Under the pieces are notes generated by a model. That model was not told the origin of the DNA and made no database searches. It saw only the letters and a list, made by a program, of their open reading frames with translations. From an uncultured Verrucomicrobiae bacterium (lineage in GTDB: Bacteria > Verrucomicrobiota > Verrucomicrobiia > Opitutales > JABDGR01), in the NCBI GenBank assembly GCA_963765205.1, contig CAVXVB010000009.1:128001-192000 (forward strand): a stretch of DNA of 64,000 nucleotides, written 5' to 3'. Every line of letters starts with the position of its first letter. Within the stretch, counting starts at the first letter, position 1. This document shows, in pieces, positions 1 through 64,000 of this stretch. Made by a program: the position numbers and the translations under genes.

Positions 1-55
1 AGCCGAGGGAGATTGGGTCAGACGAAAATTTCGTAAGGTCCCCGTCTCAACCACA

Positions 56-541
56 TCAATCCGCTCTTCCGCCTTTTTCTGCCGCGATGACGGCATTGGC
101 GAGTTCTTCGCACCCCAGCATTTGAGCGAAGGCGCAAATGCCCACGCGGCCAGCCTTCTGGTAGGACTCCACTTTGTAGGCCGCACAAATCAGGTCGGCA
201 TCCGTGGCCGCGCCCGGCGGGGTGTTGGCGGGCGCCAGATTCGCAATAAGCAGGCCCATGGGCGACTCATAATCGTCGGCCAAGGGCACCCCAAAAAGTT
301 CGCTGGTCCGCGCCAAATGGGCGAGGTAGCGTTTGCTTTGGACCTGGTATTCCAGAAAGTGCGCCTTCAGTCCCTGGTCGTAGGCCGCTTCCGCCAGTTT
401 GGGCAACACCTGGAGAAACTGTATTTCAACACTGTATAATTCCGATATCTGTTCAATCAGGACATCCTGAAGGGTTTTGGCGCAAGGGGTGGCATGCATG
501 ACATTATATTTTGGGGGATTGGGGTCGGGGGATAAAGACAA
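56..541 (-). CDS. DUF892/YciF-like ferritin-fold protein, divergent (start may be the internal Met of MHATPCAK)
   Basis: TLQDVLIEQISELYSVEIQ...LPKLAEAA and DADLICAAYKVESYQ match the YciF pattern (DAALIAAAQKVEHYE); last helix short. Confidence 0.7.
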   Translation of the reverse strand: MSLSPDPNPPKYNVMHATPCAKTLQDVLIEQISELYSVEIQFLQVLPKLAEAAYDQGLKAHFLEYQVQSKRYLAHLARTSELFGVPLADDYESPMGLLIANLAPANTPPGAATDADLICAAYKVESYQKAGRVGICAFAQMLGCEELANAVIAAEKGGRAD

Positions 542-632
542 AAAACACGCTCCGATAACGCAAAGCGACTCGGCTTCGATCCAACCGGTTCTGCCAAACC
601 GACTGAACCGACTGGACGGGGGAGGGGCGCGA

Positions 633-853
633 CTAGCGGACGTGGAAAATATCCTTAATTAACTTCTCGAGTTCCTTCCGGTTTTGTCCGGTCAGTCTTT
701 GGATGCGACCGAGCAGTTCTTCCTCCTGGCCCTCCACATACCGCAAGTCGTTGTCGGTGAGCGCGGCATACTTCTGCTTGAGTTTGCCTTTGATGATGTG
801 TTCCAATGGCCGTGGATGATTTCGGCGGTCGGCGATTCGATTAGTGAGTTCAT
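633..853 (-). pseudogene. csbD: CsbD-family stress protein, frameshifted; not in the ORF track
   Basis: Manual translation MNSLIESPTAEIIHGHWN/IIKGKLKQKYAALTDNDLRYVEGQEEELLGRIQRLTGQNRKELEKLIKDIFHVR*; extra AC dinucleotide near 797-801 shifts frame. Confidence 0.85.
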
Positions 854-992
854 GTGTTTTCAGGTTTTATTATGTTTGGATTTGATCGGGAAAAACAACT
901 CTCTGACCCAGGCCTATAGCCATCATCTTAAGGCAGGGTTTTCGTTCCAGAACGCGATGGGGGCGGCCATTCAGCCTGGCCGGAAGAAATTA

Positions 993-2564
993 CTAATGGC
1001 CCGGGATCACCCCTCTGACTGCGCCACCCACATTCACATTCACCGCGCCGCTCACCGTTTGCTGGACACCCGGCATCGGGCTGGCCGTGCCCGGGGTAGG
1101 CACGGCGGTCGGGCCTCCCGGCGCATTGGGCTGCACCAGATTAGCCGTGGTGTAGCCTTCGGTTCCTGCCGCCGAAAGAATGGGAAAGATGTTATTGGCT
1201 TGGCGAGTCAGATAGCTGCCGATGAGGATTCTTTCGTCGGAGGGCATCGCTACTTTGTCCGAGAAAACAGCATTGGCTGTAATGGAAGTGTTCCCATAAA
1301 ACTTTTGCGTGTTCTCCTCATCCACCGCCACCTTCGTGGCCGCCACCACGGCCCCCACGTCCAGCCCCGCGGAACTTTGGTAAAGAATAACGTCGGTGGT
1401 GTTATCCAGGGTGGTGTCGCCGTTGACCTGGGCGCCGGCGACCGCGTTGAGATTTCCGCTCCAGGCAAAATTGCCTTCCGTCAGGGTGCGCATAGCTTTG
1501 TCCGACATCAAGAAGGCAAGGGTGTGCGTTTCCTCCCCGCCAACTTGCAAGCCGAGGCTGGCGCCCTCGAGGGTGTAAAATACTGGCCCACTGAACCGGC
1601 GGTTGCTCATCATTTTGAAGCCGATGGCGTAACCACCGGTGGCCCCGGCGCCCACCCCGCCGGACCAGCGATTGATAATCAGTACCCCTTTGGCCTTGGC
1701 GACCACATAGTTGGGAATGGTCGTCTCATCTTTTGATAATAAAGTTTTGTATAATTCAGCGGCCTCTTTCAACTGCTCATTCAGTTTCACTTTGATCGTC
1801 GCCGCGTCGCCGGCCGCCACATCCGCCGAGGCCACCAGGATTTTGGCCGGCGCGGGCGCCGCCACTTTCCCCGAGAGAATCTCGTCGGCCGTGACGGAGG
1901 CGTCGCCATAAAACTTTTGCGTGTTCTCCTCATCCACCGCCACCTTCGTGGCCGCCACCACGGCCCCCACGTCCAGCCCCGCGGAACTTTGGTAAAGAAC
2001 AACGTCGGCGGTGTTATCCAGGGTGGAATCGCTGCTGGCATGGGCGCCGGCGACCGCCTTGAGATTCCCACTCCAGACAAATTTGCCTTCCGTCAGGGTG
2101 CGGACGGCCGTGTCCGACATCAAAAACGCGACGGTGTGCGTCTTCTCCCCGCCAACTTGCAAGCCGAGGCTGGCGCCCTCGAGGGTGTAAAATACCGGCC
2201 CACTAAACCGGCCATTGCTCATCTTCTTCAAGCCGATGGCGTAACCACCGGTGGCCCCGACGCCCACCCCGCCGGACCAGCGATTGATAATCAGCACCCC
2301 TTTGGCCTGCGCGGCCACTTGGGCGGAAACGGCGGTGTCGTCTTTGGCCAGCAAAGTTTTGTAAAAATCAATGGCGTCGTTCAACTGCTCATTCAGTTTA
2401 GCTTTGATCGTCGCCGCGTCGCCGGCCGCCACATCCGCCGAGGCATTGGCATTCAGGTTTTCATTGGTTGCGACGGTCGTTTCGGCCGCGGGAAGCGAAA
2501 GCGTTCCCATCAATAAGAGCATGACCGCGGGCTTCCAAAAGAAGGGGAGAGTGTAAGTTTTCAT
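993..2564 (-). CDS. Exported protein with two tandem Ysc84/SYLF lipid-binding domains
   Basis: Signal peptide; two copies of AKGVLII..GGVG.G..GG..SGPVFYTLEGASLGLQVGG..N.KFYG; Pro-rich tail. Confidence 0.85.
   Translation of the reverse strand: MKTYTLPFFWKPAVMLLLMGTLSLPAAETTVATNENLNANASADVAAGDAATIKAKLNEQLNDAIDFYKTLLAKDDTAVSAQVAAQAKGVLIINRWSGGVGVGATGGYAIGLKKMSNGRFSGPVFYTLEGASLGLQVGGEKTHTVAFLMSDTAVRTLTEGKFVWSGNLKAVAGAHASSDSTLDNTADVVLYQSSAGLDVGAVVAATKVAVDEENTQKFYGDASVTADEILSGKVAAPAPAKILVASADVAAGDAATIKVKLNEQLKEAAELYKTLLSKDETTIPNYVVAKAKGVLIINRWSGGVGAGATGGYAIGFKMMSNRRFSGPVFYTLEGASLGLQVGGEETHTLAFLMSDKAMRTLTEGNFAWSGNLNAVAGAQVNGDTTLDNTTDVILYQSSAGLDVGAVVAATKVAVDEENTQKFYGNTSITANAVFSDKVAMPSDERILIGSYLTRQANNIFPILSAAGTEGYTTANLVQPNAPGGPTAVPTPGTASPMPGVQQTVSGAVNVNVGGAVRGVIPGH
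1250..2444 (-). repeat. Intragenic tandem duplication, 612-bp period
   Basis: tttgatcgtcgccgcgtcgccggccgccacatccgccgaggc occurs at 1791 and 2403; long identical tracts between the copies. Confidence 0.9.
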
Positions 2565-2780
2565 TTTTTTGAAGAGTTGAAGGTTTGGGTGCTATTCATC
2601 AGGCTTTTTAAAGCCGTACCACTGGTCGATTAACCCAAGGACAGGGAATGAAGAAGGATACCACATCGCCCAGCCTTCGGCCATGGGGGTATTATGCGTA
2701 ATGGCCCTGCTTGCTGCCCGAGCAAACCTGGAAACACGCGTCAACCGCCGCAAACGCCCAAGGCTCCCAAAAAACGCGGA

Positions 2781-3458
2781 TTAGACGCCCATAATCTGCA
2801 CGCCGTCTTCGATGACACCCTGGGTCAGGGCATAGCGGGTCAGGCCGGCGGTATTGTGTATCCGCAGTTTGTTCATCAAGCGTTGCCGGTGTTTTTCCAC
2901 CGTCTTGATGCTCAGGTTAAGCACCGACGCGATTTGCTTGTTGGAGGAGCCCTCAGCGATCAGCTGGAGAATTTCCCCTTCCCGCGCGCTCAATGACTTT
3001 TTAATTTTTTCCGGCATGGGCGCATTTTTAGCCGCGGCGGCTGCCTTCCCAAAAATGCGCTTGGAAATTAGGGGGTCAAAAAATGGCTTGCCCTGCGCGA
3101 GTTCCCGGATGGCCGTAGCCAACAGGCTGGCGGAGCTTTGTTTCAGCAAATAGCCGGTGACGCCAGCCTGCACCACGCGCTCCAAGTAATCATCGCTGCT
3201 GTAGGCGGAGAGGATGAGCACGTTGGTCGCTGGCAGGGCGGCGCGGATCTGCCGCGCGGCCTCCATGCCGTTGAGCAGCGGCATGGCGATGTCCATCACC
3301 ACCACGTCCGGGCGCAATTCCCTGGCCAGTTCCACGGCTTTCCGGCCCGTCTGCGCCTCGCCAATCACGCTGATGTCTTTTTCCATCCGCAAGAGCGAAC
3401 GGAAGCCTTCCCGGACAACCCCATGATCATCCGCCAGCAATACGGTGATAAATTTCAT
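2781..3458 (-). CDS. NarL/LuxR-family response regulator
   Basis: LLADDH, VVMDIAMP receiver; LSAREGEILQLIAEG.SNKQIA..L.LS.KTVEKHR HTH. Confidence 0.95.
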   Translation of the reverse strand: MKFITVLLADDHGVVREGFRSLLRMEKDISVIGEAQTGRKAVELARELRPDVVVMDIAMPLLNGMEAARQIRAALPATNVLILSAYSSDDYLERVVQAGVTGYLLKQSSASLLATAIRELAQGKPFFDPLISKRIFGKAAAAAKNAPMPEKIKKSLSAREGEILQLIAEGSSNKQIASVLNLSIKTVEKHRQRLMNKLRIHNTAGLTRYALTQGVIEDGVQIMGV

Positions 3459-3604
3459 AACAGTATGAAATGGGCGCTGGGCAATTGGTGGCGGCGCCCT
3501 GTGGCACCCCGCCCATCCTGAATAAAATTATACCGATGAGGAAAATTTGGCAAGCAATAATTGCCTGCAACCACCAGTTAATGAGTGGGGGAAATGGAAT
3601 GGCC

Positions 3605-4135
3605 TTACCCCGCCTTCCGTTGCCGGCAACTCTCCATCACGACGGGGGCGAAGGGAACGCAAGAGTTAAAGTCCATCCCGAGTTCACCCAGGCTGGTCTT
3701 GGCGGCCGTCTCTTCATCCAGCGTGGTTTGCAGCAGTTTGGCCGCTTCGGTTAAGTTCAAAAGCCCTGCGACGGTATGCGCGCTGGCATAACCGACCAGC
3801 TTGCAGTGGCTCATTTTTTGGGCCAGGCAGACGAGTTGGATGTCCCGCGCACTGCTGGGCGGCGAGTTAATCTTCTCGGCCAGATCCGCCAGCAGGCCAA
3901 TCATGCCGTTGCTGGGCTTGCCGAGAGGCGACAGTCCAAAAGATTTGGCCACGCGCTCCACCCGAAATAGATCGCGCTTGGTCTGTTCCAAATGTTGCTG
4001 GAAAAGACCCTGGAGCATGGCATTGGACGAGGCCCGGGCCATGCGCAAGTAGGCTTTGAGCTGATGCAGCTCCGTGCTATGGAGATCACGCAGTTCTTCG
4101 GCGAGCACATCCCTGAGCGTTTTGGGTTTGGACAT
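3605..4135 (-). CDS. DUF892/YciF-like ferritin-fold protein, divergent
   Basis: LRDVLAEELRDLHSTE, HLEQT, RDIQLVCLAQK, LLQTTLDEE. Confidence 0.8.
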   Translation of the reverse strand: MSKPKTLRDVLAEELRDLHSTELHQLKAYLRMARASSNAMLQGLFQQHLEQTKRDLFRVERVAKSFGLSPLGKPSNGMIGLLADLAEKINSPPSSARDIQLVCLAQKMSHCKLVGYASAHTVAGLLNLTEAAKLLQTTLDEETAAKTSLGELGMDFNSCVPFAPVVMESCRQRKAG

Positions 4136-4213
4136 AATAGATGGCAGGAAAATAATAGGGAGGCGAGGTCATCCGGCAGTGCGCCGTTCAACGCGGCGCC
4201 CAGCCCCAAGGGG

Positions 4214-4951
4214 CTACTGCGCGACGGTCATGTTGTTGGTCACCGACTTGACGCCGCGGATATTCTCCGCCAACCGGGTGATGAGGCTTTTCTGCGCGCT
4301 GGAATCGGCCCGGCCGCTGATCACGACGGCGCCGTCCATGGTCGTGATGGCCGGTTTGCTGGCGCGGGTCGAGGGATAGGTGGTCAATTCGTGCTTAATT
4401 TCCGTGGTAATGGAAGTATCGTCCACATACTGCTCCATCGGCGTGATCGGCGGCGCCTGGATGGTCATCTCATTGTTCACCGATTTCACCCCCGCCACCT
4501 GGCGGGTGTAGAATTCGGTCAGGTCTTTTTGCCCCTGGTTGTCGGCCACTCCGCTGAGGGTTACCACGCCATTGTTGACTTTAACGGTCGTGGCGGTGGC
4601 GCTCACGTCGGCCCGAATCAGCAATTGATAGCGAATTTTGAAGGCGATCCAGCCATCCGAATGCTCGGGCGGCGGATTTTCGACCTTGATCTGGTTGTCC
4701 ACCCGCAGCACGCCCGGCAGATTATCAACCGTGTCTTCAGCCAGGGTCTTGAGATCCTGATTGGGCACGGTGCCGGTCAGGGTGACAACGCCATTCTGGC
4801 AGGAAATTTTGACCTGATCCTCCAGCACGGTGCGGTAATTGTAGGAGGCCTTGGCCGCGTTTTCGATCTTGGTGTCATCCGCGGCCGCCAGCAGCGGACT
4901 GGTGATGAGAATCGCGCTGGAAATGAGGGTGATGAGCTTGATGGTTTTCAT
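4214..4951 (-). CDS. Periplasmic OsmY-like protein with three BON domains
   Basis: Signal peptide; three G(V/A)V(T/V)(L/I).G...GV..V.N BON repeats. Confidence 0.92.
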   Translation of the reverse strand: MKTIKLITLISSAILITSPLLAAADDTKIENAAKASYNYRTVLEDQVKISCQNGVVTLTGTVPNQDLKTLAEDTVDNLPGVLRVDNQIKVENPPPEHSDGWIAFKIRYQLLIRADVSATATTVKVNNGVVTLSGVADNQGQKDLTEFYTRQVAGVKSVNNEMTIQAPPITPMEQYVDDTSITTEIKHELTTYPSTRASKPAITTMDGAVVISGRADSSAQKSLITRLAENIRGVKSVTNNMTVAQ

Positions 4952-5237
4952 GTTAATCTCCGGAATAACGGGTGAAACGAGACGAATGTGATTCTACCGC
5001 GTTTTTCATTTTATGGGTATTGGGGTGTTGTCCTACCTATGAAATAACCGGCCAACATTTGAATTCTCGGAAACCTGTGGTAGCTTGAAAGAGACTTTAA
5101 TTTCAGCGGTCCGGAGCATTGACGCTTTGGAACCAGAGCGTCAAAGGACCCACTGGATAGCAGGGATGGACGCTGGGCGAAAGCCGCCCAGCGTCCGCTT
5201 ATCCGATCAAGCCACCGGCACCCGGAGGAAAAAGCCC

Positions 5238-5429
5238 ATGCCCAGCGGAGACAAAAGCAGCTACACGGACAAACAGAAGCGGATGGCGCAACACATTGTG
5301 GCCAGCTACGAAGAACGGGGCGTGAGTCACCGTGTGGCGGAGGAGCGCGCCTGGCGCACCGTGAACAAGGAAACCGGGGGCGGCAGAAAATCCGGCGGCG
5401 GTCGCAAAGACGCCGCCAAATTTTCCTGA
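5238..5429 (+). CDS. Small basic conserved protein (MPxGDKSxYTDKQKR family)
   Basis: MPSGDKSSYTDKQKRMAQHI..SYEERGVS...AE.RAW.TVNK; GGAGG RBS at 5224. Confidence 0.75.
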   Translation: MPSGDKSSYTDKQKRMAQHIVASYEERGVSHRVAEERAWRTVNKETGGGRKSGGGRKDAAKFS

Positions 5430-5595
5430 AAAATGCCCGCAATTTTAATTCGTAAATCGCACTAAATGAAAAACGCCTATGCGCGCAACCACTCGTAAAT
5501 CTTCCGTAAAATTTAGGAGGCCTTGCTCGCAAAGCTAATAATCTGGGTAAAATTGCCTTTAGACGGATCTTGTCACCTCAACTCCACCAAGCACC

Positions 5596-5838
5596 ATGAA
5601 ACGCATTATTCCATTACTAGCCCTGCTCGCCCTTTGCGGTTGCAGCTCGGAAGACAGCACTTCCTCCGCGGGAAATTCGGCGCCGGCAAGCCCGGCCTTG
5701 ACCGTTCCGCCCAACCCAGCCATTTCGACGGCGCCGTCTGGCTCGCCGATCAACCCACCGATTCCGAAGATGCCCCCGGCGGCGACTACACCCTCGGACA
5801 CGGCCGCAACTTCCTCGTCGGGCACCACCACCAACTGA
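5596..5838 (+). CDS. Small Ser/Thr/Pro-rich lipoprotein
   Basis: MKR + hydrophobic stretch + LCGC lipobox; low-complexity tail. Confidence 0.7.
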   Translation: MKRIIPLLALLALCGCSSEDSTSSAGNSAPASPALTVPPNPAISTAPSGSPINPPIPKMPPAATTPSDTAATSSSGTTTN

Positions 5839-5846
5839 AGGTGGCG

Positions 5847-5907
5847 GCCTCCGGGCTTTTGGCTTGGGCCGGGCATAGAAGCCTTCAGCCGCCAAAAGCC
5901 TGGAGGC
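5847..5907. repeat. 17-bp inverted repeat downstream of the lipoprotein gene
   Basis: gcctccgggcttttggc (5847-5863) / gccaaaagcctggaggc (5891-5907). Confidence 0.6.
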
Positions 5908-6290
5908 GCAGCACGCGAGCACGGATCAATAACAATTGCCCGCCCATTTACTGGCATGCTTGCGGGGCGCTTTTCTTGTGGCTCGAATGGTGGTCAGGAT
6001 TTTGGCGCAGCCTAAAACCGTTGCCGGAGTTGACCAATTGGGTTTCAAAACCCTGCGCGCTTGCATTTTGCAGGGTGCTTTGGGCACCATAACCCGTAGT
6101 CATGATTAAAACGCGACCCGGTTGCTCTAATGGTTAGAGCAACTGACCGGCGAATTAAAATTTGTTCAGGTCCGGTTGGCCAATCCCCAACGGGTTGCGT
6201 GGGGCATGACTGGATCATGGCCGGTTCGGCCGCATCGTCATTGGCCATGGCGGCGGTGGGTCAATTGAACTGTAAAGGTGTGCGGCTTTC

Positions 6291-6310
6291 ATTGGTGTTT
6301 AAACACCAAT
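6291..6310. promoter_or_regulatory. Perfect 20-bp palindrome, candidate operator upstream of the poly-HAMP kinase
   Basis: ATTGGTGTTTAAACACCAAT; near-copy at 15950-15969. Confidence 0.55.
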
Positions 6311-6475
6311 CGTCCGCTTTGACGCCCACCTAGGCGCGGTTGTATCTTCGCGCCCAAGCGCTGGTGGATGAGGTGTCAACCCCAAGGCACCGAACCGCCT
6401 GGCGAATTTTCCGGGCCGGGTTGATCCCGGAGGACGGGCTGCGCAGAAGGAAAGACGCAACCTTAAACGACGCCC

Positions 6476-13030
<6,555 letters not shown>

Positions 13031-13097
13031 CCCCGCCCGGCGGTCGCCTTTTTCGCCGGTTCTTGCCACAAAAAACAACCCCCTAACCGCTCCCCCA

Positions 13098-14885
13098 GTG
13101 AACCCCCCCATCAACATTCTACTGGTAGATGACGAATCCCGCAACTTGGACGCCCTGGAGAGCGTCCTCCAGTCGCCCGATTACGGCCTGGTCCGCGCCC
13201 AGACTGCGGAGCAAGCCTTGCTCCTGCTGCTCCATGGGGACTTTGCCGCCATCGTGCTCGACATTCATATGCCGCAAATTACGGGCCTTGAGCTGGCAAA
13301 CCTCATCAAGCAACGGAAACGCACCCAACACATACCGATCATTTTCCTGACGGCCTATTATCAGGCCGACAAGGATGTGCTGGAAGGCTATGGGAGCGGG
13401 GCGGTGGACTACCTCACCAAGCCGCTCAATCCGCAGATTCTCAAGTCGAAGATCGGGGTTTTTGTGGATTTGTTCCGCAAGTCGCACGCGTTGCTGGCGG
13501 CCAACACCGCGTTGGAGCAGGAGATCATCCAGCGCCAAAACGCGGAAACCGCGCTGCGCCAGGCCAACAATGAATTGGAGGCCCGCGTCGAAGCGCGGGC
13601 CGCCGACTTGTTGCGCGTGAATGAACAATTGCGCAAACGCGAAGCCGACTTGCGCGCGAGCGAGGCGCAGGCCTTGGCCGCCTCCCGCGCCAAGGACGAT
13701 TTCCTGGCGGCGTTGTCCCACGAACTGCGCACCCCCTTGAATCCCGTGCTGCTGTTGGCGACGGAGGCGGCCGGCAATCCGCAGTTGCCGCCAGCGGTGC
13801 GGGCTGATTTCGAAACCATCGCCAAAAACGTCGCGCTCGAAGCCCGGCTCATTGACGATCTTTTGGACCTGACTCGCATCGCGCACGGCAAGGTGAAGCT
13901 CGAAACGCAGCCCTGCGACGTCCACGCCGGCCTGCGGGAGGCCATCGCCATGACGCGGGAGGAAGTTAACCAGAAGCAAATCCGGCTCACGCTCAAATTG
14001 AATGCGCCGCGCAGCCTGGTCTGCGGTGACGATGTGCGGCTCAAGCAGGTGTTTTGGAATGTAATCAAGAATGCGGTGAAGTTTACCCCCGAGGGCGGGC
14101 AAATCACCGTGGAAACTGGCTCCGGGGAGCAGAGCGGCGAGTTGACGGTCATGGTGGCAGACACGGGCATCGGCATGTCGCCCGCGGAACTCGAGCGTGT
14201 TTTTCAGCCCTTCACCCAGGGCGACCACGTCATCCAGGGTGGCCCGCATCGCTTCGGCGGCTTGGGTCTGGGTCTGGCCATCTCGAAGATGATGGTCAAA
14301 TTGCACGCGGGTTCCATCAGCGCCACCAGCGGCGGTCGCGACCAGGGCACCACCGTGCTGATCAGACTCCCGCAGCCGGCGGAGGCGCCGGCTCCCTCGC
14401 CGGCCCCGTTGATTTCCCTCGGCACGGGATCCGCCCTGGCCGCCGCGAAGGCCGCGCGCACGCGCCGCATCCTCCTCGTCGAGGATCATCCTTCGACGGC
14501 GCTGGCTCTCGCCCAGTTGCTGGGCCGGCGAAAATTTGAAATTGTGATCGCCAACTCCCTGGCCGAGGCGCGCGCCTCGGCTGGCCGGGAAAAATTCGAT
14601 TTATTAATTTCCGACATTGGGTTGCCTGATGGCAATGGATACGATTTAATGAACGAACTGCGCGACCGCGAGGGGCTGGTGGGCATCGCCTTGACCGGCT
14701 ATGGCTCGGAAGCGGATGTGCAGCGCAGCCAGTCCGCCGGGTTCCTGATCCAACTGACCAAGCCGGTCACCATCCAGGCCTTGGATGGGGCCTTGTCTGC
14801 CGCCAGCCACCGGCTCAGCCCCACCGAAGCCGGGGCGGGGATTAATTTGCCGGCGCCGGATGGTTCGCAAGGCCAGGCAGGGTGA
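13098..14885 (+). CDS. Hybrid kinase REC-coiled coil-HisKA-HATPase-REC with OsaB-like N-terminal receiver
   Basis: GTG start inferred; [58 protein letters not shown]-terminal REC. Confidence 0.93.
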   Translation: MNPPINILLVDDESRNLDALESVLQSPDYGLVRAQTAEQALLLLLHGDFAAIVLDIHMPQITGLELANLIKQRKRTQHIPIIFLTAYYQADKDVLEGYGSGAVDYLTKPLNPQILKSKIGVFVDLFRKSHALLAANTALEQEIIQRQNAETALRQANNELEARVEARAADLLRVNEQLRKREADLRASEAQALAASRAKDDFLAALSHELRTPLNPVLLLATEAAGNPQLPPAVRADFETIAKNVALEARLIDDLLDLTRIAHGKVKLETQPCDVHAGLREAIAMTREEVNQKQIRLTLKLNAPRSLVCGDDVRLKQVFWNVIKNAVKFTPEGGQITVETGSGEQSGELTVMVADTGIGMSPAELERVFQPFTQGDHVIQGGPHRFGGLGLGLAISKMMVKLHAGSISATSGGRDQGTTVLIRLPQPAEAPAPSPAPLISLGTGSALAAAKAARTRRILLVEDHPSTALALAQLLGRRKFEIVIANSLAEARASAGREKFDLLISDIGLPDGNGYDLMNELRDREGLVGIALTGYGSEADVQRSQSAGFLIQLTKPVTIQALDGALSAASHRLSPTEAGAGINLPAPDGSQGQAG

Positions 14886-15906
14886 AATAAAATACCGACG
14901 TGTCTGGGCCGCGCCGCTCATAGCCGCAGCGGCCCTGCTGGAGCGCCACCAGCCGTTGCACGATGCTCAGCCCCAGCCCATGCCGGTTATGCGTGTGCAA
15001 GCGGTCAAATTGGGGAAATAAAACGCCCTCCAATTCGGCCGGCACGGCCGTGCCGTGATTGGCCACCCAAAAGCGCACGGATCTATTTTCATCCTTCCAA
15101 CCCAGTTGAATGGGCGTCCCCGGCCAGCGGTGCTTGAGCGCGTTCATAATCAGATTCCACCAAATCACGGTCAGCCATTCCGCCACGCCTTTGACTTTGG
15201 GCCAGTACACGGGACTTTGCACCGCGGCCCTCGCCTGGTCAATCGGGGACTGCAATTGGCGCAGGACGAAGGCCACCACCGCGTCCATCGGCACGTCCGT
15301 GGCCGGCAGTGGTTCCGCCGAGGCGGTGATGATTTCACTGAAGCGTTCAATTAACTGGGCGAGTTCAGGGATGGATGTCCGGATGACATCAATTTGCGTT
15401 TTTACCATGGACGGGTCTTCCCGCAACAGGGTATCCATGAGTTCGCAGTTGAGGTGCAGGCAGTTGAGGGGCGAACGCAAATCGTGGCCGAGGCGGCGGC
15501 CGAGGGTTTTCAAATCCCCTCGCAAACGGAGATTTTCGCGCAACAGTTCCTGTTGCATCAGCAACGCGCGAAAAAGCCGGGCCAGCAACTGCGGCGTACA
15601 TTCTTCCAGCGGTATGGATTCAACAAGGTCGGACGAATTGCGCCCCAGCACTAGGGTGGCCCAGCGCGGCTGCTCATCTCCGTCCATAGCATGTGCGGCC
15701 CGGCCAATTTCAGCCTCATCCCGATCTGACAAAATCAATAATTGCCGGCGGTCGGGGATTATGTGTTGGGCGGCCTCCCAGACGGAGCGGACGGCAATAA
15801 GTTGCGCCTCCAGAAAAGCCAGTGGGGCCGCCTCCCGGATCAGTTCGCGGGTCCGTTCCGGCAGTTCGACAAGAAATATGGCGGTCGCTTTCATGGACAT
15901 GACCAA
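14842..15906 (-). CDS. Histidine kinase with degenerate N-terminal receiver-like domain
   Basis: LGHDLRSPLN H-box, NLIMNALKH N-box, HGLGL G2; G1 reads NHGTA. Confidence 0.85.
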   Translation of the reverse strand: MVMSMKATAIFLVELPERTRELIREAAPLAFLEAQLIAVRSVWEAAQHIIPDRRQLLILSDRDEAEIGRAAHAMDGDEQPRWATLVLGRNSSDLVESIPLEECTPQLLARLFRALLMQQELLRENLRLRGDLKTLGRRLGHDLRSPLNCLHLNCELMDTLLREDPSMVKTQIDVIRTSIPELAQLIERFSEIITASAEPLPATDVPMDAVVAFVLRQLQSPIDQARAAVQSPVYWPKVKGVAEWLTVIWWNLIMNALKHRWPGTPIQLGWKDENRSVRFWVANHGTAVPAELEGVLFPQFDRLHTHNRHGLGLSIVQRLVALQQGRCGYERRGPDTSVFYFTLPGLANHPAPAN

Positions 15907-15979
15907 GGGCCAAGGCCACTCCAGTCCAGGCCATTGGTCAAGACTGGCGTTTGATGTTTAAATACCAGCCGGAACGGCC

Positions 15980-16780
15980 ATCATGAGGCAGCCGAGCGTG
16001 GCAAAAGCGCAGAAGAGCGAAGCGTGTTTTTCCCAGCGGGTGAGCAAACGACGGTGATAGCCCAGCCAGGCGATGGTGCGTTCGACTCTCCAGCGGCGGC
16101 GGTAGCGGCGCCGCGGTCGTCCGTCCTGGGTGACGTTTTCGGGCCGGCGGTTTTTGCGGTGCGGGGCGATCATTTCGATGCCCGGTTCGGCGAGGGTTTC
16201 GTCCAGTTCATCCACGTCGTAAGCCTTGTCGCCGATGAGGCGTTGCGGCTGGGCCTCGGGCTGGCCCAAGTCGAGCGTTTGCTGCACCATGTCGTGTTCG
16301 GGAACGCCAGAGGCGTCCACCGACAGCGCCAGCGGAATGCCTTGCCCATCAACGACTAACTGCACCTTCGTGCCCTTGCCCTTGGGCGACAGCCCCACGG
16401 CGTCACCACCGCCCTTGGCCGCCGCAAAGGTGGCGTCCACGAAGCATTCTTCCACATCGATGCGCCCAACCTCAATCAAGTGCCGGATAACTTGGGCGAA
16501 CAGCATGCGGAAGGCCCGCGACTGGCTCCACTGTTGCAGGTAGTCATGCACGGTGGACTTGGGGGGAAAGCTGCGTGGCAGCAGCTTCCACGGCATGCCC
16601 GTGTGCAGCATGAACAGGATGGCTTCGAACACCTCCCGCTCGTTGGCCCGGGGCCGCCCAAACACGCTGCGCTTGGGCCGTTGCAACACAGGACTTATAA
16701 TCTCCCATTGTTTGTCAGTTATAAACATCCCACTCCGAAAGCACCTTCCATGCCGACTGGCCTACTTTTCGGACAGCCTC
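15980..16780 (-). mobile_element. IS5-family element, 3'-truncated copy (transposase ORF 15958-16728)
   Basis: Near-identical to 52471-53325; left IR gaggctgtccgaaaagt ends at 16780; identity stops at 15980, right IR missing. Confidence 0.95.
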
Positions 16781-17216
16781 TAAGTGGTCTTCTTGATTTT
16801 GAAACAGCAGGTATGATGTAATAATCTACGAGAACGGGAACAAGGATAAAAGCAAAAGCTAAAACTGTTTCCAAAGGAGAAATGCCCATTCGATGATCGA
16901 AAGTAAGGCGCCTAAAAGCCACGAGTATCGCTGAATAGACGTGAACCAATTTGGAAATCCTTGTTTTTTCTCCTTCAAATAACAGCGCGGCCTTTTCTTC
17001 GTGAAAAAAACGATAGATCACCGGCCCGATAAGATACGCGTAAGAGGCCATAAAAACGAACGATTCCACAAATAACGAATATTGAAAAAGGTCTCGGTCA
17101 TCGCTCGTTGTTTTTGTAGGAAGATAGTCAACATCGCCCCAAGTCTGCCATGCGTGAGCGGCTAGAACTAACAGACAAAAAGCGGCAATAAGACAGGCAG
17201 CAAAGATCTTTTTCAT
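16781..17216 (-). CDS. Low-GC membrane protein whose C-terminus reads into IS5
   Basis: Hydrophobic N-terminus and further TM stretches; no stop before the IS boundary. Confidence 0.6.
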
Positions 17217-17302
17217 TGTCGATTAGAGATTTGAAAGATGGATAACCCCAACCCCCGCCACTCTAAATCGCTTGGGTTGAAGCGCAAACCCCAATCAACC
17301 CC

Positions 17303-17331
17303 TTGACGTTTTAACGTCACAGCGCTAAGTT
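17303..17331 (+). promoter_or_regulatory. Sigma70 promoter with overlapping TA operator
   Basis: TTGACG-17nt-TAAGTT, ATG 6 nt later; TGACGTT-tt-AACGTCA at 17304-17319. Confidence 0.75.
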
Positions 17332-17337
17332 ACGAAC

Positions 17338-17559
17338 ATGACGCGCGCCACCGTTTACTTCGATGAGGGCCTGCACAAGGCCCTGAAAATCAAAGCCCTG
17401 GAAAACGACACCACCCTCTCCGGGGTGGTGAATGAGGCGGTGCGCTCTTCCTTGGTCGAGGACTTGGACGACCTCGCCGATCTGCAGGCGCGGAAAAAGG
17501 AGAAACCCATTTCCTACGAATCTTTTCTTAAGGAGCTGAAGCGCCGTGGACAGCTATGA
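17338..17559 (+). CDS. CopG/RHH-type antitoxin
   Basis: RATVYFDEGLHKALKIKA..TLS..VNEAV RHH pattern; overlaps toxin start. Confidence 0.85.
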   Translation: MTRATVYFDEGLHKALKIKALENDTTLSGVVNEAVRSSLVEDLDDLADLQARKKEKPISYESFLKELKRRGQL

Positions 17560-17806
17560 ATTGGTGGTCCGGCCCTCGGTGCAGCGGGATGTGCGGGGCA
17601 TTCCATCCAAGGACTTGCGGCGCATCCTCGAACGCATGGAGGCCCTTCGCAATAACCCGCGGCCGGCGAATTGCGTCAAACTCTCCGGGCAGGAATCATA
17701 CCGCGTCCGCCAGGGGAATTATCGGATTATCCACGAACTCGACGACACCCAACGCGTCGTGGTGATCGCGAAGGTCGGCCACCGCCGGGAAGTCTACCGG
17801 CCATAA
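17546..17806 (+). CDS. relE: RelE/ParE-family toxin
   Basis: NPRP..KLSG..YRVRQGNYRII..VGHRREVY. Confidence 0.92.
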   Translation: MDSYELVVRPSVQRDVRGIPSKDLRRILERMEALRNNPRPANCVKLSGQESYRVRQGNYRIIHELDDTQRVVVIAKVGHRREVYRP

Positions 17807-17940
17807 TCCACCCCACCCCCCCGCCGCTCCAAGCCCCCTTCATCCAACGCAGGAAATACCCAAGATTGCAGAGACAGATCGCGTGCATTTTTGCTCAATT
17901 TTCCCTTGTCAAATTTATACGGTAAGGCTATTATCCTCAA

Positions 17941-18117
17941 ATGGTTATCAAGCGAAAACTGCACGATGATACCGGCCGCGCCGCCTACTGGGCCGCGCAG
18001 CCTGTCCGTAAGCGCATTGCCGCGCTTGAAATCATCCGCGGAACCGGCAATGATTCCATCCATGTTCAACAAGCATTTCCGCGAGTTCTTAGAATTCTTG
18101 GAAAAAAGAGACGTTAA
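17941..18117 (+). CDS. 58-aa protein, putative partner of the nucleotidyltransferase; not in the ORF track
   Basis: MVIKRKLHDDTGRAAYWAAQPVRKRIAALEIIRG..FPRVLRILGKKRR*; TTGTCA(17906)-17nt-TATTAT(17929)-6nt-ATG; overlaps next gene. Confidence 0.7.
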   Translation: MVIKRKLHDDTGRAAYWAAQPVRKRIAALEIIRGTGNDSIHVQQAFPRVLRILGKKRR

Positions 18118-18580
18118 GTATCTGCTGGTCGGTGGTTACGCGGTGGGTATCCACGGTTTCCCACGCTACACCGGCGACTTGGATGTTTTTATCGCCATCG
18201 GCATGGACAACGCCGAAAAAATGGTCAACGTTTTCGTGGATTTTGGCTTCGGCGACCTGGGCTTAAAAAGGGAATCCTTTCTCCAGCCCGAAAAAATAAT
18301 CGAGGTTGGCCGCGAGCCAATGAAGATTCAGGTGCTCACCGGCATTGATGGCGTCACATTCGATCAATGTTACGCCAGCCGGACCCACTTTCAAGAGGGC
18401 GCCTTGCGCATACCCGTGATCGGTTACGACGAGCTTATTCAAAACAAATTGGCCACGCCACGCGGCAAGGACAAAATTGATGTCGAGGAATTGCGCAAAG
18501 TAAAACAAAGTGCAAAAAAGTCAAAGGTATCTCACCCCAACCCCCGCCGCTCCAAATCTCCTTCGTCGAGACGCAAATAG
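18062..18580 (+). CDS. Pol-beta-superfamily nucleotidyltransferase
   Basis: YLLVGGYAV..HG.PR.TGDLDVFI; C-terminal LIQNK...R.KD..D. Confidence 0.85.
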   Translation: MFNKHFREFLEFLEKRDVKYLLVGGYAVGIHGFPRYTGDLDVFIAIGMDNAEKMVNVFVDFGFGDLGLKRESFLQPEKIIEVGREPMKIQVLTGIDGVTFDQCYASRTHFQEGALRIPVIGYDELIQNKLATPRGKDKIDVEELRKVKQSAKKSKVSHPNPRRSKSPSSRRK

Positions 18581-18707
18581 TGCCCAAGTTTGTGCAGGAA
18601 GCGGTGAAGTTTTGTTTTCCGCCAGCCCAGCCTGTCGCTGATCTGCGCGCTGGAAATGCGGAACCCGACGGGTGAGATGATTTTTTCCATCGGGGGATGT
18701 CCGGGGT

Positions 18708-20135
18708 TCAGTGGTCGAGATTGGCCGTTCCCTGGAGGGCGGCGGCGACGCCGCTCTCGGTGGTTTCGGCCCCGGCGCGGTCGGCGAGGTATTGGGCCCA
18801 AGCCGCTTGGAATTTCTTTTCGTCGTCGCCGTGCAGCATTTCCAGCGCGGTGAGCAGCGAGACCACGGCATTGTGGTAGACGGGATTGGCCTCCACCGGC
18901 AGCGAACGCCCGGTGACCAGTTCACGGGCGATGGTGTCGCGGACAGACTTGTCTGTCCGACCAGCCCAAGCGGCATCCAGCCGGGTGTGTTGCTCGCCGC
19001 CCTCCGCAGAGGGCAGGTTGAGGTATTCGAGCTGGTCCAGTTGCGCGCGGCTCTGCGCCATGGTTTGCGCGGGGGTCGAGTATTTAAAGGTGAAATCGCG
19101 CAGGCCTTCCTGCCACCACAATTCGAGGTCGCGCGGGTCGTCAAACTCGTCCGGGAAGGCGGCAGTGAGCGCCTTGGCAGGGTCCGTGCCGCCGGCCAGC
19201 GCGGAAAAGAGCACATTGGCCTGCGCGGCGTTGGGGCACTCTTCATCCAACAGGCGCAACAGCCAATAGGCATAGACCGCGACCACGGGCTGCGCGTCTC
19301 CATACGGGCGCGATGACTTCATGAGTTGGGCCAGGCTCGGCTCAGGCAGCGTCTGGGGCAGCGTCTGGCCCTGTTGGGAAAGCTCTTCGATCAGCGCGGG
19401 CTTGAGGCCCGCTTCGAGCAGCTTGCCTAGGGCCAGCGCCAGCCAGCCCGGCGCGCGCGCGGCGGCGTCCGGCCCGTTGTGCCAGACGGCGAGGCTTTCC
19501 AAAGAGGCTTGGGCGATGGCCTGGCACACGTCGGCAAACTTTGCGTCCGGCCCCCAGCGCACGAGCGCGGTGCAGTGGCCCACATGATCCGCATTGACGA
19601 CGAAGGGGCCGGCAAAGTCCGCCTGCGCCGCAGGCACCAGTTCGATTTGAACTTGGGAAGGCGGCTGGTCCGGCCAGGGAAGAAATTTGTCCATCAGTCC
19701 CGGCAACTGCTCGGCCATCTTGAGCATGCGCTGCGCGGAAGCCATGTCCGGCGCATCCACCTCGAACTGCGGGCTTTCCACCACGATGGGCGGGCCGAGG
19801 AGCTTGCGCTCGCCGAACGGGACGGTTTGCGTGGGCGGGAGCGGCCGCGCGGGTGCAGAATTGGTGGTGTTTGGTAATACCGATGGGGCCGGCGAAGCAG
19901 GCGCGGGCGTTGACGTGGGCGCAGGCGCTGTGGCGGCGGGTGGCGCGTCTTGCACCATTGGCAAGGGCGAGGGTTTTTTCCATACTTCATCGCCCGGCGT
20001 CGAATCGGCTGCCACGGCGAATACGGCGAGAAGGAAAAACACCAGGCCTGCGCCGACGGTCGCGCGCCAACGCAACACGATCCCACGGCGTAAAGGCAGC
20101 AACGGACGCATGACAACCTGGCGGGCGACGCCCAA
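18708..20135 (-). CDS. Exported/membrane-anchored hypothetical protein
   Basis: Hydrophobic N-terminus, Pro/Ala linker, long ORF, 2-nt gap to upstream gene. Confidence 0.7.
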   Translation of the reverse strand: MGVARQVVMRPLLPLRRGIVLRWRATVGAGLVFFLLAVFAVAADSTPGDEVWKKPSPLPMVQDAPPAATAPAPTSTPAPASPAPSVLPNTTNSAPARPLPPTQTVPFGERKLLGPPIVVESPQFEVDAPDMASAQRMLKMAEQLPGLMDKFLPWPDQPPSQVQIELVPAAQADFAGPFVVNADHVGHCTALVRWGPDAKFADVCQAIAQASLESLAVWHNGPDAAARAPGWLALALGKLLEAGLKPALIEELSQQGQTLPQTLPEPSLAQLMKSSRPYGDAQPVVAVYAYWLLRLLDEECPNAAQANVLFSALAGGTDPAKALTAAFPDEFDDPRDLELWWQEGLRDFTFKYSTPAQTMAQSRAQLDQLEYLNLPSAEGGEQHTRLDAAWAGRTDKSVRDTIARELVTGRSLPVEANPVYHNAVVSLLTALEMLHGDDEKKFQAAWAQYLADRAGAETTESGVAAALQGTANLDH

Positions 20136-20137
20136 CG

Positions 20138-20974
20138 TTATTTGCCAGCGAGGACGAGGCCGCCATCCTGCACCGTGGCGCTGGCGAGTTTAGCCCAAGC
20201 GTCGGCGTATTTTTTCGCGGCGTCGCTGGCGGCGAATTTACCGGCGATGTCATCGAAGAGCATTGTGCCGAGACCGCCGGTGGCGGGAATGCGCGCGCTG
20301 CCGATGTAACTGTAAGAGGGCTGAAATTGCGGGCCGGACGGACCGGCGACGAACACGCCGCGCGCTTGGTAAACCGTCACGATGTCCGTGCCCAGCAGGG
20401 TGACGGTCATCGGCACGGAGATTTGGAAGGTGACGGGCGCGTCGGCCGGCGCCTGGGGGTCCTTAAAGATGTGGAAATTCGGGTTGCCAGGCACCAGCCC
20501 GAAGCTCTGCAAATCAGCTGCGGCCAGCTTGGCATCATCCTTGACTTTGTCGGCTGTGCTAGGCCCGGTGGCGGCGGTGCCGGAAGCGGCCGCTGGCGCA
20601 GGCGTGGCGGCGGCCACGGGGGCTTTCGGCTTGGGCGCGGCGAGCTTGAAAGTGGCTACGGACCAAGCATTTAACTCAGAGTCGGCGACGGTGAGGGTGC
20701 CGGGCTGGGGGGAGAGGAATTGCGCGTCCTTGGCCTCGAAATCGCCGCCGGGCTGGCCAGCCCAGTAGAAAAGTCCGGTGGGAGGGGGGGGGGTCTTGCC
20801 CGTTTTGGCGTCGGGGGTGGCTTTGTATTCTTTCGGCGCGGTGAGGGCGAGGACGCAGAAGGCGAGGAGCACACCAAGCGAGGTGTTGAAAAAGGCGCAG
20901 ACGATGGCACCGCCAAACGTGGCCGATTTGCGGGCTTTTTTCTCGCCGGTCGGATCGAAGTTGGTGTTGCTCAT
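20138..20974 (-). CDS. Membrane-anchored hypothetical protein
   Basis: Single N-terminal TM; tightly packed operon. Confidence 0.7.
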   Translation of the reverse strand: MSNTNFDPTGEKKARKSATFGGAIVCAFFNTSLGVLLAFCVLALTAPKEYKATPDAKTGKTPPPPTGLFYWAGQPGGDFEAKDAQFLSPQPGTLTVADSELNAWSVATFKLAAPKPKAPVAAATPAPAAASGTAATGPSTADKVKDDAKLAAADLQSFGLVPGNPNFHIFKDPQAPADAPVTFQISVPMTVTLLGTDIVTVYQARGVFVAGPSGPQFQPSYSYIGSARIPATGGLGTMLFDDIAGKFAASDAAKKYADAWAKLASATVQDGGLVLAGK

Positions 20975-20980
20975 GGGTGT

Positions 20981-21400
20981 TCAGGGTTTGGCAGATTTGG
21001 CGGCCGCGGGTTTGCTGGATTCGGATTTGGGCTTGGCGGCGTCGGATTTGGTTGGAGCGGGTTTGGATTCGCCGGATTTGGATTCCGCTGGTTTCGAGTC
21101 AGCAGGTTTTTTGCCGTCGGCGGATTTCGAGTCGGAAGGTTTGGAGTCGGAGGGCTTGCTCTCAGCAGGTTTGTTGCCGGAAGCGGCGGCGGCCTGGTCT
21201 TTGGCGTAGGCGGCGGAGCGTTTGTAGTCAGTTTCGTAAAAGCCGCTGCCTTTGAAGATGAGGCCGGCGCCGCCGCTGATGAGGCGCTGGAGGCCGAGCT
21301 TTTTGCAGGCCGGGCAGCGCTTCAGGGCGTTTGCCGTGATGGGTTGGTAGACTTCAAACTGGTGGCCGCAGCGTTTGCAGGCGTATTCGTACGTCGGCAT
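20981..21400 (-). CDS. FmdB-family zinc-ribbon protein with low-complexity tail
   Basis: MPTYEYACKRCGH..CPAC..FKGSGFYETDY. Confidence 0.92.
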   Translation of the reverse strand: MPTYEYACKRCGHQFEVYQPITANALKRCPACKKLGLQRLISGGAGLIFKGSGFYETDYKRSAAYAKDQAAAASGNKPAESKPSDSKPSDSKSADGKKPADSKPAESKSGESKPAPTKSDAAKPKSESSKPAAAKSAKP

Positions 21401-21721
21401 GGTTCGCGGTGGTGGGTGGGGGGGAGGGGGCATGCGGCGAACCGATTCTACGAACGCCACGAGACCGATTCCCGGTTTTTGAATTCCAGTAAGAAACGAT
21501 TATTATACACGCCCTAGGCAGGGCGTTCAAGGGGAAAAAAGGGGCAGGGAAAAAAGCCACGCAAAATACTCTAAGCATTCCTGAAAGAGCCAATTTTCAA
21601 TCACAAGGTTACCATGTGCGAGACCAGTCGAACTCTACACCTGTTTGATATCGGAATGTCAGTCAGTTACCCGCCAGCCGACCCCGCGATTGGTGGTCAA
21701 ATCAGGGGGAGGCGACCCGTT

Positions 21722-22324
21722 TTAATCCGGTCGTTTCATCTCAAACCGGTCGCGCGTGCGGCAATACCAGTTCGGCGACGACAGGCGCCCGATCAGAAAA
21801 AGTTTGTCCGTGTGAATCCGTTTTTTCTCCGTATCAAACAATTCATCGCGCAAATGAAGCCGTTTGATCAAACCGATCACCACGCGATTTTGGCCGATTT
21901 GCAGGGTGCCCCATTCGACACATTCGAGACTCGCCGGGGATTCCGCGACGCGCGGCGGCTTCACGATGGACGAAGGGGCGGCGGTCAGCCCGGCGCGCAC
22001 CAATTCGTTTTCCCCAAACGGCAACGACGCGGCGCACTGGTTCATCGCCTCGGCCATTTTTTCGTCCACGAGGTTCACGACGAATTCGTGCGTGGCGCGG
22101 ACGTTGAGCGCGGTGTCCTTGGGGGTGCCGTTGGGGCGGTCGCCGGGCGCGAAGGCGCAGATGGGCGGATTCGCGCCCAGGACGTTGAAGAAGCTGAACG
22201 GCGCGGCGTTCACCCGGCTGTCGGCGCTGATGGTGGTGACGAGCGCAATCGGCCGCGGCGTGACGAGGCTGACCAGCAACGGATAGGCGCGATGGGCAAA
22301 TTCCTTTTCGAGATCAAGTTCCAT
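21722..22324 (-). CDS. Flavin reductase family protein
   Basis: PRPIALVTT, NAAPFSFFN, KDT..N....EFVVN, ESPASLEC. Confidence 0.92.
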   Translation of the reverse strand: MELDLEKEFAHRAYPLLVSLVTPRPIALVTTISADSRVNAAPFSFFNVLGANPPICAFAPGDRPNGTPKDTALNVRATHEFVVNLVDEKMAEAMNQCAASLPFGENELVRAGLTAAPSSIVKPPRVAESPASLECVEWGTLQIGQNRVVIGLIKRLHLRDELFDTEKKRIHTDKLFLIGRLSSPNWYCRTRDRFEMKRPD

Positions 22325-22523
22325 AAATTTAATTCGGTTTTAATACTGTCGGCGCGCAACCTACGCACCCTCCCTATGGCCAGCAAGCGGTAATCCGTGG
22401 CGGGCAGCAAGCGGTCCGCGGACAAACGATGGCCTGATGAATTTGTGCCGGGGTCCACACCAGGAAGCCGTAGAAAATCGTTTTGCAAAGTTGGGGGAAA
22501 GGCAGCATAGGGCTGGTTTGATT

Positions 22524-23426
22524 ATGACCGCACCTGCCCCACGAACCCGCGATTTCAAGGCCACTTTGCTGCGCGAGCGCGCGCGGGTCGAGGCGGCCAT
22601 CGAGAAATGGCTGCCGGGGGTGGAGACGCGGCCGGGGGTGCTGCACGAGGCGATGCGCTACTCGATGCTGGCGGGGGGCAAGCGGTTGCGACCGTTGCTG
22701 GTGCTGGCGGGGCACCGGTTGTTTGCCTCGAAGCTCGACCCGCTGCCGGCAGCGGTAGCGGTCGAGTGCCTGCACACATATAGCCTGATCCACGACGATT
22801 TGCCGTGCATGGACGACTCGGACTTGCGCCGGGGGCGGGCGACGTGCCACAAAAAATTTGGCGAGGCGACGGCGTTGCTGGCGGGGGACGCGCTGCTGAC
22901 ATACGCACTGTGGCTCTTGGCGGACGCTTATAAGAAGCATCCGGCGGTGGCCGCCGAGCTGGTGCGGGTACTGGGGGACGCGGCGGGCTCGACCAAGCTG
23001 ATTGGGGGGCAGATGGAGGACTTGCTGGGTGAAAAGGGCGCACCGAGCGCGGAGCGGCTGGATTTCATCCACCACAACAAGACGGCCGCGCTGATCACGG
23101 CGAGCCTGCTGCTGGGCCTGCGGCTGACGGACGCGCCAAGCGCGAAATTCAAGATCATGGGCGAGGTGGGACGCAACCTGGGCCTGGCGTTCCAGGCGAT
23201 TGACGATATTCTGGATGCGACGGCGTCAGCGGCGGTGCTGGGGAAGACGCCGGGCCTCGACCAGCGCCATGGGAAGCTGACGTATGCGAGCCTCTATGGC
23301 CTGGACGAGGCGCGTGCGAAGGCGCGGGCGCTGACGGCGGCGGCGGTGCGCGGCGCGGAAAAGCTGGGCGGGGACAATTGGTTTTTGCTCGAGTTGATCC
23401 GGGAGTTGGAGCACCGGGTGAATTAG
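22524..23426 (+). CDS. ispA: Polyprenyl diphosphate synthase
   Basis: GGKRLRP, SLIHDDLPCMDDSDLRRG, GGQ..D, FQAIDDILD. Confidence 0.95.
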   Translation: MTAPAPRTRDFKATLLRERARVEAAIEKWLPGVETRPGVLHEAMRYSMLAGGKRLRPLLVLAGHRLFASKLDPLPAAVAVECLHTYSLIHDDLPCMDDSDLRRGRATCHKKFGEATALLAGDALLTYALWLLADAYKKHPAVAAELVRVLGDAAGSTKLIGGQMEDLLGEKGAPSAERLDFIHHNKTAALITASLLLGLRLTDAPSAKFKIMGEVGRNLGLAFQAIDDILDATASAAVLGKTPGLDQRHGKLTYASLYGLDEARAKARALTAAAVRGAEKLGGDNWFLLELIRELEHRVN

Positions 23427-23611
23427 GGGAGCTTGAAGTGGATTTCACCGCGAAGGCGCATAGGGTGTTTTTTTACGGAATTTATTTTTAGCGTTCTTGG
23501 CGACTTATTTGGTTGGGTTTTTACCACAAAAAACGCAAAGGACACAAAGGGGAAAGGCGGAATAGACTTGTCGCCCAGGCATTCGATCCTTGTGATGGGA
23601 GCGGGAAATAT

Positions 23612-23821
23612 ATGCCGCAAACCCATCAGCGCCGGTCCGCAAAAAAAACGTCCCGCCCGCCAAACGGTTGGCGCGCAGCGGAAGCGGCCGGGGTGGATAT
23701 GTCATTGCTGGAACATTCGCTGAGCCTGAGCGTGTGGGAGCGGCTGGTGGAGCACCAGCGCGCGTTCGAGCTTGTGCAGCTATTGCAAAACGCGAAAATC
23801 AAGCCGCCATGCAAAACCTGA
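23612..23821 (+). CDS. Small protein, putative partner of the second nucleotidyltransferase
   Basis: GVDMSLLEHSLSLSVWERL segment; overlaps next start by 13 nt. Confidence 0.65.
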   Translation: MPQTHQRRSAKKTSRPPNGWRAAEAAGVDMSLLEHSLSLSVWERLVEHQRAFELVQLLQNAKIKPPCKT

Positions 23822-24282
23822 ACGACTTGCTGCAACGCCTGCACGCGCAAGAGGTGGAATTTGTGCTGGTGGGGGGATTTGCGGCAACGGTGCATGGGAG
23901 CACGCTGGTCACCCGCGACCTGGATGTGTGTTGCCGCTTTACCGAGGAAAACCTGCGGCGCATCCACCGGGCGGTGGCGGACTTGCACCCGGCGCACCGG
24001 ATGCGGCCGGATTTGCCGTTCGTCTTGACGCCTGATTTGTGCGCCAGCCTGAAAAATTTGTATTTGAAAACCGACTTGGGTTCCCTGGACTGCCTAGGTG
24101 AAGTGAAGGGTGTGGGCAATTTCGAGGAGGCACGGCAGCATAGCGTGGTGGTGGAGCTGCCGTTCGGAGAGTGCCGGGTGCTGGACTTGGACACCTTAAT
24201 CCGCGCGAAATTGGCCATGAACCGCGGGCATGATCAAATTACCGTGCGGCAATTGCAGGCCATCAAAGACCGGCGGGGTTGA
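23809..24282 (+). CDS. Pol-beta-superfamily nucleotidyltransferase
   Basis: FVLVGGFAA..HG....TRDLDVC; LIRAK.AM.R..D. Confidence 0.85.
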   Translation: MQNLNDLLQRLHAQEVEFVLVGGFAATVHGSTLVTRDLDVCCRFTEENLRRIHRAVADLHPAHRMRPDLPFVLTPDLCASLKNLYLKTDLGSLDCLGEVKGVGNFEEARQHSVVVELPFGECRVLDLDTLIRAKLAMNRGHDQITVRQLQAIKDRRG

Positions 24283-24440
24283 GTCTGGGCGGTGCGCTTG
24301 CGCGGCCGGACAAGGCGGCGTCACCCGGGAAAAATTATTTTGTTCTCATTGCTTCCGGGCCGGGGTCTTTATATAAAGTTGGACAGCGCCGGAGGATGGC
24401 TCGGAGAGCCACCCCCCTCCTCTACCTTTTTCCCCGCCCC

Positions 24441-25178
24441 ATGATTGAAGTCCAGGCATTGACGAAGTTGTTTCGCGACAAGAAGCGCGGGGAATTTCGG
24501 GCGGTGGACGGGGTGAGCTTTCGTTGCGCACCGGGGCAAATCTACGGGTTGCTGGGGGTCAACGGCGCAGGGAAGACGACGTGCCTGCGTTTGCTTTCCA
24601 CGATTTTGCGGCCGAGTTCCGGCACGGCGTGCGTGGCGGGGCACGATATTGTGGCCGCGCCGCAAAAGGTACGCGCGCGGGTGGGTTTTCTCTCGACGGC
24701 GACGGCGCTGTATGACCGGTTGACGGCGCGGGAATTCGTGGAATATTTCGGACGGCTCAACGGGCTGGCGGAAAAGGTGCTGCGTGAGCGGGTGGACTCG
24801 CTGTTCACGCTGCTGGAGATGGAGGAGTTCCGCGACCGGCGGTGCGCGAAGCTTTCGACGGGGATGAAGCAAAAGGTCTCGATTGCGCGGGCGCTGGTGC
24901 ATGACCCGGCGGTGATGATCTTCGACGAGCCGACGCTGGGGCTGGACGTGCTGACGGCGCGGACGATTGTGGGCTTCATCCGCGACTGCCGGGCGCGGGG
25001 TAAGACGGTGATCTTCTCGTCGCACGTGATGAGCGAGGTCGAGAAGCTGTGCGACGTGGTGGGGATCATCCATGACGGGCGCATCCTGGCCGAGGGGACG
25101 GTGGCGCAATTGCGCGAGCGCACGGGGCTGGCCGACCTCGAGGATGTGTTCGTGAAAATCGTGGAGGGGCGGCCATGA
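24441..25178 (+). CDS. natA: ABC exporter ATP-binding subunit, NatA-like
   Basis: [22 protein letters not shown]. Confidence 0.85.
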
Positions 25179-26376
25179 ACCTGCGGCACCTCGGCATTGT
25201 TTACCGGAAGGAGTTGCGCGACCTGCTGCGCGACCGGCGCACGATCATCTCGATGATCGTCGGGCCGGTGATCATCATGCCGCTGCTGACCATCGGGATG
25301 GGGGCGCTGGCGATGCAGCAGATTAACAAAACGATGGCGGAGACCGCGCACGCGATGATTCTGGGGGGGAGGATTCGCCGAAGACGGTGGCGGGGTTGCA
25401 GGGGATGAAGAATTTTGAATTTGTGCCGGCCAGTCCGGATTACCGGCAAATGATTTCTGAGAAAAAAGTCGGCGCGGTGGTGGACATCCCGCCGGGTTTC
25501 GAGACGGCGCTGCAAAACGGCGCGCCGGCGACCATCCAGATTTACACCTACGAAGGGGAAATCAAATCGGAGACCGCGGCGGACGGCTTGCGGGGATATT
25601 TCGAGAATCTGCGCACGCAGACGGTGGATGAGCGGCTGGCCCAGCACCAACTGCCAAAAGAAATGATCCATCCCTTCGCCATCGAGACCACGAATGTGGC
25701 GCCACCGGAAAAAGTGAGCGGCAACGTGCTGGGGGCGATCATCCCCTACTTCGTGCTAATGACGTGCCTGGCGAGTTCGTTTTATCCGGCGATTGACCTG
25801 ACGGCGGGGGAAAAGGAGCGCGGCACGATGGAGACGTTGTTGTGCGCGCCGGTGCAACGCATTTATTTTGCGCTGGGCAAATGCCTGGTGGTGCTGACGG
25901 TTTCGCTCACGACGATGGTGCTGATGTTTTTTTCGGCGGGCATTTCCCTCCACACCGTGGCCGCGAAGGGGTCGGATTTCGCCCGGGAGACCGGCATGCA
26001 ACTGACCATCAACCCGGCTTCGCTGGCGGGGGTGTTTACGGTGATGGTGCCCATGGCGTTGTTTTTCGCGGCGGTGCTGGTGGCCGTGGGGCTGTTTGCG
26101 CGGAGCATGAAGGAGGCGCAGAGCTATGTGCAGCCGCTGATGGTGTTGATGATCATGCCGCTGATGGTTTGCATGCTGCCGGGTTTTGAGTTGAACGCCG
26201 GACTGGCGCTGGTGCCGGTGGTCAATGTGAGTTTGCTGGCGAAGGAGATTCTGTCGGGCACATACCATTGGGGTTATATCGCGGAAGTTTTTGCGTCCTC
26301 CTGCGTTTACGCGGCGGCGGCGCTGGGGTGGGCGGTGGCGATGTTCAACCGCGAGACGGTCATTTTTCGCGTGTGA
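25175..26376 (+). CDS. natB: NatB-like ABC permease, split by a one-base loss in a G run (25363-25369)
   Basis: [12 protein letters not shown] in one frame, [18 protein letters not shown] in the next; one extra G joins them ([12 protein letters not shown]). Confidence 0.85.
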
Positions 26377-26419
26377 TTTCGGGATTGTGTGGGGCGGAGC
26401 AACGAAATTATCTTGGTTC

Positions 26420-27625
26420 ATGCCCATACCTCAATCGCGCCTACTCGTTGCTTTATTTCTCTGCGGCTCACTGGCCGCCGCCGCCGCGCCCGCGTCGGCG
26501 CCCGCCCCTGACTTTTCGACCATCGCGCCGAAAATGCAGGCGTTCGTGGACCAGGGCCAGGTGGCGGGAGTGGTCACGCTGGTTGCCACCAAGGACAAAA
26601 TTCTCCACCTCGCCGCCGTTGGCCAGAGCGACCTCGCCACAGGCCGCAAAATGCAACCGGACGATCTGTTCTGGATCGCCTCGATGAGCAAGCCGATGAC
26701 CGCCGTCGCCGTGGCGATGCTCGTGGATGAGGGCAAATTGAGCTTTGACGACCCGGTCGGAAAATATTTGCCGGAATATAACAGCCTTTGGGTGGCGCAG
26801 ACGAGCACCCGCGACCAACGTGTGCTGGCGCCGGCCGCCCGGTCCATCACGCTGCGCGATTTGCTGACGCACACCAGCGGCCTCGGCGAATACCAAGTGA
26901 CCGGGCCGCATTGGACACTTGGGGAGATGGCGCGGGTGTTGTCGCGCGAGCCGCTGCGCTTTGCGCCCGGCAGCCGCTGGGCCTATTCCACCGCAGGGTT
27001 GGATCTGGCGGGGGCGGTGGTCGAAAAAGTGAGCGGGCTGCCTTACGACAAATTTCTGCAAAAACGACTCTTCGATCCGTTGGGCATGAAGGACACGACC
27101 TTCTGGATTTCCCCGGATGAAAAGGCCCGCTATGCTGAAACCTACAAGCGCGACGGCCCAGGCAAAATCTCGCCCACCCCCATCCACTACCTGTATGGCA
27201 CCGAACCCACCGACCATGGCCGCCCACCCCTCGGGGGCGCGGGGTTGTTCTCGACGGCGGCGGATGTCGCCAAATTTTACCAGATGATGCTCAACCATGG
27301 CACCCTCAACGGGCAGCAAATTCTCAAACCGGAGACGGTAACGGAGATGCTGCGGAAGCAAACCGGCGAACTAACGGCCCGGCCCGGGATGCCGTGGGGC
27401 CTGGGTTTTTGCATTATCGAGGACCCGTCGAAAATGGAGGCGAACAACATTTTCTCCGCCGGGTCGTTTGGGCATGGCGGCGCGTTTGGCACCAGCAGTT
27501 GGGCCGATCCGCAGAGCGGCCTTATTTACGTGATTATGCTCGAGCTGGACAACCAAGGCAACCCGGACAACTCGCCGATGCGCATCGAGTTCCAAAAAGC
27601 CGCCGCGGCGGCGCTGGGGCAGTAA
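26420..27625 (+). CDS. Exported serine hydrolase, beta-lactamase family
   Basis: Signal peptide; FWIASMSK (SxxK), LLTHTSG, WAYS, FGHGG. Confidence 0.92.
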   Translation: MPIPQSRLLVALFLCGSLAAAAAPASAPAPDFSTIAPKMQAFVDQGQVAGVVTLVATKDKILHLAAVGQSDLATGRKMQPDDLFWIASMSKPMTAVAVAMLVDEGKLSFDDPVGKYLPEYNSLWVAQTSTRDQRVLAPAARSITLRDLLTHTSGLGEYQVTGPHWTLGEMARVLSREPLRFAPGSRWAYSTAGLDLAGAVVEKVSGLPYDKFLQKRLFDPLGMKDTTFWISPDEKARYAETYKRDGPGKISPTPIHYLYGTEPTDHGRPPLGGAGLFSTAADVAKFYQMMLNHGTLNGQQILKPETVTEMLRKQTGELTARPGMPWGLGFCIIEDPSKMEANNIFSAGSFGHGGAFGTSSWADPQSGLIYVIMLELDNQGNPDNSPMRIEFQKAAAAALGQ

Positions 27626-27728
27626 GTTGAAAAAGGTTGGCGACAACTAAAAGGACAGCAGACACCGAACAGCCACCCCCCCTTTTTTTTGCTTTTATTT
27701 CGGACAAAACCTCTCTTTGATACCTGAT

Positions 27729-28919
27729 ATGACTACCCCCCGAAGTCTGTTTGCTGTTTTGTCCATAATTTCTGCGCTGCCAGCTTTGGCCGTTGCCCAG
27801 ACGGCTTCGGCCGGCGCGCCCGCGCCGGCGGCGTCCTCCGCCACGGCTTCCACGCCGGCCACTCCTGCGCCCGCCGCCGCCACTGGCGGTCGTGGCCGGG
27901 GCGCGCGCCCAGCACCGCCCAACACGACGATGGGCCTGCCGCCGACGATTTCGCCGGACGCCAAAGTCGAGAAACTCGCCGCGTTGCCAACCGAAAGTTA
28001 CACGGTGGACGGAACACCCTTCACCGAGGGCACCACTTGCGCGCCGAATGGTGACGTTTATTTCATCGAGCAAAACAGCGACAAGATCATGCACTGGGAT
28101 GTCACGAACAAAACCCTGAGCGTGTTCATGCACCCCTGCGGCTATTCCAACGGCATGTGCTTCGATTACCACGGCAATCTGATTTCCTGCGCCGACGAAC
28201 GAAACGAGCTGTGGTCCATTTCGATCACGGAGACCGAGACGGTGCCCTACCCCCAGCCGCTCAACCCCGCGGTGGGAGATCCGGTCAAACCGGGCAACAT
28301 CACCCGCCCCAAACACACGGTGCTCGTGACGGATTACCAGGGCAAACTCCTCGACGGCCCCAATGACGTGTGGGTGCGGCCCGACGGCGGGATGTATTTG
28401 ACCGACCCTTATTACGCCCGCAAGTGGTGGGCGCCCGGACGCCAGGCGGAGCAGCCGTTGAAAACCGTTTACTATCTCTCGCCCGATTACAAGAAGCTCA
28501 CGCGCGTGCTCGACCAATTTAATTCGCCCAATGGCCGGAACGGCACGCCCAATGGCATCGCCGGCACGCCCGACGGCAAGACGCTCTACGTCTCCGACAT
28601 TGACGGCGGCCAAACGTGGGGCTTCGACATCCAGCCCGACGGCTCGCTGACCAATAAAAAGCTCGTCTGCTCCTTCGGCTCCGACGGGATGACACTCGAC
28701 AACCAGGGCAATCTCTACATGAGCGTGGGCGGCGGGCGGCCCGGCGGTGTCACGGTGGTGGACACCAAGACCGGGAAGCAGATCGGGTATATCGCCATGC
28801 CGGAATCGCCGGCCAACATGTGCTTTGGGGGCAAGGACCGCCAGACGCTCTACATTTGCGCCCGCACGGGGTTTTACTGCATTAAAACCAACGTCAAAGG
28901 CGCGAACCCAGGGAAGTGA
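27729..28919 (+). CDS. Exported SMP-30/gluconolactonase family protein
   Basis: FTEG, SNGM, PND, TDP, PNGIA, DGMTLD, PANMCFGG. Confidence 0.92.
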   Translation: MTTPRSLFAVLSIISALPALAVAQTASAGAPAPAASSATASTPATPAPAAATGGRGRGARPAPPNTTMGLPPTISPDAKVEKLAALPTESYTVDGTPFTEGTTCAPNGDVYFIEQNSDKIMHWDVTNKTLSVFMHPCGYSNGMCFDYHGNLISCADERNELWSISITETETVPYPQPLNPAVGDPVKPGNITRPKHTVLVTDYQGKLLDGPNDVWVRPDGGMYLTDPYYARKWWAPGRQAEQPLKTVYYLSPDYKKLTRVLDQFNSPNGRNGTPNGIAGTPDGKTLYVSDIDGGQTWGFDIQPDGSLTNKKLVCSFGSDGMTLDNQGNLYMSVGGGRPGGVTVVDTKTGKQIGYIAMPESPANMCFGGKDRQTLYICARTGFYCIKTNVKGANPGK

Positions 28920-28934
28920 TGATGGTTGCTCGCC

Positions 28935-29011
28935 TCGTAGCGCTGAACTTTAGCCAGTGCTCCGGGTTACACGAAGGTAGAAGAAGCGCTGGCTGAAACA
29001 CAGCGCTACGA
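28935..29011. repeat. Inverted GTAG-type REP-like doublet
   Basis: tcgtagcgctg..agccagtgc (28935-28963) vs gcgctggct..cagcgctacga (28983-29011), between convergent genes. Confidence 0.65.
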
Positions 29012-29039
29012 AAATACGTCAATATGGCAATCGCCTCGC

Positions 29040-29591
29040 TCACAGGCTGTAGGTGATGATCGTGCCATCCGGGGTCGAGATCGTCACCTGCGATTGTCCA
29101 TTCTTAATGGTGATTCCCGTGTAGTCCTCGCCGATCACGGAATCGAGCGGATGGAGGTAATTCTCCGTGTCGGTGCCGGTCAGATCATCGTAGCTCGCTC
29201 CCGTCGCGCTGCTGTTATCCAACATATACGACTGCGCCGCGTTGCCAAGCTGGCGCAGGTTGTTTTGGATGGCTTTAATTGCCTCCGGGGTGGCCGGGGT
29301 TATGGGAGGCAGAGAATTTAGGCCGGCAGCAGCGAGGGGTTGCCGGAATGCGGCGACCTGCGCGGGAGTGAGACTCGGGGGTGCAATTTGCGTTTTAGCC
29401 GATGGCGGTGTCGGCGTGACCGGCAGCAACGGACCGGTGATAGTTGGGGCGGTGGCTATCCGAGTGCCCACCGGGGCGGGCATTGATGCGGGTGGCGTGC
29501 CGGGCGCTTCTCCGTTGAACAAATAGAACAAGACCAGAAGCCCGGCGATGATCACGCCCAGAACGACGGCGATTTTGGCGCGGTTGCTCAT
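29040..29591 (-). CDS. Membrane-anchored protein with Pro-rich linker and pilin-like C-terminal domain
   Basis: One TM, P/T/A linker, then AIQNNLRQLGNAAQSYMLDN. Confidence 0.6.
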   Translation of the reverse strand: MSNRAKIAVVLGVIIAGLLVLFYLFNGEAPGTPPASMPAPVGTRIATAPTITGPLLPVTPTPPSAKTQIAPPSLTPAQVAAFRQPLAAAGLNSLPPITPATPEAIKAIQNNLRQLGNAAQSYMLDNSSATGASYDDLTGTDTENYLHPLDSVIGEDYTGITIKNGQSQVTISTPDGTIITYSL

Positions 29592-29639
29592 ACGATAATG
29601 ATGATCCCCATTATGTATGCCACCGTCAAGCCGCATGCA

Positions 29640-31028
29640 TCACCGCGCCGGTTCGGGCGCGTGGGCGGCACGGGCGGTGTCGCGGGCGAGGTGTTTGACG
29701 CCCCAGAGCCAGAAGACGCCGGCGAGCACGAACATCACGCCGACGAGGAGGAAGGCGCGTTTCATACCATAGCGGTCACCAAGGATGCCGATGACGACGG
29801 GGGAAATAACGTCTCCAAAGGCGTGGATGAAAAAGATGTTGGCGGCGAAGCCCACCGCGCGGATCGAGGGGTGGGTGACGTTGGCGAGAATGGTGTTCGA
29901 GGGGCCGGTATTGAAAAAGAGGCAGAAGCAGGTCGCATACGTCAGCACCCAAATCCCCCAGCCGGGGAAGCCGACGTGCAGCATCCAGACCAACATCGGA
30001 AACCCAAGGAGCATGGCCGCGCCGGAGACGAGGAAATATGCGCCGGGAATGCGGCCGCGCAAGCCGTCACCCAATAGCCCACCGAGGGGCGTCGCCGTCA
30101 GCCCGGCGAGGCAGACGATGCCGCCGAAGGTGAGGCTGACCGCGCCAGGTGACGGCGCGCCGGGGAGTTGGGAAAAATAATAGGGCACCCAGAACGCAAT
30201 GCCGCCGATAGAAAAGGTCATCGCCGCCATGCCGAGCGTGCAGAGCACGTAGGAGGGATTGCGCGCCAGCGCCAGATAGTCGTGCCAGTGCGCGGGCTTG
30301 ACCTCGACGGCACCGTCGGCCTGCCCGCGGGGCGGCTCGCGCATGAAGAAGCAGAGCACCCCGAACGCCAGCCCCGGCGGCACGACGAGATAAAACGCCC
30401 AGCGCCAGCTCTCGGCATGGATGCCGAAGTGTTGCGCGCCCCAGTCGCCGAGGTTGAAATGCAAGGCCGCGCCGCCCAGCGCGAAGCCGAGCGCGCTGCC
30501 GACCGGAATGGCCATGTTGAACCACGCGAGCGCCAGTCCACGATGCTGGACCGGATACATGTCGGATATGACGGTCGGCGCGACCGGCCCGTAGGCGGCC
30601 TCGCCAATCCCGATGAAGCAGCGCGTGAGCAGCAGGACGAGGAAGGTGGGCGCGAGGCCCGAAGCGCCGCTGGCCAGCGACCAGAGGAGCACGCCGATGC
30701 CGATGAGCACGCGGCGCGGGTAGCGGTCGGCCAGATGGCCGAAGATGGGCGCGCCAATCATATAGACCGACATGAAGGCCATCGAAAGAAAACCCATGAA
30801 GGCCAGCTCCGGCTTGAAATGAAGATGCGTCTGCGTCCAATTCTGGATGCCCATGATCAAGTCGCTGTCCGAGCCGGTGGCGCCGGGGGATAAAAAGGTC
30901 GTCTTCACGTCGCCGACGACCGCCGCAAGGACGTAGCGGTCAATGTAATTGAACATGTTGACGGCCAGCAGCAGGGCTAGCACGCCGCGCGCGCCGGGCA
31001 ACCGGGTGGAGGTGGCACCTTCTTTCAT
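29640..31028 (-). CDS. MFS transporter, Spinster-like
   Basis: NMFNYIDRY, GHLADRYPRR, RCFIGIGEAAY, HAFGD. Confidence 0.92.
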   Translation of the reverse strand: MKEGATSTRLPGARGVLALLLAVNMFNYIDRYVLAAVVGDVKTTFLSPGATGSDSDLIMGIQNWTQTHLHFKPELAFMGFLSMAFMSVYMIGAPIFGHLADRYPRRVLIGIGVLLWSLASGASGLAPTFLVLLLTRCFIGIGEAAYGPVAPTVISDMYPVQHRGLALAWFNMAIPVGSALGFALGGAALHFNLGDWGAQHFGIHAESWRWAFYLVVPPGLAFGVLCFFMREPPRGQADGAVEVKPAHWHDYLALARNPSYVLCTLGMAAMTFSIGGIAFWVPYYFSQLPGAPSPGAVSLTFGGIVCLAGLTATPLGGLLGDGLRGRIPGAYFLVSGAAMLLGFPMLVWMLHVGFPGWGIWVLTYATCFCLFFNTGPSNTILANVTHPSIRAVGFAANIFFIHAFGDVISPVVIGILGDRYGMKRAFLLVGVMFVLAGVFWLWGVKHLARDTARAAHAPEPAR

Positions 31029-31207
31029 CGGTGCAGTTCTTCGGCCTGCGCCGCGCCGGGGTCAATCTTCAAAATGAATGTCACACGCAATTCACCCCTT
31101 TGGCAGGGTGACTCAGAGGCATAACGGCCAGCCCCCCACCCCTAAAAATAGTGCTTGCGAACGCCGGGCAGGGTGCCCTAGATTAGCTTCTTCTGCCACT
31201 TCCCACT

Positions 31208-31822
31208 ATGAAAACCCCTAAACTTCTTGCTTTGATCACTGCGGTTGGCGCTGCGGCTTTCCTCGCGGTTACCGCTCATGCCCAGACCCCGGCTCCGGCG
31301 GCTGCTTCCGGCTCTGCCGCAGCCGCACCGACCCCCTATACCCTCACGCTGAGTGGCGCGCATATTTGTTGCGGCAATTGCGTGAAAGGCATTACCACCG
31401 CCGTGGCTTCGTTGAATGGCGTCACCGCCGTCGGCAGCACCTCGGATGGGACGATTGCTATCACCGCACCCGATAAAGCCACTGCGCAAAAAGCGGTGGA
31501 TGCTTTGACCGGCGCCGGCTTCTATGGCATGTCCAGTGACGCCGCCATCAAGGTCAACGCCGACACCGGCGCGACCGCGACCAAGGTCAGCAGCCTCACG
31601 ATCTCCAACCTGCACCTGTGCTGCGGCAAGTGCGTCACGGCGGTCAAAGGTATTTTGTCGAAAGTGGACGGCGTGACGGGCAACACTGTCAAGGCGAACG
31701 CTGCGTCCTTCACGGTGACCGGCGATTTCAGCCCGAAGGCGGTGATGGACGCCCTGCAAAAAGGGGGCCTGACCGGCACCGCCGGCGCGACCGTGCCGGA
31801 AGTGACCCCCGCGAAGACCTAA
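31208..31822 (+). CDS. Exported protein with two HMA-like metal-binding domains
   Basis: Signal peptide; HICCGNCV and HLCCGKCV; AL..AG. Confidence 0.8.
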   Translation: MKTPKLLALITAVGAAAFLAVTAHAQTPAPAAASGSAAAAPTPYTLTLSGAHICCGNCVKGITTAVASLNGVTAVGSTSDGTIAITAPDKATAQKAVDALTGAGFYGMSSDAAIKVNADTGATATKVSSLTISNLHLCCGKCVTAVKGILSKVDGVTGNTVKANAASFTVTGDFSPKAVMDALQKGGLTGTAGATVPEVTPAKT

Positions 31823-31850
31823 ATTCCTTCACCGGATTTTCGTCCTTTCC

Positions 31851-31886
31851 AAAACGCCCGCGGCTGCCGCGGGCGTTTTTGTTTTC
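31851..31886 (+). terminator. Intrinsic terminator
   Basis: aaaacgcccgcgg-ctg-ccgcgggcgtttt followed by T-rich tract. Confidence 0.85.
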
Positions 31887-31948
31887 TCCCGCAACGCGGG
31901 ATTGCCAAGCGGCGTTTTTTCCGGTGGAGTCCTCCGTTCCGCCCCTCC

Positions 31949-33466
31949 ATGCCCGCCGACGCCGCACCGCTGCTCGCCCTCCGCCAAATCGCCAAGTCCT
32001 TCGCCGGGGCGCGCGCATTGCGTGGCGTGGACTTTGATTTGCAGGCCGGCGAGGTCCACGCCCTGCTCGGCGAAAATGGCGCAGGCAAATCCACCTTGAT
32101 CAAGGTCGTCACCGGTGCGCACCAGCCGGACAGCGGCACCATGGAGATTGCCGGCCAGCGCGTGGAAAAACTCACACCGGCATTGGCGCGGGGCCTGGGC
32201 ATCGCGTGCATTTACCAGCAGCCCGCGCTGTTCCCCGACCTGACGGTCGCGGAAAATATCGGCCTGCGCCTGGAGCCGGCCCGCCCGCTGCGCGGCGTGG
32301 ACTGGGCGGGACGCCGCGCGCGCGCCGCGGAGCTTTTGCACCGCATTGGCGCGAACATTTCACCCGACCGCGAAGTGCGCGCGCTCTCAATGCCCGAGCA
32401 GCAGCTCGTGGAAATTGCGTGCGCGCTCGGCTCCGGCGCGCGCATCGTCATCATGGACGAGCCGACGGCCTCGCTCACGCAAAAGGAGCAGCACCTGCTG
32501 TTTGCCGTGGTGCGCGAGTTGCGCAAATCGGGCGTGGGGGTCATTTACATCTCGCACCGCCTGGAGGAAATTTTCCAGTTGGCCGACCGCGTCACCGTGT
32601 TGCGCGATGGCGAGAGCGTCGGCGTCAACGCGGTGGACGACATTAACGAAACTATCCTCATACGGATGATGGTCGGGCGCGAAATGTCGAATATTTATCC
32701 GCCGAGCGAATCCGCGCCAGGCGAGGTCGTGGTGGAATTGCGCAACGTGGGCTGTGCGGCGTCGGGCGTGCGGGGGGTGAATTTGCAGGTGCGCGCGGGC
32801 GAAGTGCTGGGCCTGGCCGGGCTGGTCGGCGCGGGGCGCACGGAACTGGGCCGTGTGCTCTTTGGCCTGACGCCCGCCGATGCCGGGGAGATTTTGCTCA
32901 ATGGCAAAGCTTTGACGATCCATTCGCCGGCGGAAGCCGTCGCGCAGAGGATTGCGTATGTGCCGGAAGACCGGCGGCGGCATGGGGTAATTTTGGAAAT
33001 GCCCATCGCGCAAAACATGACGATGGCGATTCACCGGCGGATTTTTCCGGGGATGTGGCTGCGCCTGGGCGCGGAACGGCGGCTGGCGCTTGATTACATC
33101 CGCGATTTGGGCGTGAAAACCTCCGGTCCCGACGCGCCGGGCAGCTCGCTGTCCGGGGGCAACCAGCAAAAAGTGTCGTTGGCGCGGTGGCTGGCGACCA
33201 AGCCGAAGCTGCTGATTCTCGACGAGCCAACGCAGGGCGTGGACGTGGGCGCGAAGAGCGAAATTCATAAAATCATCCGGCGGCTGGCGAAGGCAGGCCT
33301 GGCGGTGATTATGATCTCGAGCGACCTGCCGGAAGTGCTCGGCATGAGCGACCGCATCGGCGTGATGCGCGGCGGAGAATTGGTTTCGATTTTGCCGGGA
33401 AAATCCGACGCCCACACGGTGATGGCGGCGGCGTTGGGGCAGAAGGACAAAGGAGGGGCGGGATGA
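31949..33466 (+). CDS. Sugar ABC transporter ATP-binding protein (RbsA/RhaT-like)
   Basis: GENGAGKST, two NBDs, LSGGNQQK. Confidence 0.95.
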   Translation: MPADAAPLLALRQIAKSFAGARALRGVDFDLQAGEVHALLGENGAGKSTLIKVVTGAHQPDSGTMEIAGQRVEKLTPALARGLGIACIYQQPALFPDLTVAENIGLRLEPARPLRGVDWAGRRARAAELLHRIGANISPDREVRALSMPEQQLVEIACALGSGARIVIMDEPTASLTQKEQHLLFAVVRELRKSGVGVIYISHRLEEIFQLADRVTVLRDGESVGVNAVDDINETILIRMMVGREMSNIYPPSESAPGEVVVELRNVGCAASGVRGVNLQVRAGEVLGLAGLVGAGRTELGRVLFGLTPADAGEILLNGKALTIHSPAEAVAQRIAYVPEDRRRHGVILEMPIAQNMTMAIHRRIFPGMWLRLGAERRLALDYIRDLGVKTSGPDAPGSSLSGGNQQKVSLARWLATKPKLLILDEPTQGVDVGAKSEIHKIIRRLAKAGLAVIMISSDLPEVLGMSDRIGVMRGGELVSILPGKSDAHTVMAAALGQKDKGGAG

Positions 33467-34389
33467 AACGCTATTTTCGCGAGTGGTCGGTGGCGGGGGC
33501 GCTGGGCGTGATGCTCATCGCGCTGGCGGTTTTCGCGCCGCGGTTTTATGAGGGGCAGCCGCTGCTGTCGCGGTTGACGGACGCGGCGCCGTCGCTGGTG
33601 ATCGCGTGCGGGATGGCGCTGGTTATCATCAGCCGGCAGATTGATATTTCCGTGGGCTCGCAATTCGCCGTCTGCGGGACGTGCGGCGGGCTGCTGCTGG
33701 CGCACGGGTGGCCGGCGGCGGCGGTGATTCCGGTGTGCATCGCGCTGGGGGCGCTGCTGGGGGCGTTCAATGGCGCGCTCATCGCCGGCCTCGGCTTGCC
33801 GTCCATCGTCGTGACGCTCGCGATGATGGTGACGTGGCGCGAAGCCTTGCGCTGGCAGCGCCAGGGCGTATTGATCAACATTAGTTCCAAGCAATGGTTT
33901 GGCCTGAGCCAGGCGGAAGGGCAATGGACGATCATTGCCGGTTCGCTCATTATCCTCGTCGCGGTGGCGGCGGCGATGAAGCACCTGGCGGCCGGGCGTT
34001 TCGTGTATGCCGTGGGCGCAGACGCCGAGGCGGCGCGGCTGGCGGGCATCCGGCCGCGGCTGGTGACTTTTTTGACTTTTATTTTCCTGGGCGCTCTGAC
34101 GGGACTGGCGGCGATGATGTTTAGCGTGCAATCACTGCAAGTGGATCCGAATGCCGGCAACGGGCTGGAATTGCGCGTGATTGCGGCGGTGGTGGTCGGC
34201 GGGGTGTCCATTTCTGGCGGGCGCGGGAATTTGTGGGGCGTGCTGGCGGGGCTGCTGCTGCTGGCCTGCATCAGCCCCGCGCTCACCTATTTTGGCATTG
34301 AAGCCTACTGGGAAAAAGCCATCCAGGGCGCCATCATCCTGCTCGCGGTCGTGGCCGACGGCCTGCGGAGCCGGAAAACGCAACATTGA
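33463..34389 (+). CDS. Sugar ABC permease
   Basis: IDISVGS, PSIVVTL, AARLAGI, EL.VIAAVVVGG. Confidence 0.93.
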   Translation: MKRYFREWSVAGALGVMLIALAVFAPRFYEGQPLLSRLTDAAPSLVIACGMALVIISRQIDISVGSQFAVCGTCGGLLLAHGWPAAAVIPVCIALGALLGAFNGALIAGLGLPSIVVTLAMMVTWREALRWQRQGVLINISSKQWFGLSQAEGQWTIIAGSLIILVAVAAAMKHLAAGRFVYAVGADAEAARLAGIRPRLVTFLTFIFLGALTGLAAMMFSVQSLQVDPNAGNGLELRVIAAVVVGGVSISGGRGNLWGVLAGLLLLACISPALTYFGIEAYWEKAIQGAIILLAVVADGLRSRKTQH

Positions 34390-35453
34390 AACCTGCCATG
34401 CCTGCATCCACACACAAATCCGGCGGCGTCAAGGCTGTGTTCCGCAGCCACGAATTTATCCTGTTCGTGGTGTTGGTGGCGGAGTGGGTATTTTTCTACT
34501 TCGCGGGCACGTCAAAAAATTTCAGCGGCCACACCATCGGCTTCGGGACGGTAGACGCGCAATTCGACATTCTGCGCCATTCGTGCGAAATCGGGCTGCT
34601 CGCGCTGGTGATGACACCCATCATTCTGACCGGCGGGATTGACTTATCCGTTGGCTCGGTGCTGGGATTCAGCGCGGTGGTGTTCGGCAAGTTATGGCGC
34701 GACGGGCACCTGCCGATTGAGGTCGCGATGCTGGGCGCCTTGGGCGGCGGCGCACTGGCGGGCGGCGTGAACGCGGGGCTAATCACCTGGCTGCGCCTGC
34801 CGCCGCTCATCGTCACCCTGGGCACCTATTCGCTTTTTCGCGGGCTGGCCGAAGCCATCGCGCACGACGGGGACACGTTCACCGGCTTCCCCACCTCGTT
34901 CATTAATCTCGGCAACGAACGCTGGTTGGGGATGCCGGAACAATTGCCGATTTTTGTGGTAGTGGCCATCGCGGTCTGGCTGCTGGTGCACCGCACGACG
35001 TTCGGCCGCTCGTTCCGCGCAATAGGCTTTGCGCCGGAGGGCGCGCGCTATGCGGGGCTGCCAGTCAACCGGCGGCTGGTGTTGGCCTATGTGCTGGCCG
35101 GCGTGGTGTCGGCGTTGGCGGGCATCATCTATACGGCGCGCCTTGGCCAGGCGAAGGCCGATGACGGCACGGGCTACGAACTTTTTGCCATCACAGCGGT
35201 GGTGCTGGGCGGCACCAGCATCTTCGGCGGCACCGGCAGCGTGCAGGGCACGCTGCTGGGCGTGGCGGCGGTGGCCGTGCTAACCGATGGCTTGAGCCTG
35301 GCCCATTGGCCGCGCGAAGTCGGCGGCATGTTGACCGGGGTGCTGCTCATCCTGACCCTCACCGTGAGTGTGTTGCCAAAAATCTTGTCAAACCGCCGGT
35401 CCTCCCATCAGACTGCCCCTTCCACCCCTCAACCCTCCCCACCCTCCCTATGA
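34386..35453 (+). CDS. Sugar ABC permease
   Basis: GGIDLSVGS, PPLIVTLG, ELFAITAVVLGG. Confidence 0.93.
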   Translation: MKPAMPASTHKSGGVKAVFRSHEFILFVVLVAEWVFFYFAGTSKNFSGHTIGFGTVDAQFDILRHSCEIGLLALVMTPIILTGGIDLSVGSVLGFSAVVFGKLWRDGHLPIEVAMLGALGGGALAGGVNAGLITWLRLPPLIVTLGTYSLFRGLAEAIAHDGDTFTGFPTSFINLGNERWLGMPEQLPIFVVVAIAVWLLVHRTTFGRSFRAIGFAPEGARYAGLPVNRRLVLAYVLAGVVSALAGIIYTARLGQAKADDGTGYELFAITAVVLGGTSIFGGTGSVQGTLLGVAAVAVLTDGLSLAHWPREVGGMLTGVLLILTLTVSVLPKILSNRRSSHQTAPSTPQPSPPSL

Positions 35454-36493
35454 AACGGATTCTCGCCCTGCTCGTTGCCACCGGTCTTATTTTGTCCGGC
35501 TGCGGCAAAAGTGACACCAGTTCCACCCCGGCGGCCACGCCTTCCACAGCTTCCACGCCCGCGGCCTCCGCGCCCAGCGGCGGCGGCAAGAAGCTCACCA
35601 TCGGTTTGCTGCCCAAATCCAAGGGTAATTCTTATTTCGTCTCTTGCGCGAAAGGCGCCCAAACGGCGGCGGACGCTCTGGGTGATACGCTCATCTTTGA
35701 CGGTCCGACCACGGACGACGCCGGCAAACAAAATGAAATCGTGGACAACTGGATCAACTCCGGCGTGGATGTCATCGCCGTCGCCGCGGATAACAAGGAC
35801 GGCATCTCCACCGCGCTGCGCCAGGCGGAGGCCAAGGGCATTAAAGTCATCAGCTTCGACGCCGACGTGCTGCCCGACGCCCGCACGTTTTTCGTGAACC
35901 AAGCCACGCCGCAGGGCATCGGCTACAAACTGATGGATGAGGCGGCGCGCCTGTGTGGTAATACTGGCGAATTCGCCATCATCACCGGCTGCCTCACCGC
36001 CGACAATCAAAACGCGTGGAGAAAATACATTGAAGAGGACCTCGCTAAAAATTACCCCAACATGAAGGAAGTGGACTTCCGTCCCTCGAATGACGACGCC
36101 GCCATCGCCCAGTCCGTCGCCACGACCCTGATGAGCGCGCATCCCAACCTCAAACTTATCATGGCTATTTCCTCCAAAGCGGTCCCCGCCACGGCGGAAG
36201 CCGTCAAGCAGGCCGGCAAAATCGGCCAGGTGCACGTCATCGGCCTCGGCCTGCCCAGCGAAAACAAGGACTACGTTGATGCCGGCATCACCGACAGTGT
36301 CATCCTCTGGAAAACGGTGGACCTCGGCGCCCTCACCATTCAGGTCGCGGACGCTTTGGCCAAAGGCACGCTCAAGCCCGGCGACAAGGAATTCAAGGTT
36401 GGCGACAAATCCTATAAAATTGACGGGGACAACGTCCTCCTCGGCGAGCCGTTCGTTTTCAACAAGAGCAATATTGACCAGCAAGATTTTTAA
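35450..36493 (+). CDS. Sugar ABC substrate-binding lipoprotein (RhaS/LsrB-like)
   Basis: LSGC lipobox; PKSKGNSYF, NQNAW, LWKTVDLG. Confidence 0.9.
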   Translation: MKRILALLVATGLILSGCGKSDTSSTPAATPSTASTPAASAPSGGGKKLTIGLLPKSKGNSYFVSCAKGAQTAADALGDTLIFDGPTTDDAGKQNEIVDNWINSGVDVIAVAADNKDGISTALRQAEAKGIKVISFDADVLPDARTFFVNQATPQGIGYKLMDEAARLCGNTGEFAIITGCLTADNQNAWRKYIEEDLAKNYPNMKEVDFRPSNDDAAIAQSVATTLMSAHPNLKLIMAISSKAVPATAEAVKQAGKIGQVHVIGLGLPSENKDYVDAGITDSVILWKTVDLGALTIQVADALAKGTLKPGDKEFKVGDKSYKIDGDNVLLGEPFVFNKSNIDQQDF

Positions 36494-36588
36494 GCCGAGG
36501 GGTCCGCCGGTAGTTTTAACGAGCAGCAAATATGTCGGGGTGGGTTTTTAGTCTTCATCCTTCATCCCTCATCCGTCATCCTTCCTCA

Positions 36589-37701
36589 ATGCGTTTGCTG
36601 GACAGGTATATTTTGGCGGAATGGCTGAAGGCCCTCGGGCTGGCCGTGGGCGCGACGCTGGCCGTGCTGGTGCTCGAGGACATGTATAGTAATCTGGGCG
36701 GCTTGCTGGCGGATGGTGCGCATGGTCGCGACGTGTTGGTTTATTACCGTCTGCTGCTGCCGGGCTTCGTGCCGGCGGTGCTGCCGATGAGCCAGTTGGT
36801 CGCGCTGCTGTTCGCCGTGGGCAATTTGCACCGCAACCAGGAAATCACGGCGATGCGGGCGGCGGGGCTGAGCCTGTGGCGCATTGCGCGGCCGTTATGG
36901 ATCGGCGGCGCGGTGCTGGCGGTGCTGCTGGGGTGGTTCGATGCGGCCATCGTGCCGGGTTCCGTCGAGCAATCGCGCGCATTCCGCGACAATCTCCACG
37001 TCGCCGCCCAACACCGCGCCAACCCCGCCAGCGACGCGGGCGCCGTCCAGCAACTGACTTACGACAACGCCCCGGCCAATCGCTTCTGGTTTATTGACAG
37101 TTACGACAAACAGACCCACCTGGCCCACGGCATCCACGTCAACGAACTCAACCCGGACGGCCACGACTTGCGCGCCATCTACGCCGGGGAGGGTCGTTTT
37201 GATGATGCAACCGGCCACTGGGTGCTCAACGCCGGCCGGGTCATCACCTTCAATAAAACCGATCGCAGCGTGCTGCGCAGCCAGCCCTTCGACCAGGCAA
37301 CGCCCTTCACTGATTTGACGGAAAACCCCGTCACCATGCTGAATCTGCACCGGGATCCCACCGACCTGTCGGTGGACGAACTGGGCAAAACCATGACGCA
37401 AGCCCCATCGGCCAACCCGATGCTGGATTCGTTCGCCGTGCAGTATTACACGATATTATCCAAACCGCTGATTTGCCTGCTGCTGGTTGGGCTGGCGGTG
37501 CCGTTTGCGGTCGCAGGGGTGCGCGCGAACCCGATGGTCGGCGCCTCGAAGGCGGTGGGCCTGTTTTTTGCCTATTATCTGGTGACGGGCGTGAGCACCC
37601 ACCTCGGCAACCAGCATTACCTGCCCGCGCTGGTGGCGGCGTGGCTGCCCATCGCGCTGATGCTCGGCGTGGCGCTGGGGCTGTTCCGGCGGGCGGCGTG
37701 A
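36589..37701 (+). CDS. LptF/LptG-family LPS export permease
   Basis: MRLLDRYI, NQEITAMRAAGLS..I.RP, AAWLP. Confidence 0.9.
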   Translation: MRLLDRYILAEWLKALGLAVGATLAVLVLEDMYSNLGGLLADGAHGRDVLVYYRLLLPGFVPAVLPMSQLVALLFAVGNLHRNQEITAMRAAGLSLWRIARPLWIGGAVLAVLLGWFDAAIVPGSVEQSRAFRDNLHVAAQHRANPASDAGAVQQLTYDNAPANRFWFIDSYDKQTHLAHGIHVNELNPDGHDLRAIYAGEGRFDDATGHWVLNAGRVITFNKTDRSVLRSQPFDQATPFTDLTENPVTMLNLHRDPTDLSVDELGKTMTQAPSANPMLDSFAVQYYTILSKPLICLLLVGLAVPFAVAGVRANPMVGASKAVGLFFAYYLVTGVSTHLGNQHYLPALVAAWLPIALMLGVALGLFRRAA

Positions 37702-37789
37702 GGTGAATAATGGAAAATGGAAAAAATTATCCGGCTCGACTGTTTCAGGTCTTTTTCCCATCTTCCATCTTTCATTTTCCATTCTCCTG

Positions 37790-38962
37790 ATGCACTCTCT
37801 CCGCCTCCGGCCCCATGCTCCCGCCCGCGTTTTGCGCGGGCACCCATGGGTGTTTGCGGGTGAATTGAACGCGGTCGTTCGGCCGGAGGCGCACGGCCAC
37901 GCCGCCGTGCTGCGTGACGCGCGCGGGCGGCCGCTCGGCGCCGGGCTGTGCAGCGCGCGCTCGGCCATTGCCTGGCGGCGTTACAGTTACGAGCCGGTGC
38001 CGTTTGACCGGAAATTTATGGACCATGCGCTCGCCGCCGCGCTGGCGCACCGCGACGCGGCGGGCGCGAGCGGCCCGGTGCGCCGACTCGTCTGGTCGGA
38101 AGCCGACCACTTGCCGGGCCTGGTGGTGGACCAATATGGCCCGGCGCTGGTCGTGCAATCGCTGACCACGGGCATCGAAAACGCGCTGCCGGAAATTTGC
38201 GCGGCGCTTGAGGCACGCTTCGCGCCAGAGGAAATTATCTTGCGCAACGACGCACCCGCGCGCCGGCACGAGGGCCTGCCGCTCGAAGCCCGCACGCTTT
38301 CCGACCTCCCCTACCCCGCCCGCTGGCTCGCCATTGACGGTCTGGAATACTTCGTGGATTTGCTGGGCGCGCAGAAGACCGGTTTTTACCTCGACCAGCG
38401 CGCGCAGCACCGGCGCGTGGCGGATTTCGCACGGGGGCGCCGCGTGCTCGACGGCTGCTGCAACCAGGGCGCGTTCGCCCTGCAATGCGCCAAGGCGGGG
38501 GCGCAGAGCGTGCTCGGCGTGGACAGCTCGGCGGCGAGCGCCGCCCAGGCCACGCAAAACGCCGCGCATAATAATCTCGCGGAAATCGCGCAATTTGAAA
38601 CCGCGAACTTGTTCGATTGGTTCACGGCGCGCAAGGACGCGCACAGCCAATTTGACTTGATTGTGCTCGACCCACCGTCGTTCGCGCCCAAGCGCGGCGC
38701 GTTGGCTGGGGCGATGCGCGGCTACAAGGAACTGAACCTGCGCGCTTTGCGCCTGCTCGCGCCCGGCGGCATCCTCGCCACCTATTGTTGCAGCCAGAAC
38801 GTCTCGACCTCGGCTTTCCTCGACACCGTGGCCGACGCCGCGGCGGATGCCCATCGGGAAACCCGCCTCCTCGAAGTCACCGCCCAGCCGCTCGACCACC
38901 CGGTTTTGCTCAGTTGCCCCGAAACACATTATTTGAAAGGCGCAATTGTCGAGGTGGAGTGA
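37790..38962 (+). CDS. rlmI: RlmI-like SAM-dependent rRNA methyltransferase
   Basis: GHPWVF, EAD.LPGLVVD.Y, QKTGFYLDQR, LDPPSF, YLK. Confidence 0.85.
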   Translation: MHSLRLRPHAPARVLRGHPWVFAGELNAVVRPEAHGHAAVLRDARGRPLGAGLCSARSAIAWRRYSYEPVPFDRKFMDHALAAALAHRDAAGASGPVRRLVWSEADHLPGLVVDQYGPALVVQSLTTGIENALPEICAALEARFAPEEIILRNDAPARRHEGLPLEARTLSDLPYPARWLAIDGLEYFVDLLGAQKTGFYLDQRAQHRRVADFARGRRVLDGCCNQGAFALQCAKAGAQSVLGVDSSAASAAQATQNAAHNNLAEIAQFETANLFDWFTARKDAHSQFDLIVLDPPSFAPKRGALAGAMRGYKELNLRALRLLAPGGILATYCCSQNVSTSAFLDTVADAAADAHRETRLLEVTAQPLDHPVLLSCPETHYLKGAIVEVE

Positions 38963-39031
38963 AGGCGAGATGCTGGCTACATTTACATTTTCCTCCTTGC
39001 GTTCAGTCATTTCTTATCAGCATACTTTGCT

Positions 39032-39822
39032 GTGAAAAACAACCTTCTGTTTCTAATTCCCATCGGGATCCTCGTGATTTTCCTAGACGCCTGCGGTAGA
39101 AATTCAAACGCTGAAAACCAGCCTCAAGCGATGACCAAAGACGATATCAAAGCCATGATAATTGCAAGGGACGTTCAGCCATCGGCGGAAGCGCTGGCAA
39201 GGAAAGAAAAGTCTAACAATCTACTTGATCAAAAACATGTTCCGATTCTCCCAAGCTTGCCAGTAATAGAAGATTCTCTTTCGGCCAAAATAAGATCAAA
39301 AGAAGAGATCGCACATCGCGCAATTGCACTTTGCATAGTGGCGGTGAAGGGGGAAGGACTGGAACAAACAACTGTGCAAAAACTGATAACACGCTACGAC
39401 GCGCAAAATTATTTTACTCCGGCTGAAAAAAGTTCATTGAGGACACTTCCCCAACACAGCTGGATCGCGCCAATTTCAGCTGGCGATACGAAGGCTATTG
39501 GGTTCTGCTTTGGGCTTTGGGTTATGTTGATACCCTGGATTACCCGGATAAAGTCTGTGACGTTACGAAGGCTGTAAAAATTCTTAATGACGTATTGGCC
39601 AAGAAATTCATCGCAAATGCCCATCTTCGCCAGCTATCAGAAATTCTTGATCAGACGGATTTTATCTATCGCTACGATTGGGCGACTGTAAATGCGAGAA
39701 TCAAAAAACTAACTGCACCTGCGGGCCTCGATGCAGGCGTGGTGATGGAACGGCATCGTGCGCTCAACTGGTTAATTGGCTATATGAATCAGGATTGGGA
39801 CAACGTGACGACGGACACATGA
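39032..39822 (+). CDS. DUF4272-like lipoprotein, low GC, split by a one-base loss in an A run (39426-39431)
   Basis: Joined reading TPAEKKFIED..FSWRYEGYWVLLWALG..YRYDWA..VMERHRALNWL..WDNVTTDT. Confidence 0.75.
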
Positions 39823-39843
39823 TCATGTTGGTCACTGCGTGTC

Positions 39844-42390
39844 TCACCGCCACTCGTGCCTTGGATACCGCCCACGCAAATCTTTTTTGACTTGTTCGTA
39901 GGAATTGGCCCAGAAGGCGGCGAGGTCGGTAGTGATTTGGACGGGGCGGCCGTTGGGGGCAAGCAATTCAATGGTCATCGGGAACTGGCCGCTAAGCACG
40001 CGGAGTTTTTTGGCGTCCACGTCGTAGAACTCCTGCACTTTCGCGGAGATGACGCACTGGCCGTCGGCGGTGTAGCGGAGGACGGCGGGGCGCTTTTTGC
40101 GCGGCAAAATAAATTCGCGCGGGGCCATCGTTTCGAGGGCGAGCAACTGCTCGGCGGAGAGCCAGCCGCGCAGGGCGGGCAGCACGGGGCGCTCGCGGGC
40201 CTCGCGCGCGGAGGTCGCGCCGTGGCAGATTTCCTCGATGAGCGCTTGGCGGCCTTCGTCGTCAATCGCGGGGATGCCCAGCTCCGGCGCGCGCTTGGCG
40301 AGAAAATTCACGCGGGCGATGAAGGACTCGGCCTCCTCGTCCCAGTTTTTCAACTCGATGCGCTTGGCCAGCACCTCCGCAGCGAGCAGGCGGGCGGCGG
40401 CGTCGGGCGCGGGGTCGGGAGCCTCGCGGGCTTCGAGCACGAGGTCGCGGAACCCGCGCTCGACGCGGCGCACGACGCGTTTTTGCACGGGGTCATAAAC
40501 CGTCTCGTCGCCCTCGGAAAAATCGCCGGGGAACAGGTCGCGCAGCCAGCTTTCCTCGACCTTGGTGGCGAGGCCGAGCAGGACGGCGACCTCGCCGCGC
40601 GCGTGCGTTTCCTCGACGTCGGCGGCGACGAGCAGGCGCGCGTGGCGCACGGCGCTCTGGCGGCGCAGTTCGCCGCGCCGGTGGTGGACGAGGCGGCAGC
40701 GGAGCGTGCCGAGGTCCTCGCGCAGCGCGAGCTGGTCGCTGAAGCCGGCGAGGAGGCAGCGGCGCACGGCCTCTTCGTCGAGGGTGCGCGGCGCGGTGTC
40801 GAGTTGCTGGGCCTCGGCCAGGCGCAGGAATTGGCGCGCCAGCTCGGCGGCCTGTGAAGCCGCGAGACCGTGCAAACCCCACTGGCGGCACCAATCGGGG
40901 TCGAAATTTTTCGCGCGGCCCATTTCCCAGAGGCGCAGGAGGTGAAAAAAATCGGAGTCCGCGTCGCCAAGCATTTCCGCGCGCTGCTCGTCGCGGCGCG
41001 GGTCGTGGAGCGGGCGGAGCAAATTGCACCCCTGGGTGAACGCCGCGAGTAGCGCGACGGCGGGCAGGCAACCGCGTTCGTGCGCGTCGAGGAACATGCG
41101 CGAGTAGCGCGGATGCACGGGGAACGCCGCCATGCGCCGGCCGCGCGCGGTGGCCGCGCCCGCGTCGTCGAGCGCACCGAGGTCGCGCAGGAGCAGGCGC
41201 GCGCGGGCCAGGGCGGCGGGGGGCGGGGGTTCGAGCCAGGCGAGTTTTTCGAGGTCGTGAAAGCCGCCGGCGGCGAGGGAGAGGACGCTCTCGGCCAAAT
41301 CCACGCGCTGCATTTCCGGCGTGTCGTGCAGCGGGCGGTGGGTGTGCTCGCGCTCGCCCCAGAGGCGCACGACGCGGCCCGGCGCGGTGCGGCCCGCGCG
41401 GCCAGCGCGTTGGTCGGCGCTGGCTTGCGAGATGTTTTCGATCAGGAGCGTGTCAATGCCCCGGCGCGGGTCGAAGCGGGCGACGCGCGCCTGGCCCGCG
41501 TCCACCACGAGCGTGACGCCGTCAATGGTGAGCGAGGTTTCGGCGACGTTGGTAGAGACGATGACCTTGCGGCGGCCAGGCGACGCGGGCGCGACGGCGC
41601 GGTCCTGCTCGGCGGCGGCCAATTGTCCGTGCAAGGGCAGCAAGAGGCAATCACGCGCGGCGGGGACGCCTTGGAGCGCGCCGATCGTGCGGCTGATTTC
41701 ATAGGCGCCGGGCATGAAAATCAGGCAGTCGCCCTCGGGGTTTTCCTCGAGCAGGCGCCCGCAGTGCCACGCGGCTTGGTCCCACGCGGGCTTGTCGGCC
41801 ACGGCGCGGGCCTGCGCGGAATACTCGATGACGATGGGATAGGTGCGCCCTTCGCAGGTCAGCGTCTCGCTGGGCTGGAGCCAGGCGGCGAGGCCCGCGG
41901 CGTCGAGCGTGGCGGACATGACGACCAGCAGCAAGTCCGGCCGCACGGTTTCCTGGGCGCGGCGGGCGAGCGCGAGCGACAGGTCGGTGCTCAAATGCCG
42001 TTCGTGAAATTCGTCGAAAACAATCGCCGCGACGCCCGGCAGCTTCGGGTTCTCTAGAAGCTGCCGGAGCAAAATCCCCTCCGTGACGAAGCGGATGCGC
42101 GTGCGCGCGGAGACGACGCGGTCAAACCGGATTTGAAAGCCGACCTCCCCGCCGAGAGGAGACTGGCGCTCCTCGGCCACACGCTTGGCCAGCAGCCGCG
42201 CCGCCAGCCGCCGGGGCTGGAGCACGATGACCTCGCCGCCTTCGGCCAGCTTTTCATCGAGCAGCAATTGGGGCACCTGGGTGGACTTGCCCGAGCCGGT
42301 AGGCGCCTGGATGACAATGCGCCGCACGCGCCCGGCCGCCGCGCGCAGGGCGGGGCGCAGTTGCTGGATGGGGAGGGAGGAGGGGGGCAT
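39844..42390 (-). CDS. hrpB: ATP-dependent RNA helicase HrpB
   Basis: PTGSGKST, DEFHER, MSAT, QRAGRAGR, C-terminal GRYPRHEW. Confidence 0.95.
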   Translation of the reverse strand: MPPSSLPIQQLRPALRAAAGRVRRIVIQAPTGSGKSTQVPQLLLDEKLAEGGEVIVLQPRRLAARLLAKRVAEERQSPLGGEVGFQIRFDRVVSARTRIRFVTEGILLRQLLENPKLPGVAAIVFDEFHERHLSTDLSLALARRAQETVRPDLLLVVMSATLDAAGLAAWLQPSETLTCEGRTYPIVIEYSAQARAVADKPAWDQAAWHCGRLLEENPEGDCLIFMPGAYEISRTIGALQGVPAARDCLLLPLHGQLAAAEQDRAVAPASPGRRKVIVSTNVAETSLTIDGVTLVVDAGQARVARFDPRRGIDTLLIENISQASADQRAGRAGRTAPGRVVRLWGEREHTHRPLHDTPEMQRVDLAESVLSLAAGGFHDLEKLAWLEPPPPAALARARLLLRDLGALDDAGAATARGRRMAAFPVHPRYSRMFLDAHERGCLPAVALLAAFTQGCNLLRPLHDPRRDEQRAEMLGDADSDFFHLLRLWEMGRAKNFDPDWCRQWGLHGLAASQAAELARQFLRLAEAQQLDTAPRTLDEEAVRRCLLAGFSDQLALREDLGTLRCRLVHHRRGELRRQSAVRHARLLVAADVEETHARGEVAVLLGLATKVEESWLRDLFPGDFSEGDETVYDPVQKRVVRRVERGFRDLVLEAREAPDPAPDAAARLLAAEVLAKRIELKNWDEEAESFIARVNFLAKRAPELGIPAIDDEGRQALIEEICHGATSAREARERPVLPALRGWLSAEQLLALETMAPREFILPRKKRPAVLRYTADGQCVISAKVQEFYDVDAKKLRVLSGQFPMTIELLAPNGRPVQITTDLAAFWANSYEQVKKDLRGRYPRHEWR

Positions 42391-42596
42391 TATAGAGGAA
42401 TAGAAGATGGAAAATGGAAGATGGAAAAATAAGATGCCGGAGGCAGGAAAGAGGGGAGTTGGAAGAAGGGGACGCTGGATACAGGGAAGAAAGTGAATGG
42501 ACGGATGGAAAGGAGGAAAATGGAAGAGAGAAGAAAAAAAGACGAGCGCGTTCCTGCTTGCGGTATCCCTTCCTTGGTTCTTGTATGAAGCCCGCC

Positions 42597-43400
42597 ATGG
42601 GCGCGGACGTGACGTTTCATATTCTCGGCAGCAGCAGCTCGGGCAATTGCGCCCTGCTGACGACGCCCGACTGCCGCGTGCTCATTGACCTGGGCTTCCC
42701 CGCGCGGCGGCTCAATGAGATGCTCCAGCCCACCGGCGTGCGCCTGGCGGACGTGGACGCGGTCTTCATCACCCATGAGCACTCGGACCACACCTGCGGG
42801 CTGGCGAGCCTCGCACGCCATCCGGGGATGCAGGTTTTCGCCAACCGGGAGACGGCCCGGGCGGTGCAAACGCGCCTGCGCTTCCGGCCCCGCTGGAATT
42901 TTTTCGAGACCGGCTCGACGTTTGCGTTCCGGGGACTCGAAATCAGCAGCTTTTCCGTGCCGCATGACGCGTCGGACCCGGTGGGCTTTGTCTTTGCCGT
43001 GGGCGCGCCCGCCGCGCCGCTGCGGCTGGCGTGGTGTACGGACTTGGGTTACGTGCCGGAGCTAGTGCGTGAGCGCATCCGGGGCGCGGACGTGCTAGTG
43101 CTGGAAAGCAATTACGACCCAGACATGCTCGACCGCGACCACCGGCGGCCCTGGTCGCTCAAGCAGCGCATCAAAAGCCGGCACGGGCACCTGTCCAACC
43201 ACGCGGCGCACGAATTGCTGCGCACGACGGAGAACGCGGCGTGGCGGCGGGTTTACCTCGCACACCTCTCGCGCGAATGCAACGACGTGCAGTTGGTGCG
43301 CGAAACCTTCGCCGCGCTCGGGAAAAATGACCACCGCTACGCCATAGAGGTGGTGGATCCGGCGGCGGCGGGGATTTGTTGCGGGCTGGATGTGGTGTAG
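42597..43400 (+). CDS. MBL-fold metallo-hydrolase (YycJ/WalJ-like)
   Basis: LGSSSSGN, THEHSDH, VPHDA, ESNYD, GHLSN, HLS..CN. Confidence 0.92.
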   Translation: MGADVTFHILGSSSSGNCALLTTPDCRVLIDLGFPARRLNEMLQPTGVRLADVDAVFITHEHSDHTCGLASLARHPGMQVFANRETARAVQTRLRFRPRWNFFETGSTFAFRGLEISSFSVPHDASDPVGFVFAVGAPAAPLRLAWCTDLGYVPELVRERIRGADVLVLESNYDPDMLDRDHRRPWSLKQRIKSRHGHLSNHAAHELLRTTENAAWRRVYLAHLSRECNDVQLVRETFAALGKNDHRYAIEVVDPAAAGICCGLDVV

Positions 43401-43424
43401 GTGTATTTGAAATTCCAAGGCAGT

Positions 43425-43503
43425 TCACCGCGAAGGCGCGAAGAGCGCAAAGGAGAATATTTCCTCCGTGTCATCCTTGGCGACCTTGGCGCCTTGGCGG
43501 TGA
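43425..43503. repeat. Hairpin built from 9-bp tandem units; partial copy at 23444-23550
   Basis: tcaccgcgaaggcgcgaagagcgcaaagga / tccttggcgaccttggcgccttggcggtga; ttcaccgcgaaggcgc identical at 23444. Confidence 0.75.
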
Positions 43504-43643
43504 TATGGCCTTTACGTTAAATTTTTTCGCCGGTTCGCCATTACGCTTGCATCCCGGATAGTGAACATGCGATGGCTAACGGTTGGAAGCAATAACCCAC
43601 CCGCCCGCATTGAGGCATTGAATCTGCTACACCGGAGTTTCTT

Positions 43644-45065
43644 ATGCGCCGCCCGTTCCAGCACACCAAAATCACCTTCACCCTCGGCCCGGCCAGCGAA
43701 AGCGAGGAAATGCTCGCCAAGCTGATCCTCGAAGGCGTGGATCTTTGCCGGCTCAACATGGCGCACGCCAACCACGAGTGGACGCGTGCCTCGATCCGCC
43801 GCATCAAGACCGTCTGCGATCGGGTGGGCCGCCACATCGCCATCATGATGGACGTGAAAGGCCCGGAGATCCGCACCGGCGACCTTCCGGTCCCCATTGA
43901 GCTGGAAACCGGTCAGACGCTCGACTTCGTCACCGAAGTGGGCGCGGCGGTGGGTGATGGCGTCTTCGCGGTGGGGGTCAATTACCGCGATTTTCCGCGT
44001 GATGTGGCCGTCGGCAAAACGGTGCTGGTGGATAGCGGCCTCATCCGCCTCGAAGTCCTCGAAACCCACCCGGCGCGCGTGCGCTGCCGGGTGACTGTGC
44101 CGGGGAAGCTCACCAGCCGGCGTCACCTTAACCTGCCCGGCGCCAAAGTCAACCTGCCCGCCATCACGCAAAAAGATCGCGCGGACATCGAGGTTGGCAT
44201 TGCCGAAGGCGTGGATTTCTTCGCGCTGTCGTTCGTCCGCGAGGCCGACGACATTGACATGCTGCGGCGCTTCCTCACCGAACATAAAAGCATGGCACGC
44301 ATCATCGCCAAAATTGAGGACCAGAGCGCCATCGCAAACCTGGACGAAATCATCACCGCCGCCGACGGCCTGATGGTCGCGCGCGGGGATTTGGGCATCG
44401 AATGTCCATTCGAGGATTTGCCCATCATCCAGCACCGGGCCGTCAACCAGTGCATCATCCACCGCAAACCCGTGATCGTCGCCACGCACATGCTCGAATC
44501 CATGATTGTGTCGCCGGTGCCGACGCGCGCGGAGGTCAGCGACATCGCCACGGCGGTGCGCGAACAGGCGGATTGCATCATGCTCTCCGGTGAGACCACC
44601 TCGGGCAAATACCCACTCGAATGCGTGCAGACCATGAAACGTATCGTCGCACGCATCGAGACCGAGGGGGACATGCCGCTAGCGCCTGTGCCGCTGCTCA
44701 AGACGCACAAGGACCAGCTGCTGAGCGCCGCCGCGCGCCTAGCGGAGGGCGACCACCATGCGAGCATCGTCGTGTTCACGCGCAACGGCAACCTGCCCGC
44801 CATGCTCTCCGCGCTGCGCCCCCGCCGCTCTCCGATTTATGCCTTCACCGACGACCAACGCGTCTTCAAGCAACTGTTGCTGCATTGGGGCGTCGAACCG
44901 TTCCTCATGGAATTCTCGAAGGACTACGAGCAGACCATCCTCAACGCCTTCGATTACCTCGAGCGCCGCGACTGGGTGCAAATCAAGGACTGGGTGGTGG
45001 TCGTCACCAACGTCATCATGGGCGAGAAGCTGATTGACACCATCCAGTTCCGCGAGGTGGAGTGA
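43644..45065 (+). CDS. pyk: Pyruvate kinase
   Basis: TKI..TLGPAS, DVKGPEIRTG, AKIE, MVARGDLG, ATHMLESM, MLSGET. Confidence 0.97.
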   Translation: MRRPFQHTKITFTLGPASESEEMLAKLILEGVDLCRLNMAHANHEWTRASIRRIKTVCDRVGRHIAIMMDVKGPEIRTGDLPVPIELETGQTLDFVTEVGAAVGDGVFAVGVNYRDFPRDVAVGKTVLVDSGLIRLEVLETHPARVRCRVTVPGKLTSRRHLNLPGAKVNLPAITQKDRADIEVGIAEGVDFFALSFVREADDIDMLRRFLTEHKSMARIIAKIEDQSAIANLDEIITAADGLMVARGDLGIECPFEDLPIIQHRAVNQCIIHRKPVIVATHMLESMIVSPVPTRAEVSDIATAVREQADCIMLSGETTSGKYPLECVQTMKRIVARIETEGDMPLAPVPLLKTHKDQLLSAAARLAEGDHHASIVVFTRNGNLPAMLSALRPRRSPIYAFTDDQRVFKQLLLHWGVEPFLMEFSKDYEQTILNAFDYLERRDWVQIKDWVVVVTNVIMGEKLIDTIQFREVE

Positions 45066-45154
45066 AGAACCTGGCGTCGTGTCGGTAGTTAGACCATCCC
45101 AGGGCAATCGGCCCTTGTCTTTCGACGCGGGAAGGCATTGTCTTGGGCGACCTT

Positions 45155-45392
45155 ATGCGCTCCCTCTCCTCCTTCATTCGCCTCAGCGGCGGAATCGTCT
45201 TGCTTGTGCTCGACTTTATGGCCTACCAATCGGCGAGGGCGAGTCTGGCCGCGACCGGCCCCATCGAGATTTACCGGCCGCCCGACCGCGCTGCAACGCT
45301 GGCAATTCTACGTCATGCTCGCGGTGTTTGGCTTCATCGGCTTGACCTTGTGCATCCTGGGCATGGCACCGTTGCGCAAGAAAAGAAAATGA
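45155..45392 (+). CDS. Small two-TM protein, apparently frameshifted at a T run (45270-45272)
   Basis: MRSLSSFIRLSGGIVLLVLDF..GPIEI joins TGRPTALQRWQFYVMLAVFGFIGLTLCILGMAPLRKKRK if one T is removed. Confidence 0.45.
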
Positions 45393-45425
45393 CCACCGCG
45401 GCATTCCCTTCGAAACAAGGCCCAC

Positions 45426-48155
45426 TCAGTTCGCGGCCGGGGGTTCGACCGCCGGTGGCGACGGTTCGGCGAAAGATGGGGCAGTCGTTTCACCCGACGC
45501 TTCGGCGGGGTGGTCGGCAAATGGGAGTGGTTCTTCGAGGTCGAGGCGCACGTCGCCGTTTTCGGGCGCGGGGGCCGGCTCCTGGTTTTCGATGGCGTCG
45601 GCGGTGACTTGCTTGACTTCGCCTTGGAGGTCCACCAAGTCGCTGAGCGAGCGGAAAAAGCTCTGGATGTCGGTGAGGTCGGCGAGATCGCCGACGACGC
45701 GGTCGAAAAGGGCGCGTTTCTCGGCCTTGAGGCGCTGGATGCGCTCCTCGATAGTGCCAACGGCGATCATGCGGTAAACGAACACGGTGCGGTCCTGGCC
45801 GAGGCGGTGGACGCGGTCAATCGCCTGTTCCTCGACGGCCGGGTTCCACCAGGGGTCGAGCAGGAAGACATAATCGGCGGCATGCAGCGTGATGCCGGTG
45901 CCGCCCGCGCGCAGGCTCACCAGCATGATGCCGGCGCCCGAGGCGGCCTGGAAACCTTCCACCGGCTTCTCGCGGTCGAGCGTCTGGCCTGTCAGTTCCC
46001 AGAGCGGGAGGCCGGGGAAGCGCGCCTCAATCAGCGCGCGCGCGCGGCGGAGCAATGACACAAATTGCGAGAAGATGACGACCTTGTGGCCGCCGGCAAT
46101 GACTTCGTCGAGGCGCTCGGCGAGGACGTTGAGCTTGCCGCTGTTTTCCACCGGGGTGTTGAGCCAGGGCAAAAGCGCGGGGTCGCAACAGGCCTGGCGC
46201 AGGCGGGTGAGCAAAGTCAGCAGGGTCAACGGGCGCTCGCGCGCGGCGGCGGCCAAGTCCTGGCCGAGCGCGCCGACGCCTTCGCGGACCAGCCGCGTGT
46301 ATTCCTCGCGCTGCACATCGGTCAGCGGGCAGACCAGTTCCATCTCGACCTTGTTGGGCAGCTCCTTGGCGACTTCGCGCTTGGTGCGCCGGAGGACGAA
46401 GGGCGCGATTTGCTTGCGCAAGTGGTCGCGCTGGGCGGCGGCGTTGCGCAGCGATTCCGTCTCGAACGCTTTGCGCGGGCCGAGCAGGCCGGGCATGAGG
46501 TAGCGGAAGAGCGTCCACAAATCGAGCGGGCGGTTTTCGAGCGGGGTGCCGGTCAGGGCGATGCGGTGGCGGGCGCGCAGGCGCAGGCAGGCCTGGGTCG
46601 CCTTGGCCTCGGGGTTTTTGATGAACTGGGCCTCGTCGAGCACGGCGTAGCCAAACTCGACCTTGTCCAAAATGAGTTTGTGGCGGCGCAACTGTGTGTA
46701 ACTTGCCAGCCAGAGGGCCGGCTTGCGGTGCTCCGCGAAATCGTGCCCGGCCTTGAGCACTTCTACTTGCAAGTGCGGAAAGAACCGCGCCACTTCATGC
46801 CGCCAGACCGGCACCACGCTGGCTGGGCAGACGATGAGGTTGGGCCGGTCGCCCAAGCTGCGGATATTCAGCAGACTCAAAACTTGCAGGGTTTTGCCCA
46901 GTCCCATTTCGTCGGCGAGCAGGCCGTGGCAGCCGCATTCGCACAAATGGCGCAGCCATTTGACGCCCTGCGCTTGGTAGGGCCGCAAAAACGGCGGCAG
47001 CCCGTCAATGGACCAATCGGGTTTGTAGAGCGCGTCCTTCCAGGCTTGCAGTTCGGGGCTGACCTGCACATGGCCGGCCTCTCGGGCAAAGACCGATAGG
47101 AGCATGTAATTGGGCAGGCCGCCGGAAAGGCGCTTGTCGAGGACGTGGTGCCAATCGGCCAAAATTTCCGCCTGATCCTGGGGCAGGCGCACCAGCCCGC
47201 GACCCGCGATGAAACTCGTGCCCGGCCCGCGCCGCACCAGCCGCCGCGCCTCCTCGGGCGTCAACCACTCGTCGCCCACGCGCAAATCCCACTGGAAAGC
47301 CAGCCGCGCACGGCCCTTGGCCACGGCCCGGCCCGTCAATTCCGTCTCGCGCAAACCGCGCGTGAGGGCGTTGACCGCTGGGTCCACCTCCACCGTGAAA
47401 TAATTGTGCCAGTTCTTCAGCTCAGAGCGCAGGAACCCTGGCGCCTTGTCCCATTCCCCCATCACATAACAGGCCCGCGCGCTCTGAAAATGGAAGCCCG
47501 CCCGCCGCGCCAGGCTCGCGAGGCGGATCATCTTCTCGCGCTCCGGACCGGAAAGTTCCAGCCCTTCAGCCGCCTTGCCAAACGCCGCCTGTTTCTCGGT
47601 GGCCGCTTGTGGACCGGTTTTTTTAACCCAGAAGGCGTCGCAGGCCAAACCCGCATCGTTAACGGACAATGCCAGCATCAACTGGCGCACGCCTTCTACC
47701 GGGACTACGGAGACGATGGCGGGTGCCGCAGCGGAGGGCACCGGAGCGTCGGGCGGGTGGCCGTTGCCGTTGGCCGGCGCCGTAATTTCACGCCCCGCCG
47801 GTCGTTTGTCCGGCGGCAGCGGCGAGGCCTCCTCGGCGACCAATTCCTCAATTTCGTAGAGTCCGGCCACGGCCAGGGCGCGACCCTCGTCCTCGGCCGC
47901 CACGGAGGCGCGCACATGCAATTTGCCCTGCGGCCATTCAAGCACGACGTAACTCTCGCGCTCGTCCATGCGTCCATGAATGATGGCGTCGGCCTCAGTC
48001 AATTCCATCTCGCGCACGCAGCCTTGGCGATACCAAGCGCGCCCGCGGTCGAGGACCTCGGGCGTGAAATCGCTTTCCCACGGGACGGTGAGACGCTGGA
48101 ACCAGGCTTCCAGCGCGCCGGCGCGGTAAATGCGCTTCGGGGGGCGGGCGGGCAT
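45426..48155 (-). CDS. SNF2/HepA-family helicase
   Basis: LADEMGLGKT, DEAQFIKN, LTGTPLEN, DPWWNPAVE.QAIDRVHRLGQ. Confidence 0.95.
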   Translation of the reverse strand: MPARPPKRIYRAGALEAWFQRLTVPWESDFTPEVLDRGRAWYRQGCVREMELTEADAIIHGRMDERESYVVLEWPQGKLHVRASVAAEDEGRALAVAGLYEIEELVAEEASPLPPDKRPAGREITAPANGNGHPPDAPVPSAAAPAIVSVVPVEGVRQLMLALSVNDAGLACDAFWVKKTGPQAATEKQAAFGKAAEGLELSGPEREKMIRLASLARRAGFHFQSARACYVMGEWDKAPGFLRSELKNWHNYFTVEVDPAVNALTRGLRETELTGRAVAKGRARLAFQWDLRVGDEWLTPEEARRLVRRGPGTSFIAGRGLVRLPQDQAEILADWHHVLDKRLSGGLPNYMLLSVFAREAGHVQVSPELQAWKDALYKPDWSIDGLPPFLRPYQAQGVKWLRHLCECGCHGLLADEMGLGKTLQVLSLLNIRSLGDRPNLIVCPASVVPVWRHEVARFFPHLQVEVLKAGHDFAEHRKPALWLASYTQLRRHKLILDKVEFGYAVLDEAQFIKNPEAKATQACLRLRARHRIALTGTPLENRPLDLWTLFRYLMPGLLGPRKAFETESLRNAAAQRDHLRKQIAPFVLRRTKREVAKELPNKVEMELVCPLTDVQREEYTRLVREGVGALGQDLAAAARERPLTLLTLLTRLRQACCDPALLPWLNTPVENSGKLNVLAERLDEVIAGGHKVVIFSQFVSLLRRARALIEARFPGLPLWELTGQTLDREKPVEGFQAASGAGIMLVSLRAGGTGITLHAADYVFLLDPWWNPAVEEQAIDRVHRLGQDRTVFVYRMIAVGTIEERIQRLKAEKRALFDRVVGDLADLTDIQSFFRSLSDLVDLQGEVKQVTADAIENQEPAPAPENGDVRLDLEEPLPFADHPAEASGETTAPSFAEPSPPAVEPPAAN

Positions 48156-48301
48156 TCGGGGGGTGTGGTCGGGGGGCTAATTTGCAGCGCCAGGCATTGG
48201 CGGATGTCCACCGCCCAACCCCGCAAAAAAATATCTCGTCATTAAAACATTCCCCGCGCGGCATGGCAATGGATTTACTTTTGCGAAATGAGTTTTTACG
48301 T

Positions 48302-48329
48302 TTGCCACCGAGGTGGATTTTGCTAGACT
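48302..48329 (+). promoter_or_regulatory. Candidate sigma70 promoter for tRNA-Asp
   Basis: TTGCCA-16nt-TAGACT with TGn extended -10. Confidence 0.45.
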
Positions 48330-48428
48330 GACCGTTTGGGCGCATTCATTCCCGCCAGACGGAGATCACTAACCGTCCTTGACATCCAACACTGAAGCGG
48401 CTTAGTTGGACAGCTTGCCAAGAGCAAA

Positions 48429-48505
48429 GGGGTGGTAGTTCAGTTGGTTAGAACGCCTGCCTGTCACGCAGGAGGTCGCGGGTTCGAGTCCCGTCCATCC
48501 CGCCA
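48429..48505 (+). tRNA. tRNA-Asp(GTC)
   Basis: GGGGTGG/CCATCCC acceptor stem, cctgc-ctGTCac-gcagg anticodon arm, GGTTCGAGTCC T arm, encoded CCA. Confidence 0.97.
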
Positions 48506-48576
48506 TTTATCCCATTGAGGGACAATGGCTTAAAAAAAGTGACAACGGATTTGCCAGTTGACGTGGCAAATCGGTC

Positions 48577-48697
48577 ATGAATGCAGACACTCCGTTCGTC
48601 GTTTCTCAATTCACGAATCCCTCCGGGGAAATCGTTTTTCGCGTCTCTGGCTGGTTGGATGGTCAGCGTGTGAGAAAGAATTTTCCCACGCGCGAAG
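48577..48697 (+). pseudogene. Probable integrase N-terminal remnant
   Basis: FVVSQFTNPSGEIVFRVSGWLDGQRVRKNFPTRE resembles an arm-binding domain; 70 nt after a tRNA; no catalytic domain follows. Confidence 0.55.
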
Positions 48698-48788
48698 GCA
48701 GCGCGACGGGGCCTTGCTTCGCGCTCTGTCTCTTTGGGAGGGAGGGTAAGACCCCCATGGTGTTTTCGGCTCTTTCGGAGTATGGTTC

Positions 48789-48995
48789 ATGATGGATGCC
48801 AAGCACATTTTCCCTTTGGCCAATGTCCGCTGGATATTCTTTGCCGTGTTGCCGGGTATTTTGATGTTGTCCGGTTGTGTTGTGGCGCCGGCTGGCGAAG
48901 TGGTGGCTCCAGAGCCAGCGGAAGTGGTGGTTGCTCCCGAACCTGTTTTCGTAGGGCCCCCCGTGATAATTGGCGGCCATTATTACCGGCGTTGA
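48789..48995 (+). CDS. Small Val/Pro-rich lipoprotein
   Basis: LSGC lipobox then VVAP repeats. Confidence 0.65.
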   Translation: MMDAKHIFPLANVRWIFFAVLPGILMLSGCVVAPAGEVVAPEPAEVVVAPEPVFVGPPVIIGGHYYRR

Positions 48996-49045
48996 GTTCA
49001 CCAGTGTGTGGGGATGGAATTGGCGCAGTGCAGCCATCGCTAAAT

Positions 49046-50245
49046 ATGAACCTGCCGATCCACATTGAATTTCCCGACGCAGCGAGGAGTTCCCGGCGGG
49101 CACGCCTGATCTGCCGGGAATGCGGGCACGCCCATACGCAGGTGTCGCTGGTTCCCGGGGAAACAGCCCGGTGTGTGCGGTGCAACTCCGTGCTGGCGAA
49201 GAAGGGCTGGTTTGGCGAGGACGCCGTGCTTGCATTTACGGTCACCGGTCTCCTGATCATCCCGCCGTCAATATTGTTCTCATTTGTAACCGTCAGCAAA
49301 TTGGGTGATGAGCAGGTGAGTTTGCTTTTCACCGACGTGCGGGCTCTCTGGCAAGACGGAATGCCGCTGTTGGCAGTTTGGGTGTTGGTGTGCGGCGGTT
49401 TGGCGCCGATTTTTTTGCTTTGCAGCTTGGCGGGCCTGCTTGTGCCGGATCGGTTGGGTTGGAAGCCGGTCGCAAGGCAGCGATTGTTACGGGCTGCGCG
49501 GGCGGTGGCCTATTGGGCGATTCCGGAGGTGCAAGTGCTCGCCGTGCTCGTGGCCCTGGCCAAGCTGGGGCATGTCGTCCATGTGACTTTGGGCCCCGGC
49601 TTCTGGTGTTATGCGGCATTAGCGGTGGTGACGATGCTGGCCTGGCGCAGTTTCGAACTGGATGCCCCGGCTGGCGCAACACCCCATCCCCGCAACTCCT
49701 ATAACCCTGACATAAAACTATTCCCATCAGTTCCCGGGTCAAAAAATCTTTCGCGAGTCGCCGCGCTGGCCTTGGCCGCCGCCATCATGCTGGTGCCGGC
49801 CAACCTGATACCGATCATCTACACGCAAAACGCCGGGAAGATCCGCACCGATACCATTTTCACTGGCATTGTCGGTTTGTGCCAGCAAGGCTGGTGGATG
49901 CTCGGGGTAATTGTGTTCATCGCCAGCATTCTTATTCCGCTGCTTAAACTGGGTGGCTTGGGCTGGTTGTGGCTCGTGGCCCGGCGAGGCCCGGATGTGC
50001 AGGCCCGCCCCCTGACGCGCCTGTATGGGATGCTCAGTATCATTGGCCGCTGGTCTATGCTTGATGTTTTTCTCGTCGCCTTCCTGACGGGCGTCGTGCA
50101 ATTCGGCAATCTGGCCAAGGTTGAGCCACGCAGCGGCGTCGCCGCATTTGCGGCGGCGGTGGTTTTGACGGTGCTGGCCACGGAGGCCTTCGATCCCCGC
50201 GGCCTGTGGGAGCGGTCCGATCATTCACCGCCCGACACGACATGA
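49046..50245 (+). CDS. pqiA: PqiA/YebS(LetA)-family inner membrane protein
   Basis: CRECG..ARCVRC zinc ribbon; WAIPEV; PANLIP; IGRWSMLDVF; FDPR.LW. Confidence 0.92.
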   Translation: MNLPIHIEFPDAARSSRRARLICRECGHAHTQVSLVPGETARCVRCNSVLAKKGWFGEDAVLAFTVTGLLIIPPSILFSFVTVSKLGDEQVSLLFTDVRALWQDGMPLLAVWVLVCGGLAPIFLLCSLAGLLVPDRLGWKPVARQRLLRAARAVAYWAIPEVQVLAVLVALAKLGHVVHVTLGPGFWCYAALAVVTMLAWRSFELDAPAGATPHPRNSYNPDIKLFPSVPGSKNLSRVAALALAAAIMLVPANLIPIIYTQNAGKIRTDTIFTGIVGLCQQGWWMLGVIVFIASILIPLLKLGGLGWLWLVARRGPDVQARPLTRLYGMLSIIGRWSMLDVFLVAFLTGVVQFGNLAKVEPRSGVAAFAAAVVLTVLATEAFDPRGLWERSDHSPPDTT

Positions 50246-51156
50246 AACCGCTCGACATGCCCAAAATTTCCCGCGCCTCCACACTGCCGCTGGTATGGGT
50301 GGTGCCGTTGCTGGCCCTGGCCATCGGCGGCTGGATGATTTTACGTGAGGTGCTCAATCATGGCCTGGAGATTACCGTTGAATTTGCGGATGCGTCGGGG
50401 GTGGAGGCCGGCAAGACCATCCTCCAATACAAGGGGGTGGCCATCGGCGAGGTGCAAAACGTGGAATTAATAAAAGACCAAAGCGCCGTGGCGGTGCGCG
50501 TGCGCCTGGACAAAGACGCCGCGGACCTCGCGCGCCAGGGCACTCGATTCTGGATCGTCCATCCCCAAATTGATTTTTCCGGTGTGCGCGGGCTCGAAAC
50601 GCTTGTCACCGGCGCCTATCTGGCCATCCAGCCGGGTGCGGGGCCGCCGGCCACCGAATTCAAAGGGATTGACGAACCCCCGCCGGCTGAAAACAGCGAT
50701 TGGGGACGAGCGTTCATCTTGCGAAGCGACAAGCTCGGTGCGATCACCTCCGCATCCCCCGTCTATTTTCGAGGGCTGAAAGTCGGCGCGGTGGAAGCCA
50801 GCCGGCTCAGCGACGACTCCACCCAGGTGTTGATCCGCATTCGCATTTACACGCAGTATGCCGATTTGGTGCGCACCAACACTGAATTCTGGAATGCCGG
50901 CGGCTTGTCCTTGAAAATGGGCTTGTTAGGAATGGAGATCAGTACCACGTCCGTCGAGTCACTCGTCGTGGGTGGCGTGGCCTTGGCGACCCCGGGAGGC
51001 GACCTGGCACCGCCGGCCGCGGATGGCGCTGAATTCATCCTCCACGATGCAGCGCCCAAAGACTGGTTAACGTGGCAACCTAAAATACCTGTCCACCCGC
51101 CGGAAAGCATCCCGGCCTCCCCGGTTCGCGACGGAGGAATTCCTTTCCTGCATTAG
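50242..51156 (+). CDS. PqiB/LetB-like protein with two MCE domains
   Basis: VWVVPL, GKT..YKGV.IG.V, FWIV.P, GLETLVTGAY; second SPVYFRGLKVG..FWNAGG; ATGA overlap with pqiA. Confidence 0.88.
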   Translation: MKPLDMPKISRASTLPLVWVVPLLALAIGGWMILREVLNHGLEITVEFADASGVEAGKTILQYKGVAIGEVQNVELIKDQSAVAVRVRLDKDAADLARQGTRFWIVHPQIDFSGVRGLETLVTGAYLAIQPGAGPPATEFKGIDEPPPAENSDWGRAFILRSDKLGAITSASPVYFRGLKVGAVEASRLSDDSTQVLIRIRIYTQYADLVRTNTEFWNAGGLSLKMGLLGMEISTTSVESLVVGGVALATPGGDLAPPAADGAEFILHDAAPKDWLTWQPKIPVHPPESIPASPVRDGGIPFLH

Positions 51157-51203
51157 GGTTACACCCCACTGGCGAGCCGGCCAGCCTGGGATACATTGTC
51201 ACT

Positions 51204-51575
51204 ATGAATGCCAAATTTTTTCTTCCTCGCAAGAGAATCAAATGCATGCTGGGCGCGGCGCTGGCCGCCCTGCTGGCGGGCTGTATTGTTGAGCCGGCCC
51301 GCCCAGTTTATGTGGCACCGGCGGCGGCCGGGACGGTAGTGGCGGCGGACGATTATATTTATTACCCCGACTATGAAGTGTATTATAATCAGACCACCGG
51401 GGTCTACTGGTATATGCAAGGCGGCGTATGGATGACCGGGCCGGTGGTGCCGGGCATCGCCATGGGGGTGCTGGTGGCTGCGCCCTCCATCCGGATGGAC
51501 TTTCATGATTCGCCGGCCAATCACCACGCTATGGTGATCGGGCGGTATCCGCGAGGCTGGCGGCCGCCCCGCTGA
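51204..51575 (+). CDS. Lipoprotein, Tyr-rich
   Basis: LLAGC lipobox; YIYYPDYEVYY..YWY..G.W. Confidence 0.75.
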   Translation: MNAKFFLPRKRIKCMLGAALAALLAGCIVEPARPVYVAPAAAGTVVAADDYIYYPDYEVYYNQTTGVYWYMQGGVWMTGPVVPGIAMGVLVAAPSIRMDFHDSPANHHAMVIGRYPRGWRPPR

Positions 51576-51655
51576 GGGGCGCCGATAAAATTAGCAGCAG
51601 CCAGCACGGAGGGCTGGTTGCAAGATCGAAAGCCGTAATTCCATGTTCCGGGCTT

Positions 51656-52402
51656 TCAGGTATTCGCGGCCGACCCCAGATGGGACACTTTGGTGCGAGC
51701 CTTGTGTTTAATCGCATTGTCCATCCGGGAATGCTGCTCCGGCGGGATGCCTGGGCCGGAATTCGTCAGCATCTCCAAGCGGGTAAACCCTTTTTCCAAC
51801 GCATAGCGAATGAGCTCAGCGGAAGTGTGCAGACCGAGCTTGGCCATCGTCCGGCAGCGGTGGTTGCGCACGGTGAGTTCGCTGAGATTCATCGCCGCCG
51901 CGATCTGCTCATTACTTAGTCCTCGGCCAAACAGCCCCAGCAAGGATTGTTCACGGGCGGAGAGGATTTTGTTGAATGCGGTTGGATCGTTGCGCTGGGC
52001 CAGGAGGGCCTTGTGGATGGACGCGGAAAAGTAGCGTTCGCCGCGCAAGACCGCCTGAATGGCCGCCGCCAACTGGTCAACGGTTTGTTCCTTCTTGTCC
52101 ATGAAGCCATGCAGCCTCGAATTCAATACCTGGTGCAGGGTGAACTCGTCGCTGTAGCCGGAAAGTCCAATAACTTTGCTGCGCCGGCAAACCGCCAAGA
52201 GGCTGTCAAGCACATCCAAGCCGTCGCGATCCGGCAATGCCAAATCGAGGATGATCAGGTCCGGCTGCCTGCCCTCACCCAAGGCCAAGCCTGAGGCCGC
52301 GTCGCCCGCACCCCAAACGCTGGAGCCGGGCACCGCCTTCCGGCAGGCTGCCACGAGCAGTTCGCGCATCAGCGCATGGTCATCAATGACGATGATTTTC
52401 AT
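51656..52402 (-). CDS. NarL/LuxR-family response regulator, orphan
   Basis: IVIDDH, ILDLALPD; LSARE..GLSNEQIA..LSELTVRNHR. Confidence 0.93.
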   Translation of the reverse strand: MKIIVIDDHALMRELLVAACRKAVPGSSVWGAGDAASGLALGEGRQPDLIILDLALPDRDGLDVLDSLLAVCRRSKVIGLSGYSDEFTLHQVLNSRLHGFMDKKEQTVDQLAAAIQAVLRGERYFSASIHKALLAQRNDPTAFNKILSAREQSLLGLFGRGLSNEQIAAAMNLSELTVRNHRCRTMAKLGLHTSAELIRYALEKGFTRLEMLTNSGPGIPPEQHSRMDNAIKHKARTKVSHLGSAANT

Positions 52403-52470
52403 GAAGCCGGAACTAAAAGAATTATAGTTCAGGTTTGCCCAAAGGGCAAGAACTGCCCTTCGTTAGATTA

Positions 52471-53325
52471 GAGGCTGTCCGAAAAGTAGGCCAGTCGGCA
52501 TGGAAGGTGCTTTCGGAGTGGGATGTTTATAACTGACAAACAATGGGAGATTATAAGTCCTGTGTTGCAACGGCCCAAGCGCAGCGTGTTTGGGCGGCCC
52601 CGGGCCAACGAGCGGGAGGTGTTCGAAGCCATCCTGTTCATGCTGCACACGGGCATGCCGTGGAAGCTGCTGCCACGCAGCTTTCCCCCCAAGTCCACCG
52701 TGCATGACTACCTGCAACAGTGGAGCCAGTCGCGGGCCTTCCGCATGCTGTTCGCCCAAGTTATCCGGCACTTGATTGAGGTTGGGCGCATCGATGTGGA
52801 AGAATGCTTCGTGGACGCCACCTTTGCGGCGGCCAAGGGCGGTGGTGACGCCGTGGGGCTGTCGCCCAAGGGCAAGGGCACGAAGGTGCAGTTAGTCGTT
52901 GATGGGCAAGGCATTCCGCTGGCGCTGTCGGTGGACGCCTCTGGCGTTCCCGAACACGACATGGTGCAGCAAACGCTCGACTTGGGCCAGCCCGAGGCCC
53001 AGCCGCAACGCCTCATCGGCGACAAGGCTTACGACGTGGATGAACTGGACGAAACCCTCGCCGAACTGGGCATCGAAATGATCGCCCCGCACCGCAAAAA
53101 CCGCCGGCCCGAAAACGTCACCCAGGACGGACGACCGCGGCGCCGCTACCGCCGCCGCTGGAGAGTCGAACGCACCATCGCCTGGCTGGGCTATCACCGT
53201 CGTTTGCTCACCCGCTGGGAAAAACACGCTTCGCTCTTCTGCGCTTTTGCCACGCTCGGCTGCCTCATGATCGCGCTACGTCATCTGCCCATCACTTGAC
53301 CAAAGCAGACTTTTCGGACAGCCCC
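52471..53325 (+). mobile_element. Complete IS5-family element, 855 bp (transposase 52523-53299)
   Basis: IRs gaggctgtccgaaaagt / acttttcggacagcccc (16/17), TA on both sides; DAT, GDKAYD, RW.VERTIAWL..RRL. Confidence 0.97.
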
Positions 53326-53987
53326 TAAGCATTTTCGAGAAGATCGATAACGTCCTGTGTAGTTAACTCATCCAATCGTTCCACCGCCCGGTCGCACTTT
53401 CCGCGCAGGCTTGCGACGGGGTTGGTGGTGCCGACGCCGATGCTTTTGAAGCCGCCGGCGCGGGCCGCTTCTAATCCTACGAAGGCGTCTTCGAAGACGA
53501 CGCATTGCGCGGGGGCACGGTTGATTTTTTGCGCGGCTTTGAGAAAGACTTCGGGGTGGGGCTTGCCGTGGGAGACGTCCTCGGCGCTGACGATGTCGGC
53601 GAAAAATCCGTGGAGGTTCGCGAGGGTCATGACGTGCTCGATGTTGAGGCGCGGGGTCGAGGAGCCAACGACGCAGGGCACGCCGGCGGCGCGCAGGCCT
53701 TCGAGCAACGCGCGCACGCCGGGCAGCGCCTGAATGCCGGTGGTTTTCAAAATCTCGCGGTAAAGCTCCTCCTTGCGCCGGCCGAGACGTTCGATTTCTA
53801 CGGGGTCGGTCGCCCAATGCAAAATATTCGGGATGATGAACTGGTTTTTGCGGCCGAAGCCGGCCTTGAAATGCCCGGGCGGGAGCACGCGCTGTTCCGC
53901 GACGGCGAGGAGGTCCCAGCTTTGCTCGTGGGCGGAGGAGGAATCAATGATGACGCCGTCCCAGTCGAAGATGGCGCCAATATTCAT
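53325..53987 (-). CDS. HAD-family phosphatase (beta-PGM-like)
   Basis: FDWDGVIIDS, GSST, KPHPEVF, FEDA..G. Confidence 0.93.
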   Translation of the reverse strand: MNIGAIFDWDGVIIDSSSAHEQSWDLLAVAEQRVLPPGHFKAGFGRKNQFIIPNILHWATDPVEIERLGRRKEELYREILKTTGIQALPGVRALLEGLRAAGVPCVVGSSTPRLNIEHVMTLANLHGFFADIVSAEDVSHGKPHPEVFLKAAQKINRAPAQCVVFEDAFVGLEAARAGGFKSIGVGTTNPVASLRGKCDRAVERLDELTTQDVIDLLENA

Positions 53988-54139
53988 GTGAGCAGCAGGA
54001 TGGTGGTTGGGATGGCTGGCGCAAGCAAATTGGTTACAGGTACTGGGGCGTGGGTTGCAAGTTGCAGGTTGCAAGTTGCAGGTTTGTGTGGAGGATTCTC
54101 AGTGCCTTTGTACCTCAGTCCCTTTGTCCCTTTGCCCCC

Positions 54140-55342
54140 ATGTCCACCCTCGCTGTTGTCAAACCCAAGGTGCGCGGTTTTGTGTGCGTGACGGCCCACC
54201 CGGCCGGCTGCGCAGCGCATGTGCGCGAGCAAATCGCCCATGTCCAGGCGCAGCCGCCGCTGGCGCGCGGGCCGAAGAAGGCGCTGATCATCGGGGCTTC
54301 GACGGGCTACGGGCTGGCGTCGCGCATCGCGGCGGCGTTTGGCGCGCGGGCGGCGACGTTCGGCGTGTTTTTCGAGCGGCCGGCGGAAAAGGGGCGGCCG
54401 GCCTCGGCGGGCTGGTATAACACCGTGGCCTTCGAGCAGGCGGCGCACGCCGCGGGCTTGTATGCGAAGAGCATCAACGGCGACGCTTATTCCGACGACA
54501 TCAAGTTGCAGGCCATCGCGCGGCTGAAGGAAGATCTCGGGCCGGTGGATTTAGTGGTTTACAGCCTGGCCTCGCCGCGGCGCACGGACCCGCGCTCGGG
54601 CGAAGTTTATAAATCCGTGCTCAAGCCCGTGGGCGCGCCATTCACCGCCAAGACCGTGGACACGGACAAGAAGGAAGTCCTGGACATCACGCTCGAACCC
54701 GCGAGCGCCGAGGACATCCGCCAGACGACCAAGACGATGGGCGGCGAGGATTGGGAACTGTGGCTCGACGCGCTGCGGCACCACGGCCTGCTCGCGCCCG
54801 GCGTGGTGACGGTCGCGTATTCCTACATTGGGCCGGAGGTGACGTATGCCATTTACCGCAACGGCACGATTGGAAAAGCCAAGGAGGATTTGGAAAACAC
54901 CGCCGCGCGGCTGACGGCGAAGCTCGCGGATTTTAAGGGCCGCGCGTGGGTCTCAGTCAACAAGGCGGTGGTGACGCAGGCCAGCTCGGCGATTCCCGTC
55001 GTGCCGTTGTATCTGGCGATTTTACTCAAGGTCATGGCCGAGAAAAAAGTGGACGAAGGCTGCATCGAGCAAATCCAGCGGTTGTTTGCGACGCTGCTCT
55101 ACCGCGCGGATGGCGCGCCGCCCGCCGCCGACGCCGCCGGGCGCCTGCGCGTGGACGATTGGGAAATGCGCCCCGACGTGCAGGAGTCGGTCAAAAAAAT
55201 CTGGCCGGAAGTCACCACGGCAAACCTTGCCACGCTGACCGCCTTCCCGCGCTACCAAAAGGAATTTCTGAAATTGTTCGGCTTCGGGCTGCCCGGCGTG
55301 AATTACGAGGCGGAGGTGGAGCTGGAAATTCCGTTGGAATGA
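54140..55342 (+). CDS. fabV: Enoyl-ACP / trans-2-enoyl-CoA reductase FabV
   Basis: AHPAGC, GASTGYGLASRI, YSLASPRR, MGGEDW, GTIGKAK. Confidence 0.95.
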   Translation: MSTLAVVKPKVRGFVCVTAHPAGCAAHVREQIAHVQAQPPLARGPKKALIIGASTGYGLASRIAAAFGARAATFGVFFERPAEKGRPASAGWYNTVAFEQAAHAAGLYAKSINGDAYSDDIKLQAIARLKEDLGPVDLVVYSLASPRRTDPRSGEVYKSVLKPVGAPFTAKTVDTDKKEVLDITLEPASAEDIRQTTKTMGGEDWELWLDALRHHGLLAPGVVTVAYSYIGPEVTYAIYRNGTIGKAKEDLENTAARLTAKLADFKGRAWVSVNKAVVTQASSAIPVVPLYLAILLKVMAEKKVDEGCIEQIQRLFATLLYRADGAPPAADAAGRLRVDDWEMRPDVQESVKKIWPEVTTANLATLTAFPRYQKEFLKLFGFGLPGVNYEAEVELEIPLE

Positions 55343-55381
55343 GGCTTGACGCCGCCGCCCAAGTAGATACATCATGTGTGT

Positions 55382-55645
55382 ATGAAAACCGAAGTCGCCA
55401 CCCGCCCGTCCCGCGTCTTCCGCAACGGCAATTCCGTCGCTGTGCGGTTGCCCAACGGCTGGGCGAAACCGGGCGCTTTGATGCAAGCGCGGCGACAGGG
55501 GAAGCATATCTCCTTGGAATTGCAGGAGAAAAGACCCAAAACACTGGCGGAAGTGCTTGCGCTAATCCGTGCGGCGGGGCCGGATCCCGGGCCATTTATC
55601 CGCGAGCAGCCACCTTTTTCTGAACGAGAGTTCATGAAAGACTGA
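55382..55645 (+). CDS. vapB: VapB-like antitoxin (AbrB/MazE fold)
   Basis: VFRNGNSVAVRLP; TGATG coupling; ATACA-N7-TGTAT at start. Confidence 0.88.
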   Translation: MKTEVATRPSRVFRNGNSVAVRLPNGWAKPGALMQARRQGKHISLELQEKRPKTLAEVLALIRAAGPDPGPFIREQPPFSEREFMKD

Positions 55646-56031
55646 TGGCCTACCTTCTGGACACAAACATTTGCTCGGTCATCATCCGTGCCGAAGATGA
55701 CGCGTTTGCAAATCGCTTTTTGCAACATTGGCCCGAGGTGGCGATTTCTGCGATTACCGCCCATGAATTAGAGTTCTGGGCAAAAAACACCGGACCCAAT
55801 CTGTCTCGGCGAGTTCGCTGGCTTCTCAGCAAGCACAAAATTCTTTCTTTTGATGCCGCTGCGGGGGCAAAAGCAGCGGAGGTTAGAACCGCGTTGTTAT
55901 CGAAGCCTTTAGCCACTTACGACGCGCTCATCGCCGGGCACGCGCTGGCGCTGGGCTATGTGCTTGTGACGGCGGACGCGGATTTCAAGCGCGTGCCGGG
56001 CCTGCGCACGGAAAATTGGCTGAAAGCTTAG
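55645..56031 (+). CDS. vapC: VapC PIN toxin
   Basis: YLLDTNI, AHEL, YDALIAGHA, LVT.D.DF.RVPGL..ENW. Confidence 0.93.
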   Translation: MAYLLDTNICSVIIRAEDDAFANRFLQHWPEVAISAITAHELEFWAKNTGPNLSRRVRWLLSKHKILSFDAAAGAKAAEVRTALLSKPLATYDALIAGHALALGYVLVTADADFKRVPGLRTENWLKA

Positions 56032-56167
56032 CTCACGCTCCGGCGTTCATGCATTTTTGCCATGAAACCCGGCGTCTTTCTCACCGCGCAGTGGCGGATG
56101 CTGGCGTTGCTGAGCCGTAAAATTAGGCTTGCCCCCTTGACTTTGCGCAGCAAAGTTAAGGGTCGCC

Positions 56168-56563
56168 ATGACCGACACCACCATCCTGCCTCCGCCCGAC
56201 CCCGGCTCACCCGCCGATCCGTCCTGGCGTGAGAGAATTTCTTCCGCCGTGCGCTTTTGGGAGCGGCGCCGCCTCGCTTACAACCTTGTCCTCAGTGCCC
56301 TCGTCTTCGGTTTGGTCGTGCAGAGCTGGCCCCATTTTCAGCCCGCATTCACCCGCTCATTATGGCTCCCGGCCTTGGCGTATATGCTGTTCCTCGCCGC
56401 CCTGGGCAATATGTGCTACTGCGCCGCGTATCCGGTGGACCTCGCCCTGCAATGGTTCACTACTCCCATATTCTTGCGCCGCGCCCGCGTTGTGCTCTGG
56501 TGGGCGGGGATGCTCCTCGCCTGCGTGCTTGTCTTGTATTGGATGGAGGACGAAGTCTGGTAA
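56168..56563 (+). CDS. Small membrane protein
   Basis: WERRRLAYN, N.CYC..Y..D, three hydrophobic segments. Confidence 0.7.
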   Translation: MTDTTILPPPDPGSPADPSWRERISSAVRFWERRRLAYNLVLSALVFGLVVQSWPHFQPAFTRSLWLPALAYMLFLAALGNMCYCAAYPVDLALQWFTTPIFLRRARVVLWWAGMLLACVLVLYWMEDEVW

Positions 56564-56565
56564 GG

Positions 56566-58539
56566 TTACGACTCCGTGGTCGAGTATTTCTGCTTGAGGG
56601 CTTCGATGACGGAGGGGTCGGCGAGGGTGGTGACATTGCCGAGGGCGCGGCCTTCGGCGATGTCGCGCAGGAGCCGGCGCATGATTTTCCCCGAGCGCGT
56701 TTTTGGCAAATCCGCCGAGAAGATGATTTTTTCGGGAAGCGCGAACTTGCCGATTTTTTTTGCGACGAGGTCGTTGAGTTCGCGGATGAGGTCCGGGCCG
56801 GCGGCGTGCCCTTGCTTGACCGTGACGAAGGAAACGAGGGCCTGGCCTTTTAATTCGTGCGGGACGCCGATGACGGCGCTTTCCGCGACGGAGGGGTGCT
56901 CGACATAGACGCTTTCCAGCTCGGCGGTGCCGATGCGGTGGGCGGAGACGTTGACAACGTCGTCCACGCGGCCGAGGATCCAGTAATAGCCGTCGGCGTC
57001 CTTGCGCGCGCCGTCGCCGGGGAAATAAAACTTACCGCCCCATTTGGAGAAGTAGGTGTCCTTGAAGCGCTGGGCGTCGCCCCAGATGCCGCGCATGATG
57101 CCGGGCCAGGGTTTTTTAATGGCGAGGATGCCGGCGCGCACGTCCTGGCCCTCGTCGTTGAGGACGGCGGGTTCGATGCCAAAGAACGGGACGGTGGCGC
57201 TGCCGGGCTTGGTGGGGATGGCGCCGGGCAGGGGGGTGAGCATAATGCCGCCGGTTTCCGTCTGCCACCAGGTGTCCACGATGGGGCAGCGGCCGCCGCC
57301 GATCACATTATGATACCACATCCAAGCCTCGGGGTTGATGGACTCGCCGACGGAGCCGAGCAGGCGCAGGGAGGACAGGTCGTGCTTCTGCGGCCAAACT
57401 TCGCCCCATTTCATGCAGGCGCGGATGGCGGTGGGCGCGGTGTAGAAGACGGTGACGCCGTATCTTTCGATGATATACCAGAAGCGGTCATTCTCCGGCC
57501 AGTTGGGCACGCCCTCGAACATGACAACGGTCGCGGCATTTTGGAGCGGGCCGTAGAGGATGTAGCTGTGGCCGGTGACCCAGCCGATGTCCGCCGTGCA
57601 CCAAAAGACATCCTCGGGCTTGAGGTCGAAAATGTATTTGGTGGTGAGGTAGGTGTAAACCATGTAGCCGCCAGTGGTGTGCATGATGCCCTTGGGCTTG
57701 CCGGTCGAGCCGCTGGTGTAGAGGATGAAGAGCAGGTCCTCGGCGTCCTGGCGCGCGGGTTCGCAGTGGCGCGACTGGCCGGCGACGGCTTCGTGATACC
57801 ACACGTCGCGTCCGGGTTGCATGGTGACGGGGTGCAGTTGCTTTTGCGGTTCGCGCGCGACGACGAGCACTTTTTGCACGCTCGCGCAGGTGGCGACGCC
57901 TTCGTCCACCGTGTGTTTGAGCGGGAGGATTTTGCCGCGGCGGTAGCCGGCGTCGCCGGTGATGACGACTTTGGCCTGGCAGTCGTTGACGCGGTCCTTG
58001 ATGGACTCGGCGGAGAAGCCGCCGAAGATCACGGTGTGCGGCGCGCCGAGGCGGGCGCAGGCGAGCACGGCGATGGCCAGCTCGGGCACCATCGGCAAAT
58101 ACAGCGCGACGACATCGCCCTTGCCGACGCCGAGGCTTTTGAGCACGTTGGCAAAGAGGCAGACCTCGCGGTGCAAGTCGGCGTAGGTGAGCACGCGCTG
58201 GTCGCCGGGTTCGCCTTCGAAAATAATGGCGGCCTTGTTGCGCGTCGCGCCGTGGAGATGGCGGTCGAGGCAATTGTAAGTGATGTTGGTGACGCCGCCC
58301 TCGAACCATTTATAAAACGGCGCGTTTTTCGCATTCAGCACGGTGTGCCATTTTTGGAACCAGTGGAGTTCGCCGGCGATGTCGGCCCAGAATTTTTCGG
58401 GGTCGGCGATGCTGCGGGCATACATTTCCCGGTATTGCTCGAGGCTCTTGAGGTGCGCCGCGCGGGCGAAGGCGGCGGGCGGCGGGAAGACGCGGCTTTC
58501 CTGGGAGACGGTGTCGAATTGTGAGATGGGAGTGCTCAT
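56566..58539 (-). CDS. acs: Acetyl-CoA synthetase
   Basis: [32 protein letters not shown]. Confidence 0.97.
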
Positions 58540-58655
58540 GGGGAATGGGAGAATGGGGGGAGTGCGAGATTTTTGCAAATCGCGCGCGGCGGCAAGCCAA
58601 AAGGGCCGCACGAAAGAGCATTTCCAAGTCGGCCTGCGCGCGCCATGCTGAGGCG

Positions 58656-59754
58656 ATGGACACCGCCTTGTTCGACTACCCGCTGCCGCCGGAGCGCATC
58701 GCGCAGACGCCGGCTGAGCCGCGCGATTCCGCGCGCCTGCTAGTCGTCGAGCGCGCGACACGGCGGGTGCGGCATCATATTTTCCGCGAGCTGCCGGAGT
58801 TGCTGCCGCCGGGGACGCGGCTGTTCCGCAACCACGCCGCTGTGTTCAAGGCCCGGCTGCGCCTGCGCCGCCCAACCGGAGGGGAACTCGAATGTTTGCT
58901 GCTGCATCCCGATTTGACGCGCGTGGGCGCTAGGGAGGTTTGGTGGTGCCTGCTCAAGCCGGGGAAAAAATATCCGGTGGGGGCAACGTTTGGCTCGGAG
59001 GGCGTGTTCACCGCCACGGGTACTCGAAAAGCAGGCCGATGGCCGGGTGCTCGCGCGCTTTGACACGGCGGGCGTGGGCGGTCTGTTGGCGGTCACCGAA
59101 CGCCTCGGCGAAATGCCGCTACCGCCGTATATCCGGCGTGTCGGCGCGGAAAACGCCGCCGAAAAATTGCGCGACATGGAGAGCTATCAAACAGTTTACG
59201 CCGACCCGGCAAAAAAAATTGCCGCCGCCGCGCCCACCGCCGGGCTGCATTTCACGCCCGCCGTGCTCGCCGCCCTCGCGGCGCGCGGCGTGGCGACCTA
59301 TGATTTGGCTTTGCGCGTGGGACTCGGCACGTTCCGCCCCATCGTCGCCGAGCGCGTGGAGACGCATGTGATTCATCGCGAATGGTATGAAATTCCCGCA
59401 GAAACGCGGGTCGCATTGGCTGCGCCCGGCGGGCCGCGGTTGGCGGTGGGCACGACGACGTTGCGCGCAATCGAGGATTATTTGGCGAAGAGCGGCGGAT
59501 CTGGAGGCCCCGCCCTACCGCAGCCGTGGCTGGCGGAGGCGGACATTTTCATCTATCCGCCGCGTGAATTCGCCGGCGCGGAAATGTTGCTGACGAATTT
59601 CCATTTGCCGCGCTCGACGCTGCTCTGTCTGGTCAGCGCCTTCCTGACGCCGGGCGCGACCGACGGCATCGCGTGGCTCAAGGAAATCTACGCCGAGGCC
59701 GGCGCGCGCGGCTACCGTTTTTACAGCTTCGGCGATGCAATGTTGATCCTTTGA
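58656..59754 (+). CDS. queA: QueA, split by an extra G at 59018-59020
   Basis: [19 protein letters not shown]; then [43 protein letters not shown]. Confidence 0.92.
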
Positions 59755-59807
59755 AAAAAACTAGCATGGCGGCCTGTAACGCATTTTGTCCCCATCTTTT
59801 CCAGCTA

Positions 59808-60805
59808 TAGCATTTTAAATAAAACTATAACCACAATGGGCAAACCAATGAGTGGCGTCCTGTCCGGTGACGCTGCCTAGGGCGGTGGCGATGGCGGCGA
59901 GCAAGTCTGCCTGGGTGCGTGCTTCGAGAGCCCGCAACCGGGCTTTGACTTTGCTCCGCATCAGTTCGATCGGATTGAGGTCGGGTGAGTAGGCGGGCAG
60001 GAATCGCACTTGCGCTCCGGCTGCTTCGATCAGCGCGAGGGTTTGCGGGTTTTTATGCGGGGCAAGGTTGTCCATGGCCACAATGTCCCCGGGCCGCAAG
60101 GTTGGGCAGAGCACCTCGCGCACATAGGCCCGGAAGACTTCCGTATCGGTGGCCGCTTCGACGGTTAGACAGGCCGTCGTGCCGTCCCTGCGAATGGAGG
60201 AGATCATGGTCGTGGTGCACCAGTGCCCCTGGGGGCGTTGGGCCAGCAGACGTTGCGCCCGGGGCGCGCGCCCATATAAACGGGTCATGTTCGTCTTGGC
60301 CGCCGATTCATCAAGGAAGACCAGCCGCGCGGGATCCAGTCCGGCCTGCCCGCGCACCCACCGCCGCCGTGCCCGGACGATGTCGGGCCGCCCTTGCTCG
60401 GCGGCGCGCAGCGTTTTTTAAAGGTCAGGCCCAGCTGGGCCAAAACGTAATGAATGGCCGGCAGCGTGCACTTTAAACCCAAGGCCGCGCGCATCTGTTC
60501 CAGCGTAAGGTCGGGCTTGGACTGCACCAGCCGGCGCAACTTCTCTCCAAACTGGGGCAGCAGCCACGCCTTGCGTCCCGCGAAGTGGTGCCGGGGCGCG
60601 ATATCACCCTTATGCCGGCGCTGCTGCAGCAGCTTTTTGACCATGCCGAGCGACACCCTAAACCGGTGCGCGATTTCCTCCCTTGTTCCCTCCTGCCGAT
60701 CATAGGCCGCCACAATACGTTCCCGCAAGTCCAAGGATAGAGTTTTCATTCCCCCTACAGTAGCACAACTCATGCCAGGCGGCTACATAATTATTTAAAA
60801 TGCTC
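59808..60805 (-). mobile_element. IS630-family element (orfA starts 60749, orfB ends 59815)
   Basis: IRs tagcattttaaataa / ttatttaaaatgctc (14/15), TA duplication; SLDLRERIV; FLDES, MDN, YSPDLNPIE. Confidence 0.95.
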
Positions 60806-60950
60806 TAAGCGCGGGGTGGAGGTCGCTCTCCGGGGAGCATCCAACATCGAACTCTCGATGAAAACAAGAAATCTCGACAGTCAGTCTCTTAATTTCGAGG
60901 GTGCAGCAAGCCTGCGCCCAATTCCACGCCTTTTTAGTCTCAAATCGCAA

Positions 60951-60966
60951 TGTTCCATGTGGAACA
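60951..60966. promoter_or_regulatory. parS-like site
   Basis: TGTTCCATGTGGAACA, one mismatch from palindromic TGTTCCACGTGGAACA. Confidence 0.7.
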
Positions 60967-61098
60967 TTTATCAATCATTTTGAGCAGAGTGCTTGACAGC
61001 GTAATTTCTACTATTGTCAGTGCCGCTTTGGGTATACCTTTTGTTATTGCTTTTTCCATTACCACAACGATATAAACGATTGAAAAATAACCATACAC

Positions 61099-61340
61099 AT
61101 GACTTTGAATCTAATTACTTTGGAAATCGCAGCATTGATGGCTCAAGATCCTGGCGAGGCCCGCAAGGGCGGCTTCCAAAGTCTTCTCATAAAACTCCAG
61201 CGTCAATACGACCCGGCAACGCGCACGATAACGATCAGTAATGCTGATTTAGAAAAAATCCAGCGCTATGCCTTTTAGTATAAATCAGGTGGCTGGCAAG
61301 GATTCCTCAAAACGATTTTCGGCCGCAGTCTAGGTGACAT
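61099..61340 (+). pseudogene. Small low-GC ORF interrupted by in-frame TAG (61276-61278); 3' end uncertain
   Basis: QDP...KGGFQSLL..LQ..DLEKIQRYAF*YKSGGWQ..LKTIFGRSLG. Confidence 0.45.
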
Positions 61341-61573
61341 CCGCAGGCGTCCAATCGCTGCCTGTGCCGCTAGGCAATGGGCTTGTTGCTCATGTTCCAT
61401 ATCCGATGACAGAGGCGGCTTTCGAGATGCTAAAAAAGGCACTCGACCTCTATAAGGGCATGATTGTTTCTTCCTCCACTAAGCCATCGCCAGAAGAACA
61501 ATAAAACCGAGGTCGGTCACAAGTTCGTTTTTGCTTGTAATTAAGGTTTTTAGGGCCAAATAGTTTTGACGCT

Positions 61574-61768
61574 ATGGAAAATTATTTTTACATTCCAAAC
61601 GCTGGCGAGCAACCGCCAGCTAAACTACCGCAACACCCCGACCCATCTGCACACTCGGTTGCGGGCGACAGTAGTTATTTACGCGTAAAAGTTGGCGATA
61701 AAATTACGTGGCAAGGACGTGATTACATTATAAAAGAAATAAAAGAAACCGGTGTTGTCTGGGGATAA
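61574..61768 (+). CDS. Small hypothetical protein, low GC
   Basis: 64-aa ATG ORF; VKVGDKITWQGRDYIIKEI beta-rich pattern. Confidence 0.45.
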   Translation: MENYFYIPNAGEQPPAKLPQHPDPSAHSVAGDSSYLRVKVGDKITWQGRDYIIKEIKETGVVWG

Positions 61769-61956
61769 ATTTTAGAGCGCAAATTGGGTTTTGTAAAAAA
61801 GCCCACCTCAAAACCGGACACTACCCTTTGTTTCCGCGCGCTTGACGCTACCCGCCCGCCTGCTAGGATTGTTAGGCATCCGTGTCATCCGTGGTCCAAT
61901 GAAACTGCGGAAAATAGGTTTTCTTCACCTTGCCTCCGCCCGCGATTTCTCCTCCG

Positions 61957-62940
61957 ATGAAAGAGCCGCCTAAAATATCGCCGGGCGAGATCACGCCGCC
62001 CGCCGTGTATTTCAACCGCCGGAATTTTATGAAGGCGGGGATCGTGGCGGCCAGCGCGGTGGCCACCGGCTACGTCTATCGGCGGCTCAACCATGTCAGC
62101 ACGGCCACGGTGGACACGCCGGCGCTCGAAGGCCTCACGACGACCGCCCCCGCCGCGTCCGACGTGTCCGCGGGTTTTCGCGCCACCGACGCGGAGACGC
62201 CCATCGAGTATATTACCCATTACAACAATTTCTACGAATTCTCGACTGACAAGCAGGCGGTGGCGGACGCCGCGGCGAAATTTACCACGGAGAACTGGCG
62301 GGTGTCCGTCGAGGGGCTGGTGGCCAAGCCGCGCGTCTTTGACCTCGCCGACTTGCTGAAGATCAGCCCGCCGGAAGAGCGCGTGTATCGCATGCGCTGC
62401 GTCGAGGGCTGGTCCATGGTCGTGCCCTGGGCGGGTTATTCGCTGTCCAAATTGCTCGCCGTGGTCGAGCCGCTCAGTTCCGCCAAATATGTCGCCTTCG
62501 AGTCGCTGCTCGACCCCCGGCGGATGCCGGGCCAGTTGGCCGACGTGCTCGAATGGCCCTATCTCGAAGGCTTGCGGATGGATGAGGCGCTGCACCCGCT
62601 GACGCTGCTCACCAGCGGGTTGTATGGCCGCGCGCTGCCGCCGCAGGACGGCGCGCCCATCCGCCTCGTCACGCCGTGGAAATACGGATTCAAGGGCATC
62701 AAATCCATCGTGAAGATCAAGCTGGTCGCCACGCAGCCGCCGACGTCCTGGAGCAAGGCGGCGCCGAATGAATACGGCTTCTACGCCAACGTGAACCCGC
62801 AGGTAGACCACCCGCGCTGGAGCCAGGCGACGGAGCAGCGCATCGGCGAATCAGGCCGCCGCCCGACGCTCATATTTAACGGCTACGCGGAGCAGGTCGC
62901 CTCGATGTATGCGGGGATGGACCTGCGCGCGAATTTCTGA
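61957..62940 (+). CDS. msrP: Periplasmic methionine sulfoxide reductase, Mo catalytic subunit
   Basis: EITP..NRRNFMK Tat motif; [38 protein letters not shown]. Confidence 0.97.
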
Positions 62941-62955
62941 CCGGGGCGCCCCACG

Positions 62956-64000
62956 ATGAAAGACATTCGCTTCGCCAAGTTTCTCATGCTCGTCAACGGC
63001 GGCGTGCCGCTGGCGCTCCTGGCGTGGGACGCCGCGCACCATCAGCTCGGGGCCAACCCGGTGAATTTCGCGATCCTCACCACCGGCATGTTGACGCTGG
63101 TCTTTTTGATGCTGACGCTGCTGGTGACGCCGATTCGCAAAATCACCGGCTGGAACTCGCTGATTTTCTCGCGGCGCACGTTCGGGCTTTACGCCTTTTT
63201 CTACGGCTGCCTGCATTTCCTCATTTTTTTCGGCCTCAGCCTCGACCATCCGTTCAGCGTCTCGAATGCGTTGTCGGAAATGTTCAAGCGCAAATACCTC
63301 TTCGTGGGCATCACCGCGCTGCTGCTCATGGTGCCGCTGGCGCTGACTTCGAGCAACGCGATGATCAAGCGCCTCGGCGGCCCGCGCTGGCGGGCGCTCC
63401 ACCGGCTCGTTTACGTCGTCGCGATTCTGGGCGTGATTCACTTTTATATGCAAGTGAAGGCCGACGTGCGGCTGCCGCTGGCGTTTGCCGCCGTGCTGGC
63501 GATTCTGCTCGGCTTCCGGCTGGTCGCGCTCCGCCGCCGTCCCCTGCCCGCGCCCGTCGTGGCCCCGCAACCGAAAATCTGGACCGGCTCAATGCGCGTG
63601 GTGCGCATCATTGAGGAAACGCCCGATGTGCGCACGTTCCGCCTCGCTACCACCGATGGCCTTTCGCTCCCGTTTTTTCACCAACCCGGCCAATACTTGG
63701 TGCTCTCGCTGCTGATTGACGGGCAAAAAGTCAACCGCACCTACACCATTTCCTCCTCGCCCACCCAGACCGCCCATTGCGAAATAACGGTCAAGCGCGA
63801 AGAAAACGGCCACGTCTCGCGCCACCTCCATGAGGTGCTTCGCGAAGGCGACGTGGTCAAGGTAACCGCGCCCGCCGGCCGCTTCACCTTCAACGGCACC
63901 CAGGCCAACAGCATTGTGCTGATCGCCGGCGGCGTGGGCATCACGCCGTTGATGGCCATGCTGCGCTACCTGACCGACCAGCGCTGGACGGGCGAAATTC
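62956..64000 (+). CDS. msrQ: MsrQ heme-membrane subunit fused to an FAD/NAD(P)H (FNR-like) domain; partial, not in the ORF track
   Basis: Single open frame: RR.FGLYAFFY..LH, PLALTS, W..LHRLVY, IHF; then PGQY, RTYTISS, VKR...G.VS, IAGGVGITP. Confidence 0.92.
   Translation, partial: MKDIRFAKFLMLVNGGVPLALLAWDAAHHQLGANPVNFAILTTGMLTLVFLMLTLLVTPIRKITGWNSLIFSRRTFGLYAFFYGCLHFLIFFGLSLDHPFSVSNALSEMFKRKYLFVGITALLLMVPLALTSSNAMIKRLGGPRWRALHRLVYVVAILGVIHFYMQVKADVRLPLAFAAVLAILLGFRLVALRRRPLPAPVVAPQPKIWTGSMRVVRIIEETPDVRTFRLATTDGLSLPFFHQPGQYLVLSLLIDGQKVNRTYTISSSPTQTAHCEITVKREENGHVSRHLHEVLREGDVVKVTAPAGRFTFNGTQANSIVLIAGGVGITPLMAMLRYLTDQRWTGEI

Follow-up and report, generated by a model that had tools for sequence, protein, structure and literature searches.

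An MsrQ fused to FNR-type reductase and [2Fe-2S] domains behind msrP, with NAD(P)H as the likely electron donor

How MsrQ obtains the electrons that it passes to MsrP is disputed: genetic data favour quinones, biochemical work favours NADH acting through Fre, and redox potentials published in 2025 speak against quinones (PMC12525009). We encountered this question at the end of a 64,000-nucleotide stretch of DNA from an uncultured Verrucomicrobiae bacterium (the window, i.e. the whole stretch analysed), where the msrQ frame does not stop after the membrane domain. Which donor would such a protein use, and by which route?

The msrP locus and the fused frame

The msrP gene (61957–62940, + strand) encodes 327 amino acids, the molybdopterin catalytic subunit of the periplasmic protein-methionine-sulfoxide reductase. 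The product scored 454.8 bits with the NCBIfam model NF003767 (cut-off 207), matched Pfam Oxidored_molyb and is 51% identical to Escherichia coli MsrP. It carries a putative twin-arginine, Tat-type signal (RR at 62017–62022, + strand) in which YRRLN comes after a hydrophobic stretch and no AxA cleavage site is evident; the signals in related loci are similar. Pfam TAT_signal gave 19.9 bits against a cut-off of 22.7, with the RR motif present. Cys148 in the motif MRCVE (62398–62400, + strand) aligns with the E. coli MsrP cysteine, which we take to be the molybdenum ligand. The genome (12 contigs, 92% complete) also carries moaA, moeA and tatC, and has a single FRD gene and a single MsrP-like gene, msrP being the sole Oxidored_molyb gene found. 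A promoter scan placed two sigma-70-like + strand sites upstream of msrP, among six found where 0.9 were expected; these are consensus matches only, and the region scanned includes AT-rich DNA.

Directly downstream, after a gap of 15 nt, a second frame opens at 62956 (+ strand) and runs without a stop to the window end at 64000, covering 348 of 562 residues. In the genome the gene ends at G000:C9:192644; the part outside the window encodes the remainder of the NAD(P)H domain, followed by a second linker and a C-terminal [2Fe-2S] domain. One open frame thus joins MsrQ to a flavin/NAD(P)H domain of the FNR type and to a [2Fe-2S] domain. A first-pass annotation of the window had described this open frame as a one-chain MsrQ–reductase fusion behind msrP, had placed a proline-rich linker and the motifs RTYTISS and GGVGITP within it, and had suggested that a 2Fe-2S domain might follow. 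The frame, the Pfam domains and the neighbour survey bear out the fusion, the linker and both motifs lie at the positions it gave, and the downstream sequence supplies the predicted [2Fe-2S] domain with C512, C517, C520 and C550. The Pfam scan that it proposed returned all four expected domains above cut-off: Ferric_reduct (residues 43–160), FAD_binding_6 (214–311), NAD_binding_1 (322–424) and Fer2 (482–554).

The MsrQ membrane domain (62956–63540, + strand; residues 1–195) matched the NCBIfam MsrQ model NF003831 over residues 4–193 (158.7 bits, cut-off 130) in addition to Ferric_reduct. It has six long predicted helices, which AlphaFold2 placed at 4–28, 35–64, 69–94, 113–130, 142–149 with 151–166, and 172–194. 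A Pro/Ala-rich linker follows (linker 1; 63526–63579, + strand; residues 191–208). Its sequence and length are variable, with a mean identity of 35% and 17–44 residues, mostly 17–22, across 120 sequences. The FNR-type reductase begins with a flavin-binding beta-barrel (63595–63888, + strand; FAD_binding_6) containing RTYTISS (63736–63756, residues 261–267), in which R261, Y263 and S267 are kept in 120/120. The NAD(P)H-binding domain starts at 63919 (63919–64000 in the window, + strand; NAD_binding_1) with GGVGITP (63928–63948, residues 325–331) and extends past the window to residue ∼445. Its residues G326, G328, T330 and P331, the C417-G-P motif, E443 and F445 are likewise invariant in the 120. 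A second linker of 23–45 residues, predicted to be flexible, leads to the Fer2 ferredoxin domain (G000:C9:192399-192617, residues 482–554), where C512, C517 and C550 are present in all 120 sequences and C520 in 119.

Cofactor sites and the candidate electron route

All eight E. coli MsrQ residues compared (R77, R78, L131, S135, W147, H151, H91 and H164) are conserved in 120/120 sequences. The same heme/FMN residues are kept in 20 aligned distant fusion representatives, save for one R74K and one fragment lacking RR. The roles of these residues, including the holding of FMN by H151, have been described for E. coli (PMC12525009). R73-R74 (63172–63177, + strand) correspond to R77-R78 and form a predicted FMN site, and H87 (63214–63216, + strand) and H162 (63439–63441, + strand), equivalent to H91 and H164, are the two predicted ligands of heme b. 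Three histidines had initially been read as heme-type. The positions hold, at H87, H149 and H162, but not the assignment of all three, because H149 (63400–63402, + strand) matches E. coli H151 and is therefore predicted to stack on FMN rather than to bind heme. We rejected three heme ligands accordingly. An arginine in place of the first canonical histidine, with three histidines kept, is the MsrQ signature (PMC3591440), and R73, H87, H149 and H162 reproduce it in 120/120. Since R73 occupies the first NOX heme His position and all FMN-site residues are kept, the membrane domain is predicted to be of the MsrQ/STEAP type, with one heme and FMN.

The reductase part has the layout of FNR enzymes with a C-terminal [2Fe-2S] domain: FAD, NAD, then a plant-type Fer2 with four cysteines. 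Phthalate dioxygenase reductase (PDR, 2pia) was the second-best fold match. The best NCBIfam scores were 244 bits for GbcB (cut-off 500), 205 for Hcr (cut-off 383) and 178 for PaaE (cut-off 421). The Fre model NF005963 gave 77.6 bits, far below its cut-off of 230, and an identification as Fre was rejected. S/T383-R384 gives a weak hint, no stronger, of a preference for NADPH.

With MsrQ, flavin-reductase and iron–sulfur domains in one chain, electrons are likely to come straight from cellular NADPH or NADH, and we consider it probable that NAD(P)H is the donor for MsrP by one internal route or another. For the route itself we lean slightly towards passage through the cluster, in the order NAD(P)H, FAD, [2Fe-2S], FMN, heme b and MsrP. 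On the pattern of PDR, Hcr and GbcB and the chemistry familiar from them, hydride would pass from cytoplasmic NAD(P)H to FAD, the FAD would release one-electron steps to the [2Fe-2S] cluster, and the tethered ferredoxin domain would swing to the membrane flavin. On the pattern of E. coli MsrQ, the predicted membrane FMN would then reduce one predicted heme b, with the molybdenum centre of MsrP as acceptor; MsrP would probably repair oxidised methionines outside the inner membrane. The first-pass annotation had written the chain as NAD(P)H, FAD, heme and MsrP. Its likely source survives, but a direct step from FAD to heme does not fit the FMN-site residues kept in 120/120.

Also in favour of the proposed chain are a basic membrane domain (21 K/R against 5 D/E), an acidic ferredoxin domain (14 D/E against 9 K/R) and the flexibility predicted for linker 2. 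The AlphaFold2 model of the full chain (pTM 0.53) does not fix the domain arrangement, with pLDDT below 50 at residues 198–204 in linker 1 and 449–475 in linker 2. A complex prediction for the membrane and ferredoxin domains, with FMN and 2Fe-2S included, scored 0.10 against a mark of 0.32 and is weighed in neither direction.

The cluster potential in PDR-type reductases lies near −170 to −220 mV. The potentials measured in E. coli are about −250 mV for the heme, −340 mV for FMN and −70 mV for menaquinone, values that disfavour quinones and point instead to an NAD(P)H reductase (PMC12525009). If the FMN here also lies at −340 mV, the step from cluster to FMN would be uphill. That step is avoided if the FNR domain works like a Fre on a tether and passes its electrons straight to the membrane FMN, either flavin to flavin or with FMN shuttling between both sites, leaving the cluster as a side buffer or a feed to another partner. 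The E. coli model, in which FMN leaves MsrQ for the active site of Fre and then returns (PMC12525009), favours this. So does the fact that it is the FAD domain that is joined directly to the last helix, through a linker mostly 17–22 residues long. We nevertheless regard it as rather unlikely, as the bound-flavin FNR-Fer2 models score far higher than Fre, the terminal aromatic F445 is retained throughout, and near-invariant cluster cysteines would be unexpected for a dispensable side branch.

Neighbourhood, distribution and alternative functions

The first-pass annotation had also called for a survey of msrP neighbours, and msrP adjoins the fusion wherever upstream DNA is readable. In 49 of 60 metagenome loci it is the gene immediately before the fusion, ending 12–33 nt ahead of it; the remaining 11 have less than 90 nt upstream or a cut gene. 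It also precedes the fusion in G002, G003, G006, G451, G833, G1045, G1307 and G1314 and in L015 and L016, which are kin and not independent events. The fusion forms a clade that is rare and occurs in Verrucomicrobiota, Planctomycetota and Myxococcota. One distant member of full length comes from a named cultured organism, Alienimonas californiensis (WP_165700731.1).

Some close relatives lack an intact reductase part. In L095 the membrane domain is 91% identical, a stop lies just past the linker and no reductase occurs within 4 kb downstream. The L005–L012 group consists of stand-alone forms (L012 is truncated by a contig end), and in L014, L016, L084, L096 and L099 the gene is disrupted or has an internal shortening within or close to the reductase part, although some of these may be assembly errors. 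The reductase part was likely lost at least twice, with msrP and the membrane domain retained. Because close relatives have lost or broken it, the term ‘hard-wired’, applied at first to the electron supply, is too strong for the clade. A comparison of 55 fused membrane domains with 8 nested and 20 sister stand-alone ones gave clade-level residue differences only and no interface signature of the fused form. In G101 the MsrQ match is covered by a frame of 614 aa, which proved to be spurious in its length and no fusion.

Such losses are what one might see if the quinone pool fed MsrP and the fused reductase reduced quinone, drained excess electrons or served a cytoplasmic enzyme from the membrane. 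Deletions in the quinone pathway abolish E. coli MsrPQ activity, and MsrQ binds quinone (PMC12525009). The genome has menD; mqnA of the futalosine pathway was looked for and not found. However, quinone potentials are far more positive than those of the E. coli MsrQ heme and the MsrP molybdenum (PMC12525009), and no common neighbour besides msrP stood out by eye in the 15 fusion loci with flanking open reading frames. We judge a quinone feed improbable. A separate Fre-like gene was not found in the 92% complete genome, since its only other NAD_binding_1 protein reads by eye as a CysJ-like flavoprotein.

Still less probable is a role as a bacterial NOX or as a long-form ferric reductase, with oxygen or metal chelates rather than MsrP as the acceptor. 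A membrane FRD with FAD and NAD(P)H domains on a single chain is indeed the NOX/FRE core (PMC3591440), as in SpNOX, whose chains match residues 58–432 (E about 2e-14) and also match by fold. The ‘MsrQ-like’ PF01794+PF00175 proteins of flavinylation clusters likewise combine FRD and FAD/NAD(P)H in one chain. However, NOX is defined by two bis-His heme motifs, i.e. four histidines (PMC5676040 and PMC3591440), and the bacterial long forms also have four (PMC3591440). In these forms and in the flavinylation-cluster proteins, two hemes on four histidines are present or predicted; here the first position is an arginine, a ferredoxin domain is added and msrP lies upstream. Four-His proteins with FRD, FNR and Fer2 domains exist and are clearly different (P0161, P0205, P0223, P0232 and P0239). 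With R73 at the first heme His position in 120/120 and an FNR + [2Fe-2S] layout that is absent from NOX, the initial label of ‘NOX architecture’ falls, and we rejected NOX membership on the four-His test.

An error of assembly or sequencing that joined two genes has a negligible chance of explaining the fusion, notwithstanding an assembly in 12 contigs at 92% completeness, because the junction is also present in 119 listed homologues, drawn from several source collections and aligning over 91–100% of the length at 64–81% identity, and 44 loci contain a complete fused frame (one, L036, of a divergent second family), which refutes chance or an assembly slip at the family level. At the locus itself, no indels were listed in the contigs of four runs, and the linker was bridged by none of the 30 pieces listed (157 more exist). 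In a precomputed list, 118 of the 119 homologues have all four Pfam domains, P0019 appearing there without Fer2. Mean identity across the 120 sequences is 69% in the reductase motifs and cluster region, 77% in the membrane part and 33–35% in the linkers.

Relation to known systems

The locus resembles E. coli MsrPQ (YedYZ) in its msrP–msrQ pair, its MsrP and the eight MsrQ cofactor residues. It differs in the donor: for E. coli a separate Fre has been proposed, whereas in the present locus the likely donor forms part of the MsrQ chain, is distinct from Fre and has an added [2Fe-2S] domain. Canonical MsrQ is a stand-alone membrane protein of ∼200 aa with no dehydrogenase domain; with 562 aa and FAD, NAD and Fer2 domains, the present protein is a variant and not a canonical MsrQ. 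STEAP2–4 similarly join a membrane domain with one heme and a flavin to a cytosolic reductase (PMC12525009; PMC3591440). Their reductase is an N-terminal PF03807 domain, their flavin FAD and their acceptors metal chelates, in contrast to a C-terminal FNR-Fer2 module and, probably, MsrP. Residues 209–562 share domain order and motifs with PDR, Hcr, PaaE and GbcB; for the last three all models remained below cut-off, so that orthology to a named member is not established. These reductases are soluble and feed cytoplasmic enzymes, whereas the one found here is tied to a membrane cytochrome.

FRD with ferredoxin is already on the list of Zhang et al. 2013 as architecture M8 (with Fer2), and their supplements have no rows labelled Fer2 or ferredoxin (PMC3591440). 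M8 may, at a guess, be the four-His kind with FRD, FNR and Fer2. No earlier description of an MsrQ-FNR-Fer2 fusion was found in the literature searched, whose coverage excluded key MsrPQ papers, and the fusion appears, from its genes, to be a new variant of MsrPQ.

That an MsrQ with an NAD(P)H reductase of its own keeps msrP as its partner gene in three phyla is comparative support for the cytoplasmic-donor model. Fusion and MsrP make up a two-protein system that could be reconstituted without guessing the donor, giving a handle on the disputed feed of MsrQ. The 562-aa protein and L095, near-identical forms with and without the module, are a natural control pair. A bacterial form that is predicted to bind one heme and is fused at its C-terminus to a dehydrogenase also fills a gap in FRD evolution. 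More speculatively, the protein may be a single-chain wire of four cofactors (FAD, [2Fe-2S], FMN and heme b), in which electrons from NADPH would reach the MsrQ flavin at its own site through a tethered ferredoxin, instead of by the flavin shuttle proposed for Fre. Such modules may have been captured by MsrQ-type domains on two or more occasions, one serving MsrP and another lying next to a multiheme cytochrome, as a general, uncharacterised means of exporting cytoplasmic reducing power.

In G300, which has a divergent MsrQ-type fusion, no msrP was found, and the same FNR-Fer2 module is joined to many unrelated N-terminal domains; architecture alone is therefore no proof that MsrP is the acceptor. 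A plasmid search returned 2003 matching records, one of which covers 80% of the query, and the 30 listed, which do not include that record, match the reductase part only.

Gene pair and domain architecture

The msrP gene (61957–62940, + strand; 327 aa) scores 454.8 bits against the NCBIfam MsrP model (cut-off 207) and is followed, after a gap of 15 nt, by a second + strand gene in the frame from 62956. The first-pass annotation had described this frame as open to the window end, and this holds: it stops at position 192644 of contig CAVXVB010000009.1, of which the window covers 128001–192000, giving a protein of 562 aa. Pfam matches above cut-off were obtained for Ferric_reduct (residues 43–160), FAD_binding_6 (214–311), NAD_binding_1 (322–424) and Fer2 (482–554), the last being the 2Fe-2S domain that had been predicted to lie outside the window. 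The membrane part matches the NCBIfam MsrQ model (158.7 bits; cut-off 130). For the soluble part, the top NCBIfam models were GbcB, Hcr and PaaE, each below its own cut-off, and an identity as Fre was unsupported (77.6 bits against a cut-off of 230). Judging from the nearest solved relatives, the flavin of the reductase (FNR) domain would be FAD rather than FMN.

We compared the protein with its homologues, taking the best 120 of 1851 matches, query included. The 119 other sequences in this set share 64–81% identity over 91–100% of the query length, and the precomputed domain list shows the full set of four domains for 118 of them. In the 120-sequence alignment, mean identity is 69–77% in the domains and 33–35% in the two linkers. 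Searching representatives clustered at 50% identity with a profile brought in another 20 proteins that resemble the query in the membrane, FNR and Fer2 parts, with identity in the membrane part as low as 41%. In the AlphaFold2 model the domains are well folded (mean pLDDT 85) and the linkers between them (198–204 and 449–475) have low confidence; its pTM of 0.53 does not fix the domain arrangement. Fold matches included flavohemoglobin, phthalate dioxygenase reductase and SpNOX, with a best query TM-score of 0.43 among the matches listed.

The pairing with msrP was borne out by a survey of neighbours: of 60 metagenome loci, 49 have msrP 12–33 nt upstream of the fusion gene, and of the other 11, two have less than 90 nt of upstream sequence and nine have the gene start cut off. 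The same order is kept in all three same-genus genomes with the fusion (three of six), in three genomes from the phylum of the Phycisphaerae locus (of 401 sampled, centre included) and in three from that of the Kofleriaceae locus (at least 3 of 301 sampled, centre included; 68 weaker matches besides), although these genomes are kin and represent one lineage rather than independent trials. No shared neighbour besides msrP stood out among the flanking ORFs listed for 15 loci. The genome itself (92% complete) has one ferric-reductase membrane domain (FRD) gene and one MsrP-like gene, encodes moaA, moeA, tatC and menD, and has one other NAD_binding_1 protein, CysJ-like by eye.

Membrane domain type and related architectures

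E. coli MsrQ was aligned with the 120 fusion-family sequences. Its residues R77, R78, H91, L131, S135, W147, H151 and H164 correspond to R73, R74, H87, L128, S132, W145, H149 and H162 of the fusion, each found in 120/120 sequences. In the E. coli protein, a single heme is held by H91 and H164, FMN needs R77, R78 and H151, and Arg77 occupies the position of a NOX heme histidine (PMC12525009); the same Arg is the YedZ/STEAP signature, and bacterial long forms retain four His (PMC3591440). Because the E. coli heme and FMN residues and the Arg signature are kept, the membrane domain is predicted to be an MsrQ with one heme and one flavin, not a NOX. The NOX-type domain proposed at first was rejected on the Arg found at the first NOX His position (R73, 120/120). 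Of the three His then considered heme-type, H87 and H162 stand as predicted ligands, whereas H149 matches the FMN site.

Five matched proteins (P0161, P0205, P0223, P0232 and P0239) combine a four-His (two-heme type) FRD with FNR and Fer2. They form a separate architecture, differing from the fusion at exactly the Arg/first-His position, and are possibly the M8 type of PMC3591440.

The title of von Rozycki 2004 reportedly mentions YedZ fused to electron carriers. Known precedents are long forms with FRD, FAD and NAD domains and SpNOX (PMC5676040), 'MsrQ-like' PF01794 + PF00175 proteins in flavinylation clusters, with two hemes predicted (PMC8238504; PMC11334425), the Fer2-carrying FRD architecture M8 (PMC3591440) and MsrP–MsrQ-like fusions (PMC5449189); MsrQ is stated to be without a cytosolic dehydrogenase domain (PMC12525009). 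In the part of the literature covered, we came across no account of a true MsrQ joined to an FNR-Fer2 module and encoded behind msrP. In automatic annotation, both halves of the fusion already appear in a name.

The nearest relatives of this FNR-Fer2 module (45–50% identity) are often fused to an N-terminal region of 190–350 aa that matches no Pfam family, is His/Met-rich in the small number examined and has one or two membrane helices by prediction. Many of the matched proteins P0148–P0231 belong to this unannotated family (loci L111, L113, L116, L144, L145, L147–L150 and L174–L179).

A second MsrQ-type fusion was found in another genome, G300 (protein P0124, 573 aa; L039:4558–6279, − strand), with the same order of MsrQ-type, FNR and 2Fe-2S domains and the same RR/H/H/H signature, at about 32–41% identity per domain. 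Upstream lie a barrel-like ORF (L039:6288–7883) and a multi-CxxCH cytochrome c-like ORF (L039:7883–9925). The family is small (homologues P0275–P0291), with named members in Puniceicoccus vermicola, Cerasicoccus and Methyloprofundus among others, and is likely an independent fusion. We did not find msrP in G300 (99% complete), which suggests that the architecture is able to serve acceptors other than MsrP and cautions against inferring function from domains alone.

Proposed electron route

The fusion provides a reductase in cis to MsrQ. Its FNR domain with C-terminal ferredoxin, the near-invariant cluster cysteines, and an acidic ferredoxin domain (14 D/E, 9 K/R) whose flexible tether could bring it to the basic membrane domain (21 K/R, 5 D/E) lead us to prefer, with a little better than even confidence, a route in which NAD(P)H would pass hydride to the FAD of the FNR domain, the FAD would reduce the tethered [2Fe-2S] cluster, and electrons would then move through membrane FMN and heme to MsrP. 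Direct reduction of the membrane FMN by the FNR domain is rather unlikely but a serious rival, because the cluster-to-FMN step would go uphill if potentials are E. coli MsrQ-like and, for the cluster, those of PDR-type [2Fe-2S] centres; the cysteines and the FNR–ferredoxin layout speak for the cluster instead.

In E. coli, the potentials are about −250 mV for the heme, −340 mV for FMN and −250 mV for the MsrP Mo, too negative for both ubiquinone (+110) and menaquinone (−70); the authors' preferred donor is NADH via Fre, FMN moving back and forth between the proteins, and they acknowledge that quinone mutants lose activity (PMC12525009).

Position 383 is Ser/Thr in 120/120 sequences and position 384 is Arg in 119/120. 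In an alignment, position 383 corresponds to the Asp in 'TLDR' of cytochrome b5 reductase, which we take to be D239. The D239T change is tabulated as an NAD-to-NADP switch in a review (PMC5817062), and residues 383–384 do no more than hint at NADPH as the nucleotide of the fusion.

Distribution, history and surroundings

The fusion is rare. An MsrQ-family match is present in 8 of 401 genomes of its own phylum, fused only in this genome and G300, and in 251 genomes from the order of genome G178 the 34 MsrQ matches were all stand-alone, none spanning the full length. Among named records, the closest is an Opitutaceae MAG locus (L002). We built a tree from concatenated MsrP and MsrQ membrane domains, using 67 of the 83 rows with both proteins after 16 near-duplicates were removed by hand. 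All fused and broken forms fall in one branch of 51 rows (support 100/99), within which two stand-alone forms, L095 and the group L005–L012, are nested; a single clade of the 42 fused or broken rows was rejected (p-AU 0.0005). At minimum three changes explain the pattern, and one gain and two losses of the reductase module are likely, though not proven, since the root depends on the long E. coli branch and long branches meet (tool warning).

Loss is directly supported by L095 (4001–4639), a close relative whose C-terminus is a remnant that looks like the FAD domain's first strand, with no reductase found within 4 kb downstream. Five other close relatives (L014, L016, L084, L096 and L099) have a break or shortening in or near the module, for some possibly from assembly errors. 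Given these five loci and the remnant, the module is kept in most of the clade and dispensable in some members.

The MsrP Tat signal (62014–62090) has no obvious AxA cleavage site, here or at related loci, and the end of its hydrophobic stretch reads Y-R-[RK]-L-N, with YRTF instead in the sister group. These MsrP proteins may thus remain membrane-anchored; the pattern is common to loci with fused and stand-alone MsrQ.

Between msrP and an element at 59815–60773 (− strand), judged by eye to be a two-ORF, transposase-like IS630-like element, lies an AT-rich stretch (60800–61900; 46% GC against 61% for the window) in which no + strand ORF of 80 aa starts. A gene that by eye is queA-like (58740–59754, + strand) is seemingly split over two frames (ORFs 58521–59063 and 58990–59754). 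By eye, we also take 52523–53299 (+ strand) to be an IS5-like transposase-like gene and 55376–56031 (+ strand) to be a vapBC-like antitoxin/PIN-domain pair.
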